Part shown: positions 1-64,000 of the stretch, piece after piece | Numbering within the stretch: the first letter of the stretch is position 1 | How the letters are laid out: every line of letters begins with the position of its first letter | Assembly: GCA_963675495.1 (NCBI GenBank) | Contig: OY776215.1 | Span: 416,001 to 480,000, forward strand | Origin: an uncultured Methanolobus sp. | GTDB taxonomy: Archaea; Halobacteriota; Methanosarcinia; Methanosarcinales; Methanosarcinaceae | DNA length: 64,000 nucleotides | Direction: 5' to 3' | Translations under genes and position numbers: made by a program | Notes under the pieces: generated by a model | What the model was told of the DNA's origin: nothing | The model's database searches: none | Seen by the model: the letters and a program-made list of their open reading frames with translations, nothing else

Positions 1-1686
1 TGTCTGCCCCTCCTCATCCTTATACATTCCAACATCCATTCCCGAACATCCTGAGACAAGGACAATGTAATTCCTCTTAAGCATCTCATCTGCTATATCG
101 TACACATCCTTAGTTCCACCCGGATAATTCGAACATCCCACTATTGCAATGATGCCAGGTGTTGTTCCAAGTACAAGGTTTACTCCTTCTTCCCGGATCT
201 CGGGGTCACTGATCTGACCTCTTCCAACCCTTACTTTTCCTATTTCTTCCCGTATGATCTTCTGTGCCGCTTTCTCGATTACATTCAGTACAGGAATATC
301 CTTTGGGCATGAATTGTCGCATCTGCCACATCCTATACATTTGTCGCGGAGTATCTCAAATGGTTCAAGGTCTCCACCTTCTGCAGCAGTCATTGCATCG
401 CTGATCGGCAGATTGGTCGGACACGCAAGCTCACAGGCCAGGCAGTGGACACATCTTGACGTAAGTTCTTTGAACTCGTCTTCGGATGGGAGGCCCCTTA
501 TCCCTTTTTCGTCGCGTATGATCGCCATCTTTTGCACAAGACGTGGTGCCAGCTCTCCAAGCTTGTCAAAGTCAAGCATGAGCGCACCGGGCTCCTTTCC
601 ACTGGCCAGATCATTAAGGACTTCATCTACACTGTCATCTGACCTGTCCGGAAGACCATACATTATTTTCGCATTGGTGGTGATCACAGGAATCATGAGC
701 TTCTGTGCCTCTCTGAGAACATCGGCACGCACACACTGTTCATCAACAACAACGACATCCGGAACACCTGAACGTATCATCTTCAGCTGTTTGGCAAGGG
801 TACTGACTATCTTTGCTTTTGGGGCTTTCCCGCCCTCTGTCTTATAGCGGGTCATGTCAAGGGCGGTACAGCATAGTCCACCAAGTTCTATCTTATCAAG
901 AATATCATGTTCTTCCATGTAATCAATTATATTGGAAACACCTGCCATATTGTGCCCTATAACTATCAGTACAGGTTTTGTGGAATCAATTGTTCCCATC
1001 CCTATCTCTGCAAGAGGTGTTTCGGGTTCTCCCTTTGGGAATTCCAGACATGATATCTGTGCGATATCAGATACTTCCATTCCCACATGATCAAGCATCC
1101 CGGCGTGCAGAGCCTTTGACTCGAAATCGATAGCTTCACCTTCCTGGCCCATGTGGATGGTTGCTATTAGCTGGGTCAGCTGTTCTTCTACATACACCAG
1201 TACCGCTTCAAGATCACCGATGGTTTCTGGTTTGTATCCTGTGACAGTCTGAGTGTTAGGTGCTTTGATGTTAGATGGGCCCACATCAATGGGATAATCC
1301 CTGCCGAATTTTTCGATCAAATAATGAAGAAGGTGACGTCCGTGTGCAGAGTGGGCCGCAGCTCCTACTATCGTACTAAGCAGGAACTCCCGTGCGCTCT
1401 GACCTTCCAGATTGATGCCACAAGCTCCTTCTTTGTTACCGGTCAGATCACATGTACCGAATGTACAGTAGCTGCATTGGTCGGATGTCGGTGTATAGAC
1501 AGGTTCGTATCGATCGAGCAGTTTAAAATCCCAGCTCCTCAATGCTGCTATTCCGGGTTTTGGTGTTGGTCCACCCTCACCTTTTTCTTCAATCTCCTTT
1601 TCGATAGCTCCTACAATGTTACTAACATTGATCTGAACGTTTTCCAAGTCTTCGATGGAAATCTTACCTGAAGTTAGCTTACTCAT
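1..1686 (-). CDS. cdhA: CO dehydrogenase/acetyl-CoA synthase complex subunit alpha (5' part; runs off window start)
   Basis: Hand translation from ATG at 1686: [18 protein letters not shown]...[13 protein letters not shown]...[13 protein letters not shown]...GGLCCTALD...DEQCVRAD...[12 protein letters not shown]...[12 protein letters not shown]; typical CdhA motifs. Absent from the ORF track because the stop lies outside the window. Confidence 0.95.
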
Positions 1687-2200
1687 TATTCCTTACCCCT
1701 TATTCTCCCAGTGGTTTATTGGTTAGGCCAAAAATCAGTGTTATGAAATATTAAAAACGTATCAACAACTGTTGATGTCTAGGTCACTTGCACTACTATG
1801 AAGACCTTATAGATTACCAAACAGTCATCGCATATAACATTACCGCTGTTTATAATGATTATTCATGTAGTTTTTTTATATGTCCTAAAAGACATGGTTA
1901 TGATATGCATGCCATAATGCATCCTCCTGCTCAATAATAATTGAAACCCTACATTTGAGTCGGCCTATGAAATGCTGAACTCTTATCTAATAATCAGCCC
2001 GTATGGAAACATTCTCTTGAGAAATGACAATCAGCGGTCTTCAATTCCTCTTGAATAACTGGAGCATATGGAACTTTTCTTCTGAGCAGGCAGACACTAT
2101 TTTAGCCACGAAGAAGTAGTTCGTGGCAGAATTGTGCTATAAAATGAGGGTCTGTCTAAAAAACGAACATTTATATAAAAATAATTATACATATATATTT

Positions 2201-5188
2201 ATGGATTTTGCCGGGAAATTAAGAACTATTACTATAGGTTTTATCCTATTGCTCGTATCGTCCTCTTTTTTAGTGAGTGCAGCAACTGCCACCACCATAT
2301 ATGTAGATGATAGCGGTGGCCAGGATCATACCACCATCCAGGCAGCTATCAACGCATCCAATTCAAGCGATACTATCCTTGTGTATCCAGGCACGTACAA
2401 TGAGAACGTGGATGTGAACAAAGAGCTGAATATCACTTCAATAGCTGGTGCTGATGCGACGAATGTCGTGGCTCCATTAGCTGATGACCACACATTCTAT
2501 GTTACTGCAGATAATGTTACCATCAGCGGATTCAATGTGAGCAATGCCACAGGTAACAGTAGGGCAGGTATCCGTCTGCATCATTCCAGTAACATCACGC
2601 TGACAAACAACAAGGCCATAGGAAACAGTTACGGTATCTGGTTTTACTATTCCAGCTATAGTACAGCAACCAATAACAATGCTTCGGACAATACCTGGGG
2701 AATAGCACTTTCCTCTTCCAGTAACAATAACACTATAAGCAACAACATCGCATTGAGAAACGCCCAATACGGTATCTTTTTGCAATCTGACTGTAACTAC
2801 AACATGGTTACCAATAACACAGCCTCGGACAACAACTTCGGAATATATATACGTACTTCCAACAACAATAACACAATTGCAAGTAATACTGCACTAGATA
2901 ACAACTACGGGATTCGCCTAGACTCTTCCTGCAACTACAACACGCTGATAAACAACACAGCATCGTCCAATAGATATCACGGGATTTTTCTGTATGTATC
3001 GTGCAACTATAACGCTCTTACCAGTAACCTGGCCTCTGAAAATAGAAATCAAGGAATCGTACTGTACTCTTCCAGCAATAATAACACAGTAACAAACAAT
3101 AATGCATCAGACAATGTCATGAATGGAATCTTCATTGGTTCTACAAGCAACAACAACACGGTCATAAACAACAAAGCATCTGGCAATTCAGACAGTGGAA
3201 TATACATTGATGCATCCAGTGGCAACAACCTGAACAGCAACATCGTTTTGAGCAACTCCAACTACGGAATCTGGCTGTATTCTTCCAGCAACAATCTCAT
3301 CTATAACAATCATTTCAACAACAGCGCCAATACTTACTTCACAGGAACAAATACCGGCAATGTCTGGAACATCACAAGGACAGCAGGTACGAACATAATC
3401 GGTGGTTCCTGGTTAGGAGGAAACTACTGGCTCAAACCGGATGGCAGCGGGTTCAGCCAGGTAAATGATACCGATGCCAACGGTGACGCCATATGTGACG
3501 AAGTCTATACCACCGGTAATTTCACAGATTATCTACCACTGGCATTACCGGATACTACCGCACCCACCGTTACAGATGTCACATCAACTACGGGTAACGG
3601 ATCGTACAATACAGGTGATGGAATCGAGATCACAGTTACCTTCAATGAGAATGTGATTGTCACAGGTACACCACAGATCACACTTGAAACAGGTAGCATT
3701 GACAGAGTAGTGGATTACTCCACAGGCAATGGTACTGCAACTCTGGTCTTTACATATACTGTCCAGTCAGGTGACACATCATCAGATCTGGATTACAAGG
3801 GCACAACTGCATTGTCACTCAATGGTGGTGGCATCAAGGACATTTCAAATAACAATGCCAACCTGATACTGGCAACACCCGGTTCAGAACATTCACTGGG
3901 AGCAAACAAGGCTTTGGTGATCGACACCACAGCACCTGCCAGGGTGACCGATCTTGCAGGATCCTTCAATGGTTCCACCTGGATAAACTGGACATGGATC
4001 AATCCTTCTGACGGGGACTTCAATCATACAATGATATATCTGGATGGTGAATTCAAGAACAACGTAACAGGTACTGCATACAATTCAAGCGGACTGAGCG
4101 ACAACACAGATCATGAGCTCCAGGTCAGGACCGTGGATACTGCAGGAAATATCAATTACACATGGGTCAATGATAGTGCAAGTACGTCGAATACCCTGCC
4201 ACCTGCAAGTGTGACCGGACTATCGGACTCCTCAACCAGTACCACCTCGATCACATGGACATGGACCAACCCCGCAGATGTAGATTTCAATCACAGCATA
4301 ATCTATCTGAACAACGAATTCTTGATCAATGTAACAAATAGTTCGTACATTGTAACCGGTCTGAATGACAATACGTATTATGAATTACAAATCAGGACTG
4401 TGGACACAGCAGGGAATATAAATTCAACATGGGTAAATGACACTGCTGTGACAGATTCTATTGAGGACGATGATGACGACGACGATTCGGGAATCCGTGT
4501 GTCAGTTGGCCAGAGCCTTCCTCCTGAGTTCGTTATATCAACAGATTCCTCAATAAAGAGAGTTCTTGCAGGTTCAAAGATCGAATATGAATTCCCGGAT
4601 GAAGAAGGACCTGTTTTTGGCATCATTTTTGACGCAAAGAGCGATGAAGGTAATGTGGTTGCAAATGTCCAGCTACTCAAGCATTTACCAGATGATGTTA
4701 ACATCAATCCTTCAGGCAGCATCCAATTCCAGACAATGAGTATCAACGTTGGAAGCGAAGGGACGATCTCAAGTGAGAATGCTGACAATATCCAGATCCG
4801 GTTCAGGGTCACTAAGGAATGGATCCTGGAGAACAATATAGATCCTAACACAATTCGTATGACAAGATACAATGACCTTGTGTGGAGCGATCTCCCAACC
4901 AAAAAGATTGGGGAGGATGAGGAGTTCATGCATTTCACTGCCCAGACACCAGGTTTCTCCATCTTCCAGGTTCAAGGGGATGGTTCTGTAAAAGAAATGG
5001 AGAATACTAATGAAAATGCTTCAGAGTCCATCGAGGAAGAAACAACTGAAGCAGATATTGAAGAAGACGCCAACCTGCCAGGATTCACATCCCTATTTAG
5101 CATCTGCATACTTGGAATGGCAGGCTTCCTATTCAGAAGGAGAAAAGAAAGATGTTGGGTCCGGTCCCTGGGACCGGATCTACTCTAA
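2201..5188 (+). CDS. Surface glycoprotein: NosD/CASH right-handed beta-helix, Ig-like and FN3-like domains, PGF-pre-PGF domain, PGF-CTERM anchor
   Basis: Signal peptide after ATG 2201; 'TIYVDDSGGQDHTTIQAAIN'; many Asn-rich 'N..GI.L.SS.NN' repeats; 'GGNYW'; two 'WTW.NP.D.DFNH' repeats; 'TPGFSIF'; C-terminal LPGF + TM helix + RRRK. Confidence 0.88.
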   Translation: MDFAGKLRTITIGFILLLVSSSFLVSAATATTIYVDDSGGQDHTTIQAAINASNSSDTILVYPGTYNENVDVNKELNITSIAGADATNVVAPLADDHTFYVTADNVTISGFNVSNATGNSRAGIRLHHSSNITLTNNKAIGNSYGIWFYYSSYSTATNNNASDNTWGIALSSSSNNNTISNNIALRNAQYGIFLQSDCNYNMVTNNTASDNNFGIYIRTSNNNNTIASNTALDNNYGIRLDSSCNYNTLINNTASSNRYHGIFLYVSCNYNALTSNLASENRNQGIVLYSSSNNNTVTNNNASDNVMNGIFIGSTSNNNTVINNKASGNSDSGIYIDASSGNNLNSNIVLSNSNYGIWLYSSSNNLIYNNHFNNSANTYFTGTNTGNVWNITRTAGTNIIGGSWLGGNYWLKPDGSGFSQVNDTDANGDAICDEVYTTGNFTDYLPLALPDTTAPTVTDVTSTTGNGSYNTGDGIEITVTFNENVIVTGTPQITLETGSIDRVVDYSTGNGTATLVFTYTVQSGDTSSDLDYKGTTALSLNGGGIKDISNNNANLILATPGSEHSLGANKALVIDTTAPARVTDLAGSFNGSTWINWTWINPSDGDFNHTMIYLDGEFKNNVTGTAYNSSGLSDNTDHELQVRTVDTAGNINYTWVNDSASTSNTLPPASVTGLSDSSTSTTSITWTWTNPADVDFNHSIIYLNNEFLINVTNSSYIVTGLNDNTYYELQIRTVDTAGNINSTWVNDTAVTDSIEDDDDDDDSGIRVSVGQSLPPEFVISTDSSIKRVLAGSKIEYEFPDEEGPVFGIIFDAKSDEGNVVANVQLLKHLPDDVNINPSGSIQFQTMSINVGSEGTISSENADNIQIRFRVTKEWILENNIDPNTIRMTRYNDLVWSDLPTKKIGEDEEFMHFTAQTPGFSIFQVQGDGSVKEMENTNENASESIEEETTEADIEEDANLPGFTSLFSICILGMAGFLFRRRKERCWVRSLGPDLL
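5160..5178. terminator. GC-rich hairpin between convergent genes
   Basis: TCCGGTCC-CTG-GGACCGGA perfect inverted repeat. Confidence 0.5.
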
Positions 5189-5238
5189 AGAGTAAGTCAG
5201 GCTTACCAGGTCGATGTAATTCAGAACTTCAGTTTAGT

Positions 5239-5751
5239 CTACCCATATCTATTGTAATAGACCTTTCCTTCATCATACCTGTCCTCAGGTTCGATTTCCT
5301 GAGCAGGATGACCAATAACCACCAGTCCCAGAGGGATTACTTTTTCCGGCAGTGCGAACGCTTTTCTAAAGCTTTCAACACGATCATCCATTGGATAGGA
5401 ACCTGTCCAGACAGCACCAAGTCCCAGTTCGTGAGCAGCAAGCAAAAGGTTCTGTATGGCTGCCGAACAGTCCTGCACCCAGAATCCAGGAGCTATCTCC
5501 TTACTCGTATCCCCGCATACAAGAATAGCAAGGGGGGCTCCACGGACCATGGCTGCATAGGGGCTGTACTCTGGTATCTCATCCAGTAGCTTTCGGTCAT
5601 CGATCACCACAAACACCCATGTCTGTGCGTTCGCCGCTGAAGGCGCACTCATGGCAGCTGAAAGTAGCTCCTTTACCACTTCTCCAGATACCTTTTCTTC
5701 GGTGTACTTCCTGATACTTCGACGTGTATGAATAGCTTTTAAAACTTCCAT
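5239..5751 (-). CDS. Nitroreductase family protein
   Basis: MEVLKAIHTRRSIRKY...APSAANAQTW...DCSAAIQNLLLAAHELGLGAVW; start moved to ATG 5751. Confidence 0.92.
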   Translation of the reverse strand: MEVLKAIHTRRSIRKYTEEKVSGEVVKELLSAAMSAPSAANAQTWVFVVIDDRKLLDEIPEYSPYAAMVRGAPLAILVCGDTSKEIAPGFWVQDCSAAIQNLLLAAHELGLGAVWTGSYPMDDRVESFRKAFALPEKVIPLGLVVIGHPAQEIEPEDRYDEGKVYYNRYG

Positions 5752-6053
5752 ATTAAACCCATCCCAATAAAAAAATAACAAAAAAGAATATGATGTGAAG
5801 CTACTTAAGGCTTCACTCAAAAGGTTGATTCCAGCTCTCTTTGCCATTGGGACAGTGAATACATAAATTGGCAATGTGCTCTGGAAATGAAGATGGGATA
5901 TCCCTTTTACAGCATAAATTTGCATAACACTGTTTTTGAACCAACTGGAACGTTTTACTCAATATTTTCAAGAGCGAAAAAAATCAAAGATAACAGAGTG
6001 GTCCTCAATTACCTCAAACCTTTCTAAAAATGAAGATAATCCATTTAATAGTA

Positions 6054-6629
6054 TCATATAAGATTATATCCCAATTTTGAAATTTCCAGTATTAGAAGAA
6101 TGAGTGTGAAATTTCCCACAAATAATGGAATTATCATTTTTTTGAATGGAAATCCCACTATTGCAAGTGCTATTGCAATTATATCACTTGGAAGAGGAGT
6201 TAATGAGTAAAAGAATATAAGCAGCATGATTATCCTGTCATCAAACTGTTCCAGGCGCTTTATCAGACGGGAAACATAAACTTCATACTTCCCCTTGATG
6301 CATGTTTTACATTTCATTCCCAGATAATAGAACAACATATCTCCAAAAGTAAGACCTGTACTTGCAATTAAAGAAAGCCACATCGAATTTACTCCACCAA
6401 AGGAAATAGCAATAAGAGCCGTGTAAAATGTGGTAGAAGTGAAAGTGGAAACACCACCTATCAGAGACATTAGGAAGATAAAAGTGTAAACATTACGAAC
6501 TCCCAGTCTTTCAACGATCTCCACGGGAGAATAGTAAAAAAGAAGAAGCGACCATAAGAATACAAATAGAACAATTAACCCAATGATCCTAACATTTCTT
6601 TTGCCATTAGAGCTAGAACATTTTCTCAT
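6054..6629 (-). CDS. DedA/VTT (SNARE-associated)-like membrane protein
   Basis: Several TM helices; 'GLTFGDMLFYYLG' and 'LTPLPSDII' motifs. Confidence 0.7.
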   Translation of the reverse strand: MRKCSSSNGKRNVRIIGLIVLFVFLWSLLLFYYSPVEIVERLGVRNVYTFIFLMSLIGGVSTFTSTTFYTALIAISFGGVNSMWLSLIASTGLTFGDMLFYYLGMKCKTCIKGKYEVYVSRLIKRLEQFDDRIIMLLIFFYSLTPLPSDIIAIALAIVGFPFKKMIIPLFVGNFTLILLILEISKLGYNLI

Positions 6630-6794
6630 TTGACACCCGTTTTTTTGATGGAAATATTGTTTTTACTTTTTACCGTCATTTGACCTCATAATAAGTTGGA
6701 CATTTACTGGTAATAAATCATATCGAGAATATCAGAAAAAATCTGAGAATAACAGAAATTTAAAAAATAGAAAAACAAATGAATACCGAAGTAT

Positions 6795-8057
6795 TCATTC
6801 AAAATCACAAAGTCCGGCCATATCCAGTGTAACAAAATAGTCATCTACTGTCTCAGCTCTTCTTATCTGCACAAAACTTCCATCGGGTCTAAGGAGTATC
6901 TCTGATGACCTCAGCTTTCCATTATAGTTGAAACCCATTGCATGACCATGAGCCCCTGCATCATGGATAGCAAGTATGTCGCCTTTGGTGACTTCAGGCA
7001 GCATTCTATCAATAGCAAACTTGTCGTTGTTCTCACAAAGTGAACCTGTGACATCATAAAGCTGTGAAGCTTCTACGTTTTCCTTTCCGAGAACCGTGAT
7101 ATGATGATATGCACCATACAGAGCCGGACGCATGAGATTTGCCATGCATGCATCAGTACCTACATAGTCCTTGTAGATATGTTTCATGTGACGGACACTG
7201 GTTACAAGGTAACCATAAGGTCCTGTGATCACCCTTCCGCATTCAAGGAATATCTTCAACGGATGAAGATCACTTGCCCTGATTATCTCATCATAAACCT
7301 TGCTGACACCCTTCGCAATAACATCATAAGGCACTGGTTCCTGTTCAGGTCTGTAAGGAATACCGATTCCACCGCCAAGGTTCACGAATTCGAATTTAAT
7401 ACCTAGGTCCTTCGAGAGTTCAGCTATCAACTCGAACAGTATCTTTGCAGTCTCAATGAAATACTCAGGGTCCAGTTCATTGGAAGCCACCATTGTGTGC
7501 AGCCCGAACCTTTTGACACCTTTTTCTTTCATCATCTGGTAGCCTTCAAAAAGTTGCTCTCTGGTAAAACCGTATTTTGCTTCCTCGGGGTTACCGATAA
7601 TGGCATTTCCTTCCTTAAGCGGACCGGGGTTGTAACGGCAACAGACTATCTCCGGCAGTCCGGCAGTCTTTTCAAGATAATCAATGTGATTGATATCGTC
7701 AAGGTTGATGATAGCTCCAAGCTCCTTTGCCTTGATGAACTCCTCTTCAGGAGTGTCATTGGAACTGAACATGATATCTTCGCCAACTATACCCGTCTTT
7801 TTCGCAAGCATAAGTTCTGGAAGGGAACTGCAGTCAGCTCCGAAGCCCTCGGCTTTGAGCAGTTTCATGATATAAGGATTAGGAAGGGCTTTTACTGCAA
7901 AATATTCCTTGAATCCATTGACAATGCTGAATGCTTCCTTGAGTTTTCTTGCATTCTCAATTATTCCCTTCTCATCATATACATGGAAAGGAGTAGGATA
8001 CTTTTCAATTATCTCTGCAATCTTTTCCTTTGTGAACGGAACTTGTTTTGACACCAT
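6795..8057 (-). CDS. lysA: Diaminopimelate decarboxylase
   Basis: 'YPTPFHVYDE', PLP lysine in 'FAVKALPN', 'NLGGGIG', 'ECGRVITG', 'GSLCENND', 'HGHAMGFNYNG'. Confidence 0.93.
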   Translation of the reverse strand: MVSKQVPFTKEKIAEIIEKYPTPFHVYDEKGIIENARKLKEAFSIVNGFKEYFAVKALPNPYIMKLLKAEGFGADCSSLPELMLAKKTGIVGEDIMFSSNDTPEEEFIKAKELGAIINLDDINHIDYLEKTAGLPEIVCCRYNPGPLKEGNAIIGNPEEAKYGFTREQLFEGYQMMKEKGVKRFGLHTMVASNELDPEYFIETAKILFELIAELSKDLGIKFEFVNLGGGIGIPYRPEQEPVPYDVIAKGVSKVYDEIIRASDLHPLKIFLECGRVITGPYGYLVTSVRHMKHIYKDYVGTDACMANLMRPALYGAYHHITVLGKENVEASQLYDVTGSLCENNDKFAIDRMLPEVTKGDILAIHDAGAHGHAMGFNYNGKLRSSEILLRPDGSFVQIRRAETVDDYFVTLDMAGLCDFE

Positions 8058-8280
8058 TGGTCTACCTCTTTAATTGTCTGGTTCCTTAAAACTCGGTACA
8101 CAAATAAATAGTTGATTGGAAAGTATCAAAAAAAATAGCACATTCCTGTCTTTTTTAGAACGCAGAATATTTATAGGACTTGTTCGCATATTATAGAACA
8201 ATTGGGAGTTATATGGTTTCAGACCGATTCTAAAAGGACAGTTTACGAATACCTGAGATTGTAGAAAAGAGGATATAGGA

Positions 8281-8790
8281 ATGAATGACAAGGATCATTA
8301 CTCCAGTGACGACGACTCGCATGATAAGATCACAAGTATTGATGAACTGATAGAGCACATCATGAAATTGTTCTCCGCCAGTCTCGATGAAAATAATAGT
8401 AAGCCTGTGATACATGGTTTTACAATAATCGACCAGCCAGGGAAAAAACCAACGATATTTGGCTTTAAGGGTCAAACCGGGGCTGAAAACTTCGACTACG
8501 AAGATGAAGATGAGAGCGAAGGGGATTTCTACATATTTAACCAGGAACCTTTCATAGATATCTTTGAAGCAGAAAATAAAGTATTCCTGCTAGCAGACCT
8601 CGGAGTTGAGGAAGATTGCGTTGAATATCACGCTTATGAATCTCATGTGGAACTAAGTGTCATTACCAGCGGCACAGGTTATTCCAGGGTCATAGACCTG
8701 CCCTGCAATGTAGATCCGGCAAGCATGGCTGTATGCTACAAGAACGGCGTACTTGAACTCACGTTTGAAAATGCCGCTGATACAGAATAA
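8281..8790 (+). CDS. Archaeal Hsp20/alpha-crystallin-like protein
   Basis: 'EPFIDIFE...VFLLADLGVE...IDLPCNVD...YKNGVLEL'. Confidence 0.8.
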   Translation: MNDKDHYSSDDDSHDKITSIDELIEHIMKLFSASLDENNSKPVIHGFTIIDQPGKKPTIFGFKGQTGAENFDYEDEDESEGDFYIFNQEPFIDIFEAENKVFLLADLGVEEDCVEYHAYESHVELSVITSGTGYSRVIDLPCNVDPASMAVCYKNGVLELTFENAADTE

Positions 8791-8984
8791 GCGGTATTTT
8801 TATACTCTGGTCTTTTAACTCTTTTTTAATTCAATCCTATCATTTTGAATGCTTTTGTTCTATCCCCAATTATTTTTCACTTAGCTTCAGCGTTGAACCC
8901 TTCTGAAGACATACTGAAACATACCTGACAGTCAAATACTTAAACACTAATGTCAGATTAGACAGAAAATCAGGGATAATCATC

Positions 8985-9686
8985 ATGATAAAGATTGTAA
9001 GATCAGACGAAAGACATCTTGTTGATAACGACTCACAGCACAGTTACTGGCTATTTTCATATTCAGATTATCTGGACATGAAAAATACACATTTTGGAGA
9101 CCTTAAGGTCTTTAACGATGATACTTTGTTTGCAGGAAAAGCATTCAAGCCGGAATCTGTCGATAACAAGGAAATAATCACAATAGTTCTTGAAGGAGAA
9201 CTGAGCCATGAAGACAGCACAGGAGCAAAAGAAATTCTGAAAACCGGTGATGTCCACATACTGTCTACCGGCGAAGGGGCTTCATTTTCAGGAATGAACC
9301 TCACAGCTGAGGATGCACGCCTTTGCAGGATATGGATCAATCCACTGAGACAGAATATGGAACCTACATCAAATAAAAAGAACTTTGATACTATTTCCAG
9401 GAAAAATGAACTAATTCATGTAGCTGGGCAGGGATATGCGGATGCACTCAAAATACGTGCTAACGTAACTGTTTCCATTTCAAAACTGGAAAAAGGACAG
9501 ATGGTCGATTTTCTGCCTGATATCTCAAGATACGTTTTTATTTATGTACTGGAAGGAGAATTGGATGTCTGCGGAGAAAAACTTGAAACTTATGATCAGG
9601 CTCGCATAAACCAGAATGACCCACTAGTTATCAAAGCAGAAAGTGATGCCTTTTTCATTCTTGTAGATGCCACTGGAAACTACTGA
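8985..9686 (+). CDS. Pirin-family bicupin lacking the canonical metal ligands (YhaK-like)
   Basis: 'FSYSDY...FGDLKVFNDD...EIITIVLEGELSHEDSTG...IWINP'. Confidence 0.85.
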   Translation: MIKIVRSDERHLVDNDSQHSYWLFSYSDYLDMKNTHFGDLKVFNDDTLFAGKAFKPESVDNKEIITIVLEGELSHEDSTGAKEILKTGDVHILSTGEGASFSGMNLTAEDARLCRIWINPLRQNMEPTSNKKNFDTISRKNELIHVAGQGYADALKIRANVTVSISKLEKGQMVDFLPDISRYVFIYVLEGELDVCGEKLETYDQARINQNDPLVIKAESDAFFILVDATGNY

Positions 9687-9869
9687 GAACAGCTTGAGCA
9701 GGTTGGAGTGGAAACTCCGGCCGAACTCAAAAAGCTTGGAAGCAGGAAAGCATTTGAGAGAATAATGATAGTCGATGAGAATTCATGCATAAACAAGCTT
9801 TACGCACTTGAAGGAGCTATTCAAGGAGTGCGCAAGCATCATCTGCCTGAAGATGAACAAAAAACCTAA
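9687..9869 (+). pseudogene. TfoX/Sxy C-terminal domain gene remnant
   Basis: Hand translation EQLEQVGVETPAELKKLGSRKAFERIMIVDENSCINKLYALEGAIQGVRKHHLPEDEQKT*; 'LYALEGAIQG' is the TfoX_C signature; N-terminus and start missing. Confidence 0.75.
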
Positions 9870-9874
9870 GAGTA

Positions 9875-10609
9875 TTACCTTTGCTTGAAATGATCAGAGA
9901 GATAGTTGAAAACATCTCCAAGCTCATCGTACTTAAGATATGCATATCCATCCAGAGGTGTTGGCATGTTGTTGATTATCACAAGTTTCCCCCCAGATTT
10001 CAATGAACATACTGGAAGACTGGCTGCTGGCTGCACTACAAGTGACGAACCAATGACCACAAACAGATCGGCTTTGGAACTGGCTTCAATCGCTTTTGTA
10101 AATATATCCTGGTCAAGCATTTCCCCGAAAAATGTTATATCCGGCTTGATCAGACCGGCACATTCACTACAATGGGGAACTTCATCTTTTTCTAATTTCT
10201 CGCAAACTTCATCATAAGAATAATTCCTGTTGCATGCAAGGCACCTGTGATTTGCAGGTGAACCATGAACCTCTAAAACATTAACAGAACCTGCTTTCTG
10301 GTGAAGCAGATCGATATTCTGAGTAATAACAGCCTTAACATATCCTTCTTTTTCCAGAGAAGCTAATGTATCATGAATTATGTTTGGCTCCTTAGTACCA
10401 AGATTGTAGATGAAGTCTTTTGCGTGTGTGTAAAAATAAGCAGGTTCATTACGGAAAAATTTAAGGTCGAATATCTTATTTGCATCATATTTTGCGTACA
10501 GACCAGTACTGCCCCTGAAATCCGGAATACCGGAAAAAGTTGAAATGCCAGCTCCACTCAAAAAAACACAGTTCTTGGAGCTTTCCAGCAGTTCAGCCAA
10601 TCTATGCAT
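9875..10609 (-). CDS. cobB: NAD-dependent protein deacylase (sirtuin, Sir2/CobB family)
   Basis: 'GAGISTFSGIPDFRG', 'TQNIDLLHQKAGS', 'HG', two CxxC Zn pairs, 'GSSLVVQPAASLP'. Confidence 0.93.
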   Translation of the reverse strand: MHRLAELLESSKNCVFLSGAGISTFSGIPDFRGSTGLYAKYDANKIFDLKFFRNEPAYFYTHAKDFIYNLGTKEPNIIHDTLASLEKEGYVKAVITQNIDLLHQKAGSVNVLEVHGSPANHRCLACNRNYSYDEVCEKLEKDEVPHCSECAGLIKPDITFFGEMLDQDIFTKAIEASSKADLFVVIGSSLVVQPAASLPVCSLKSGGKLVIINNMPTPLDGYAYLKYDELGDVFNYLSDHFKQR

Positions 10610-10883
10610 AATTATATTTTACACTTCTGGATTATATAGTCCTTTTTCTTTAAGTGAAAAGGCACGCTGTTGTAAAATTTAGAATAAAAAGATAACGGCA
10701 GAAGTACAAGGAAATATCAAAAAAAGTCGTTGCTATATATAAATAATTTATAATGATTAAATGAGAACAAATCATATCAGTTCAAATTAACTAACTTTAT
10801 ATACTAAAAGAAAAAAGAATGTTATAAAATAGTTAGAATGTTGGAGCTGCATTTGTATTTAAACATTTGATGATTGTGATAAA

Positions 10884-13673
10884 ATGAACAACAAAGTTCA
10901 AAACAGAATATTGTTGATGTCTATTTTTATGTTAACTAGCATACTGCTGTTCCATATATACATAGTCGAAACAGAAAATAAAATTGCATGGTTCGCCTTC
11001 CTTTCACTACTGATTTGTTCTTTTATAGTTCACAACATGAAAGTAAAAGGGTTAGAACGGAAACTCGAAATAGAGACACGAAAAAACAAAGATTCTCATG
11101 AAGTACTTGTAAGTAAATACAGGATTGAAAGCACGTTATCACAAATATCTTCCATGCTTGCTTTTTCAGATAACCTTGACGGGAAGATAGAAGAATCACT
11201 TTCACTGCTTGGAGAATTATGCAATGCAGACCGTGCCTACGTATTCAAACAACAGCTAAACTCTGAATTTATTGATAACACACATGAATGGTGCGCCAGC
11301 GGAGTAAAACCACAAAAAGACATACTTCAGAATCTTTCGGTGTCATTGTACTTGTGGTGGATGACTAAACTCAGCAATGGTGAAGCGATCCATATCAGTG
11401 ACTTGAATGAGCTTCCACCTGAAGCAAAAGCTGAAAGAACACTACTTGAAGAACAGGACATTAAATCACTTATTGTTTTGCCTTTTAAAATTGAAGGTGA
11501 ACTTGCAGGTTTTATTGGTTTTGATAATGTAAAGGAATCAGGGGAATGGGACAAAAAAGATATTGATACACTTAAAACATTTACAAATATATTAGGAATT
11601 GCCCTTCAAAAAAGAGCTGTATCTGAAGATCTTTGTCTGGAAAGAAAACAATTACTATCAGTTTTTGACAGTATCGAAGATTCGATCTATGTTTCTGACC
11701 CATTCACTCATGAAATACTCTATGTCAATAAATTCCTGAATGAAATACTTGATGAAAAGCCGGTTGGTAAGAAGTGTTATAAAATACTTCAGGGACTTGA
11801 AAAGCCATGTGATTTCTGCACAAACCCGATAATACTTGAAAATAAGAACAAGTCACATCAATGGGAATATCAGAACCCCCTTACGTGCAGAGATTACATC
11901 ATTTTTGACAGAATCATTAAATGGCCGGACGGACGTGATGTACGTTTGGAACTGGCCCACGACATCACAAAAATAAGAGATGCTGAAAAAGCTCTAAAAG
12001 AAAATGAAGAAAATTTTGAGATAATTATTGATAATTCTCCTTTGCCAATAGCCATAATGGATTCAAATGAATGTTTTAAGTACGCAAATAAAAGACTGAC
12101 AGAAATGCTGGGATATACAATGAAAGACATACCTACCATAAAGATGTGGTGGGAAACTGCGTATCCTGATCCTGAATACCGGAGAACTATTCTTAGCGAT
12201 TGGGAAAAAATTTCCGATAATAAGGAAACCGGTTGGGGTGGTGAATGGGTTGTAACTTGTAAAGATGGAACTGAAAGACAGATTGCGTTCTACTTTACAA
12301 GAACAGACACCAGCACTATTTTTATCCTCAATGACCTTACCAACCTTAAAAAAGCTGAAGAAGCTTTATTAATTGATGAATCATGTCTTGAAACTCTGCA
12401 TGAACTAAGCCAGATGAACATTTTTTCAATTGATAAGATCAAATCTTTCGCACTTGAGGAAGGAATTAAACTAACACAAAGCAAGATGGGTATGGTTGTA
12501 TTTTTTGACGAAAATAATCAAAAATTTACTACAGATACATACCCTGAAGATATATTGTTCCTGAACAACATCAACAAAGAAATATTCGTTTCTTTGCTTG
12601 AAAGTACAGGTTTCTTGCCAATGTTGCTTGAAACGAAAAAACCATTTATATTAAACAGGTCCTCACACGACATTGATTCACCGGAATTTACATTATGTAG
12701 AAAGCTTTCAATTGAGTCTTACCTTACCGTACCAATACTTAATGAAAATGAAGTCGTGGGATTTGCAGCCGTTGCAAATAAGGAAGGGGAATACACAGCT
12801 TCTGATCTCAGACAGTTTGTCCTTATTACTCAGATGATGGGCAGAATGATATTACTCAAAAGGTCAGAAGATGAACTTAAAACATACAATCAGAAACTCA
12901 GGGATATAAATTCTAAACTTAGCAAGGCAAATGATGAACTACATTCCCTCGATGAACTTAAGAGTAATTTTCTTTCGACTATGAGTCATGAGCTCAAGAC
13001 TCCGCTCATTTCCATAATGGGATTCAGTGAACTGGTCACAGATGAAAGCCTGGGTCCACTCAATAAAGAACAAAAGAAAGCAATGAATGTAGTTAACAGT
13101 AATTCCAGACAATTGAAACGTTTGATAGAGTCATTACTTTTCATGAGTGCACTGGAGCCTAAAAATTATATTTACGATTTTAGTAACGTTCCTGTTAAAC
13201 CAATTATAGAGAAGGCACTTTCAGTTATTTCTGTGGAAAACACGGATAAGGACATCATTGTAGAGAACAGGTTACCTGATGAAATGTATCTGGTTAATGG
13301 TGATTCGAACTACCTTAGCGAATTATTCATCCACCTGATAGATAATGCTTTCAAATTCACACCATCGGAAGGGAGAATCTCAATTTACGGCTCAAAGAAG
13401 AAAAGCAACATGCACATTGTTATAGAAGACTCAGGAATAGGAATACCACAAACCAAGGTAATGAAAACCTTTGATAGTTTTTATCAGCTTGACGGCTCCC
13501 TGTCCCGTAAATACGGTGGAGCAGGTATTGGATTGAACATATGTAAAAGAATAGTTGAGGACCATTGTGGAAAATTGTGGATAGAGAGTATGGAAAATGT
13601 GGGAACAAAAGTGCATATCACACTTCCCGTACTAACAAAGGCATCATTACCTAGCCCTTTAGAATCATCATAG
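10884..13673 (+). CDS. Membrane sensor histidine kinase (2 TM, GAF, PAS, PAS, GAF, HisKA, HATPase)
   Basis: H-box 'MSHELKTPL', N-box 'LIDNAFKFT', 'DSGIGI', 'GGAGIGL'. Confidence 0.92.
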   Translation: MNNKVQNRILLMSIFMLTSILLFHIYIVETENKIAWFAFLSLLICSFIVHNMKVKGLERKLEIETRKNKDSHEVLVSKYRIESTLSQISSMLAFSDNLDGKIEESLSLLGELCNADRAYVFKQQLNSEFIDNTHEWCASGVKPQKDILQNLSVSLYLWWMTKLSNGEAIHISDLNELPPEAKAERTLLEEQDIKSLIVLPFKIEGELAGFIGFDNVKESGEWDKKDIDTLKTFTNILGIALQKRAVSEDLCLERKQLLSVFDSIEDSIYVSDPFTHEILYVNKFLNEILDEKPVGKKCYKILQGLEKPCDFCTNPIILENKNKSHQWEYQNPLTCRDYIIFDRIIKWPDGRDVRLELAHDITKIRDAEKALKENEENFEIIIDNSPLPIAIMDSNECFKYANKRLTEMLGYTMKDIPTIKMWWETAYPDPEYRRTILSDWEKISDNKETGWGGEWVVTCKDGTERQIAFYFTRTDTSTIFILNDLTNLKKAEEALLIDESCLETLHELSQMNIFSIDKIKSFALEEGIKLTQSKMGMVVFFDENNQKFTTDTYPEDILFLNNINKEIFVSLLESTGFLPMLLETKKPFILNRSSHDIDSPEFTLCRKLSIESYLTVPILNENEVVGFAAVANKEGEYTASDLRQFVLITQMMGRMILLKRSEDELKTYNQKLRDINSKLSKANDELHSLDELKSNFLSTMSHELKTPLISIMGFSELVTDESLGPLNKEQKKAMNVVNSNSRQLKRLIESLLFMSALEPKNYIYDFSNVPVKPIIEKALSVISVENTDKDIIVENRLPDEMYLVNGDSNYLSELFIHLIDNAFKFTPSEGRISIYGSKKKSNMHIVIEDSGIGIPQTKVMKTFDSFYQLDGSLSRKYGGAGIGLNICKRIVEDHCGKLWIESMENVGTKVHITLPVLTKASLPSPLESS

Positions 13674-15585
13674 GATTTCCTATACCCACAATAATTACCT
13701 TTGTCTCCAGAGGAGGATGGGACCAGTTTTCAGGTGAAACGGTCTTTTTGGAAACCGTGATCTTTGTATCTTCTTTTAGTATACCACACCGCATCTCGTA
13801 ATCCAGCACAAGTTCAGTTCCAATTTTGGTTGCAAACTCAACTGCATCAGCGTATCTCTGGAAACGTTCCCTGCCAACCGGAGAGAAAAGCAGGAAATCC
13901 TCGTCCGGATTCTCAATGGAAGCCGGCATAATAGATATCTCGATTCTCTTCACGCCTTTACCTGCAAGAGCACCAACCGCATTCCCAACATCTGCAAACT
14001 CAGGAACCGCCACATCTGCTTCGATGAGGGATCTAAGTTCACTGTCGTATGCCTGCGCAGGACCTCCCAGCAATACTACTGGTAACTCTACCTTGAATTT
14101 TGCAGGATATTCATGACTCAGCAGGTCTGCTATCATTTCATCCGGGTGGTGTGGCAGTATATAAGACATAAGATCAGCTGCTATGTTCTTCGCTACAAAT
14201 TGCCTCACATAGGTACAGAAATCATATTTACCCTTCTGAACATATCTTGAGAGATTAAGTGCCCCGATCTCCGCAGCATTCACATCCCATTTAGTGTATA
14301 TACCAAGAACATGCAGTGCATCGGTCGGGGTGAAACCAATTCCCTGTATAAGACGCTTTTTTACAAGTGAATCGAGTACTTTTGTGGAAGTGTTCCTGTT
14401 CATTACATCTGACATCTCAAGTGCTGAAACAGGCTCTGATCCCATAAGGTCGAGCACTGTTTTTTCATTATCATCAATATCAGAAGCTTCGTAGCCGGTC
14501 CTAACAAAGAATTTGGTAGGCTGGAAATTCTCATCCATGATGCTTCTTGAAATAATCCTGCTCCTTTTGAGTTTGTTAACAAGATCAGGATATGTCTTTG
14601 ATGCAACACAAAGTGGAATCACTCTTCGGGGACCAATTTGCACCCTCTCACCCGTGACCCAGATATGACTATCTCCCCCGGTTGCAGATGTTTCCATTTT
14701 CATAGCCCTGACACGGGTCTTCCAGCCTCCGACAACAGCTCCTGATGTACTTATTTCAGGTACGCCATTGTACAGCATGGAAACATCGGTACTGGTTCCA
14801 CCGATATCAATTACTGCACATGTGTCCATCTTTGAGAGATAAGAGGCGCCAAGAAGACTTGCAGCCGGCCCGGAGAAAATAGTTTCTATCGGTCGTTCCA
14901 GAGCATCTTCGATATTATAAACAGAACCATCACACTTAAGCATCAGAAGGCGGGCATTGATACCTCGTGTACGGATATCCCTTATAACCGAATTAACGAA
15001 CTGGTATGTGATAGGTATCAACTGCGCATTCAGTACAGCAGTCACAGCTCGCTCATAAGCACCCAGTTCCTGGGAGAGTTCATATCCACAAACAACCGGC
15101 ATTCCTGTCATTTTTGTGATGAGCTCTTTTACCTTTATCTCATGTTCAGGATTACGAACACCGAAATAAGCTGAAACGGCATATGCTGAAACCTTTGTCT
15201 TTGTATTGAGAATAAATTCCTCTATCAAAGGAAGATCGAGTTCACAGGCTTCATCACCTCTGGTGTCATGACCACCTGAAGCACATAGAATATGCTGCGA
15301 GGGAAATTCTGTTTGTGCTGGCTCCTCTCCTACGATTATAAGGCCAACGTTTGTTCCCGTACCTTCAAGAAGAGAATTGGTTGAAAGAGTGGTCGAAACG
15401 GATACCAGATTCACATCCTTAAGAAGTACCTGGTCAAGTGAATCAAGAACGTTCTTTATACCTTTCTGCAGATCAGGATACGTTGTGAAAGCCTTTTTTG
15501 AATCCACAATAGCTCCATCTGAACCTCTGACAAGTACTGCATCCGTATAAGTTCCACCAGCATCGATACCAAGTCCAAAGTGCAC
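13651..15585 (-). CDS. Hydantoinase/oxoprolinase family protein
   Basis: 'GIDAGGTYTDAV', 'STTLSTN', 'SGPAAS', 'DIGGTSTD', 'FTPTDALHVLG', 'VGNAVGA'. Confidence 0.9.
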   Translation of the reverse strand: MHFGLGIDAGGTYTDAVLVRGSDGAIVDSKKAFTTYPDLQKGIKNVLDSLDQVLLKDVNLVSVSTTLSTNSLLEGTGTNVGLIIVGEEPAQTEFPSQHILCASGGHDTRGDEACELDLPLIEEFILNTKTKVSAYAVSAYFGVRNPEHEIKVKELITKMTGMPVVCGYELSQELGAYERAVTAVLNAQLIPITYQFVNSVIRDIRTRGINARLLMLKCDGSVYNIEDALERPIETIFSGPAASLLGASYLSKMDTCAVIDIGGTSTDVSMLYNGVPEISTSGAVVGGWKTRVRAMKMETSATGGDSHIWVTGERVQIGPRRVIPLCVASKTYPDLVNKLKRSRIISRSIMDENFQPTKFFVRTGYEASDIDDNEKTVLDLMGSEPVSALEMSDVMNRNTSTKVLDSLVKKRLIQGIGFTPTDALHVLGIYTKWDVNAAEIGALNLSRYVQKGKYDFCTYVRQFVAKNIAADLMSYILPHHPDEMIADLLSHEYPAKFKVELPVVLLGGPAQAYDSELRSLIEADVAVPEFADVGNAVGALAGKGVKRIEISIMPASIENPDEDFLLFSPVGRERFQRYADAVEFATKIGTELVLDYEMRCGILKEDTKITVSKKTVSPENWSHPPLETKVIIVGIGNPMMILKG

Positions 15586-15707
15586 TAATGATCACCTGTT
15601 TTAACATAAATTGAATTGCTTTTTTATACAATGCTCCTGTAATATTTAAGTATAATTGTTTCAATAAATTTTTAAATACATTTTACATTTTATTAACTTG
15701 GAGAGGG

Positions 15708-16010
15708 ATGAAAATGCGGGTCACGAATGTGGAGAAAGTTCTTCCATGCATAGCAGATCCATGGAAACTGAGAATCATAGCACATCTTGATGAAAGTCCA
15801 GACCTTCCTTTGATAGCAAAATATCTTGATGGTAAATATTCAGAGAATCTGGGTATGGTAGTAGTAAAAAACGGCATTAGAGAAATGAATTTTTTCCAAA
15901 ATGGGTAGGTCACAGTTAGAATGGTCGATTCTGAAGATGAGGCTATTGATTTTGTAAATGGAAGCCTGACAATGGCTTATCACAAAGCAATGCTTTCTGA
16001 GGACTTTTAG
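15708..16010 (+). CDS. Small conserved-looking protein with internal in-frame TAG at 15906-15908 (pyrrolysine read-through candidate or nonsense pseudogene)
   Basis: GGAGAGGG RBS; MKMRVTNVEKVLPCIADPWKLRIIAHLD...FFQNG-TAG-VTVRMVDSEDEAIDFVNGSLTMAYHKAMLSEDF-TAG. 'PCIADP.K.R' resembles the N-terminal domain of archaeal (Fe-S)-binding/metal-regulator proteins. Confidence 0.7.
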
Positions 16011-16148
16011 ACAAAATTTTTTCCATAAACATCTTGCAACATGCACCTATTCCGTGCCATGGCCCTCTCCAGCCTGAAAGTATCCCTGCACAGCTATATA
16101 AAGAAGTAGGAACAAATTTCAAAGGTATAAATAGGGGGGAGCAAGGTC

Positions 16149-16268
16149 ATGATAGCTAAATACTCTTTGTTAAGAGAGACCTGCAGGATAACCATGAAAC
16201 GATCAATCACGGATAATCATAACCTGCAGAAGAGTATCGATGAGATAATCAACGCCAGCCTGGAGTGA
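16149..16268 (+). pseudogene. C-terminal remnant of a CbbQ/NirQ/NorQ-type AAA+ ATPase
   Basis: MIAKYSLLRETCRITMKRSITDNHNLQKSIDEIINASLE* resembles the CbbQ_C tail (..REAC...ITDD..LQ.SI.EII); ends 9 nt before a NorD/CbbO-like gene. Confidence 0.6.
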
Positions 16269-16277
16269 AAAGAAATC

Positions 16278-18623
16278 TTGTCAAGAAATACCTCAAAACA
16301 TACAGATCTCACAGAAGAAGAAAAAGAACTGATCAAACTTATAGAATCCCGGTTCTCTGGAAGCACTTATCACCTGAATTTCCTCAGTGTTCTGAAAAAG
16401 AGCAGCTCATTATATCATGGTGAACTTCTCAGAACTGCCCGTATGTTGCTTGATAAAGACCAGATGCTTGCAGAAGTTTTCTTTAAGAACTTTCCAGATG
16501 CAGCAGAGAATACCGAGCCTGAAGAGATAAGAAAATGGGTCGGTATAGGAATAAAGATATTTGCTCAGGATAAGGATCTGGCAATTGACTATTTTTCCTA
16601 TTCATCTCCACTCTTAAAGGATCTGGATGTCAGCGAACTGGAAGAGTGGGCTCTGAATGGAATATGTGTCTTTGAAGAGAATCCATCCCTTGGAAGAAAC
16701 TATTTTTCCCTGAGATCTAAAGACTCAAAGGATTTCATTGAAGGACTTATCGGGTCTGCAGCACTCAGTGAGATCGTAAACATCCTCAGGTACTATGCAC
16801 TTGGATTGTCAGGTGTCAATTTTAACATCCTTTCCCGAAGGATGTTGCAGACAGAGGAAGAAAACAATACTATAAATCCTGTGATCGGAGGCAAGACAAT
16901 TTACCTTGCACCCAAAATCAATAAATGCGCAGATTTTGAAGATAACTTCAAGATATACAAACTGAGCATAATGCATGAAGTTGGTCATGCAAAGTTCAGT
17001 TCTCACAAAATAAAACTCGAGGAAGCAGCAGGACTGATGGCAGATATCAGAAGAAGATACACGACCATAAAGAAAAGAACATCTCTGTCAGGAATGCAAC
17101 CTGAGGGTATCCTTGATATCGCTGATGTCATAGCTCTGTTTCCCAACAAAGTACTGGCAGGAACAATACTCGGTGTTCTGGAAGATGCAAGGGTCGAATA
17201 CAGGATAATAGATAACTACAAAGGTGTTCGTTCGGACCTTGAGAGAATAAGATACCAAATGCTTCTGACAAGATCTGCCCCAAAAGGTAAACTTGAGGAG
17301 TTCATGGAATCACTGTTATGGGTCTCGACAGGACATGAACCTGTTTACAATATCGGAAAGGCGACAAAGAGTCTTCTGGACCAGGCAAGTACTCTGCTAA
17401 ATGATGTTATATTTCAGGAAAGTTCATCTATCCTTGATTCCCTTGATACGACCTTCAGGATATACACCGTGCTTGATGAAAAGCTGGGTCCGTTGAGTCA
17501 AACAGAGTACGAGGTACTGAAAAATCTCGATTACCGTGGAGTGAGTATCGAAGTATATGCCATGAAGGACCCTCTTTCTTCCAGATCGCATGAGGATCTT
17601 ATCAAGAATTTCATTCCCGTAACTGAAGTGGAACTGATAGCAGAGGATGAAAGTCCAAAAGAAGAAAAGGCAAAACTTCAGTCAACCTATGCTACGACCA
17701 AGAACTGGAAGATACTTGGCAGTTACATGTATAACGAATGGGATGCCATGATCAATGACTACAAAGCGGACTGGTGTACGGTCAACGAAGTTGAGCCTTT
17801 TGGCATGTCCAGTGATTACTACAAGAATGCATCAGAACAGTACAGGAACGAGATAGCCCGGATCAAGCAAGTATTCAACAGGATGAAGCCGGAAACATTC
17901 CGCAGGATGAAGGAACAGACTGACGGAACTGAGATTGATATCGATGCCTTCATCGATGCCCTGATACAGAAAAGATGCGGGATAAATCCTGATGAAGGAC
18001 TCTACCTCAGATGGGACAAACATGAAAGAGATGTAGCAACTCTTTTCCTCCTGGATGTCAGTTATTCCACGCATAAAATGGTGAACTATGAGGGAAAGAG
18101 CATACTTGATGTCGAAAAAGACTCACTGATCATTATGACACATGCCCTTGAAAGCATAGGTGACAAGTATGCCATCTATGCATTTTCCGGCCAGTCCAGA
18201 GATGACGTTGAGTACTTTGTCATAAAGGAATTCGATGAGGAACTATCGGAAAACGTTGCACGAAGGATAAGTCTGCTGGAACCGGTATCCAACACAAGGC
18301 TGGGACCTGCCATCCGCCATTCGATCAGGAAACTTGACAAGGTAGATGCAAAAACAAAGATACTGGTACTGCTCTCTGATGGTGAACCCTTTGATACCTC
18401 CCGGGGAGAAAGCGCATACAAAGAAAGGATTGCTGAAGAAGATACAAGAATAGCGATAGGAGAAGGGAATTCCAGAGGAATACATTTCTTCTGCATAACC
18501 GTGGATTCTATTCCCGGTAAATATCTTGATAATATTTTCTCAGGTGTAGGATACACGATAATAGATGATGCCAGTTCCCTTCCGGAAACTCTTCCGGGCT
18601 TGTACAAGAGGATAACTACCTGA
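16278..18623 (+). CDS. NorD/CbbO-type von Willebrand A domain protein
   Basis: 'HEVGH', 'LEDARVE', 'YNEWD..INDYKADWCTVNE', 'DGTEIDIDA', MIDAS 'LLDVSYST', 'TRLGPAIRH', 'LLSDGEPFD'. Confidence 0.88.
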   Translation: MSRNTSKHTDLTEEEKELIKLIESRFSGSTYHLNFLSVLKKSSSLYHGELLRTARMLLDKDQMLAEVFFKNFPDAAENTEPEEIRKWVGIGIKIFAQDKDLAIDYFSYSSPLLKDLDVSELEEWALNGICVFEENPSLGRNYFSLRSKDSKDFIEGLIGSAALSEIVNILRYYALGLSGVNFNILSRRMLQTEEENNTINPVIGGKTIYLAPKINKCADFEDNFKIYKLSIMHEVGHAKFSSHKIKLEEAAGLMADIRRRYTTIKKRTSLSGMQPEGILDIADVIALFPNKVLAGTILGVLEDARVEYRIIDNYKGVRSDLERIRYQMLLTRSAPKGKLEEFMESLLWVSTGHEPVYNIGKATKSLLDQASTLLNDVIFQESSSILDSLDTTFRIYTVLDEKLGPLSQTEYEVLKNLDYRGVSIEVYAMKDPLSSRSHEDLIKNFIPVTEVELIAEDESPKEEKAKLQSTYATTKNWKILGSYMYNEWDAMINDYKADWCTVNEVEPFGMSSDYYKNASEQYRNEIARIKQVFNRMKPETFRRMKEQTDGTEIDIDAFIDALIQKRCGINPDEGLYLRWDKHERDVATLFLLDVSYSTHKMVNYEGKSILDVEKDSLIIMTHALESIGDKYAIYAFSGQSRDDVEYFVIKEFDEELSENVARRISLLEPVSNTRLGPAIRHSIRKLDKVDAKTKILVLLSDGEPFDTSRGESAYKERIAEEDTRIAIGEGNSRGIHFFCITVDSIPGKYLDNIFSGVGYTIIDDASSLPETLPGLYKRITT

Positions 18624-18963
18624 TTCTTCAGTATACTGGTGCAGTGTTATCTATTAAAACATTACTAATTATTACAATAATAGTTCAAAAACATTTTTGA
18701 CTTGGGTTTTTCAGTTTCGTTTGATGATATTCCTGTAAACTCACCATAATGCTTACGTGACATCAAAGAACCCATTTTATTGCCACCGGAAGGATTGATC
18801 AAAGCGAACAATTTAATAACAGCCGTGTTGTTTTTTATTTCATTAACGTTCATAAGCTTCCTTCCATATTATGCTAAAATACTGCGATAAGGTAAACGTT
18901 ATAACTGAAAATACCATAAGCATTAGAACACGATTTTGACAAGAACAATAAGAGGAATACACA

Positions 18964-19542
18964 ATGTCAGAAAAGAACCTATTAGGTACCAAGATACGCC
19001 AGATACGTGAAATGCAGAAAATGTCTGTGGAAGAGCTGGCAGACAGTAGCAATACAAACAGTGAACTCATCGAACAACTTGAAAATGGCGCTCTTGTTCC
19101 TTCATTAACTCCCCTTATGCAGATCGCAAGGGCTCTTGGCGTTCGTCTGGGCACTTTCCTTGATGATGCTCCCCATAACGAACCTGTGCTTACCAAAAGT
19201 GGTGCTTCAAAAAATATTGTTAAGTTCTCCGGTAACTGCGACACATGTGAAAAAAGCACACTCGACTTCTTTTCACTTGCCAGTGACAAGGCTGACAGAC
19301 ATATGGAACCATTTATGATCGATGTTCATCCTCCTGGAACAGGAAAAGCAAAACAATCTTCACATGAAGGGGAAGAGTTCATTTATGTACTCAGTGGTCA
19401 GATAGAGATCCTTTATGGCAAGAATAGCTTCAAACTCTCAAGCGGCGACAGCATCTATTACGATTCCATAGTTCCTCACCATGTCCATGCAATTGGCAGT
19501 GAAGATGCAAAGATACTTGCAGTAGTATACGCTCCTTACTAA
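18964..19542 (+). CDS. XRE-family HTH + cupin transcriptional regulator
   Basis: N-terminal HTH; cupin '[14 protein letters not shown]...[12 protein letters not shown]'. Confidence 0.92.
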
Positions 19543-19556
19543 TCTAAAAGATCAAT

Positions 19557-19973
19557 ATGTTCAAAACAACTGTTACTCCCAGATTCGGTGATATTGACGG
19601 ATTGAAACACGCTAATAATATTGCCATCGCCATATGGTTCGAACAGGCACGTAATCCTGTATTCAGACTGTTCACCCCTGACCTTGACCTGAGCTATGAG
19701 AACTGGAAACTTATCATGGCAAGGACGGAATATAATTACGTAGGCGAAATGTTCTACGGAGCAGATGTCGATATACTCACCTACATATCAAGAATAGGAA
19801 ACTCATCATTCACAGTAACCCAGGAAGCATGGCAAAACGGGAAAATAGGTGCAATAGGCAGATCAACAATCGTTCACTACGATTTTATCAATAAGAGATC
19901 TGTTCCCATACCTGATGATATAAGAAAAGAACTTGAAGAGCACCTGCAGGAAGAAAGTGATAGTTGTAAATGA
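19557..19973 (+). CDS. Acyl-CoA thioesterase (4HBT/YbgC hotdog fold)
   Basis: '[14 protein letters not shown]...WFEQAR', 'IGNSSF'. Confidence 0.88.
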
Positions 19974-19992
19974 TATCAATGGAGACATAATT

Positions 19993-21639
19993 ATGCCTTT
20001 TACAAATGATACAATTGGTGGATTTTTCGAGAAACAGGTCATGAAGGACCCGAACAGGGAGTTTATGATCTATCCCGACAGGGACCTGAGATTTACCTAT
20101 AAAGAATTCGACGAACGTGTCAACATGCTGGCCAAGGGTCTGCTAGAGCTCGGTATAAGTAAAGAAGATAAAGTTGGCATATGGGCAACAAACGTACCTG
20201 ACTGGCTTACCTTCATGTTCGCAACAGCAAAGATCGGTGCTGTTCTCGTCACAGTCAATACCGCATACAAAAGCCATGAAGTAGAGTATTTAATGAAACA
20301 GGCTGACCTGAAAGCCATTGCTATCATTGACGGTTTCAGGGATGTGAGTTATATTGATACGATCAATGAGCTTGTTCCTGAACTAAAGACACAGAGCCGT
20401 GGAAACCTTAAGAGCGAGAAATTCCCTTGCCTGGAGAGCGTTATTTTTATCGGTCAGGAGAAACACAGGGGAATGTACAGCACCCGTGAGCTATTCCTTC
20501 TGGGAAAACATGGCAACGATGAAGAGATCCATAAGATAATGGAAACACTAGATACACATGATGTAATTAATATGCAGTATACATCAGGAACAACAGGTTT
20601 CCCTAAAGGTGTAATGCTAACCCACTACAACATCCTCAACAACGGATACTACATCGGAGAAAAGCAAAAATTCACTGAAGAGGATAGACTCTGTCTGCCA
20701 GTACCACTTTTCCATTGTTTTGGAATCGTACTCGGTGTACTTGCAACCCTAACCCATGGTGGTACACTTGTAATCATCGAGTTGTTCGACCCGCTCAGGG
20801 TACTGGCTGCTGTCCAGAAAGAAAAATGTACAGCCCTTTACGGTGTGCCGACAATGTTCATTGCGGAGTTCAGCCACCCGATGTTCAAAATGTTCGACCT
20901 TTCATCACTAAGAACAGGTATCATGGCAGGTTCACCATGCCCTATTGAGGCAATGAAACGTGTTATCAATGACATGAACTGCAAGGATATTACCATTGCC
21001 TACGGACTTACAGAAGCATCACCTGTATTCACCCAGACCAGTACGGATGATCCTATAGAAAGACGTGTCAGTACGGTAGGAACTTCCTTACCTGAGATAG
21101 AGGTCAAGATAGTCGATCCGGAAACCGGAGAAACTGTGGGACCGGATGTTCAGGGTGAAATATGCTGCCGTGGTTACAATGTTATGAAAGGATACTACAA
21201 GATGCCTGAAATGACAGAGATTGCAATTGACAAGGAAGGATGGCTGCACAGCGGAGATCTTGCAACTGTTGATGAAGCCGGATACTACCGCATCACCGGT
21301 CGCATAAAGGATATGATAATCCGTGGCGGTGAGAACATCTATCCAAGGGAGATAGAAGAATTCCTTTTCACTGTGCCAGGTGTAAAGAGTGCACAGGTCG
21401 TGGGTATACCTGATGAGAAATACGGTGAGATAGTGGGAGCCTTTGTGGTTCCAGAGGACGGAAAAGAACTCACCGAAGAAGATGTCAGGGATTATAGTCT
21501 TTCAAAGATAGCACGCTACAAGGTTCCAAAACATGTTTTCTTCGTGGAAGATTATCCACTTACTGCAAGCGGAAAAGTCCAGAAGTTCAAACTCAGGGAC
21601 CTGGCAGTTGAGCTACTGAAAAAAGAAAATGAAGAATAA
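19993..21639 (+). CDS. AMP-dependent acyl-CoA synthetase
   Basis: '[11 protein letters not shown]', 'AYGLTE', 'GWLHSGDL', '[16 protein letters not shown]', 'SGKVQK'. Confidence 0.93.
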
Positions 21640-21657
21640 ATCTTGAAAAATAGACTC

Positions 21658-21682
21658 AGATGATGTGACTATCACATCATCT
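21658..21682. terminator. 11-bp perfect inverted repeat between convergent genes
   Basis: AGATGATGTGA-CTA-TCACATCATCT followed by a T-rich run. Confidence 0.55.
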
Positions 21683-23617
21683 TCTTTTTTGCCTGTATGA
21701 AACTGCCAGCAATCCCACAGCAGCGAACAATGCAGTGAATCCTGGTATTCCCTTACTTTCCTCTGTTGTTTCAGGAATCATGCTGTACTCCTCATAATCT
21801 TCGTAGACGACTATTGAAGTACCCATGAATGCAGTATCGTTGACATAGTAATCCTGAAGTTCTTCCAGTAAGCTCTGGACACCAGTATCAATCATGAAGC
21901 CTTCATTTACTGCAATTCCTATAAGCGCTTTTGATTCAGATATCCTGATCTCGCCCATCTTTGGTGCTATGGAATCTATAATTTCATCCTTGGTTTGAGG
22001 ATAAGTATCATCCAGGGAATATGTCTGAAGGACTATAAGGTCAGCACTTGCTGAAACCTCGGTAATATCTGCCAGAGCATATGATGCCGGAATATCAATG
22101 GCCACAGCAAGTTCGTCTCCTGCCATCTCACGGACATCCTCAAGAAGAAGCAAGTTCAGGGTGCAGGCTACCTCTGGATCATCACTGCAGGGGTCAAGTG
22201 CAATATCAACACCATCAAAAGCTGAAAGTGACTTGTTGTTATAATCAATAACCTTCTCCAGTACATTTTTCACGTACACGGAATTATCCTCATCAGAGTC
22301 ACTCTTTGGGTCGTTGAATATCATTGCATAGACCTGTATGTCGTGGTCACGGGCCTGTTTTACAAATCGTTCCAGATTCCAGACATCATCGCCATCAGTA
22401 AGCAACATTACAGTATTTATCCCACTATCTTTGAGATCTACTATAGTGGTATCGTCATACCCTTCTGTATCGAAGATCCGTATCGCACTCATAAGACCGC
22501 TTGCAGGAGTTATATTTATCCTTACAGGTTCAACTTCTGCAACTGTCTCTTCTTGTGCTATGTTACCTGCGAACATTACAGTTGGCTCTTCAGAAACAAA
22601 ATTGCGCACGTAGACATAATCAAAGGATGCATAACCAGTGTTATCTGAAACATCTGAATAAGTACTTGCAAACAGATAGACCTTCATATCCGTAAGAGGA
22701 ATATAATTGTTCTCTTCTGTTGCCGTAAGGTCCATTCTGCTGTCCCTCACACCATTCTTGAACCAGGCTATCTTTCCAAATTCATCCTCCATATACCATG
22801 CAACACCTATTGTGTACCAGTCACCTTCAGCTACATTGACATTTGTAAGATCTGCCGGGAAATAACGGGCATCGCTTTTGGAATTTTCAAGTATCCATGT
22901 CACCTTGGTCTCATTCTCAAGTTCAGTGGATGCTAGCACCTGGTTCTTTGTTTCCCTTTGGGGATCTACAAATCCCTGTGATATTATAGGACCACGGCTG
23001 TCAGTACCTGTGGTCACCTTTTTCCTTTTGGCTACGAACATTGAATTGATCAGGAACTCATCCTTGGATTTGATACTTACAACATCTTCCGGATGGAATT
23101 TTGGAACTATAAGGTTGCACGCACCATTAGAAACTTTTACCTCACTGCCACCTGTTGTATACGATTCCCAATTGCCAAATAAGCTGGAACCACTGAAATC
23201 ATCATAGAACTCAAAAGTCGAAGAACTGCTGCTTATATCGGCTGCATCAGGATTTCCATAGTGCATTGTTATTTTAGCACTGCCATTAGCCGCGATGGAT
23301 GGAACTTTAACCCATACGACGGCCTCTTCCTTTGCAGTATCCCATTCTTCTATCCAGTGCTGAAGTTGCTTATCGCCGGAGGAAAAACGTATGTCTTCCC
23401 CTTCAGAACGTGCAATAGAAAAATCAAAGTTGGAACTATTAAGAACAATAGGTATCTGGTAATTCACCAGTTTGGTCCCTGAGTTTTCTTTAATAGTTAT
23501 CTCTTCTGAAAAATTCCAATCTCCCCCACCTGAATATGTTAACGCGGAGCCTGTTTGTACAAATACTATACAAGTAAGCAGTAATATTGTTGCATAAATA
23601 ATTCTTTTTAATAGCAA
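21677..23617 (-). CDS. Surface protein: DUF2341 domain, TIM-barrel-like domain, PGF-CTERM anchor
   Basis: Signal peptide; 'GEDIRF...WIEEW...AVVWVKVPSI...MHYGNP'; 'FDGVDIALDP'; C-terminal IPGF + TM helix + RQKRR. Confidence 0.82.
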   Translation of the reverse strand: MLLKRIIYATILLLTCIVFVQTGSALTYSGGGDWNFSEEITIKENSGTKLVNYQIPIVLNSSNFDFSIARSEGEDIRFSSGDKQLQHWIEEWDTAKEEAVVWVKVPSIAANGSAKITMHYGNPDAADISSSSSTFEFYDDFSGSSLFGNWESYTTGGSEVKVSNGACNLIVPKFHPEDVVSIKSKDEFLINSMFVAKRKKVTTGTDSRGPIISQGFVDPQRETKNQVLASTELENETKVTWILENSKSDARYFPADLTNVNVAEGDWYTIGVAWYMEDEFGKIAWFKNGVRDSRMDLTATEENNYIPLTDMKVYLFASTYSDVSDNTGYASFDYVYVRNFVSEEPTVMFAGNIAQEETVAEVEPVRINITPASGLMSAIRIFDTEGYDDTTIVDLKDSGINTVMLLTDGDDVWNLERFVKQARDHDIQVYAMIFNDPKSDSDEDNSVYVKNVLEKVIDYNNKSLSAFDGVDIALDPCSDDPEVACTLNLLLLEDVREMAGDELAVAIDIPASYALADITEVSASADLIVLQTYSLDDTYPQTKDEIIDSIAPKMGEIRISESKALIGIAVNEGFMIDTGVQSLLEELQDYYVNDTAFMGTSIVVYEDYEEYSMIPETTEESKGIPGFTALFAAVGLLAVSYRQKRR

Positions 23618-23817
23618 TCCTCACACCTCTCAAAATACTATTATCTTTTTTTACTCCGTATTTCTTACTAATAATTTGTAATCAGAGAGTATAAATGTTG
23701 TGCATATTATTCTTTCTGTTTATTAAGGATAATACATATTGCGAATAATATATTAATAAGACAAACAAAATTTGGTGCCTTTCTATCAAAATACAAAAAA
23801 AAAGGATTTGTAAATTA

Positions 23818-24699
23818 TCAATGCTTGTTAATGAAATATTCTATCAGCCACCCGGATATACTTGTGTTCCGTGGAATAACAGGAATCTCATCTTTTTTGA
23901 ACCATCCGGCTTCCTCTATTTCGACACCATCGACTGCTATTTCTCCTTCTGAAAACTCTGCGGTGAATCCTAGCATGAGCGAATCAGGATAAGGCCAGGG
24001 TTGACTGCCAAAATACTTGATGTTCTTAATTGATATCCCCACTTCCTCCCTGACCTCTCTCACAACAGCCTCTTCTACTGACTCACCTGGCTCTACAAAA
24101 CCTGCTAAGATACTGTAAAGTCCTGGCTTGAAATGAGGAGAACGGGCAAGCAGGACTCTGTCATCTTTCTCTATAAGCACAATGATCGCGGGAGATATCT
24201 TGGGAAATGCAAGAAATCCGCATTTAGGACATTCTTTTGCCCGTTCATTCTCTCTAAGCGATGTCCCTGAACCACACCTGCCGCAGAATAAGGTATTTTT
24301 GTCCCACTCCATGATATGAACAGCTTTTCCTGCAAGATAAGCAAGACCTTCTTCCAGAATTCCGGTCAGCTCCCTAATACCTACAAAGTTGCCATTCTCA
24401 CCGATCTTCCCAGCAGCAGCATTTGAACCATCAAGCTCCGCTGAAAAGCAGGAAATATCCCTGAGTTCACCCAGATACTGGGTTCCTAGAACATCGAGAC
24501 CCATATTCTTGATCTCTTCAAAAGAAGGCAGCCTTAAACTGTCCTTCTCATTCAGCAGCAATAACTCACGATTCTTAAATGCAAAACAATAAGTTTGATT
24601 ACTGCCTTTTTTTTGCGGGGGATGAATCAACGGCATGAAATCCGAATCCCATAATCTGTCTTCTGTGTTCATGGCTTGAAGAATAATGTCCGGGTACAT
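23818..24699 (-). CDS. nudC: NAD(+)/NADH diphosphatase
   Basis: Zn ribbon 'FCGRCG...CPKCG', Nudix box 'GFVEPGESVEEAVVREVREEVG', 'SQPWPYPDS'; exact start uncertain. Confidence 0.93.
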   Translation of the reverse strand: MYPDIILQAMNTEDRLWDSDFMPLIHPPQKKGSNQTYCFAFKNRELLLLNEKDSLRLPSFEEIKNMGLDVLGTQYLGELRDISCFSAELDGSNAAAGKIGENGNFVGIRELTGILEEGLAYLAGKAVHIMEWDKNTLFCGRCGSGTSLRENERAKECPKCGFLAFPKISPAIIVLIEKDDRVLLARSPHFKPGLYSILAGFVEPGESVEEAVVREVREEVGISIKNIKYFGSQPWPYPDSLMLGFTAEFSEGEIAVDGVEIEEAGWFKKDEIPVIPRNTSISGWLIEYFINKH

Positions 24700-24774
24700 T
24701 TATCAAAGTTACCTTAGACCTTAAGTTTTAATAATCTGCAAGCAAATTAGTATTCGGTTAAAGGGAGATAATTG

Positions 24775-25446
24775 ATGAACTATCTGATACTGGTAAGACA
24801 CGGGCAATCGAGATGGAATCTTGAGAACAGGTTTGCAGGGTGGGTCGATGTAGCCCTGAGTAAAAAAGGAATTGAAGAGGCAATGGATTGTGGCGAAGAA
24901 CTTGAAAACGTAGAACTGGATATTGCCTTCACATCTAAATTATCCAGAGCACAGGAAACACTGTTTCTTATACTTGCGAAGCAGAAAAAGACAGGCATTT
25001 TTCTGCATGAAAATAATAAAAGGGACAAATGGTCATTTCATCCTTCAAGATTTGATGATTCTGAGATACCGGTATATTCAAGTGATTCCCTTAACGAAAG
25101 ATTCTACGGAAACCTGCAAGGCCAGAACAAACAGGAAGCAAAAGAAGTTTATGGAGAAGAACAGGTTTTCATCTGGAGAAGAAGCTATGACATACAGCCT
25201 CCGGGTGGTGAGAGTCTTAAAGATACCTATGAACGCACCATTCCTTATTTTAAGGAACACATTTTCCCTCAGCTTGAAGATGGAAAAAATGTGATTGTTG
25301 CTGCACACGGAAACAGCCTGCGCTCCGTAGTTAAATATATTGAAAACATCAGCGATGAGGACATAACTAAACTCGAAATAACAACAGGTAAGCCAATATA
25401 TTACCAGTTTGTGAAGGGCGAATTAATAAAGGAAGAAAAAAAATAA
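24775..25446 (+). CDS. gpmA: 2,3-bisphosphoglycerate-dependent phosphoglycerate mutase
   Basis: 'LVRHGQSRWNLENRFAGW', 'LNERFYG', 'WRRSYD', 'AAHGNSLR'. Confidence 0.93.
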   Translation: MNYLILVRHGQSRWNLENRFAGWVDVALSKKGIEEAMDCGEELENVELDIAFTSKLSRAQETLFLILAKQKKTGIFLHENNKRDKWSFHPSRFDDSEIPVYSSDSLNERFYGNLQGQNKQEAKEVYGEEQVFIWRRSYDIQPPGGESLKDTYERTIPYFKEHIFPQLEDGKNVIVAAHGNSLRSVVKYIENISDEDITKLEITTGKPIYYQFVKGELIKEEKK

Positions 25447-25463
25447 CGAAAAAAAAATGAAGT

Positions 25464-25856
25464 TCACTCATATGGTGATATTTCATCTGCCAGCGGAGAG
25501 GTGTGCAAGACACATTCATCGCCGTGTTTTACAAGTTCTTCAATGGATTTTCTTAGTATGGAAGGATAGACAAGACCCACTTCTTCTTTAATAGCACGGC
25601 CCTTGCAGAAGAACTTAAAAGTTGGAGTTCCTCTTACACCATATTTCCTTGCGGTCATGGGACTCTCAAGTCCGTTCATCCTGACAAAAGTGCATGACTC
25701 GTGGAACTCACTTGAATATTCCCTGAAATAAGGTTCTATTTCCTTGCAATGAGTGCAGGTCGGAAGATAGAACATAACCACCATGGGTTTTTCCTGATTT
25801 TCAATTAATTCTTCCCAGTTAGAATCATTTACTTCGATCACATTATTTTCAGTCAT
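25464..25856 (-). CDS. Thioredoxin family protein
   Basis: 'FYLPTCTHC' active site; cis-Pro loop 'GTPTF'. Confidence 0.85.
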   Translation of the reverse strand: MTENNVIEVNDSNWEELIENQEKPMVVMFYLPTCTHCKEIEPYFREYSSEFHESCTFVRMNGLESPMTARKYGVRGTPTFKFFCKGRAIKEEVGLVYPSILRKSIEELVKHGDECVLHTSPLADEISPYE

Positions 25857-25968
25857 TTTTACCGCTCCCATATTAAATAAAAACGTACAAATATTAAAAT
25901 GTATCTTCAAAAAAAGAAATGTAACAGGCATAAAAGCCTGCACCAGTTAATTTCGCAAAATATCTGCT

Positions 25969-27390
25969 TCAGATGTTCTCTTTTGCCCAGACGGCTGCTG
26001 CATCAAGTACTGCATGGTTGAGCGGAATAAGCTTTGGTTTCTTGGAGAACGTTTCAGCCAAGGCAGCCTTGAAATTATCTACACCAAGACCTGTTATTCC
26101 AAGAGCCATGATAACTCCGAGCATTACCGTATTTGCAGCTTTCTCTGAACCTGCGTCACCTGCTATCTTAATTGCCGGGACAGCTACACCGGTGACACCT
26201 TCCGGAATATCACATTCGCCTATGGTCGAGTCGTAGAGTATGTAGCCACCCTCTTTGACGTCAACAGCAAACTTTTCCAGCGAAGGACGGTTCATTGCAA
26301 CAAGAACATCAGGAGTGTAGACCACAGGAGAACCAATGGATTCACCTGAAACAACCACTGAACAATTGGATGTGCCACCTCTCTGTTCAGGACCGTATGA
26401 CGGATACCATGAAACAAAACGCTGTCCATCACAACCTGCGTGTGCAAGGGTCAATCCCATACTAAGTACACCCTGACCTCCAAATCCTGCTGCTTTTATC
26501 TGGACCTCCGGGAGTGATGGGTTCAGAACTGCATCAGGCGATGACTCTGTCTCAAGGTTGAAGAGGGCATCAATTGCCTGTTTGTCAAAAATACTATCTT
26601 CCCTGAGAAGTTGTTCCGTCTCAGCAGACAGGTCCCTTAAATTGCCCAACGGGAACTCCTGTTCCATTTGCTCGTTCACAAATTTGGTGCTCTGTTCAGA
26701 GTTTTGCCTCAGATTTGTTGGACAGTTTGAAAGAATCTCAACAAATGCATATCCTTTACCATCACGCTGTATCTCAAGAGCTTTACGGATAGCTTTGCGT
26801 GCCTTGCGGATATGGGATATGTCTGAGATAGAGACCCTTTCAATAAATACAGGGGCTTTCAGATTGTTAAGAAGTTCACACATATGCAGGGGATAACCTG
26901 CAAATCTTGGGTCTCTTCCATCAGGACAGGTAACGGTTTTTTCACCGATTAGGGTTGTTGGCGCCATCTGGCCGCCGGTCATACCATAAACCGTGTTATT
27001 GACAAAGAATACTGCGATCTTCTCACCACGATTAGCCGCCTGTAGAGTCTCATTCAAACCTATAGATGCAAGGTCACCATCACCCTGGTAAGCAATAACT
27101 ACCGCATTGTCCTGTGCTCTTGAAACACCGGTTCCAACTGCAGGAGCACGTCCATGAGCTACCTGGAGATTTCCACAGTCAAAGTAATAATAGGCAAAAA
27201 CAGAACATCCTACTGGACTTATCATGACACTGCGGTCCTGTATCTCCAGATCGGACATTGCTTCACCAATAAGCTTGTGAATGATACCGTGACCGCATCC
27301 GGGACAGTAGTGAGTTGCAGTAGGTGCTGCACCACCCTTTCGGGGGAATTCAGGATACAGACCTGCACTTTTGATAACTTTTTCTGCCAT
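25969..27390 (-). CDS. vorA: 2-oxoisovalerate:ferredoxin oxidoreductase, fused beta/gamma subunit
   Basis: 'HYCPGCGHG', TPP motif 'GDGDLASIG...NN', 'GFGGQG', '[10 protein letters not shown]'. Confidence 0.92.
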
Positions 27391-27392
27391 CT

Positions 27393-28454
27393 TTATTCCT
27401 CCTTTGCAGCTATTTTTCTGATACTTTCCAGCACCTGATCCATTGTTATCAGGTTTCCACCCATGCGATATACAAGCTCTGTGGGCCTGCTGCACTCAAT
27501 AGCAAGTTTGATATCTTCAAGCATTTGTCCGTTGCTCATTTCAACGGAGACGAATGTGCAGTCCCTTGAATCTGCAATTTCCTTTAATTCTTTTTCAGGG
27601 AAAGGGAAGAGTGTCTTTGGTCTGAAAAGACCGACTTTTATACCCTCTCTCCTTGCCAGGTCAACAGCTGATCTGCATATACGACTGCTGATTCCATAGG
27701 AAACAAGGATTATAGATGCATCCGTTGCCATGTAATCTTCAAAATCGACCTCTTCTTCCTTTATGGTGTCGTATTTCTCCTGAATCTCATAGTTGAATTC
27801 TTCCAGCTGGTTGAAATCAAGGAATATAGATGTAACAAGATTCTCTCTGGTGTCTGCGGTTCCGCTTACGGCCCATGTTGTGTCAATTTCCGGTCTGACA
27901 GAAACTTCCGGAAACTGCAGGGACTCGACCATCTGGCCAAGTACTCCATCCGCCAGCACATATACAGGAGTTCGATACTTGAAAGCGAGTTCAAAGCCCG
28001 TGATAACCATGTCGCACATTTCCTGTACGGAGTTGGGTGCCAATACTATACTCTTGTAATTGCCGTGTCCGCCGCCTTTTACAACCTGACTGTAATCACC
28101 CTGTTCAGGACCTATATTACCAAGCCCAGGACCTGCTCTCATGATATCAACGATGACACAGGGAAGTTCAGCACCAGCAAGATAGGAAACTCCTTCCTGC
28201 TTCAGGCTTATACCGGGACCTGATGATGCGGTCATGACCCTGTGACCGGTGGATGCTGCACCGTAGACCATATTAATGGCAGCCTCTTCTGATTCAGCCT
28301 GTACGAATTTCCTTCCCGTCATAGGGAAATATTTTGAAGCCTCCTGCAATATCTCACTTGCAGGGGTAATAGGATAACCGAAATAACAGTCACAGCCAGC
28401 GTATAATGCGCCAATAACAGCTGCTGTGTTACCTTTTACTAATTGTGTTGCCAT
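27393..28454 (-). CDS. vorB: 2-oxoisovalerate:ferredoxin oxidoreductase alpha-type subunit
   Basis: 'GYPITPASE', '[11 protein letters not shown]', '[11 protein letters not shown]', 'MRAGPGLG'. Confidence 0.93.
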
Positions 28455-28471
28455 ATGTTCTCACCTTTAGC

Positions 28472-28705
28472 TCATTGATCTTTAAGCGGAATGTGTATCT
28501 CTATGGCAAGCGGCTCAGGACAGGTGTAGTAGCAATTGGCACAACCTGTGCAGCCCTCGCCTGCATACTCTACATAATAGTATCCTCGTTCGTTGAGCTT
28601 ATCGCTCATTTTCAGGACACTTTTAGGACATGCAACAATACAACGTCCGCAGGCTTTACACTCAATGATATTAATAACCGGATAGGGTTCTTTCTTGCCT
28701 GACAT
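28472..28705 (-). CDS. vorC: 2x[4Fe-4S] ferredoxin subunit of Vor
   Basis: '[12 protein letters not shown]' and '[14 protein letters not shown]'; upstream of vorB. Confidence 0.88.
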
Positions 28706-28821
28706 AATACAATGCCTCATTTTGATCTATAAAAATAATATCCCGGAACCGGGAATAGTCCATAGAGGCAATAAACATCTATTTACTTTATGGTCCGGAA
28801 TGGTCAGTATAAACAGGAAAG

Positions 28822-30498
28822 TTACTGATCACTTTCCTTATCATGGTCGCGTATTTCTACACGTCTTATCTTTCCGCTGATGGTTTTTGGAAGTTCAGAT
28901 ACGAACTCGACCACTCGTGGGTACTTGTAAGGTGCAGTGACCTTCTTTACATGGTTTTGAAGCTCTTTTTTCAGTTCAGCACCTGCAGTATAATCCTTTG
29001 TAAGAACAATAGTTGCTTTGATGACCTGTCCCCTTACAGGATCAGGCACACCTGTGATGGCACACTCAAGAACAGCAGGGTGTTCTATAAGAGCACTCTC
29101 TACTTCAAAAGGACCTACACGGTAACCGGATGTCTTAATGATATCGTCGGCTCTGCCAACAAACCAATAGTAACCATCTTCGTCCTTCCATGCCATATCA
29201 CCTGTGTGGTAATATCCGTCATGCCAGACCCTGGAAGTCATTTGCTCATCAGAGCGGTATCCGGCGAATATGCCAGGTGGGTTTCCGAAACTTGTGTCGA
29301 TAACGATCTCGCCTTCCTCACCAACCTCACATGGTTTGCCTTCTCCGTTAAGGAGAATGATATCATATTCAGGAGAAGGTTTGCCCATAGAACCTGGTTT
29401 TGGCTCTAGCCATGGATAAGTTGCAACGGAAACAACGGTTTCTGTCTGTCCGAATCCTTCCATGAGCTTCATACCGGTTATACGGTAGAACTGTTCATAT
29501 ACCTCAGGATTTAGCGGTTCTCCTGCTGTTACACAGTATTTGAGACTGCTGAAATCATAGTTACTAAGGTCTTCCCTGATAAGGAACCTGTATATGGTGG
29601 GAGGAGCACAGAATGTAGTTACACCGTACTTGATGGCATTCTCAAGCATCTTATCTGCACTGAATTTTTCATAATCGTAAACAAAAACAGAACTGCCAGA
29701 GAGCCACTGACCATAAATCTTACCCCATACGCATTTTGCCCAACCTGAGTCGGCAACAGTGTAGTGAAGACCTTCGTCTGTGACATTCTGCCAGTATTTT
29801 GCAGTTATAATATGTGCAAGAGGATAAGCGAAATTATGTTGCACCATCTTAGGGAAACCTGTTGTCCCTGATGAGAAGTAATTCAGCAAAATATCATTGT
29901 TTGTAGTCGCATCCTCACCGGTTGGACGAACAAAATCCTCTGATGCCTTTTCCATCTCTGTGGTGAAATCAAGCCATCCTTCTTTTTCAATTCCAATAAC
30001 CAGACGATTTTTGAGTATGCTGCTTATCTCTTCGTAAGCCTCATCCACATAGCTGAGAACACCGTCATCCGGTGCGCAGATTACAGTGTTGATGACTGCA
30101 CGCTCTACTCTGTAAACGATATCCTTTTTTGTAAGCATATGTGTTGCAGGAACTGCAGTGGCACCTATTCTGTGAAGTGCAAGCAAACAGAACCAGAACT
30201 CATACCTGCTCTTTAGCATAAGCATTACACTATCGCCTTTTTTGACGCCAATATCGTTAAGCATATTGGCAGTCTTATTACTATAATACTCAAGATCCTT
30301 GAAAGTGAGTATTTTCTCGTTGTCGTTGTCATCGCACCAGACAAGAGCCTTCTTATCAGGCTGCTGTGCAGCATAAACATCGACTACGTCGTAGGCAAAG
30401 TTAAAATTATCAGGAACGTTTATTTTGAAGTTTTCCTTAAAATCCTCGTAGGAATCATATTCAACACGTGAAATATATCTATCAAGTAATGAAGTCAT
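28822..30498 (-). CDS. AMP-forming short/branched-chain acyl-CoA synthetase
   Basis: '[11 protein letters not shown]', 'EGFGQTE', 'YHTGD', '[21 protein letters not shown]', '[10 protein letters not shown]'. Confidence 0.93.
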
Positions 30499-30507
30499 AC
30501 TGCCTCC

Positions 30508-31062
30508 TCATAAAACAACAGCCAGGAATTTTGCAGGTTTTCCACCCATTGCCTGCATTCCGTGTTCATAGTTAGAATCAAAGAAAATGGAATCTCCTTC
30601 TTCAAGAACTATCTCGTTATGATGAATGGTTACTTTCAGGGTACCTTCAAGGACGTAATCGAATTCCTGTCCGGGATGAAAGTTAGTTGATACAGGTGTA
30701 CCTTCCGGTTTCGGGTCGACCTTGACAACAAAAGGTTCAGCTTTCTTGTGAGAAAAATTAGCAGCAATGTTCTGGTACTTGTAATCCCTACGACGCTCGG
30801 CACTGACTCCTTTGTCCTTTCGGGTTACAGAGAACACATGCATTCTGGGAACTTCACCTGTAAGCAGCACAGATAGATCAACATCGAGGTTCTGGGCAAT
30901 CTCAAATAGAATGCTTGCCGGTACGTCCTCTTCTGCATTCTCATACCTGGCGTATGTTTCAACAGGCAATGTTAGTTTTTCAGCCATTTCCTCAACGGAA
31001 ATATCCGAAATATCACGTAATTCCTTTACACGAGCTGCAATTTCTTTGATCTTTTCCTGCAT
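30508..31062 (-). CDS. XRE-family HTH + cupin transcriptional regulator
   Basis: N-terminal HTH; '[12 protein letters not shown]...[12 protein letters not shown]'. Confidence 0.92.
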
Positions 31063-31366
31063 AGAAATACCTTCACAAAATCATCATGTGGATACAATAA
31101 GAGAAATATTTCTCAGAATGGGTTCTTTTACCCTGATTCCTCCAGATTGGTTCGTGATTTTAAGGCTTACTATTATTTTAATATATTTGTTCAAATAATG
31201 CTATGCATAGGCATGACATGGACTAGTAAACTGGTTTTTAAGAAGATGAAAAGAACATCTTTGATTTTATTGAAGGAAATATATTAATAAAATAATAAGT
31301 AATTTATCATTATCAATATATACTTTAATGGTATCCTATCATACCAACAAGGCATAATCGATTAAC

Positions 31367-32797
31367 ATGGGCGGCATTTGGGAATTGTTTGAAAAAATGG
31401 AACATGAGTACAGAAGGCAGTTACTTCATGCTGCATTTGGCCTTTTGATACTACTTTTCCCATTTATCGGGCCTGAGATACTGCTGTTATTAAGTTTTCT
31501 TGTCATAGTGGGACTGACCTTTCTTCCAGAAGATGCAGCAATAAACAGATGGCTATACAAAAAACCACTTCCAGGCTCAAGGGAAATGCTCACTGATAGC
31601 ATCAATGAGGGATTGAAAAGCGCAAAGAATCTGGCCATTGCAGTATTTATCCTTATGTTAATAAGCTCATTATTAAAATTCACATCATATCAGCTTCCAC
31701 TGTATGTTATTGCAGGCGCGATCGCAATATCCACCTTTGGTACCAGTGCTGCGAATTTCATACGTCACAGAAAAAAGTTGCAATCTCTGCGCTATAGTCC
31801 AAAAAATATTGATGGCCGTGAATCTCATTTATTACCCTCAAGTATCGTACTCCTTGGTGTGGGAATAATAACAGCATACATTGCCGGAACATGGCTCATG
31901 CACTGGCATAAAATAGATGTCAGCCCGAATATGTTATTCTTCCTGGTTGTCATTGGTTCTACAACAGGTGCTCTTTTTGAATCAATTCCTTCACGCATAG
32001 ATAACAATCTCTCTGTTCCCCTGGGTTCAGGAATGTCTATGTGGTTGTTCAGTTCTTTCGGATATTCAGTACCGCCTCAACAGATGTTCGTTGCACTTGT
32101 CTTTTCATTGGTCTTGGGTTATCTGGCCTATAGGACAAAAATAGCTGATCTTTCAGCACTTTTCAGTGCAGCCCTACTTGGAGTGCTGATCATAGTTTTC
32201 AGTGAACTCTTCTGGTTCATACTCCTGCTCACATTCTTTATTCTGGGAGGAGCTTTCACCAAATTCAAGTATAAGTACAAAGAATCGATCGGTCTTGCAC
32301 AATCAAAAGGTGGAATGAGAAGTTATGAGAATGTTTTCAGTAACAGCACAGCAGCCCTTGTACTTGCCATATGCTACGGGATATACCCACAATATGCAGA
32401 CCTGATAATCTTTGCTTATCTTGGCACCGTGGCAACAGCAACCGGTGACACCCTTGCAAGCGAAATAGGAACAACTGCCCAATCACAACCAATAATGATA
32501 ACCACTCTAAAACCCACACATGCGGGAGTTGATGGTGCGGTAACAATACTTGGCGAAGTAGCAGCACTTCTGGGATCGATGGTTATAGGCTTGCTTCCAG
32601 TCCTCTTTGGAAAAGTGGATGATGCATTCCTTGCCATAACTGTTACAACTGCAGGTGGATTTTTGGGAACGAATGTGGATAGTCTTCTTGGTGCTACTCT
32701 CCAGAAACAAGGAATACTCTCAAACAGTGGTGTCAATTTTGTAGCTACCTTTGCAGGTGCCATTATTTCTGGAGGCATTTATTTACTGCTTGCATAA
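31367..32797 (+). CDS. TIGR00297-like membrane protein (dolichol-kinase-like N-terminus + DUF92)
   Basis: 'EYRRQLLH', 'IDNNLSVP', 'RSYENVFSN', 'ATGDTLASEIG', 'NVDSLLGATLQ', 'VNFVAT'. Confidence 0.85.
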   Translation: MGGIWELFEKMEHEYRRQLLHAAFGLLILLFPFIGPEILLLLSFLVIVGLTFLPEDAAINRWLYKKPLPGSREMLTDSINEGLKSAKNLAIAVFILMLISSLLKFTSYQLPLYVIAGAIAISTFGTSAANFIRHRKKLQSLRYSPKNIDGRESHLLPSSIVLLGVGIITAYIAGTWLMHWHKIDVSPNMLFFLVVIGSTTGALFESIPSRIDNNLSVPLGSGMSMWLFSSFGYSVPPQQMFVALVFSLVLGYLAYRTKIADLSALFSAALLGVLIIVFSELFWFILLLTFFILGGAFTKFKYKYKESIGLAQSKGGMRSYENVFSNSTAALVLAICYGIYPQYADLIIFAYLGTVATATGDTLASEIGTTAQSQPIMITTLKPTHAGVDGAVTILGEVAALLGSMVIGLLPVLFGKVDDAFLAITVTTAGGFLGTNVDSLLGATLQKQGILSNSGVNFVATFAGAIISGGIYLLLA

Positions 32798-32914
32798 CAA
32801 AGTATATATTTAGAAATAGTTCAAAATATTTAAATATAATATAGTTTAATATAAAAGTCAGATATTGACTTTATATATATCATTTTATATTTGTAACCCG
32901 GAACAAGCAGAATA

Positions 32915-34693
32915 TTGAGAATAACTATGCATTGCTATAAAAAATCTGCTGAGCTAAGCAAAAAAGCAGATTATCTTTACGAAGATTCTTCTTTTTATTG
33001 TAAACAGAAATATATCAAATTATTTGAGGAGCTACCGATAGGAGTCCTGTTAACAAATAAAAGACAGGAGATTGAGTATTGTAATCCTGTATTCTCAACC
33101 ATCCTTGGATTTAAAATTGCGGATATATACAACTACGATATAAAAAGTATTTTTAACTGTTCATCACAAGACAAGAATGATGCATATCAGACTACAGACC
33201 CTTCAGATGATTTTTCAGCACAGGTTTTTACGTGTAATTGGAATACAAAATTGGGTATTCAAAAGAAAATAAGATGTAAAAAAATTGATATTGACATCAC
33301 AGAGGACTCTTTCAGTGGAATTGCCTGGTATATTGAAGATCTTAGTTTTTCTTTAGGTACAAAAGAAACCTTTTGCCAGACAACAAGCGATAAAGAATCA
33401 AAAATTATTATTCAGAAAAAACTGGAAATCGAAAGTGCCATATCCTACATTTCCTCAACCCTTATTGCACCAGATGACCTGGATAGTGCTCTTGTGAATT
33501 CCCTGGAAATTACTGGAGAAATCTGTGGTGCAAGTCGTGCATATTTTTTCCATTTTCATGACGGCAATAAAAGTATGAGTAACACTCATGAATGGTGTTC
33601 TGCCGGTGTAAAATCTCAAAAAGATACTCTTCAGGATCTTCCTGTAACAATGTTTCCCTGGTGGATGGACAAAATCAGCCGTGGAGAAATAATACATGTA
33701 AAAAACGTGTCATCAATGCCTCCGGAAGCTGCAACAGAAAAAGAGATCCTTGAAATGCAGGATATTACTTCCCTTCTTGTTCTTCCGGTATATATATCAG
33801 GAATAATTGCAGGCTTTATAGGACTTGATAATGTTGCGGTGGCAAGTAAATGGACTATGAAAGATGTTATGATCCTTGGAACAGTTGCCAACATAATAGG
33901 AAGTGCTATCGGGCAAAGAGAAATTCAGGATGAACTTAATGAGCATAACAGAAAACTTGAGCAAGCATACAATGAACTCAAAAACATAGAGATTATGAAA
34001 GACGAGTTTATATCAAATCTCAGCCACGAACTAAGAACACCACTTAGTACTATTCAAGGCTATAGCGAACTTTTGGTGCAAAATGAGATCGGACCGCTCA
34101 ATCCTAAGCAAAAAAAAGTTGCAAATGCCGTATTTAATAGTTCTAAAAAACTAAGCTTACTTATAAATTCTTTATTGTACATGGGAAGTGTGCTTGCAGG
34201 CAAGGTAGATTACCAGTTCGATCCTGTTCAGATTGAGAATGTGATTGATAATACTGTGCTTCATTTTGCTTATGAAGCACAAAAAAAGAAAATACATATG
34301 AAAAAAGAAATTAATGGAAAAATGCCTGTTATTTGCGGAGATGTTAACTTTCTTCTGCAATTATTTTATAAACTATTAGATAATGCCATCAAGTTCACAC
34401 CTGAAGGAGGAAACATAACAATAGCCAGCAACGAGGAAAACAGTGGCTTGCATTTAGAAGTAAGAGATACAGGAATAGGCATACCACAAGGAAAAATTGA
34501 TGATATTTTTACAAGTTTCTATCAGGTCGATGGATCTTCAACCCGCAGATACGGAGGTACAGGACTTGGCCTTTATGCATCAAAAAAAATAGTCGATGCT
34601 CATTATGGTAAAATATGGATCGACAAGAATGGCGATAAAGGCACAATCGTTCATGTATTCCTGCCGGCAAACAGACAAATGAATGTTTTTTAA
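32915..34693 (+). CDS. Cytoplasmic PAS-GAF sensor histidine kinase
   Basis: 'LSHELRTPL', 'LLDNAIKFT', 'DTGIGI', 'GGTGLGL'; start may be ATG 32927. Confidence 0.9.
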   Translation: MRITMHCYKKSAELSKKADYLYEDSSFYCKQKYIKLFEELPIGVLLTNKRQEIEYCNPVFSTILGFKIADIYNYDIKSIFNCSSQDKNDAYQTTDPSDDFSAQVFTCNWNTKLGIQKKIRCKKIDIDITEDSFSGIAWYIEDLSFSLGTKETFCQTTSDKESKIIIQKKLEIESAISYISSTLIAPDDLDSALVNSLEITGEICGASRAYFFHFHDGNKSMSNTHEWCSAGVKSQKDTLQDLPVTMFPWWMDKISRGEIIHVKNVSSMPPEAATEKEILEMQDITSLLVLPVYISGIIAGFIGLDNVAVASKWTMKDVMILGTVANIIGSAIGQREIQDELNEHNRKLEQAYNELKNIEIMKDEFISNLSHELRTPLSTIQGYSELLVQNEIGPLNPKQKKVANAVFNSSKKLSLLINSLLYMGSVLAGKVDYQFDPVQIENVIDNTVLHFAYEAQKKKIHMKKEINGKMPVICGDVNFLLQLFYKLLDNAIKFTPEGGNITIASNEENSGLHLEVRDTGIGIPQGKIDDIFTSFYQVDGSSTRRYGGTGLGLYASKKIVDAHYGKIWIDKNGDKGTIVHVFLPANRQMNVF

Positions 34694-35922
34694 AGCAAAT
34701 CCATCCTTGCGACACCGTTATTAATAGCTGCTTCTGAAACAGCTGATGCTACAGTTTCTACAACTCTTTTATCAAGCGGACCGGGGATTATGTAATTATC
34801 GCTGAGCATATCATCTGTAACGATGCCCGCAAGTGCATACACTGCCGCCAGTTCCATTTCCGGAGTTATATCACTGGCACGCGTGTCCAGAGCCCCACGA
34901 AATATACCTGGAAAACCAAGACAATTATTTATCTGGTTCGGGCAGTCTGAACGACCTGTTGCAACCACCCTTGCACCTGCTTCTTTTGCAATATTTGGCA
35001 TGATCTCAGGAACAGGATTGGCCATTGCAAACACAATTGCATCAGATGCCATGGATGAAACCATTTCACTACTTACTATCCCGGGTGCTGAAACACCGAT
35101 AAAAACGTCAGCATCAACCAGTGCGTTTGCAAGTGTTCCTTTAATGTCTTGTTTGTTTGTAGCAATGGCAATTTCCTCTTTTTCAGGATTCATACCTTCT
35201 ATGCGTCCTTTGTGAATAGTTCCCCGACTATCACATACAATAAGCCTTTCAGGATTGACACCGGCATACAGCAACTTTAAAGCTATCGCTTTTCCCGCTG
35301 CTCCTGCCCCCGATATGACCACTTTGATGTTTGGTATTTCTTTGCCAACGACCCTCAAGGCATTGATCAGACCTGCGATAACCACAACTGCTGTACCATG
35401 CTGATCATCATGGAACACGGGTATAGAAAGTTCCTTACGCAATCTTTCCTCTATCTCAAAACACCGGGGAGCACTTATATCCTCCAGATTTATACCACCA
35501 AAAGCAGGAGCTATATATTTAACTGTCCGGATTATCTCCTCAGTATCGGTTGTGTCCAGACAGACAGGAAACGCATCAATACCTGCAAGTTCTTTGAATA
35601 TCAGGGCTTTACCCTCCATTACAGGCAAAGCAGCATGCGGACCAATGTTTCTAAGACCAAGGACAGCAGAACCATCTGTAATTATTGCTACCGAGTTCTT
35701 TTTCGTGGTGTATCTATAAACATCGTCGATGTTTTCTGCTATTTTTTGGCATGGTTCAGCAACTCCGGGAGTATAGGCAAGACTCAGGTCTTCTATAGTA
35801 TTGAGAGGAACCTTGCCACTTATGCCAATAACTCCACCTGCATTTTCATGCAGTTCCAAAGACCGCTCCCCCAGAGTATCATCACTTTCCATACACATGG
35901 AAGACTTAAAATTTCCATCCAT
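34690..35922 (-). CDS. NAD(P)-dependent malic enzyme
   Basis: 'LSLAYTPGVA', 'PVMEGKA', 'INLEDI', 'FHDDQHGTA', 'GAGAAG', 'TGRSDCPNQINN'. Confidence 0.93.
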   Translation of the reverse strand: MDGNFKSSMCMESDDTLGERSLELHENAGGVIGISGKVPLNTIEDLSLAYTPGVAEPCQKIAENIDDVYRYTTKKNSVAIITDGSAVLGLRNIGPHAALPVMEGKALIFKELAGIDAFPVCLDTTDTEEIIRTVKYIAPAFGGINLEDISAPRCFEIEERLRKELSIPVFHDDQHGTAVVVIAGLINALRVVGKEIPNIKVVISGAGAAGKAIALKLLYAGVNPERLIVCDSRGTIHKGRIEGMNPEKEEIAIATNKQDIKGTLANALVDADVFIGVSAPGIVSSEMVSSMASDAIVFAMANPVPEIMPNIAKEAGARVVATGRSDCPNQINNCLGFPGIFRGALDTRASDITPEMELAAVYALAGIVTDDMLSDNYIIPGPLDKRVVETVASAVSEAAINNGVARMDLL

Positions 35923-36021
35923 TTTTATCCACTTCCCAAACAGTACATAAATTTCCTTTAATATTCTGAATTATAGATGTCTTCAAAAAAGTTATATGTT
36001 CCCATATCCTAAGAATATAGA

Positions 36022-36423
36022 ATGAGTACAGAAATAAAGGGCATTGCAAAAGAAACACTAAATTTCGTACTTGAGGTCAGTAAATCCACATTCCCGAATG
36101 AATTTGCAGGTCTCTTGCAGGCAAAGGATGGTATCATTACCGATATTCTGTTTCTCCCGGGCACGGAATCCAGCGAGATCAACGCAGTCCTCAAACTTTT
36201 TATGATGCCAAACATCTCAGCTGTAGGATCTGTACACAGCCACCCAAGCTCTGTAATCAGGCCTTCAAAGGCAGACCTGAGACTGTTCAGCAAAACTGGC
36301 AATCATCACATTATAGTTGGTCATCCATTTGGCCCTGAAAACTGGAAATGTTTTAACGGGAGCGGTGAAGAGATAATACTGAATGTCTTGGATGTTGAGA
36401 TAGAAGATGATGAAATTCTTTGA
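36022..36423 (+). CDS. JAMM/MPN+ (Mov34) metalloprotease, desampylase-like
   Basis: Intact JAMM motif E...HSHPSSVIRPSKAD. Confidence 0.88.
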   Translation: MSTEIKGIAKETLNFVLEVSKSTFPNEFAGLLQAKDGIITDILFLPGTESSEINAVLKLFMMPNISAVGSVHSHPSSVIRPSKADLRLFSKTGNHHIIVGHPFGPENWKCFNGSGEEIILNVLDVEIEDDEIL

Positions 36424-36495
36424 TATTTTCGTAAATACCCAGAATAACAGAATGTTTTAAATCTCCAGACCAACTACTCTTATATACCAAAATAT

Positions 36496-36951
36496 ATGGA
36501 GTGGAAGAAATTGTCAGATGAGATCAAACAGAAAATAGTTGAATGCTTAATTAGTCACAATTGGCTAAACCTGGGAACAGTGGACAAAAACGGAAAACCA
36601 ATGGTACATACCATGGGATACGTGTCAGATGGTGCAGTGGTTTATTTTGGTACCGGAAAGGACACACGTAAAGCTGCCAATATTCTCAACAACAGCAATG
36701 TAGCCTACACAGTAGACGATGATGAAGTACAGCTCATGGAAATAACAGGTGTCCAGATGGAAGGAAAGGCATCTATGGTTACTGATGAGGCAGAAGCAGG
36801 TAAAGCGTTCCAGTTAATGCTTGAAAAGTTCCCCTTTATGGCCGACATGCCTACGGATAATGATAATATACTGATTAAAGTGGAACCGGTAACAGCTTAC
36901 TATCTGGATTATACCAAAGGGTTTGGCTACAGGGATATGGTCAGCTATTGA
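36496..36951 (+). CDS. Pyridoxamine 5'-phosphate oxidase-like FMN-binding protein
   Basis: 'LGTVDKNGKP', 'TRKAANILNNSNVA', 'GVQMEGKA'. Confidence 0.85.
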   Translation: MEWKKLSDEIKQKIVECLISHNWLNLGTVDKNGKPMVHTMGYVSDGAVVYFGTGKDTRKAANILNNSNVAYTVDDDEVQLMEITGVQMEGKASMVTDEAEAGKAFQLMLEKFPFMADMPTDNDNILIKVEPVTAYYLDYTKGFGYRDMVSY

Positions 36952-37078
36952 AAGTTCTATTATTGCATAAACATCAGATGAATATGCAGTATCCACATAA
37001 ATTTTTTATAACAGGGAAGTATTTCCTAATTAATAATCCCGATACCTTATTAAAGTATAATAAATAGGCAGCACATCG

Positions 37079-37123
37079 GAAAAGACTGCAAATGGAATAT
37101 GGATATCCATTTGCAGTCTTTTC
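37079..37123. repeat. 18-bp perfect inverted repeat (strong hairpin, probable bidirectional terminator)
   Basis: GAAAAGACTGCAAATGGA-ATATGGATA-TCCATTTGCAGTCTTTTC. Confidence 0.85.
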
Positions 37124-37178
37124 TACATTAAACCCCGATATATACCCATTCTATATTTGTGTGGTACAAATTAAAATC

Positions 37179-37292
37179 TCAGACTACACCATGGTAGCTG
37201 AGGAATGAGTAGTATGTCAGCAAAGCGATCATAAGTGAAACAAGCAGTGTTCCAAAACTGTACGAATTATAGCTAACGTTGTATTCTGTCAT
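37179..37292 (-). CDS. Putative 37-aa single-TM small protein
   Basis: MTEYNVSYNSYSFGTLLVSLMIALLTYYSFLSYHGVV*; TATA-like TTTATATA about 32 nt upstream. Confidence 0.5.
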   Translation of the reverse strand: MTEYNVSYNSYSFGTLLVSLMIALLTYYSFLSYHGVV

Positions 37293-37294
37293 GT

Positions 37295-37334
37295 TTTATC
37301 ATGATAAACATATACTTCACCATATATAAAGTTT
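37295..37334 (-). promoter_or_regulatory. TATA box with a 14-bp palindrome near the predicted start site
   Basis: Minus strand AAACTTTATATATG (37334-37321); palindrome TTTATCATGATAAA at 37295-37308. Confidence 0.5.
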
Positions 37335-37447
37335 CCCTGTATTTGTCATGATTAATCATTTTCTTTGTGGGCTTACGAACAATCCACATAATTAGAGCTA
37401 ACAATAGATAAATACAAGAAAAACAGAGAAGATTAGATTTTGTTAAC

Positions 37448-37885
37448 ATGAGGGAAAATATGGAAACTCAAGAAAACATGGATGATATCAAGAGATATTT
37501 TTCGCAGGAATGCTTTGCATCCAATTCAGGTATGAATCTGACCTTCGTCTCAAAGGGATATGCAAAAGCAGAAATGAAAATCGAAAAAAAACACCTTAAT
37601 ATCCTTGGCAGTGTCCACGGAGGGGCTATTTTCACATTAGCAGATATGGTGTTTGCAGCAGCATCTAATTCCCACGGAAATGCAGCAGTTGCCATCAATG
37701 TAGATATAGCCTACGTAAAAGCTACAACAAAAGGTACCCTATATGCTGAAGCTAAGGAAACATCCATAAACCCGAAGATATCAACGTATGTAGTAAATGT
37801 AACTGATGAAGAAGGAGACACCGTTGCCATATTCAACGGAATGGCTTACAGGAAGAAGAATAAGCTGGAGATTCCTGAAAAGTAG
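37448..37885 (+). CDS. paaI: PaaI-family thioesterase
   Basis: 'HLNILGSVHGGAIFTLADMVFAAASN'. Confidence 0.88.
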   Translation: MRENMETQENMDDIKRYFSQECFASNSGMNLTFVSKGYAKAEMKIEKKHLNILGSVHGGAIFTLADMVFAAASNSHGNAAVAINVDIAYVKATTKGTLYAEAKETSINPKISTYVVNVTDEEGDTVAIFNGMAYRKKNKLEIPEK

Positions 37886-38049
37886 AAACTATCCTACAAT
37901 AAATTCCTATAAGAACAATAAAAAATAATTAAAAAAGCTGGAAGATCAAACCAGCTCTTTTGGTTACCTGTTCTCAGCAATGAATATAATTTTGTTGAAT
38001 TTACAGGTATAGAGGAATCAATTTCCTTTGAACACGATGACTAGAGTGT

Positions 38050-39351
38050 TCAAAGAGCATTCCTTCTGTCTATAACCTTTTGAGATTTACCCGCAGTACG
38101 TGGAATAGAACCCCTTTCAGCCAGTTCTACATTGGTTCTGATATTAAGCACGCTCTTCAATTCATTTTCAACATGCCTGCGTACAGCAGCAAGATCTTTC
38201 AATTCACCTGTGAAAGCATTTTCCTCAAGTTCCACCTTTACGGTGATCTCATCAAGCATCTTTATATTCCTGTCAAGGATGACCTGGAAATGTTCTGTTA
38301 TCTCAGGAATATTGACAATAACATCTTCTATCTGAGAAGGGAATACGTTTATGCCTCTTACGATAAGCATGTCATCAGCCCTGCCAAGAAGCCTTGATAT
38401 ACGAGGAGTCGTACGGCCACATGAACATTCGCTTTCGAGCAGTCTAGTAATGTCACCGGTCCTATACCTTATAATTGGTAGAGCTTCCTTTGTGAGGGAT
38501 GTGAGTACAAGTTCTCCTTTTTCTCCTTCTGCTACCTGCTCACCGTTCTCATCAAGCACTTCAACAAAGAAATGGTCGCCCCATACGTGAAGACCGTCCT
38601 GCTCCTCACATTCAAAAGCAACTCCCGGACCCATGAGTTCTGAAAGTCCATAGGAATCATATGCTTTGATGTTCAAAGCATTTTCAAGTTGCTTTCTGGT
38701 GTTGGATGACCACGGTTCAGCACCAAAACATCCAACCTTAAGGGAAAGCTTGTCCACGATGTCCATTTCCTTCGCGGTTTCTGCAAGGTAAAGAGCATAA
38801 GAAGGAGTACAATGTACTGCTGTAACACCGAAATCCATCATCATCTCAAGCTGCCTGCATGTGTTGCCTGTGCCGCTGGGAACAGTCATGGCACCCATTC
38901 TTTCCACACCATAGTGAAAACCAAGACCGCCTGTGAAAAGTCCGTAGTTCACTGCATTCTGAAAAACATCGGTACTGTCAAGACCTACCATAGTGAGGTT
39001 CCTTGCCATGAGGTCTGACCATGTTTCAATGTCATTTCTGGTATAGCCGACAACTGTTGGTTTTCCACTGGTACCTGAAGATGCGTGAATCCTCACAACA
39101 TCTTTTTTTGGAACTGCAAAGAGCCCAAAGGGATAATTATCTCGAAGATCTGTTTTTTTCGTCATTGGCAACTTGCTAATATCATCCAGTGATCTGATAT
39201 CATCAGGGCTTATTCCAAGTTGCTTGAATTTCTCTTTGTAAAAAGGAACATTATTATAGACTGCTGCAGCCGTCTTTTTTAAGCGTTTCAGTTGTAGTTC
39301 GGCAAGTTCTTCCTTTTTCATTGTTTCGTATTTTGGCTGCCAGTAATTCAT
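38050..39351 (-). CDS. paaK: Phenylacetate-CoA ligase
   Basis: 'LRDNYPFG', 'RIHASSGTSGKP', 'GAEPW', 'SYGLSE', 'RYRTGD', 'GRADDMLIVRGINVFPSQIE'. Confidence 0.93.
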   Translation of the reverse strand: MNYWQPKYETMKKEELAELQLKRLKKTAAAVYNNVPFYKEKFKQLGISPDDIRSLDDISKLPMTKKTDLRDNYPFGLFAVPKKDVVRIHASSGTSGKPTVVGYTRNDIETWSDLMARNLTMVGLDSTDVFQNAVNYGLFTGGLGFHYGVERMGAMTVPSGTGNTCRQLEMMMDFGVTAVHCTPSYALYLAETAKEMDIVDKLSLKVGCFGAEPWSSNTRKQLENALNIKAYDSYGLSELMGPGVAFECEEQDGLHVWGDHFFVEVLDENGEQVAEGEKGELVLTSLTKEALPIIRYRTGDITRLLESECSCGRTTPRISRLLGRADDMLIVRGINVFPSQIEDVIVNIPEITEHFQVILDRNIKMLDEITVKVELEENAFTGELKDLAAVRRHVENELKSVLNIRTNVELAERGSIPRTAGKSQKVIDRRNAL

Positions 39352-39615
39352 GAGAATATCTCCGCAAACACCTCTCATATGAGTACATCTTTAAATGGTT
39401 TGCTATTGTGGCACATGGTAACAAGGGTTAATTATAAAACAATACCCAGGTAATTATATTTGTACACATATATTCAAATATGAGTACATAAATTAATAAT
39501 TTAGACTGAATTTAAATGAATGCATGTTCATAATATCGAAATATATGCACATAATTAGCAATTTTATGACATAACAGTTTAAACGATGTACATTCAGTTC
39601 TCCCATTAGATTGTA

Positions 39616-40905
39616 ATGGGACATATTCAAAAACGTCAGATATTTGCAGGAACAGTTTTTTTAATTCTGTTCCTGTGTACTATTCATACAGCAGCAGCCC
39701 ATAGCAATGATATTTCCACTGAGTTCATATCCAGTTACAAATTGATTCCGGAAGAAGGGATTGTAAAAGTTTCCAAAGAGATCACATTCTTTAACAATAA
39801 CGTTGATACGAAATATTGGAGAGGATACTACTCCAACTACAATTATTATCTGCCAGAAGGGGCAAAGAACGTAGAAGCTAGTGACGCTGAAGATACGGTC
39901 TTTTTTAAGATTTCTGCTGACGGTTATTATGTGTTCAATTTCAACCAGAAGGTCTGGTATGAGGAAAGTTACACGTTCAATATAGATTATGAGCTTGAGA
40001 TAAACAGGAATACGGCTGTTTTTTCCTTAAACGAATATGGAAACAACATTGAGGTCACACTTGAAGTGCCATCAGATTTTGATACGCAAATAGGCAGAGA
40101 TGATTACAAAATTGAAGAGAAAAAATATTCAAGCGTCTATATATTCGAAAAAGGGCAGAAATGGGACAGATCGTATTCTGTTAATTCCGTGAGAGCATCA
40201 CCGCGCCTGACATTGAAAGATACAGCTCATCTGATAGAGAGGGATGTCGGTGTAGAGATCAGATACTGGGAAGGTGAAGAGGAGTGGGCACAGGATATAA
40301 TGGAGACAACAGTTGAGAGTTTAACATTATTAGAGGAAAAATGGGGTATCGCATATCCTGCAAAATATAACGTCACGATAACACAGGCAAACTTAACTGA
40401 AACAGGTGGATATGGCGGATACAATCAGGGAAGGAATGGAATATGGTTATTATATACATCCAACCATGGAATACTAATACATGAACTTGCACATTACTGG
40501 ACACGCGCCTGCAACTTTGACCAATTATGGATGGATGAAGGTTATGCAGATCTGTATTCCTATTTGGTCCTAAGTGAAATAGATCCAGAAGAAGCTGTTT
40601 CAAGACGTAATAGATTTCTTGACAAATATAATGATCTAAAAAATCAATATGATTACCCATTATCCGATTGGAATACGCCTGAAAGCATCGATGGTTCTAC
40701 GGAAGAATATGTGGATTTCGGATATAAAAAAGCATTTTTACTCACCCTTACATTATATGAAACAAACGACATTGACATATTGCAGGAAATGAACCAGCAA
40801 TTTGCAAATTGTGGAAATGATATTGATAATAAGGATTATATTAGAATCGCTGATTCTGTTTCAAATGAAGATACAAGTTTTATTGAAACGCTTATCTATG
40901 CCTAG
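39616..40905 (+). CDS. Secreted gluzincin (M1/MA-clan) metallopeptidase-like protein
   Basis: Signal peptide; 'HELAHYW...WMDEGYA' zinc motif. Confidence 0.75.
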   Translation: MGHIQKRQIFAGTVFLILFLCTIHTAAAHSNDISTEFISSYKLIPEEGIVKVSKEITFFNNNVDTKYWRGYYSNYNYYLPEGAKNVEASDAEDTVFFKISADGYYVFNFNQKVWYEESYTFNIDYELEINRNTAVFSLNEYGNNIEVTLEVPSDFDTQIGRDDYKIEEKKYSSVYIFEKGQKWDRSYSVNSVRASPRLTLKDTAHLIERDVGVEIRYWEGEEEWAQDIMETTVESLTLLEEKWGIAYPAKYNVTITQANLTETGGYGGYNQGRNGIWLLYTSNHGILIHELAHYWTRACNFDQLWMDEGYADLYSYLVLSEIDPEEAVSRRNRFLDKYNDLKNQYDYPLSDWNTPESIDGSTEEYVDFGYKKAFLLTLTLYETNDIDILQEMNQQFANCGNDIDNKDYIRIADSVSNEDTSFIETLIYA

Positions 40906-41093
40906 AATATACCCAGTCTGTATCAATATGTTTTCAAATGATTAAAATAGAATACTTTTATAAAATATACTTCTAGCGAATATATTTATAACTTAACAAA
41001 GCATTAGAGTAATAAGTAGTGTGGAAAGCCATGCACTACCCTATGACTTTAAAGAGTCACATACCGTTTATTCACTTATGGGGAAAGTGGGAA

Positions 41094-43679
41094 ATGAATG
41101 GGTATTCTAAAAACAATAAACACACCATAGCAAACTTAGTTGACGTACTTGATGATATATTAGATCAGACATCAATTGAAGAATTATTGAAGATACTTGT
41201 AGATAGGATACCATCTTTATTTTCAGAATCTGGAAATGTATCCGCTAAAGTATCCTGGCTGGATGAGCATTGCCAGTCCCAATTCTGCGTTGAATCTGGT
41301 GTCCTCCTTACCAGTGACATTATTATACATGGCAAAAAAGAAGGTTTTATTGAGATCATAGTCGCAGGCAAGAATACAGAAGTTGAAGATAATGTAGATA
41401 TCCCCGAATATGAAAAATTGCTACACCTTATTTCCAGAATGATTTCTATCTTTTTTGAAAAAAGGAAAGAAGTTACGGAACTAGAAAAAATGGAAAAAAA
41501 GGTGAGGAATTATTACAACAAACTTGAAGATTATATATTTGTAGTGGATTTGAATGGAAATATACTTGATTTTAACAAAAGTTTTGAAAACTGCACAGGG
41601 TACACTGCCAAAGAACTCCGTCAAATGAACATTAAAGATATGCTTACACAATGCACCGGTGACTTTGGAGAATTCTCCCTGATAAAAGATGCTGTCACAC
41701 AAAAAGGCTCAACATTTGAGTTCGACTACAGATGTAAGAATGGAGACACCATGCCTTTGAGTATCACCTGCAAACCACTTGAAAATAATGAAAATAACAC
41801 CTTTATCTGTGTTGGAAAAAATATATCAGATACAAAAAAGGCCAAGTATGAACTGCAGGAATCTGAAAGAAAGTATTCAACTATCGTCGAAAAAGGTAAT
41901 GATGGGATCATTATCGTTCGGGAAGGAACAATCAGGTTTGCAAATTCAAGAATGTTAGACATTACCGGATATTCACATGAAGAGATCATCGGTGAAAAAT
42001 ATCTGAAACTTATTTCTGCAAACGGAAATAACAAATTTAGTGAGTGGCTCCGTCAATATGACAGTAAAGAAGATAATAAAATAATATCCCATATCAACTT
42101 GCTGACAAAAAATAACGAGCAGATACCTGTTGAGATCAACAGCTCGGAAATTGATTTTGAAGGGGAAGAAGCAAAACTTCTTATTATAAGGGATATCAGC
42201 AAAAGGAAAAACATCGAAGTACTTCTCGAAAAAGAAAGGGATAAACTTGAGAATTATCTGGACGTCACAGGTTCCATAATAGGTATAGTTGGACCAGACA
42301 CAAAAATTATCTTTGTTAACAAAAAAGGAGCAGAGGTTCTTGGTTACGATAAAGAGGAGATCATAGGCAAGAACTGGTTTGATAATTTCCTTCCTGAAAG
42401 TGTAAGGGAAATGACCCGGGATAATTTTATTAAAGTAATTGACGGTGAGATCGACCCACCTCAGTATTTCGAAAATCTGATTCTTACAAAAAATGGTGAA
42501 GAGAGACTAATATTCTGGCACGATGTACCTCTGGAAGATGAAAATGGTCAACGTATCGGAGTTATCAGTTCAGGAGAAGATATTACCGAGAGCAGAAAAA
42601 TGGAAGCAATGCTCATAGAATCGGAAAAGAATCTTAAAACTATATTTAACCATATTGATGACCTGATCTCTATTCACAAACCTCATGGAAAATTCATAGA
42701 CGTTAACAGAGCTGTGCTCTCATCAACCGGATATACAAAAGATGAAATGCTTAGAATGTCTCCGAAAGATATGGTCTGGCCTGGAATGAAACCCCTGATG
42801 GATGGATATACTGATCGCATAATAAAAGAGAAAAACGTTGTTTTTGAGATATATAACATTCACAAGGATGGATCCTTACTGCCTCATGAAGTAAATTCAA
42901 GGCTAATTGAATACAAAGGTGAGCAGGCAATTATCTCGGTCGCAAGGGACATAACTGAAAGAAAGAAGGCTGAAGAGAGGCTTAAAAGATATGCAGGCGA
43001 ACTTAAGCATTCTAACGAACTAAAGGATCTTTTCACGGATATTATCAGGCATGACCTGCTAACGCCTGCTAGTGTTGTCAAGGGTTATACAGAAGAACTA
43101 ATCCTTACTATCAAGGATGAAGAAGCACTCAAACTTGTGGAAAAGGTCAGAGAGAATAACAATAGACTTATCGAGCTTCTTGAAACAGCCACTAAACTGG
43201 CTAAACTGCAAAATAAAGAAGATATTACTTTTGAAAATAGGGATATTCTTCCTGTTTTTAAAATGGTATTGGACAGTTTCAAAGCCCAGATAGAAATGAA
43301 AGAGCATGAAATTATCTTCACCGGAGAAGGACCTTACCTGTCGATGGTCAATACAATTATTGAAGAGGTTTTTTCAAACCTCCTTTCGAATGCTATTAAA
43401 TACAGCCCTCCAAAAACTGAGATAGAAATAGCTTTTACCGATGAAGATGACATGTGGAAAATAAGTGTTGCTGACTTTGGGATTGGTATTCCCGATGAAG
43501 ATAAACCACTTCTTTTTACTCGTTTCCATCGTGCCGATAAAAAAGGCATAAAAGGGACAGGTCTTGGCCTTGCTATAGTTAAAAGGATAATAGAACTACA
43601 CGACGGCAAATATGGAGTGGAAGATAATCCAAAAGGAGAAGGCAGTGTTTTCTGGGTTACTGTAAAAAAGGCTGCATAA
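41094..43679 (+). CDS. Multi-PAS sensor histidine kinase
   Basis: Four PAS repeats; H-box 'IIRHDLLTP', 'NLLSNAIKYS', 'DFGIGI', 'GTGLGLAIV'. Confidence 0.9.
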   Translation: MNGYSKNNKHTIANLVDVLDDILDQTSIEELLKILVDRIPSLFSESGNVSAKVSWLDEHCQSQFCVESGVLLTSDIIIHGKKEGFIEIIVAGKNTEVEDNVDIPEYEKLLHLISRMISIFFEKRKEVTELEKMEKKVRNYYNKLEDYIFVVDLNGNILDFNKSFENCTGYTAKELRQMNIKDMLTQCTGDFGEFSLIKDAVTQKGSTFEFDYRCKNGDTMPLSITCKPLENNENNTFICVGKNISDTKKAKYELQESERKYSTIVEKGNDGIIIVREGTIRFANSRMLDITGYSHEEIIGEKYLKLISANGNNKFSEWLRQYDSKEDNKIISHINLLTKNNEQIPVEINSSEIDFEGEEAKLLIIRDISKRKNIEVLLEKERDKLENYLDVTGSIIGIVGPDTKIIFVNKKGAEVLGYDKEEIIGKNWFDNFLPESVREMTRDNFIKVIDGEIDPPQYFENLILTKNGEERLIFWHDVPLEDENGQRIGVISSGEDITESRKMEAMLIESEKNLKTIFNHIDDLISIHKPHGKFIDVNRAVLSSTGYTKDEMLRMSPKDMVWPGMKPLMDGYTDRIIKEKNVVFEIYNIHKDGSLLPHEVNSRLIEYKGEQAIISVARDITERKKAEERLKRYAGELKHSNELKDLFTDIIRHDLLTPASVVKGYTEELILTIKDEEALKLVEKVRENNNRLIELLETATKLAKLQNKEDITFENRDILPVFKMVLDSFKAQIEMKEHEIIFTGEGPYLSMVNTIIEEVFSNLLSNAIKYSPPKTEIEIAFTDEDDMWKISVADFGIGIPDEDKPLLFTRFHRADKKGIKGTGLGLAIVKRIIELHDGKYGVEDNPKGEGSVFWVTVKKAA

Positions 43680-43698
43680 TTAAAAATGCCCAATTCGA

Positions 43699-44118
43699 TC
43701 AGATCAATACTTTAAAGCGACATTCTTTATCTCCGGCAAGAATTGTTTTTTCCATTAAAACATTTACATCCCGACCCAGACCAATTTTGAATTTCTTTTT
43801 TAGATTTCCCAGGGTACAGTAACAGAGAGTTTTAGAGGCATCTTTGGTGTCCTGGTTAATAAGTGGACAGTAGCATTTATCAAAAACAACATAAACATTT
43901 TCATTTTCGATTTTAACTCTCCATTGTTGAGACAATTTTATGAGAAAATCATATTCGTTCTTAGACTCTTTTCTGATGGATAACAACCTTTCATCTGTAA
44001 GGTGAGTGAACGGACATTCTTCACCACATGTTTCCATAACTTGAATTCTTGTATTTTCATCCAGGTTTTCATCTAAACTTTTAAGTAACTGTTTAAGCCA
44101 AATATTCGTTTCAACCAT
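43699..44118 (-). CDS. Cys-rich DUF6144/V4R-like hypothetical protein
   Basis: 'CGEECP', 'CYCP', 'LCYCTLG', 'GDKECRF'. Confidence 0.65.
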   Translation of the reverse strand: MVETNIWLKQLLKSLDENLDENTRIQVMETCGEECPFTHLTDERLLSIRKESKNEYDFLIKLSQQWRVKIENENVYVVFDKCYCPLINQDTKDASKTLCYCTLGNLKKKFKIGLGRDVNVLMEKTILAGDKECRFKVLI

Positions 44119-44451
44119 TTAATGCGAAACTATGATTTTACATAATAAATAGTATCTGTTTGTAGAAAAATATTATTGAATGAATTGTTTTCTTAGAGCC
44201 TATGTATTTCACTAGATAGCATTTATGCCAAATCAAATATATCATGCTTAAATAATAGCGGCTTGATACCAACCTATATGATTCACTTTAACATTATTTA
44301 AGATATTAGTAAAAATAATTTATAGCCCCACACATTTCAATTTTTTCGATTAAAATAAATAAGTTTATATGGATTCTGGTTTACTACAGTGTAAATATGT
44401 TTTGTGCTTATATTTGACTTTTTGCTTTATTAAAAGATCACTGGTGGTACT

Positions 44452-47400
44452 GTGAATTTAAAAAACGTGTTCGTACTTATTTTAGTTTTGACAGCCTCTA
44501 TCGACCTTGCAGCTTCAGACTCTTCATTTCAAACGGCTTCCTCTTCAAACGAAGCAATAAAGGGAGAAAATCTTGTGTGGGATGAGCTTACAGCACTTTC
44601 AACTACACATACATGGGATGCAAGAACTTTCTCAGGCTTTTATTATGACCTTGACTCAGACAAATACTCCGAATCCCTGACAATAACAGATATTGGAAGA
44701 ACTATTGACTACGGTAACATTGTCTATGAGGCCATACCTGTTGAAAAAAGCTTTAAACGTAGTGAATGGGGCAAGTACACCACCATCAGTTTCCTTGGAG
44801 ACGAATACTTTGCAGCCTACACCAACAACACAACGATAGAAGAATCAGAAAATACAAGTTTGTTGGCTGCAGGAAAATTAGGAATGATACTACTTGACGA
44901 AGATGATAGTTTTCCTATTTATGCGGACTCGTGCATTTTACTTGAAGAAGGATACGCCCTTGATATAGTAGAAGTCAATGTGACGGAGAACACCGTAAAT
45001 GTTTCTCTCACAAAAGATGGAGTAGAGGTTGATAGAGTTACAATACCAAGTAATACGGATTATGTCTACAAAAAAAATCGAGGTGATGCTGACAATGTCA
45101 CAATCATTTCAATACATTTCAAAGATACATACCAAGACACACCATCAAATGCTGTCTTTGTTGAAGGAATGTTCCAGATATCAGATAATTATCTGAAACT
45201 CGAAAGCGGGGATACCTTTAGCAATATGCAGATCAAAGCTGTGGATGATACTGAAATACGGATGATAAATCCACACTCTATATTCCTTGCAAAAAATAGC
45301 AATATCGGATTGATGGGCAATATTCTTTTGCGGATTGCTGATAGCGATACTCTGCGCTTCTCACCTTCAGTTGACAGGAGCGTACCTGGTACATATGGAC
45401 TAAGGGGAACTGTTGCAGAAAATAAAACTTACACATGGACACCTCTAAATTTTGAAGGTTTTTATTATGACATCAATACTAGTGTCGGGACTGAAAAACT
45501 CGATATCATTGACCTGAATGGAAGGATAATTGAAGCAGGTGACCTAGAATATACAAGCACAATTCAGGAAGTGGATTTCAAGGCTAATTTCAGCGATCTG
45601 GACCCTGCGAATTTTCCGGCAAAATATCCAGCCATGTGTTTATTTGGAGAAATGTATGTTCCCCTGACTAATAGTACCCCGGACAAGCTTACAAAATTAC
45701 TTATAGATAACAATGAAAATTATATCCTTGCACTTGAAGAAACACTCGCTATAAATGATGAATATACTCTTTTCCTGAAGCATATCAATACAGATAATAA
45801 AATGGCTTGGCTCGAACTTTCAAGGAATGGGGAAGAGATTCATGATCAGATAATAACTATAGGGAACTACGGCGACACGATAGTCTACGAAGAAGATATT
45901 GAAGACCAAGATGACGTCGAGATTATGAGAATACACCTAAACAATGTAGCACTAAACAATACAGTTACAATTGATGGTATCTGGTTAAGGGATGATAAAA
46001 ATATTGTTGAAATGAATATCGGAGACCCTTTTACTAAACTTTCGGTTTCAGAGATTGGAAAGAACTATCTCAAAATGACCAATGATGAAACTATAACTCT
46101 AATTCGTGACTCTGTCGTCGATATTGTAGGGAATTTTGTATTTAGAGTAGCAGACGATGATGTTCTGCGATATTATCCTTATACTGAAATAACAACTTCT
46201 TCAGAATTATCTATTTACACATTTACTCCGGATACCCTGAATCCAGAGTCTTATGAAGGAGATTCGATTAGTTTCAGTATCGTGCTAAGCGAAAAAGCAG
46301 ATGTCACATGGATCATGGATGAAGAAAAACTTTATAAAAATAACTCAGTCACAACTGCATCATGCAGCAATAGAAGTGCAAATATTGGAATGCATAACCT
46401 GATAGCAATTGCAGAGAATGAGAATGGAAATGTTCAAAAACAGTGGACATGGATAGTAGAAGAACATCCGCTTGAGTTCATCGATCTTGAACCTGCTAGT
46501 TACTGCTCTATGGTTATTGGTGAATCTAAAATTTTTTATGCTCGTGCCATCCAAAATTGTACAATTGAATGGTATCTCAATGATATATTGGTTCAAACTG
46601 ATCAAAACATATCAACTTCAACTTACAATTTTGATTCTTTGATAAATAACATATCTTCACCTTTAACTTATCGCATAAAAGCAATAGCATCAAACCAGAA
46701 TGAAACTTACGAAAATGAATGGCGCTGTTATGTGAAGAAAAAAACACTTCGTGAAGGACAAACATGGGAACTTAAAGATGGATACACACTGACACCATCA
46801 TTAATTGACGGAAATGGAGATAAAACCCTAATTAGCCTAAGCAAAAATGAAGAGCTGCTTGACCAACATATTGTATCGACAGACAGTTACTATTGTTATA
46901 ACAGAACGCTTAATGGAAGCGAGCAGAACCTCATAAAAGCGTATGTTGCAGATATATACCGGGGTCAAATAGATAGTTTAATTGTTATAACGGAAATTGC
47001 GCAATACTCCGATACAGGTACATTAGACACAGACCCAACAAGGCTGCTGGAACTTGAAGGGGTATGGAACCTTGGAAATGGTTATTCAATAAAAGCAGTT
47101 GATATAGGCGAAAAGGAAGATTATTGCGTACTTTTCCTTGACAAAGATGGTACAACAGTGGACGAACGAATCATGAGTGACAGTGATGCTTATGAATACC
47201 AACGAATGGATGAATACACAAATAATGTTAAAACAATTCTGGAACTTCCTGTTTTGAGTGGATTTTACTCACATTCCGGGAGCTATGTGGAATTTTTAAA
47301 TAATTACACGCTGTATCCTGATGAAAATACCGTTGACATAAATCTTCTTTTGTTGATTCCAGCAGGAGATAAGTGGAACCTTGGTAATGGTTATTCCGTC

Positions 47401-50400
47401 ACAGTAGAAGAAATATCTGACAAAAAAGCATTGTTTTCCATTGAAAAGGAAGGAACGATCGTAGACCGTGTCATAATTGATGAAAATAGTAATTATAAAT
47501 ATGAGAGATCCGACCTGGTCACCAAAGAAATTCTCCAGATAATAACAATTAATTCATCAAAGATATTTGACGGATATTCTGAAAATTTTGTTGAATTCTA
47601 TTCTGACTATCAAATTAACTCAGATGCTGGCACAGTAGCTCTTGATGACAAGACATTGATGGAACCTGGTGAATCAGCGGAATTAAATGAAGGATACTGT
47701 CTTAATTTAGTATCTACTGATATTAATGTCGATAAAGCATATTTCAACCTGACTAAGAATGGACAATTGTATGATGAATTAATCTTAAGATCTGGAGAAT
47801 ATTATCACTTCAACAGGTCAGTGAACGGAACTGAACAGACAATCATCAGTTTCCTGCTTGACAACGTTTTCACAGGTGAAACGAACAGAGTTGCAATTGT
47901 TAAAGAGATTGTCCAGAATCCAGATGTAATTATTGATGAAATAACCATTACAGAGAAGGATAACGTAAAAATTAGAAGTAACATATACAGTGGAACTGGT
48001 CTTGACGACATTATAAGTCTTGGCAATGATGATTATATTGAGATAAATGCATCCACCTTCGCGGGCTTTTTCTATAATATGGATGAAGGAGTGTCAACTG
48101 AAACACTGAGGATATTCGGTGGGAACTATTCAAACAGAAATACGGTTGATATCAATGGAATTGTTTATACTACCAGACTAGCACCAATCAAGTTTGCAAG
48201 CGACAACATAGATGGTGATTATAACGTCATTGGGCTTTTTGGTGAAAGTTACGCACCCTTAAAAACCAATAGACAAGATGAGGTTGCTAAAATACTCGTT
48301 GACAGTGATGAAAAACAAGTGTTAAGTCTTGGTGAACCTCTTGAATTACCGGAAGGTTATTCCATTGAAGCAAAGCAAATCGATGTTGAAGGGGAAAAGG
48401 TATGGATGGAGCTAACCAAAGATGGAGAATTTATCGAAGATGAAGTGATTGATGTTCCAAACACTGGTGAAACATGGATTTATGATAAGGATATTGGCGA
48501 AGAAGAGGATGTTGTGCTTATGGCAATGAATGTCACAAGCATATTCCGTGCTGACTCTGATGGTATTGTCATTATTGAAGGCCTGTGGCTGATTGACTTT
48601 GATAATATAATTCAGGTAGATATCGGAGACCAGTTCGGTGAAATGCAAGTTACTGAAATCGGCACTGATTATCTCAAATTCAGCAATCCCAGTCAGATCA
48701 ATCTAACAAAGGACTCGTCAATCAAGATTGCAAACGACTTATTCTTTGAAGTAGAAGACAATGAACACCTGAGTTTCTGCATTGCAAAAGAAACTGACAA
48801 TAGCACTACACATGAAATTAGAGGATCAATTTCAGAGAACGCGATAATATCTGAATGGACCTCTATGAACTTCAAAGGATTCTATTATGACTTTGGCGGA
48901 GATGCTGAAACTGAAAAACTCAGCGTTGAACTGTCTGACAGGAACATAGAAGAAAATGACCTGATATATGAAACGGTCTCCATGCAGGCCGGTTTCGAAC
49001 GTGAAGAATGGGGAGAATATACAGCTATAGGATTCCTTGGAGAGAAATACCTGACAGCTTATACCGAATCAACTGCATTTGATACCAGCACCACAAACCT
49101 GCTCTCAAGTGCCATGTTATCCAGAGTTCTCATGGATGATAATGACAGCTATGTCCTTTATCCTCATTCAAGAATTATTCTTGAGGATGGATATGAACTT
49201 GGGGTCCGTGCTATTAATGCAAGCAATAATAGTGTCATTTTGTCAATCTCAAAGGACGAAGCAGAAGTTGATACTGCCATAGTTCATGCAAATAGTGATT
49301 ACACGTACAAGACGGATCTATCGCTTGTCAACAACGTAACAACTATTGCAGTTCATTTCAATGGCATCACTAACGACAGCGATACAAACAGCATATCTAT
49401 AGAAGGCATATTCCAGATATCGGATGAATGCCTTAACCTGGACATCGGTGATACATACGGAAAGGTGAAAATATCCTGTATTTCTGCTGACAGTATAAGC
49501 ATGGATAACGGAAATGATATACTGCTCTCAAAAGACAGTAGTATAAACATAACAGAGAACATACATTTCAGGGTTGCAGATGATGACGACATCAGGTTCT
49601 ATCCATTCATGATGATCAACGCACCTTCTCTGGAGTTCCATACCCTGACACCTGGAAATCATGATCTTGAAATGGAGACGGGCTCCACGCAGAATTTCGA
49701 CATCACTGCAAACAATATCTGTAATTTTACCTGGATGGTTAATGATATTGCAATGCAGGCCAATATTTCATGCACATCGTCCTTTTATTCATATACTCCT
49801 GCTTCTGCAGGTTCATACAATGTAACAATTGTTGCCGAAACTGCAACTGAAAAGATCCATGATACATGGAACATTGTAGTGACCAGTAAAGAATCAACTA
49901 CCACAACAACCCCATCATCCGGCGGTTCATCTGACGGCGGCGGTGGAGGTGGCTCCACGGGAGAAGATTACGATAATATTCTGAAAAAGGAAGTAATACG
50001 TGAAATTGTAAACAAGGATACGGAAACTTCCTACTACTTTGAGGAAGAATTGAATGCGCTCGAATCCATAAAGTTCACTGCACTTAAGAATTCAGGACCA
50101 ATTTCAGCAACAATCGAAGTTCTGAAAGGCAGCTCATCATTCACAGATACAGCACCTTCTGATATAGTCTACCAGAATATGAATATCTGGATCGGTAAAA
50201 AAGGATTTGCAACTCCTGAAAATATCAAGGATGTAAGAATCCAGTTCAAAGTAGCAAAGACATGGATAAAGGAAAACGGTATTATTGAATCCTCAATTTG
50301 TCTGTGCAGATACAATGATGATAGCTGGAATCAGTTGAGCACTCTAAAAGTTGACGAGGATGAGAATTATATCTATTTCATATCTGAAACACCCGGTTTC

Positions 50401-50622
50401 TCACCATTTGCCATAACAGGAAATACCGGGAAAGAGTTGTCAGGTCAAGAGGATACGCGGTATAACCAACCGATTGGAGATATACAAAGTGACACTCCTA
50501 CTTCTGGAAATGAAAGTGAAGATAAGTCCACTGAGCAAAGTACAAACACTCCCGGAGTTAGTGTTGGATTGATTGCAACAATTGTGTCGTTTGCAGCTTT
50601 GGTTTTGAGGAAAAGGAATTGA
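44452..50622 (+). CDS. Giant S-layer family protein (multiple DUF1608 domains, Ig-like domains, PGF-pre-PGF, PGV-variant C-terminal anchor)
   Basis: Four 'F.GF(Y/F)Y(D/N)' DUF1608 starts; Gly/Ser linker; 'ETPGFSPFAI'; C-terminal TPGV + TM helix + RKRN. Confidence 0.9.
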   Translation: MNLKNVFVLILVLTASIDLAASDSSFQTASSSNEAIKGENLVWDELTALSTTHTWDARTFSGFYYDLDSDKYSESLTITDIGRTIDYGNIVYEAIPVEKSFKRSEWGKYTTISFLGDEYFAAYTNNTTIEESENTSLLAAGKLGMILLDEDDSFPIYADSCILLEEGYALDIVEVNVTENTVNVSLTKDGVEVDRVTIPSNTDYVYKKNRGDADNVTIISIHFKDTYQDTPSNAVFVEGMFQISDNYLKLESGDTFSNMQIKAVDDTEIRMINPHSIFLAKNSNIGLMGNILLRIADSDTLRFSPSVDRSVPGTYGLRGTVAENKTYTWTPLNFEGFYYDINTSVGTEKLDIIDLNGRIIEAGDLEYTSTIQEVDFKANFSDLDPANFPAKYPAMCLFGEMYVPLTNSTPDKLTKLLIDNNENYILALEETLAINDEYTLFLKHINTDNKMAWLELSRNGEEIHDQIITIGNYGDTIVYEEDIEDQDDVEIMRIHLNNVALNNTVTIDGIWLRDDKNIVEMNIGDPFTKLSVSEIGKNYLKMTNDETITLIRDSVVDIVGNFVFRVADDDVLRYYPYTEITTSSELSIYTFTPDTLNPESYEGDSISFSIVLSEKADVTWIMDEEKLYKNNSVTTASCSNRSANIGMHNLIAIAENENGNVQKQWTWIVEEHPLEFIDLEPASYCSMVIGESKIFYARAIQNCTIEWYLNDILVQTDQNISTSTYNFDSLINNISSPLTYRIKAIASNQNETYENEWRCYVKKKTLREGQTWELKDGYTLTPSLIDGNGDKTLISLSKNEELLDQHIVSTDSYYCYNRTLNGSEQNLIKAYVADIYRGQIDSLIVITEIAQYSDTGTLDTDPTRLLELEGVWNLGNGYSIKAVDIGEKEDYCVLFLDKDGTTVDERIMSDSDAYEYQRMDEYTNNVKTILELPVLSGFYSHSGSYVEFLNNYTLYPDENTVDINLLLLIPAGDKWNLGNGYSVTVEEISDKKALFSIEKEGTIVDRVIIDENSNYKYERSDLVTKEILQIITINSSKIFDGYSENFVEFYSDYQINSDAGTVALDDKTLMEPGESAELNEGYCLNLVSTDINVDKAYFNLTKNGQLYDELILRSGEYYHFNRSVNGTEQTIISFLLDNVFTGETNRVAIVKEIVQNPDVIIDEITITEKDNVKIRSNIYSGTGLDDIISLGNDDYIEINASTFAGFFYNMDEGVSTETLRIFGGNYSNRNTVDINGIVYTTRLAPIKFASDNIDGDYNVIGLFGESYAPLKTNRQDEVAKILVDSDEKQVLSLGEPLELPEGYSIEAKQIDVEGEKVWMELTKDGEFIEDEVIDVPNTGETWIYDKDIGEEEDVVLMAMNVTSIFRADSDGIVIIEGLWLIDFDNIIQVDIGDQFGEMQVTEIGTDYLKFSNPSQINLTKDSSIKIANDLFFEVEDNEHLSFCIAKETDNSTTHEIRGSISENAIISEWTSMNFKGFYYDFGGDAETEKLSVELSDRNIEENDLIYETVSMQAGFEREEWGEYTAIGFLGEKYLTAYTESTAFDTSTTNLLSSAMLSRVLMDDNDSYVLYPHSRIILEDGYELGVRAINASNNSVILSISKDEAEVDTAIVHANSDYTYKTDLSLVNNVTTIAVHFNGITNDSDTNSISIEGIFQISDECLNLDIGDTYGKVKISCISADSISMDNGNDILLSKDSSINITENIHFRVADDDDIRFYPFMMINAPSLEFHTLTPGNHDLEMETGSTQNFDITANNICNFTWMVNDIAMQANISCTSSFYSYTPASAGSYNVTIVAETATEKIHDTWNIVVTSKESTTTTTPSSGGSSDGGGGGGSTGEDYDNILKKEVIREIVNKDTETSYYFEEELNALESIKFTALKNSGPISATIEVLKGSSSFTDTAPSDIVYQNMNIWIGKKGFATPENIKDVRIQFKVAKTWIKENGIIESSICLCRYNDDSWNQLSTLKVDEDENYIYFISETPGFSPFAITGNTGKELSGQEDTRYNQPIGDIQSDTPTSGNESEDKSTEQSTNTPGVSVGLIATIVSFAALVLRKRN

Positions 50623-50717
50623 AATTTCAATCCCTCTATTCTTTATTTCAGGCTTTAGAGATTATTTGGCAGTTTTCTATGCCCAGACATGAACGAATAA
50701 AATAACTAATTTTATGC

Positions 50718-51824
50718 TTAATGCCGTTTCCTGAAGAACACAAAGAACACCATGAATATGGCCATCGGTGTCAATATGTGACCCAATGCTGCTGATTGCT
50801 CGGTTTCTCCCTCAAAGGGTTCAAGGTTTACATCTTCCGGAAGATATAATTCAGTTTCTGGATGGAATGCATACCATGCGAACCAGAAGTCACGCTCCTT
50901 TACTATTTCCTCACCTGTATCAATGTTTGTGATGGTAACAATTCCGGCTTCATCTCTTTTTATCATGATATTCGTGCCGGCAACAGTATCCTCTATTTCA
51001 CCCATTTCAATAAGATCATCTTCGCGGTAAGCTTTGAAAGTGGCATTTACCTCAACACCAAAGACCACTGTTTTGGGGTGCACACTCCTGTCTATATCCT
51101 CAACCGGGAAGAATACGAAACTATTCTCGTAATAACTACCATAGGGATCATTTCCGTAGGGTCTGTCAAATCCCGTATCCTGACTTAATACCTCTGAATC
51201 CGGATGTACGGCTTTCCATTCTCTCCAGGGTACGGTATCTATGGAAATGGAAATAAGCTCCATTCCTGTAAGTTCACCCACAATGGCCTGTCCTCCTATC
51301 TGGGTCCAATAAGAGTTTGTTTTCCTGTCATACATCACAAGATTTGAATTGTAGAGTTTTCCGGATGTACCAAACTCCACGGTTTCCCCGTTTATTGTCC
51401 GTTTGTATGCTATTCCTGAGCCACAAAGAGGACAGTAGCTTATGAGGATCGGCTCACCTTGAATCTCTTCATTGACAATCTCATGCCAGGTCATTATCTG
51501 CAGGGGATAAACCCTCTTTGTGCCATTATATATGAGTCCCAGAACCAGTTCATTATCAGCTATCCACTTGTCTGCTTCCTCAACTGTGACAAATTTTGGA
51601 TCATCTATGGATGGTATACCGTCCATTGGGGGTCCTCCGGAGACGATATCTTCGGGGTCGACTATGTATCTTACACCCATTTCAGTGAGCATTGTCCCTT
51701 GTTCTTCTTCCATCTCTGTAAGCTCAGGCAGCTTTTCTAAAAGAACTTCTTCCTGTGCAGACCCGCTTATAACAAGCATGCAGATCACTAACAAAAAAAC
51801 TGTAATTATGCGTAGGATTCTCAT
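50718..51824 (-). CDS. DUF3179 domain surface protein with CxxC motif and C-terminal TM anchor
   Basis: 'GGPPMDGIPSIDDP', 'HEIVN', 'YCPLCGSG', 'FGTSGKLYNSNLVMYDRKT', 'FWFAWYAFHP'. Confidence 0.88.
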   Translation of the reverse strand: MRILRIITVFLLVICMLVISGSAQEEVLLEKLPELTEMEEEQGTMLTEMGVRYIVDPEDIVSGGPPMDGIPSIDDPKFVTVEEADKWIADNELVLGLIYNGTKRVYPLQIMTWHEIVNEEIQGEPILISYCPLCGSGIAYKRTINGETVEFGTSGKLYNSNLVMYDRKTNSYWTQIGGQAIVGELTGMELISISIDTVPWREWKAVHPDSEVLSQDTGFDRPYGNDPYGSYYENSFVFFPVEDIDRSVHPKTVVFGVEVNATFKAYREDDLIEMGEIEDTVAGTNIMIKRDEAGIVTITNIDTGEEIVKERDFWFAWYAFHPETELYLPEDVNLEPFEGETEQSAALGHILTPMAIFMVFFVFFRKRH

Positions 51825-52510
51825 ATCAATATCTCCTGCACCTTAAACACAAATATAAGATAATATAATGAAATTACCAACATGAATAAACCTGCAAAAA
51901 GATTGATCTTCCTTTTATACTGGACAAGGAAACTTATAATTTTCATGCTTTTTGTCAGTGACAACAATGAGAAAACTATCAGAGGGAAACTTATTCCCAG
52001 TCCAAATGCAATGAAATTGAGCATATTCCCCACAAAGTCTATCGTTGTCAGGGTTTTGGCAAAAAGGGCAGCAATGAATCCGGGGTTACAGGGAACTACT
52101 ACAGCTCCAAAAAAGAAGCCATAAAGAAAAGCCGTTATCAGAGGATTTCTTCCATCTGAAACGCTTTTCTGCGGAAGGAACTTACCCAGATCATAATCCA
52201 TTATCAGCAGTATGCTGAGGACAAAGAGTATCCCAAATGCTATAGGGGATACTATTCCCACAACCTTTGTCAGAGAAACCTGAAGTATCGTTGTGAAAAC
52301 AAGTCCCAGCAGAGTCATAAAAACAATTACACCGGTACTGATGAGAATTCCAAAAAACACTGGAAGCTTTCTGTTTTCTTCCTTACCTGACATCTGGTCG
52401 GAAAGATATGCAAGAAAAGCGGGATATAGAGGCAATACGCATATTGCCGTAAGAGGAGTTAGCAAACCCAGGAAAAATGAAGTGAAAAGATTAGCAAAGA
52501 AGCCTATCAT
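51821..52510 (-). CDS. ccdA: CcdA/DsbD-beta transmembrane thiol-disulfide transporter
   Basis: Six TM helices; 'CVLPLYP' and 'PCNPG' cysteines. Confidence 0.85.
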   Translation of the reverse strand: MIGFFANLFTSFFLGLLTPLTAICVLPLYPAFLAYLSDQMSGKEENRKLPVFFGILISTGVIVFMTLLGLVFTTILQVSLTKVVGIVSPIAFGILFVLSILLIMDYDLGKFLPQKSVSDGRNPLITAFLYGFFFGAVVVPCNPGFIAALFAKTLTTIDFVGNMLNFIAFGLGISFPLIVFSLLSLTKSMKIISFLVQYKRKINLFAGLFMLVISLYYLIFVFKVQEILI

Positions 52511-52511
52511 T

Positions 52512-53045
52512 TCAACACCCTTGATCTAGCTCTTCCTGCAAGTCCTCCGGTGATTTCACACCTCTTGGCATAAGCCTTGCAGACTGGTCCTCACATATTA
52601 GCACTACAGGAGCACTTGGAGCTACTACAACCTGTGAACCGAACTCACCTATCATGGATTGTGTCATTTCAGGAGGAGCAATTGCAAAATACCAGTCAAA
52701 ACCATTATTTTTGAAATATTCCCTCACCTGCTCTTCATCTTCATTCGGATCGGTATCCAGGGATATATGTACCACAGGAGCACTTGTATTGCCCTCAGTG
52801 AACCGGAAAGTTTGAACCTCTTTTTGCTGTTTCAGGCAGGTGGGACACCAGACAGCAAAACTCTCAAGCATCACAGTACTGCCTTCAAAATCACTTATTT
52901 TGAAAGTTTCACCTGTGGCTATGTCTGTAAGCTCCGTGTCCCTCCAATCAACTAAAACTTCTTCTGTAGTCTGTTCGATACATCCTACAACCAATAGTAC
53001 TGAAATTATGAAAGAAAAAACAAAAATATTTTTTAAAATATGCAT
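52512..53045 (-). CDS. TlpA/ResA-like thioredoxin-fold lipoprotein
   Basis: Lipobox-like 'LVVGC'; 'FAVWCPTC'; 'SLDTDPNE'. Confidence 0.85.
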   Translation of the reverse strand: MHILKNIFVFSFIISVLLVVGCIEQTTEEVLVDWRDTELTDIATGETFKISDFEGSTVMLESFAVWCPTCLKQQKEVQTFRFTEGNTSAPVVHISLDTDPNEDEEQVREYFKNNGFDWYFAIAPPEMTQSMIGEFGSQVVVAPSAPVVLICEDQSARLMPRGVKSPEDLQEELDQGC

Positions 53046-53278
53046 GTATAACCCCTATTAAATTCAGGATGCGATTTCAAATAAAGGTTGTGTTGTCAAA
53101 TTTTTAAAAGGTTATTACTACGCTTTATACTCATCAAGAAAAGCAATATTGTATCATTATTGAGCAAGTGCATTTCCACAGCTTATATTTATATAATGCT
53201 GCATATATTAGTTAAGTGATACTATTTGCCTTATTGTTCAAAGTATAATCACATCCAGTTATAAGAAGAGGTGACGAA

Positions 53279-55414
53279 TTGCCCACCCATAGTAATAATT
53301 ATAAAAAATTAATATCAACAGTAGCATTGATAACATTGATCGTAAGCTTTTTTGCAGTCGTTGGTTTTGGATACAACCTTGTTTATTCTACAGATAAGAT
53401 GTTGGAAACATCAATCGATTCTGCCAGGCTTGAAGCACAGAGCTCCGCAGAACAGGTTTCATTAAACCTGATGGTTCTTTCAGATGTATCTCAATCAATT
53501 GCTTTTGATCTAAGTTCTGGAGAATTGAAGGAAGAACAGGTAGAAGAAAGACTCTATGAAGCTATTGGTTCCGACCCTGATATCTTTGAAGTGGGTGTAG
53601 AATACGAAAAGGATGCCTCTCAAATATATGGAGAAGATTCGAAATCAGACTATCCCTATGCTCCAACATATTCCAGAAAAAATGGTGAGCCACAACTTTA
53701 CCAGTTATCCTATGATTATACTGTAATATCCGATGAAACTGGTGAAAGTCAAAATACAGCATGGTATCATCGCGCTTTAACCCATGGATGCGGGTTGAAT
53801 AAACCGTATTATGAATCCCAGAGAAACAAGTGTATTATTGAATATTCAATTCCTTTTACATCTGAATACTCCAATCTGAATGAAATAGACCCTGCTGGAG
53901 TTGTCTATGCAAGTTATTCCCTTGAAGAATTAAGGAATACTATAAGTTCACTGGAGCTGGGAAATACAGGATATGGATTTATAGTTTCACAAAGCGGAGA
54001 TGTTGTATCCCACCCCATAAAAAATTATGTCTGCAACAATATTGCCAATATCTCAAAAACTGATGATATGTTCAAACAAATAACCAGCGATATAACACCA
54101 GGCAGTATCAATACGATTTATGAAGTTGAAAGTGGCAATAAGTTATGGATATTCTATGAAGAGATTCCCTCAACGGATTGGGTTCTTGGTATCGTTCTAA
54201 AAGACGAAGAAGTCCTACATCAAATGAATCAGGATCAATATTATCAGAAGATATATTTTTCATTGGCAATTACAGCATTTTTAATATCCATTTTAATTTT
54301 GGGTATTATAAGAAATCCAATCAACACAAATTCTTTGTGGAAAATAGCGATAATATTCTCCATCCTATGTTTTATTGAGATAGGTTTCATTTGGAACCTG
54401 GCCTTGACAAACACGGTTTCAGAAAATATAGATGATATCATTATATATGACAAAACCAGCCTTGACAGCTCTTTGGAAAAAATATATCTCACCGAACTAG
54501 GTAATATGAATGAGGATTACGCTGATTCAATAATCAAGATCCCAACTGGAATATTCATCCAATCTCTCGAATTCTCAACGGGAAGTAATGTGATAGTTAC
54601 TGGTTATGTCTGGCAGAAGCATACCGAAGGTGTTAGCGATGATTACGTCCCAGGAGTTCTTTTTCCAGAGTCTGACCATACTGTAATCAATAAAACCTAT
54701 GAAAAAAATGATGTGACTGGGTGGCATTTTAGAACAACACTACGTGAACAATTTGATTACATAACTTATCCTTTTGATATGGAAACTGTCTGGGTCAGAT
54801 TATGGAGTGACAGTTTTGAAAGTAACATAATCCTCATTCCTGACCTGGAATCATATGACCTGATAGTTCCGGAATCGAAGCCCGGTATCGAAAAAGATTT
54901 TGTTCTTGAAGGCTGGGAAGCTGAAAAAAGTTATTTTTCTTACAGGGTTAACGAATATGATACTAACTTTGGAATCGACGGCTATAAGCACCAGGGTAAT
55001 CCAGACCTTTATTTCAATATAGAACTAAAAAGGGATATTGTGATGCCATTCATCACATACATGGTTCCTTTACTATTAATAGCACTACTGATCTTTATTG
55101 CCCTTTTCACAGAAGTAAAAGCAGATTCTGACCCTTCGGAGATATTGAAATACAGTGCTTCATTAATGCTAGTATTGATGGTAGCACACGTTTCTCTGCG
55201 AGACAACCTTACAGCTTCCGGCATTATTTACCTTGAGTACTTCTATATCATCATGTATTTGGTGGTGCTGGGTGTTTCGTTAAATGCTCTCCTGTTTGCA
55301 TCAGATAAACAAATGCCTTTGATAGATTATAAGGACAATATATTTGCAAAACTTATCTACTGGCCTGCAATTATGGTATTGGTCCTGCTAGTGACAATTA
55401 AAACGTTTTGTTAA
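53279..55414 (+). CDS. Cache-domain-fused prokaryotic pentameric ligand-gated ion channel (Pro-loop family)
   Basis: TM + dCache-like region ('WY...PYY', 'GYGFIVS..G.VVSHP', 'DWVLG') + 2 TM + channel ECD ('VTGYVWQ', 'FDYITYPFD', 'LEGW', 'LYFNIELKR') + four TM helices starting 'YMVPL'. Confidence 0.85.
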   Translation: MPTHSNNYKKLISTVALITLIVSFFAVVGFGYNLVYSTDKMLETSIDSARLEAQSSAEQVSLNLMVLSDVSQSIAFDLSSGELKEEQVEERLYEAIGSDPDIFEVGVEYEKDASQIYGEDSKSDYPYAPTYSRKNGEPQLYQLSYDYTVISDETGESQNTAWYHRALTHGCGLNKPYYESQRNKCIIEYSIPFTSEYSNLNEIDPAGVVYASYSLEELRNTISSLELGNTGYGFIVSQSGDVVSHPIKNYVCNNIANISKTDDMFKQITSDITPGSINTIYEVESGNKLWIFYEEIPSTDWVLGIVLKDEEVLHQMNQDQYYQKIYFSLAITAFLISILILGIIRNPINTNSLWKIAIIFSILCFIEIGFIWNLALTNTVSENIDDIIIYDKTSLDSSLEKIYLTELGNMNEDYADSIIKIPTGIFIQSLEFSTGSNVIVTGYVWQKHTEGVSDDYVPGVLFPESDHTVINKTYEKNDVTGWHFRTTLREQFDYITYPFDMETVWVRLWSDSFESNIILIPDLESYDLIVPESKPGIEKDFVLEGWEAEKSYFSYRVNEYDTNFGIDGYKHQGNPDLYFNIELKRDIVMPFITYMVPLLLIALLIFIALFTEVKADSDPSEILKYSASLMLVLMVAHVSLRDNLTASGIIYLEYFYIIMYLVVLGVSLNALLFASDKQMPLIDYKDNIFAKLIYWPAIMVLVLLVTIKTFC

Positions 55415-55424
55415 ACTAGCATGT

Positions 55425-55470
55425 GAGAACGGGATCAGTGTATAAACACTGCTCCTTTCTGTTTTTTATT
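55425..55470 (+). terminator. Imperfect hairpin followed by T-rich tract
   Basis: GGGATCAGTG-TATAAA-CACTGCTCC then TTTCTGTTTTTT. Confidence 0.5.
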
Positions 55471-55575
55471 CTTCTTCTAATAAAGAAAAAACTGCGAAGG
55501 ATAAAAGTAAAACATTGAAACTACTTTAAGAGAAGATATCTTCAGGTGTATAGACCGAGCACATAAAAACTTATT

Positions 55576-56985
55576 TTAGTTATCATATAAAGGTATTAGA
55601 CTTTGGTCCGGACAACGCAAAGGGATGCTAAAACCAAAAATACTGTAATTACCATATTCACTTCTGATCCAAACTTCTCCTCCGTGAAGCTCGACTAATT
55701 CTTTTACAAGGGAAAGACCCAACCCCGTGCCCTTATGTCCTTTATTGGAATAAAAGTCAACTTGTGAAAACGGTTTGAATAATTTATCAATATCCTGTTC
55801 TTTTATTCCTATACCATCATCTTCAACTTCAAATTGCATCATGTCTTCAACTATGCTACACCGTATAGTTATGTTTCCATCATCATTGACAAACTTGACT
55901 GCATTTCCCACAAGATTGTAAAGTATCTGTTTTAATTTGCCTGCATCAACTTCCAAAGTGGACACATTTGATCTTATATTGGTCTGAATAGATATATTCC
56001 TGGGAGTAGTTGATGGTCTCATACTTTCAACTATATCATTTATAGTGGAAGGAACTAATATAATATCATATTGAAGATCCATTTTTCCAGCTTCTGCTTT
56101 TGATATATCCAGTATATCGTTAATGAGATCCAGCAGATGGTGACCGCTTTTAGATATGTTCTGAGCATATTTTCTTTGTAATTCACCAAATGTTTCAGAT
56201 TCATCATCTGTAAGAATATCAGAAAACCCTATTATAGAATTCAGAGGAGTTCTAATCTCGTGACTCATGCTTGCTAAGAATTTGCTCTTGGCATTGTTTG
56301 AAGCCACAGCAAGTTCTTTTGCCACCTTAAGGTCCCTTTCCATTCTTTTTCTTTCGGTCAGGTCGATCTCCATAGAAAAAATATCCAGTTGATCCTCAGC
56401 TATCGGGACTGCTGAGTAGCTGGAAAATACAGGAATTTTTCTTCCATCTTTAGCAAGGAAAGTCGTTTCAACTGCATTACTATAATTGTTTTCAACCTGT
56501 ACAGAAGTTATGGCTCCTTCAAATTCATCCTTGCTTTCAGCCAAGACTATAAGTTCAGTCATTTTTTTCCCGGTGGCTTCCTTTTTAGAATATCCATACA
56601 TTTTTTCACTTGCAAGATTCCAGTAGTGTACTGTGAGATCAGGAGCAAAACCCTGAACGGCAACATCAGGTACATTATCAATAAAATTCTGAAATTTCGT
56701 TTCATATAAATTCAGTTTGGTTTCCTGGTCCTTTACTGTTCTTGAAAGAGCTACTTGTCTGCTGAGAACCATATGTATTATATTTGCAGTCAGAAGGATC
56801 AGGATAAATGTGAGAGCCTTGATAAAGGTCACATCCCTGGGAGCAAGACCACTTGCAAGAACACTATCAAGCCAGTTAGCAATATAGAACCAGGCACGAT
56901 ATAGTACCAGAACAAATATCAAAAAAGTAGTGACTGTAACCGAGTACGGTCTTTTGAACCATTCTTTGATCCGAAGAGGATCCAT
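55576..56985 (-). CDS. Membrane PAS sensor histidine kinase
   Basis: Two TM helices; PAS; 'MSHEIRTPL', 'NLVGNAVKF', 'DDGIGI', 'GTGLGL'. Confidence 0.9.
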   Translation of the reverse strand: MDPLRIKEWFKRPYSVTVTTFLIFVLVLYRAWFYIANWLDSVLASGLAPRDVTFIKALTFILILLTANIIHMVLSRQVALSRTVKDQETKLNLYETKFQNFIDNVPDVAVQGFAPDLTVHYWNLASEKMYGYSKKEATGKKMTELIVLAESKDEFEGAITSVQVENNYSNAVETTFLAKDGRKIPVFSSYSAVPIAEDQLDIFSMEIDLTERKRMERDLKVAKELAVASNNAKSKFLASMSHEIRTPLNSIIGFSDILTDDESETFGELQRKYAQNISKSGHHLLDLINDILDISKAEAGKMDLQYDIILVPSTINDIVESMRPSTTPRNISIQTNIRSNVSTLEVDAGKLKQILYNLVGNAVKFVNDDGNITIRCSIVEDMMQFEVEDDGIGIKEQDIDKLFKPFSQVDFYSNKGHKGTGLGLSLVKELVELHGGEVWIRSEYGNYSIFGFSIPLRCPDQSLIPLYDN

Positions 56986-57209
56986 ATCCCTCTGATCACT
57001 TTTAATATTGTGAACCCCTGGCTGAAATATAATATTCCTTAACTATGACTTACTGACAAAGCATACAGAACAGTTTATAGTCCCATAACTATATTAGATA
57101 AAAAGGTATTGTATAAAATGAGTGCTATATATATGTGCAAGTTCATGAATACACTCTTTCTAAGAATTCCAATCCTGCACATTATCCCCCCAATAAACGA
57201 GAAAACATC

Positions 57210-57791
57210 ATGCTTGATATAGATTCATTTTCGAGATACTTGAATATTTTCCTGTTCCTTGTGCTGGTTAATTCACTCTTATCGAGATTTGCAGTCATTA
57301 ATTCCCCCATATCACCAGCACCGGGAGTGTCCAGCATGTATTTTGCTGTTGCATTCATGATAATATTTGCCCTCTGGTTTGGAATATGGGGTGCTTTTTC
57401 TGCATATCTTGGATGCATGATAGGAGCTGGCATCCTTGCAGATATGCCCTTTGCAGCAAATGTGATATGGTCATTGGCTGACCTGTGGCAGGTAATCATT
57501 CCCCTGGCTGCCTTTGCACATTTCAAAGTGAACATTAGGATGCGGACAAAAAGGGATATAGCAATCTTTGTCATTTTTGCCTGCCTGCTAAATAATCTTG
57601 CTGGAGCCTTATGGGGCGCATTCATGCTGGCTTCCAATGGTATTATCCCGTGGAATGAATTTTTTGTTACGTTTGAAGGATGGTTCGTGGGCAATTTAGT
57701 AACTACGCTTATAATCGTGCCTTTTTTACTTCGGTATGTAACTCCATATGTTCAGCAGACGAAGTCTTATGTTCATGGATATTGGATTTGA
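57210..57791 (+). CDS. Stand-alone MASE1-like integral membrane protein
   Basis: About six TM helices; 'PGVSSMYFAVA..ALWFGIWG', 'GWFVGNL'. Confidence 0.6.
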   Translation: MLDIDSFSRYLNIFLFLVLVNSLLSRFAVINSPISPAPGVSSMYFAVAFMIIFALWFGIWGAFSAYLGCMIGAGILADMPFAANVIWSLADLWQVIIPLAAFAHFKVNIRMRTKRDIAIFVIFACLLNNLAGALWGAFMLASNGIIPWNEFFVTFEGWFVGNLVTTLIIVPFLLRYVTPYVQQTKSYVHGYWI

Positions 57792-57922
57792 ATTACCAGC
57801 ATCCAGCCTGTAATTACATAGTACCTGTTATTTTGAATATTTCAGAGACAATATCAATCAACAATAAATTATAAATATAAATAATATATATCATAGAAAT
57901 TATAAATATTACAGGACATAAC

Positions 57923-60259
57923 ATGTCTTCGAAAAACGACAATCCTTGTGCTTTTAGTCTTGAAACTGATTCAATGGACCTCTGGGAAGATGGTATCATT
58001 ATACTATCACCAGAAGGAACTGTTTCTTATGCAAATCAAAGCTGGAAAGACTTTGTACACAATAATGGTCTTAATTCCTTCAAATACACTGAAGAAGTCA
58101 ATTATCTCATATTTTTAGATGAAATTACAGCTAAAAAACCAGACAATACAATTAGTGCGGCAAAAGGAATAAGCGATATCATAAATGGAAATACGAATAT
58201 ATTCAAACTTGAATATCCTCACCACGGCCCTGATGGAAAAAAATGGTATTTGATGAAAGTTCAGCCACTTTCTAAAAAAGACCAAACTGCCGTTATTTTG
58301 CAACATATAGATATAACTAAAAGGAAAAAAGCAGAATTCAATCACTTTGAATCTGAAAAACAGATTCATCGCATGCTTAATAACACACAACTTATTGAGA
58401 TTATGCTGGATCCAAAGGGAAATATCATTTACTGCAATGATTTTTTACTGGAACTAACCGGACAGAATAAAGAACATGTGTTTAACAATAACTGGTTTGA
58501 CATGTTCCTGCCACCGGAGATTGTCCCTGAGATCAAGACTGTTTTTGCTAAGACCATCGAAGAAGATAATCTACCTTCACACAACAAGAATGAAATTGTT
58601 ACAAATAAAGGAAGCATAAGAACGATCGTCTGGAATAATACTGCCATTAAGGACATAGATGGTAAGATTAAAAGTATTGTTTGCATTGGTGAAGATATAA
58701 CCGATTATCAACTTACAGAGAAGTCACTGCTTAATAGTAGAGGACAATTACGCACATTAGTAAATACAATTCCAGATCTGGTCTGGCTAAAAGACGTTAA
58801 TGGTACTTACCTGACATGTAATACTAAATTCGAGCGCTTCTTTGGCGCAAAGGAAGAAGAAATTACCGGGAAGACGGATTATGACTTTGTGGACAAAGAA
58901 CTGGCAGATCTTTTCACACAGAAAGACAAGGAAGCAATGAAAGTCGGTAAAGCTTCCATGAATGAAGAAGAAATTACTTATGCTGATGATGGACACAGGG
59001 AATATCTTGAAACGATAAAGTGTCCCATGTATAATTCCAATGGACAACTAATAGGAATACTAGGTGTTGGCAGGGATATAACTCAGCGAAAACATGCAAA
59101 TGAAGAATTGAAAAAAAGAGAATTGCAACTACAGATAGCACAGGAAATTGGGTGCTTTGGAAGTTGGGGTTTTGATTTTAATTCCAGCAATATGGATATT
59201 TCAGAGGAAGCTGCCAGGATATATGGTCTGGAAAATAAACATTACACTATCAAAGAAATACAAGAAATAGCTTTAACGGAACACCGACCGATGTTGGATA
59301 AAGCACGAAAAGCTCTGCTTGAGAGAAATGCACCATATGATGTACAATACAGAATAATAAGACCTACTGATGGGAAGATTCGAGAAATACATTCGGTTGC
59401 AGGTTATTTTGCTGAACGAAATATGGTCATTGGAACAATTCAGGATATTACCGAACGTAAGCAGGCAGAAGAAGAATTACTTCAAGCCAAGCTGGCAGCT
59501 GAAGCAGCTAACAGAACAAAATCAGAGTTCCTTGCTAACATGAGCCATGAACTACGTACACCACTTAATTCAATTTACGGTTTTTCGCAATTATTAAACG
59601 ATAAGATCCCAGGTGAATTGAACGAGAAACAAAATCATTATATTTCCAATGTTCTCAAAAGCAGTAAACACCTGATAGAGCTGATAAATGATATTCTTGA
59701 CCTGTCAAAAGTTGAAGCAGGGAAAATGAAACTTGAATGTGAATATTTTAAAATCGCAAACTTACTAGATGAAATTGTAATATCCATGCAACCTATTGCA
59801 AGAAAGAAAGACATCACCATCAGGACCATAATTGAAATTGATGATGTGGAAATATATGCTGACACTAAAAAAATAAAAGATGTATTGTACAATCTTCTTT
59901 CCAATGCGGTCAAATTCACATCGAAAAATGGAAAAATACACGTCAATGCAACTTGTCATGATGATAAATTACAGATTTTTGTTGCAGATGACGGTATTGG
60001 TATTTCAGAAGATGAAATACAGGAAATATTCAAACCTTTCAAACAGGTTGATAGCTTCTTAACTCGTAAATTCGAAGGAACCGGTCTTGGTCTTGCGCTT
60101 ACAAAGAAATATGTGGAAATGCATGGAGGAAATATCCATGTTGAAAGCAAACCTGGAAAAGGCAGTACTTTTACTTTTGTGATACCTGTTGAAATGAAAA
60201 AGAATTGCTTAACCAGGCAATGTAAACATCAAAACACCCCCAGATTAAAATATGTCTAA
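57923..60259 (+). CDS. Cytoplasmic multi-PAS sensor histidine kinase
   Basis: Four PAS-like domains; 'MSHELRTPL', 'NLLSNAVKFT', 'DDGIGI', 'GTGLGL'. Confidence 0.92.
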   Translation: MSSKNDNPCAFSLETDSMDLWEDGIIILSPEGTVSYANQSWKDFVHNNGLNSFKYTEEVNYLIFLDEITAKKPDNTISAAKGISDIINGNTNIFKLEYPHHGPDGKKWYLMKVQPLSKKDQTAVILQHIDITKRKKAEFNHFESEKQIHRMLNNTQLIEIMLDPKGNIIYCNDFLLELTGQNKEHVFNNNWFDMFLPPEIVPEIKTVFAKTIEEDNLPSHNKNEIVTNKGSIRTIVWNNTAIKDIDGKIKSIVCIGEDITDYQLTEKSLLNSRGQLRTLVNTIPDLVWLKDVNGTYLTCNTKFERFFGAKEEEITGKTDYDFVDKELADLFTQKDKEAMKVGKASMNEEEITYADDGHREYLETIKCPMYNSNGQLIGILGVGRDITQRKHANEELKKRELQLQIAQEIGCFGSWGFDFNSSNMDISEEAARIYGLENKHYTIKEIQEIALTEHRPMLDKARKALLERNAPYDVQYRIIRPTDGKIREIHSVAGYFAERNMVIGTIQDITERKQAEEELLQAKLAAEAANRTKSEFLANMSHELRTPLNSIYGFSQLLNDKIPGELNEKQNHYISNVLKSSKHLIELINDILDLSKVEAGKMKLECEYFKIANLLDEIVISMQPIARKKDITIRTIIEIDDVEIYADTKKIKDVLYNLLSNAVKFTSKNGKIHVNATCHDDKLQIFVADDGIGISEDEIQEIFKPFKQVDSFLTRKFEGTGLGLALTKKYVEMHGGNIHVESKPGKGSTFTFVIPVEMKKNCLTRQCKHQNTPRLKYV

Positions 60260-60335
60260 TTACAGCGTTTTTTAGTGTTTATATTTCATCAGATCTTGTA
60301 AATTGTCTAATTCATAAAGCACTTAAGAAGAGGGA

Positions 60336-61718
60336 TTAGACCCTCTTTCTCAAAGATAAAAATACTGCACCAATTACGCATGCAATTGCGAGCAAAGACT
60401 CAAATCCTGGCAGACTTGAACTTTTCGAACCCGTTCCCTTAGTTCCGAGTTGGGACTGGACCTCGGCATTGATTCTCACCTGTTCTGCCATTTCTTCAAG
60501 TTCAGCTTCGTCCTTGAGCATCTCATAGAAACCATGCCACTGTACAAAATCAGGACCCATCATAAATGCACCCATTCTTGCACGTCTGCCCTCATGATGC
60601 CAGTATTCATAGATCTTGAATTCTATGGGCTCATCAAAGTTCTGCTCGGTCAGTAAGCCATCTTCTCTGAGCTCATCAACTATTAATTTTGAATCTGTGT
60701 ATTTTTGGTTGTATAATGCAACCGTATTGTCTGCATTTACGTAGTAATTTGTGATCCAGTCATCTGAGTGACACTGTGCACACACTGAATACATCCTCTC
60801 CCGCTTTTCCTGCCATGTAGACCCATCACTGATCGGAGTTCCAAATACGTTTGCCGTGTTGTCAGTCCGTCTGGATATCGGTGGTTCAAGTTCCCATGAA
60901 AGACGTGAACTTACATCGTGCGTAGGTTCCAGCTCATCCGTCCCTGACATATGACATACAGTACAGGTAGGCGTCCTATAATCCTCTCCAGCTACCCACT
61001 GCTCAGAACTCCAGTTCCATTGATCTCCTTCAGTATTATAGATGCTTCCGTGCTTTGATTCAAAGAATATCTCTGTCTGAGGATGATCAGGTCCAAGATG
61101 GCATTGTTCACAGGACTCTGGTTTTCGTGCTTCCTCCACAGAGAATAAATGACGTGTGTGGCATGAGGAACACGATCCAAGACTGCCATCCGGATTTATT
61201 CTTCCAATTCCATTGTTTGGCCAGACACTAGGATCATCTGTATTCTTACCGGTCATATTAGTACCATGGCATGCCTGACAACCATTAACCGTAGCATCAT
61301 GATTTACAATGGTCTCACCATCAAACGTTGTTGTGCTTTCAAGATATGGCAGACCTTTATTGTCAAAATCCAGTTCGTAGTATTTGGCACCAAGCGCGTG
61401 CAGACTCCGGGTATTCTCTTCGAACGCTGCAGCATGGCAGGACCCACAGTCGCTTGAAGACACCACAGGTGAAATATAAGTACCCATATGCTCTACAGCA
61501 TCAGAATCATCTGGCTCTGCAATGTGGCAATCTCCACATGATACATCATTCTCTGCATGTTTGCTATTCTCCCAATCATCCACTATCGCCGGAAATACGT
61601 TCATAGAACTATGGCAATCCAGACAGCTATCCAAATCATCCTCTAATGCTGCACCCGATTGAACTAACAAAGCAAAAAGTACGATCAGTGTCCACGTTAA
61701 TAAGTATGCGACCTTCAT
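60336..61718 (-). CDS. Octaheme cytochrome c of the hydroxylamine oxidoreductase (HAO) family with PGF-CTERM anchor
   Basis: GGGGTGG RBS and signal peptide at ATG 61718; eight CxxCH motifs (CLDCH, CGDCH, CGSCH, CQACH, CSSCH, CEQCH, CTVCH, CAQCH); 'RHLFSVEEARKP', 'GPDHPQTEI..SKHG', 'HHEGRRARMGA..GPDFVQWHG'; LPGF + TM helix + RKRV. Confidence 0.92.
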   Translation of the reverse strand: MKVAYLLTWTLIVLFALLVQSGAALEDDLDSCLDCHSSMNVFPAIVDDWENSKHAENDVSCGDCHIAEPDDSDAVEHMGTYISPVVSSSDCGSCHAAAFEENTRSLHALGAKYYELDFDNKGLPYLESTTTFDGETIVNHDATVNGCQACHGTNMTGKNTDDPSVWPNNGIGRINPDGSLGSCSSCHTRHLFSVEEARKPESCEQCHLGPDHPQTEIFFESKHGSIYNTEGDQWNWSSEQWVAGEDYRTPTCTVCHMSGTDELEPTHDVSSRLSWELEPPISRRTDNTANVFGTPISDGSTWQEKRERMYSVCAQCHSDDWITNYYVNADNTVALYNQKYTDSKLIVDELREDGLLTEQNFDEPIEFKIYEYWHHEGRRARMGAFMMGPDFVQWHGFYEMLKDEAELEEMAEQVRINAEVQSQLGTKGTGSKSSSLPGFESLLAIACVIGAVFLSLRKRV

Positions 61719-61849
61719 GTTCCACCCCATGTGTATAATGCTTCTGTAAAAATGATACGATAGATCCCCTATAAAATAATAGACAGAGCTTTGATAAAAA
61801 GCTGTGGTGAGGTGGAAGAACAACACAGCAATTATCCAAGAAACAAAAT

Positions 61850-62172
61850 CAGCATCAGAAAAGATAATTGTAAATGGTGGGCCCGATGTGTTTCGCAACT
61901 CCGATGACGCTTCGGAAGCGCGAATCGAGGTGCATCGCTACGCTCAGCACCGCAATAATAACAAAAAAACAACTAAGCTCCTTACATAAACCAGCATCAG
62001 AAAAGATAATTGTAAATGGTGGGCCCGATGTGTTTCGCAACTCCGATGACGCTTCGGAAGCGCGAATCGAGGTGCATCGCTACGCTCAGCACCGCAATAA
62101 TAACAAAAGAACAACTAAGCTCCTTACATAAACCAGCATCAGAAAAGATAATTGTAAATGGTGGGCCCGATG
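61850..62172. repeat. tRNA-linked tandem repeat: two 142-bp units plus a 39-bp third copy overlapping the tRNA 3' end
   Basis: Units start at 61850, 61992 and 62134; the full units differ at one base (61967 A / 62109 G); each contains TGGTGGGCCCGATG, the reverse complement of the tRNA-Val 3' end including CCA. Confidence 0.97.
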
Positions 62173-62235
62173 AGATTCGAACTCATGATCCTCGCCGTGT
62201 AAAGGCGATGTCATAACCAGCTAGACCACGGGCCC
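62159..62235 (-). tRNA. tRNA-Val (anticodon TAC), CCA encoded
   Basis: GGGCCCGTGGTCTAGCTGGTTATGACATCGCC-TTTACAC-GGCGAGGATCATGAG-TTCGAAT-CTCATCGGGCCCACCA folds as a cloverleaf. Confidence 0.97.
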
Positions 62236-62304
62236 ACAGTGTTTGCGAATAAAGTTGTTCGGTGACGGTTTCGCCCACGAGCAACTCCTTAATGTAACTA
62301 GTTG

Positions 62305-62320
62305 TATATAACCTTTTTTG
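62305..62320 (-). promoter_or_regulatory. BRE/TATA promoter of tRNA-Val
   Basis: Minus strand CAAAAAAGG-TTATATA about 70 nt upstream of the mature tRNA. Confidence 0.6.
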
Positions 62321-62412
62321 ATGGAAACTTGGAAATTGGATGAAAATCTTAATTTCTCACTGTTTTTTACTTCCATCTGACAGTATTTCAAATTGAAATT
62401 GGATTAAATAAT

Positions 62413-62715
62413 TTAAACCATATAGTCCACAACAACCCTGTCATCATTGATCTTGCCGACAAATTCGGCAACCTTCATGTGCTCAGGGTGGTCCTGATAA
62501 ATCTTAAATGCTTCCTCATCTTTAAACTCGGAATAGAGAACAACATCATAAGCAACAGCTGAAGGATTTTCATTAATTCCCACCTCTATCACTTCAATCT
62601 CAGGGATCATACTTTTGAGAGTTTCAAGCATTTCCTTCATAAGCAATGCATTCCCAATGTTGCTCTTTCCTTCAGCATTTTCCTTTAACTTCCACATAGC
62701 AATATGTTTAAACAT
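62413..62715 (-). CDS. Dabb-family stress-responsive A/B barrel protein
   Basis: 'MFKHIAMWKLKE...IPEI...YDVVLYSEF...YQDHPEH...VVDY'. Confidence 0.88.
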   Translation of the reverse strand: MFKHIAMWKLKENAEGKSNIGNALLMKEMLETLKSMIPEIEVIEVGINENPSAVAYDVVLYSEFKDEEAFKIYQDHPEHMKVAEFVGKINDDRVVVDYMV

Positions 62716-62845
62716 GTGATATTCCTCTTTTCTGCAAATGCTGACATGTCTTATGTCTTTTATGTTCAAACATGCAAGAATACGATATCCTGAAAAAATA
62801 GTGCTGATAGGTATTTAAATACTAACAAAGTGAAATAGGGCAATA

Positions 62846-63469
62846 ATGCCTTACGATTCAAGTGATGAAAACGAGGACTACGAGATAGAAGTCGTCGAGG
62901 AGTACATAGGGGATTACGGAAGTATCCACTCCATAGTGCGTGAGGCGTTACCATTTGAACTCATGGCAACCATTGGAGGAGTAATCTCAGGATTAATTCT
63001 CTCAGGAATGAGCAACGAACTGGAACTCATACCAGGATTAATTGTCATCACACCCGCTGTACTTGGCATGCGAGGGAATATATCCTGCACATTAGGCTCC
63101 CGTCTTGGAAGTGCCATACACATGGGTCTTATCACAAAGATAGACCGCAATCCCGAACTTATAAACAATGTTTCAGGGTCCCTCTTATTGAGTCTGATGA
63201 TGTCTTTTATACTTGGAATCGTGGGCCATCTGATAACCGTGGGCCTTGGCCTGCAAAGTGCAGGAGCATTCACCCTTACATTGATCGCTGTCATAGCAGG
63301 AGTATCCTCAGGACTCATTCTTGCATTCGTTGCGGTCCTGCTTGCTCTTGGTATGTTCCGCTTCGGATTCGATCCTGATAATGTAGTCACTCCTGCCATT
63401 GCCACTATTGGTGACATCGTATCCATGGTAATGCTCTTTCTGGCTGCAAAGGTGGTGCTTATGATATGA
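62846..63469 (+). CDS. MgtE integral-membrane-domain divalent cation transporter
   Basis: 'GMRGNI...GSRLGSAIHMG', 'FDPDNVVTP...GD'. Confidence 0.88.
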   Translation: MPYDSSDENEDYEIEVVEEYIGDYGSIHSIVREALPFELMATIGGVISGLILSGMSNELELIPGLIVITPAVLGMRGNISCTLGSRLGSAIHMGLITKIDRNPELINNVSGSLLLSLMMSFILGIVGHLITVGLGLQSAGAFTLTLIAVIAGVSSGLILAFVAVLLALGMFRFGFDPDNVVTPAIATIGDIVSMVMLFLAAKVVLMI

Positions 63470-64000
63470 GCTACTATACAGTCAAGGGAATTGTAGCCAG
63501 AGGGTTCCCCATTCTTCTAATCACATCGGTCATAGGAATACTAGCTGGCCAGGTACTCAATATTGAGATTGAGAAACTTATCTCCATGCCCATCATACTT
63601 GTACTCATACCTGCGCTGATCAAGATTGGCGGGGATACAGGAAGCATGCTAGGTGCAAGACTATCATCATCCTTTCACATGGGTCTTGGAAGTCATCTTC
63701 GAAGAAACCCGGTTGTCCGCAATAGTGTTCTTGCAGCACTTATAGTAGGCCTTGGTGCCTGCTTCTTTGTGGGTATAATAGTATGGATCACAGGAACAAT
63801 TCTTGGAATTGGACTTCCATTTATAACCCTCATGGCCCTGTGCCTTATAGCCGGCTCATTTGAGCTAATAGCTGTCTTTTCAGCCACCATCACGATCGCA
63901 TTTGCATCTCACAGGTTTGGGGTGGATCCCGATGACACAGTAATTCCGCTTATCGCCACCCTTGGCGACCTTATAGGTGTCATCGGAATATTCGCAACCA
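63466..64000 (+). CDS. Second MgtE integral-membrane-domain protein (runs off window end)
   Basis: ATGA overlap with the previous gene; MSYYTVKGIV...GGDTGSMLGARLSSSFHMG...GVDPDDTVIPLIATLGDL. Confidence 0.85.
   Translation, partial: MSYYTVKGIVARGFPILLITSVIGILAGQVLNIEIEKLISMPIILVLIPALIKIGGDTGSMLGARLSSSFHMGLGSHLRRNPVVRNSVLAALIVGLGACFFVGIIVWITGTILGIGLPFITLMALCLIAGSFELIAVFSATITIAFASHRFGVDPDDTVIPLIATLGDLIGVIGIFAT

Follow-up and report, generated by a model that had tools for sequence, protein, structure and literature searches.

In the genome of an uncultured Methanolobus sp. (assembly GCA_963675495.1), a tRNA-Val gene is followed by a tandem array whose units each carry a copy of the tRNA 3' end. 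What does such an array represent: a scar left by integrating elements, an accident of assembly or slippage, or a module with a role of its own? The window analyzed here is the whole stretch of 64,000 nt (contig OY776215.1, positions 416,001 to 480,000), and coordinates refer to it unless another locus or genome is named.

Organization and copy number of the array

The only tRNA called in the window by ARAGORN was tRNA-Val(tac), on the minus strand (62159-62235; Rfam RF00005, 67.1 bits). Behind it, Tandem Repeats Finder delimited an array at 61846-62184 with a period of 142 bp, 2.4 copies and 97% matches, and both programs, as well as the sequence itself, bore out the order tRNA-R-S-R-S-R given in a first-pass annotation of this DNA. 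The tRNA closes with the 14 nt CATCGGGCCCACCA, and further copies of this stretch lie at 62017-62030 and 61875-61888, followed each time by the same 25 nt, and each 103-bp S is bordered by this 39-bp repeat (14 nt of tRNA plus 25 nt). In the direction of transcription, the tRNA is followed by a 56-nt T-rich trailer, an 86-nt GC-rich block ending in CATCGGGCCCACCA, a second trailer, a second block and 25 nt of trailer. The two full units (62017-62158 and 61875-62016) differ only by C at 62109 versus T at 61967 (minus strand), the one-base difference reported initially. Hereafter, the structured core S fused to R, the copy of the tRNA end, is named the S-R module; H1 and H2 denote the two hairpins of its core, and int(N) and int(C) the two parts of the split integrases described below. 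The features of the array are as follows.

62159-62235, minus strand: tRNA-Val(UAC) gene with encoded CCA (ARAGORN; Rfam, 67.1 bits); the first R is formed by its 3'-terminal 14 nt (62159-62172)
62103-62158, minus strand: trailer t1, 56 nt, T-rich; its opposite strand resembles the 3' coding end of int(N)
62017-62102, minus strand: S-R module, copy 1 (covariance model R1, 99.8 bits, E 1.4e-26)
62069-62095 (H1), 62040-62061 (H2), pseudo T-loop with an extra G, and 62017-62030 (R), minus strand: parts of copy 1, from structure and covariation
61961-62016, minus strand: trailer t2, equal to t1 save for T instead of C at 61967, which produces a run of seven T
61875-61960, minus strand: S-R module, copy 2, with H1 at 61927-61953, H2 at 61898-61919 and R at 61875-61888 (model R1, 99.8 bits)
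61846-61874, minus strand: start of a third trailer and distal edge of the array; 25 nt equal to t1 and t2, then divergence (BLAST, 97% over 29 nt)

A second unit could in principle be a mis-assembled duplicate, and no short-read contig crossed the array whole: those from two runs of one sample (X1 and X3) ended at the repeat, as expected. However, the depth of the 39-bp junction node was approximately 2.2-2.4 times that of its flanks in both runs (119 vs. 51-58 and 320 vs. 132-136), the two units differ by one base, and arrays of two to three units are found independently behind other tRNAs and in further genomes, so that an assembly artefact is highly improbable. The depth ratio supports the presence of several copies, while their exact number rests on the assembly, since no contig spans the array. 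The expansion had been described as recent, which holds for the array at tRNA-Val but not for the module, an old element that different genera have conserved.

The longest ORF call for a multiheme cytochrome encoded downstream (several CxxCH motifs; 60336-61898, minus strand) starts at a TTG inside the array and runs through part of a repeat unit (MRNTSGPPFTIIF...). The true start is likely the ATG ahead of a signal-peptide-like MKVAYLLTWTLIVLFALL.

Distribution of the module and linkage to tRNA genes

When the same genome was searched with one unit, tRNA-Ile(gat) was found to be followed by one copy (87% identity) and tRNA-Pro(ggg) by three tandem S-R copies with a 98-bp period, each closing on the 3' end of its own tRNA. 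The proposal that S might follow other tRNAs with their own 3' ends was therefore borne out, here for Ile(GAU) and Pro(GGG), and S was also detected behind an intron-containing tRNA in another family; a one-off slippage, for which S would occur nowhere else, does not describe these data. Among the 50 tRNA genes of the genome, a tail repeated downstream was restricted to Val(tac), Ile(gat) and Pro(ggg), besides two ordinary tandem tRNA duplicates. A covariance model (R1) built from 29 S-R copies yielded seven strong matches in this genome, all behind Val(tac), Ile(gat), Pro(ggg) or Val(cac), the copy at the latter having been recovered by profile search in a decayed form without R. The tRNA-Ile(gat) gene (G000:C1:2627776-2627852) and tRNA-Val(tac) share an identical 28-nt 3' stretch (T-arm, acceptor strand and CCA), so that both genes can be served by one and the same attachment site or module.

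Beyond this genome, the 86-nt block matched 30 of the 177 genomes of the family by BLAST (19 of 35 in genus g1, 5 of 13 in g8 and 3 of 11 in g13). In a sample of 151 genomes drawn from the order, the covariance model matched 22, which represent 8 of the 23 genera and 3 of the 6 families. The fetched loci contained 61 distinct model matches, a tally in which a few places fetched twice are perhaps counted twice: 40 were preceded by a full, co-oriented tRNA gene at a distance of no more than 500 nt (Val-tac 16, Pro-ggg 11, Ile-gat 9, Val-cac 2, intron tRNA 2), seven lay behind a tRNA 3' fragment, 12 showed no tRNA signal and two were cut by contig ends. The tRNA gene is located 11-83 nt upstream of the module, on the same strand. 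Within the genus, the distribution is patchy, with approximately 20 of 35 genomes carrying S-R. Five search-negative genomes of the genus included one empty Pro site, three internally deleted remnants (G062, G088, G090) and one case of unrelated DNA behind tRNA-Pro (G084), and R was degraded in G059 and G082. This patchiness, together with the deleted or absent modules at some loci, indicates that S-R is dispensable.

An Rfam scan of 61000-63000 with E values up to 10 reported the true tRNA alone, with no other family near threshold, and a scan of five distant loci likewise gave no Rfam family for the module. Members of RF00005 have a cloverleaf with a paired acceptor stem and score above 29 bits; ARAGORN called no tRNA in the repeat units, and S, lacking a 5' acceptor strand, is not a tRNA. 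Literature searches, which covered the full text of articles, retrieved no mention of an S-R-like module; neither was one found in the consulted portions of the literature on archaeal integrases and tRNA-site elements (PMC7253208, PMC8371274).

R as a copy of the neighboring tRNA

R duplicates 14-24 nt from the 3' end of the tRNA gene upstream and agrees with it at 19-22 of 24 positions in most loci. Four species-specific acceptor variants of tRNA-Pro are mirrored in the adjacent R (GCGATCCC, GCAGTCCC, GCGGTCCC and ACAGTCCC). Where the tRNA gene lacks CCA and ends in ACTA, ACTT or ATCA, R ends in the identical flank bases, and in many loci, not all, the similarity continues into the trailer. 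The regeneration of the CCA end, by which the units were initially described, is thus incidental, since R tracks the tRNA of each species, even for genes without CCA. Because flank bases are copied and the similarity enters the trailer, R is a duplicate at the DNA level kept in step with the gene.

R is absent from the Val(CAC) copy of the genome studied and from a subfamily behind Val tRNAs in genus g8; the existence of a subfamily without R suggests that the tail is inessential to the role of the core. In the g8 copies, a second H2-like hairpin stands where the tRNA-end copy would be. The gapped mimic of the T-arm noted at first proved to be real and general, with an extra G in the T-loop copy of the Val, Ile and Pro types. 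From the loop of H2 onwards, the module resembles the part of a tRNA that begins at the variable loop and runs to its 3' end, and S-R is plausibly tRNA-derived.

Structure and covariation of the core

The core consists of approximately 57-65 nt and comprises a long H1, a short linker and H2, with a stem of 5-6 bp and a near-invariant 7-nt loop (AGCGUCA). Of the two hairpins proposed originally, the GGTGC...GCACC stem was upheld as H1, which covaries in relatives and reaches about 10-12 pairs in many copies. The CGCTTC-C-GAAGCG palindrome was not: its bases are invariant and the pairing is broken in Pro-type and Val(cac) copies, and RNAalifold combined with explicit pair counting on the 29-copy alignment identified TTCCGA-AGCGTCA-TCGGAG as the conserved H2 instead. 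Over 26 pairs, 82.4% of the cells were paired, vs. 34-41% when partners were slid by 1-3 columns. Cells changed on both sides numbered 46, against a shuffle mean of 22.5, a value reached by none of 500 shuffles, while pairs showing any double change (7) were no more numerous than in shuffles (421 of 500 reached this number). Covariation was observed in H1 (GC15/AU11, CG13/UA7, GC22/AU4) as well as in H2 (CG22/UA6, AU14/CG12), and the outer extension of helix 2 was weakly supported. Moreover, distant copies combine a recognizable H2 with H1 stems of wholly other sequence (GTCCG/CGGAC; ACGTATCCCC/GGGGATACGT). The family thus displays both a conserved fold and compensatory changes, the features by which a structured non-coding RNA is recognized.

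Wobble pairs pointed to one strand. G.U exceeded A.C by about 34:12 in the well-supported helices (hand tally) and by 136:64 over the whole structure in 59 distinct copies, whose alignment, being fitted to the model, leans toward a G.U excess on the sense strand; one G.U is invariant on the tRNA-sense strand. This excess favors folding of the tRNA-sense strand. In single-sequence folding, the Val units were unremarkable (z -0.8 and -0.95), and the Pro units gave z values of -3.5 and -2.7. A K-turn or C/D-box in H1 was considered and rejected, as tandem G.A occurs in only 15 of 29 copies and Watson-Crick pairs take its place in others.

Several copies depart from this layout. The H2 hairpin is locally duplicated in loci L026 (G092) and L031 (G036), with AGAAGCGT.ATCTGG present twice. 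A distant S-like copy (34.7 bits) at 485-570 of locus L067, from another family of the order (G272), has a different H1 stem, an H2 of the form TCCAGA-AGGGTAA-TCTGGA and a second H1-like hairpin just upstream, and lies inside an apparent ORF-less group II intron (GUGCG near 62; domain V/VI Rfam match at 868-942). A link between S and group II introns was discarded: only this one distant copy lies in intron-like RNA, and the introns of locus L040, from the same genus as the window, lack S. The latter (genome G082) are two identical group II introns (2477-4603 and 16987-19113; Rfam D1-D4 and D5-D6, equal scores), the first with a reverse transcriptase ORF; they lie in or near the elements integrated at tRNA-Val and adjoin a DDE transposase and a 1024-aa lectin/PKD protein.

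Conservation of the core and coding alternatives

At orthologous tRNA-Pro loci from eight species of the genus, identity was 0.91 for the core (H1 to H2), 0.58 for the trailer, 0.65 for the 90 nt upstream and 0.51 for the following 60 nt. Among 11 Val-type copies, the corresponding values were 0.84 for the core, 0.64 for the trailer and 0.55 for the following 60 nt. The contrast between core (0.84-0.91) and flanks (0.51-0.65) argues that the core is under selection, and its being better kept than the trailer of its own unit argues against both a neutral scar and whole-unit spreading alone. The Val and Ile cores of the genome studied were 0.95 identical, which equals the highest value among Val copies (0.74-0.95, mean 0.84).

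Coding potential did not account for this pattern. Antisense coding of an integrase linker was rejected, since compensatory changes alter two residues in the only frame that is often open, and stops occur in Pro-type copies and in the window. Homologues of the S peptide amounted to just two proteins in a set of 5.8 billion sequences, and the stronger match (E 2.8e-25) was an integrase ORF in which the peptide precedes the integrase domain and whose start was most likely set too far upstream. A small sense-strand ORF through S is open in several copies, with residues unconserved by eye, and homology of S to int(N) coding DNA was dismissed as well (short shared words only; the core HMM misses int(N) genes).

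The integrase ORFs P0002 and L040 8969-10204 (373 and 411 aa) extend upstream, antisense, through the tRNA half, the trailer and S-R. Such over-long antisense ORFs occur in three of the five copies next to int(C), and a 141-nt spacing leaves the frame open in several genomes; the extension through S-R is probably an over-extension. The module is an annotation hazard, ORF callers having stretched both an integrase and the cytochrome ORF of the window through the module.

Integrase elements at the tRNA-Val site

The 3' region of tRNA-Val had been expected to act as an integrase attachment site, and split integrases were indeed found there in relatives. In four genomes (G082, G081, G068 and G086), 4-51 kb lie between the full tRNA-Val(tac) and one or two tRNA 3' halves of 47 nt, which start in the anticodon loop. 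An int(C) ORF with the archaeal phage integrase domain PF16795 (E 1e-38 and 2e-39) lies in frame to the left of each half, and an ORF of 114-221 aa, int(N), reads into the full tRNA from its right. This layout is that of the SSV-type 'suicidal' integrases of archaea, as set out in the consulted portions of Badel et al. 2020 (PMC7253208) and of a review (PMC8371274); in its consulted portion, the former data set includes five mesophilic Methanosarcinales integrases. S-R sits beyond the distal tRNA half, which is chromosomal flank in the SSV-type model. In G085, a 5.5-kb insert at tRNA-Val starts with int(N) and ends with S-R, without int(C), and int(N) relics follow S-R itself at five junctions in four genomes (G085, G068 twice, G094 and G030). 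The G085 insert (L039, 8789-12891) encodes a nucleotidyl transferase, a class I/II aminotransferase, a CDP-alcohol phosphatidyltransferase and an ATP-grasp-like protein, and a truncated S lies at 8571-8637.

On the opposite strand, Val and Ile trailers resemble the last ~20 codons of int(N) (..KEQLSSLHKPASEKIIVNGGPDE.. vs. ..LEKQLSLLQESISVKRDFIGGPDE..), with a tblastn match (E 1.9e-9) that is inflated by the tRNA-coded part. Because of this resemblance, the Val/Ile trailer is probably a relic of int(N). In two genera, the trailers of most Val/Ile units measure 53-58 nt (one measures 37 nt); those of Pro-type units measure 11-27 nt, and Pro-type loci contain no integrase relics within 1.5 kb. 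As regards the hallmarks of an attachment site, the window does contain a direct repeat of the tRNA 3' end flanking DNA, and in place of the pair int(N) and int(C) it holds only the int(N)-like relic of ~20 codons, with no int(C). By comparison, int(N) reading into the tRNA and int(C) at the distal repeat were both found in the four genomes with split tRNA-Val. The sole trace of an SSV-type integrase in the genome of the window is a 108-aa fragment (G000:C1:2081980-2082246; PF16795 positions 69-158), which lies 1.6 Mb away, far from all four S-R loci.

A dedicated integrase with a core in one half of S (L033) was not retained; as its int(C) is truncated and carries stops, this junction is better read as a deletion. 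Two further S copies are broken at H2. A casposon or MITE origin was rejected too: such insertions show terminal inverted repeats within a target-site duplication, according to the consulted part of PMC4779613, and by eye the unit ends (TATTCTAC.../...GGGTTGC; TTTACAAT.../...GCGAAACA) form no inverted repeats.

Origin and possible role of the module

Taken together, these data give good support to the view that the array arose by local tandem amplification and that its module belongs to a conserved family linked to tRNA genes in Methanosarcinales. As to its role, we favor a putative tRNA-derived structured trailer RNA, amplified by unequal recombination, to which we assign a probability of roughly 0.45. 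This reading offers the best fit because of the covariation, the conservation of the core above that of its own unit, the strand bias of wobble pairs and the strict co-orientation with the tRNA. The module would be transcribed together with its tRNA and may be released as a structured trailer RNA, that is, a 3' external transcribed spacer RNA, in which H1 and H2 would form the folded body and R a mostly unpaired 3' tail. Exchange between neighboring repeats at the DNA level would keep R identical to the tRNA 3' end, and the R repeats would also drive unequal recombination, through which arrays may grow (two Val, three Pro and one Ile copies in the genome studied) and contract. At Val and Ile loci, the module would lie in an integration hot spot of split SSV-type integrases, with the spacer as a putative relic of the int(N) end. 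Some observations count against a trailer RNA. The thermodynamic signal of the Val type is weak; R with bases past the mature tRNA end (ACTT, ACTA) is a signature of att sites or duplication rather than a requirement of an RNA; the T-runs between tRNA and S in Val units could terminate transcription before S; and the module is patchy and dispensable, includes a subfamily without R and has a poorly supported outer helix 2.

The main rival, which we hold to be possible if rather doubtful, takes the unit (trailer, S and R) as the joined ends of a cargo-less, tRNA-targeting integrative element, the trailer being its int(N)-side end, S a structured arm by the core and R the core. SSV-type integrases would mobilize and multiply such units in trans, and S-R would act as an extra attachment site. 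The elements of 4-51 kb in four relatives, with int(C) abutting the 47-nt half, agree with it, and so do the insert of G085 at the same site, which has kept int(N) and is bounded by int(N) and S-R, and the int(N) relics behind S-R. The near-constant length of Val/Ile trailers, the 0.95 identity of the Val and Ile cores and the uptake by R of flank bases beyond the tRNA point the same way, as does H2, which is nearly invariant and whose geometry, an inverted repeat around 7 bp, is that of a tyrosine-recombinase core site. However, no free copy of S was encountered: an exact degenerate pattern of S gave 0 matches on viral contigs, and blastn with the S unit gave none on PLSDB plasmids or INPHARED phages. 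The short Pro-type trailers without Int relics nearby speak against this model, and S is conserved in place while its own trailer is not (0.91 vs. 0.58), a pattern from which whole-unit spread would differ. Within the genus, S and the integrase domain were unassociated (both in 11 genomes, S only in 9, integrase only in 10, neither in 5), and the genome studied retains just the distant integrase fragment. Unequal homologous exchange between R copies could also yield the order S-R then int(N). The att-only mini-element mobilized in trans was one of the two explanations first put forward; the other, a cassette yielding RNA, would fit the selection and covariation data better, and we infer a trailer RNA in preference to an att role of the DNA on these grounds.

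A functionless origin, either as a decaying pseudo-tRNA or as an old attR remnant duplicated by slippage, would explain the patchy distribution and the decaying copies (the three deleted remnants, the two degraded R and the degraded Val(CAC) copy of the genome studied), and unequal crossing-over expands any R-x-R arrangement. We regard it as improbable, given that the core is kept across species beside adjacent non-coding DNA that is not, that two helices show compensatory changes, that distant copies retain the H1 hairpin despite unrelated sequence, and that H1 of the Pro type is conserved by subtype, which rules out simple homogenization among types. About as improbable is the idea that S-R is a dedicated, host-maintained RNA in which a single-stranded copy of the tRNA 3' end, borne on a two-hairpin scaffold, would tune or sense integrating elements. 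SSV-type integrase genes carry the reverse complement of the tRNA segment in frame, so that the tail might be antisense to the att-core stretch of every integrase mRNA aimed at that tRNA or, alternatively, might act as a decoy of proteins by which the tRNA end is read; concerted evolution with the tRNA gene would keep the specificity of such a system up to date.

Comparison with known systems and implications

Scars of SSV-type suicidal integrases, as described in the consulted portion of PMC7253208, share with the array the direct repeat of the tRNA 3' end, the same tRNA-Val site in relatives and a trailer similar to the 3' end of int(N). They differ, as far as the consulted portions of PMC7253208 and PMC8371274 go, in that the S-R unit has a covarying two-hairpin core outside any integrase gene. 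Furthermore, S-R is conserved in place without integrase relics, and in genomes without intact integrases, unlike such scars.

The repeats downstream of tyrT in Escherichia coli (rtT region) contain the 3' end of tRNA-Tyr and are likewise tandem repeats right behind a tRNA gene, each with a tRNA 3'-end copy. Unlike S-R, they are bacterial and confined to one locus, and we know of no conserved module common to different tRNAs in that system. The 3'ETS of E. coli leuZ is a functional tRNA trailer that acts as a sponge of sRNAs by base pairing; like the putative S-R RNA, it is a co-transcribed trailer freed by 3' processing with a function of its own, yet it pairs with sRNAs and is not known to carry a copy of a tRNA end. 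Arrays of integron attC sites are made of short units ending in a structured site whose fold is conserved above its sequence, and ORF-less cassettes exist among them. S-R arrays are also short units ending in a structured site; in contrast, they have no integron integrase or attI, their H2 is nearly invariant and each unit is anchored to a tRNA 3' end.

Repeats of tRNA 3' ends are usually taken as integration scars and ignored, and in this case the 'scar' holds a conserved, covarying and selected core, shared by five or more different tRNA genes and by eight or more genera, and absent from Rfam. If the module acts as RNA, it would constitute a new archaeal family of functional tRNA trailers with a self-updating tail. 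If it acts as a DNA site, it would be a structured secondary landing pad or a non-autonomous partner of suicidal integrases, and would bear on the persistence and target switching of integrases that destroy themselves. Either way, the array offers a deletable locus for the study of the interplay among tRNA gene, trailer and integrating elements in methanogens.
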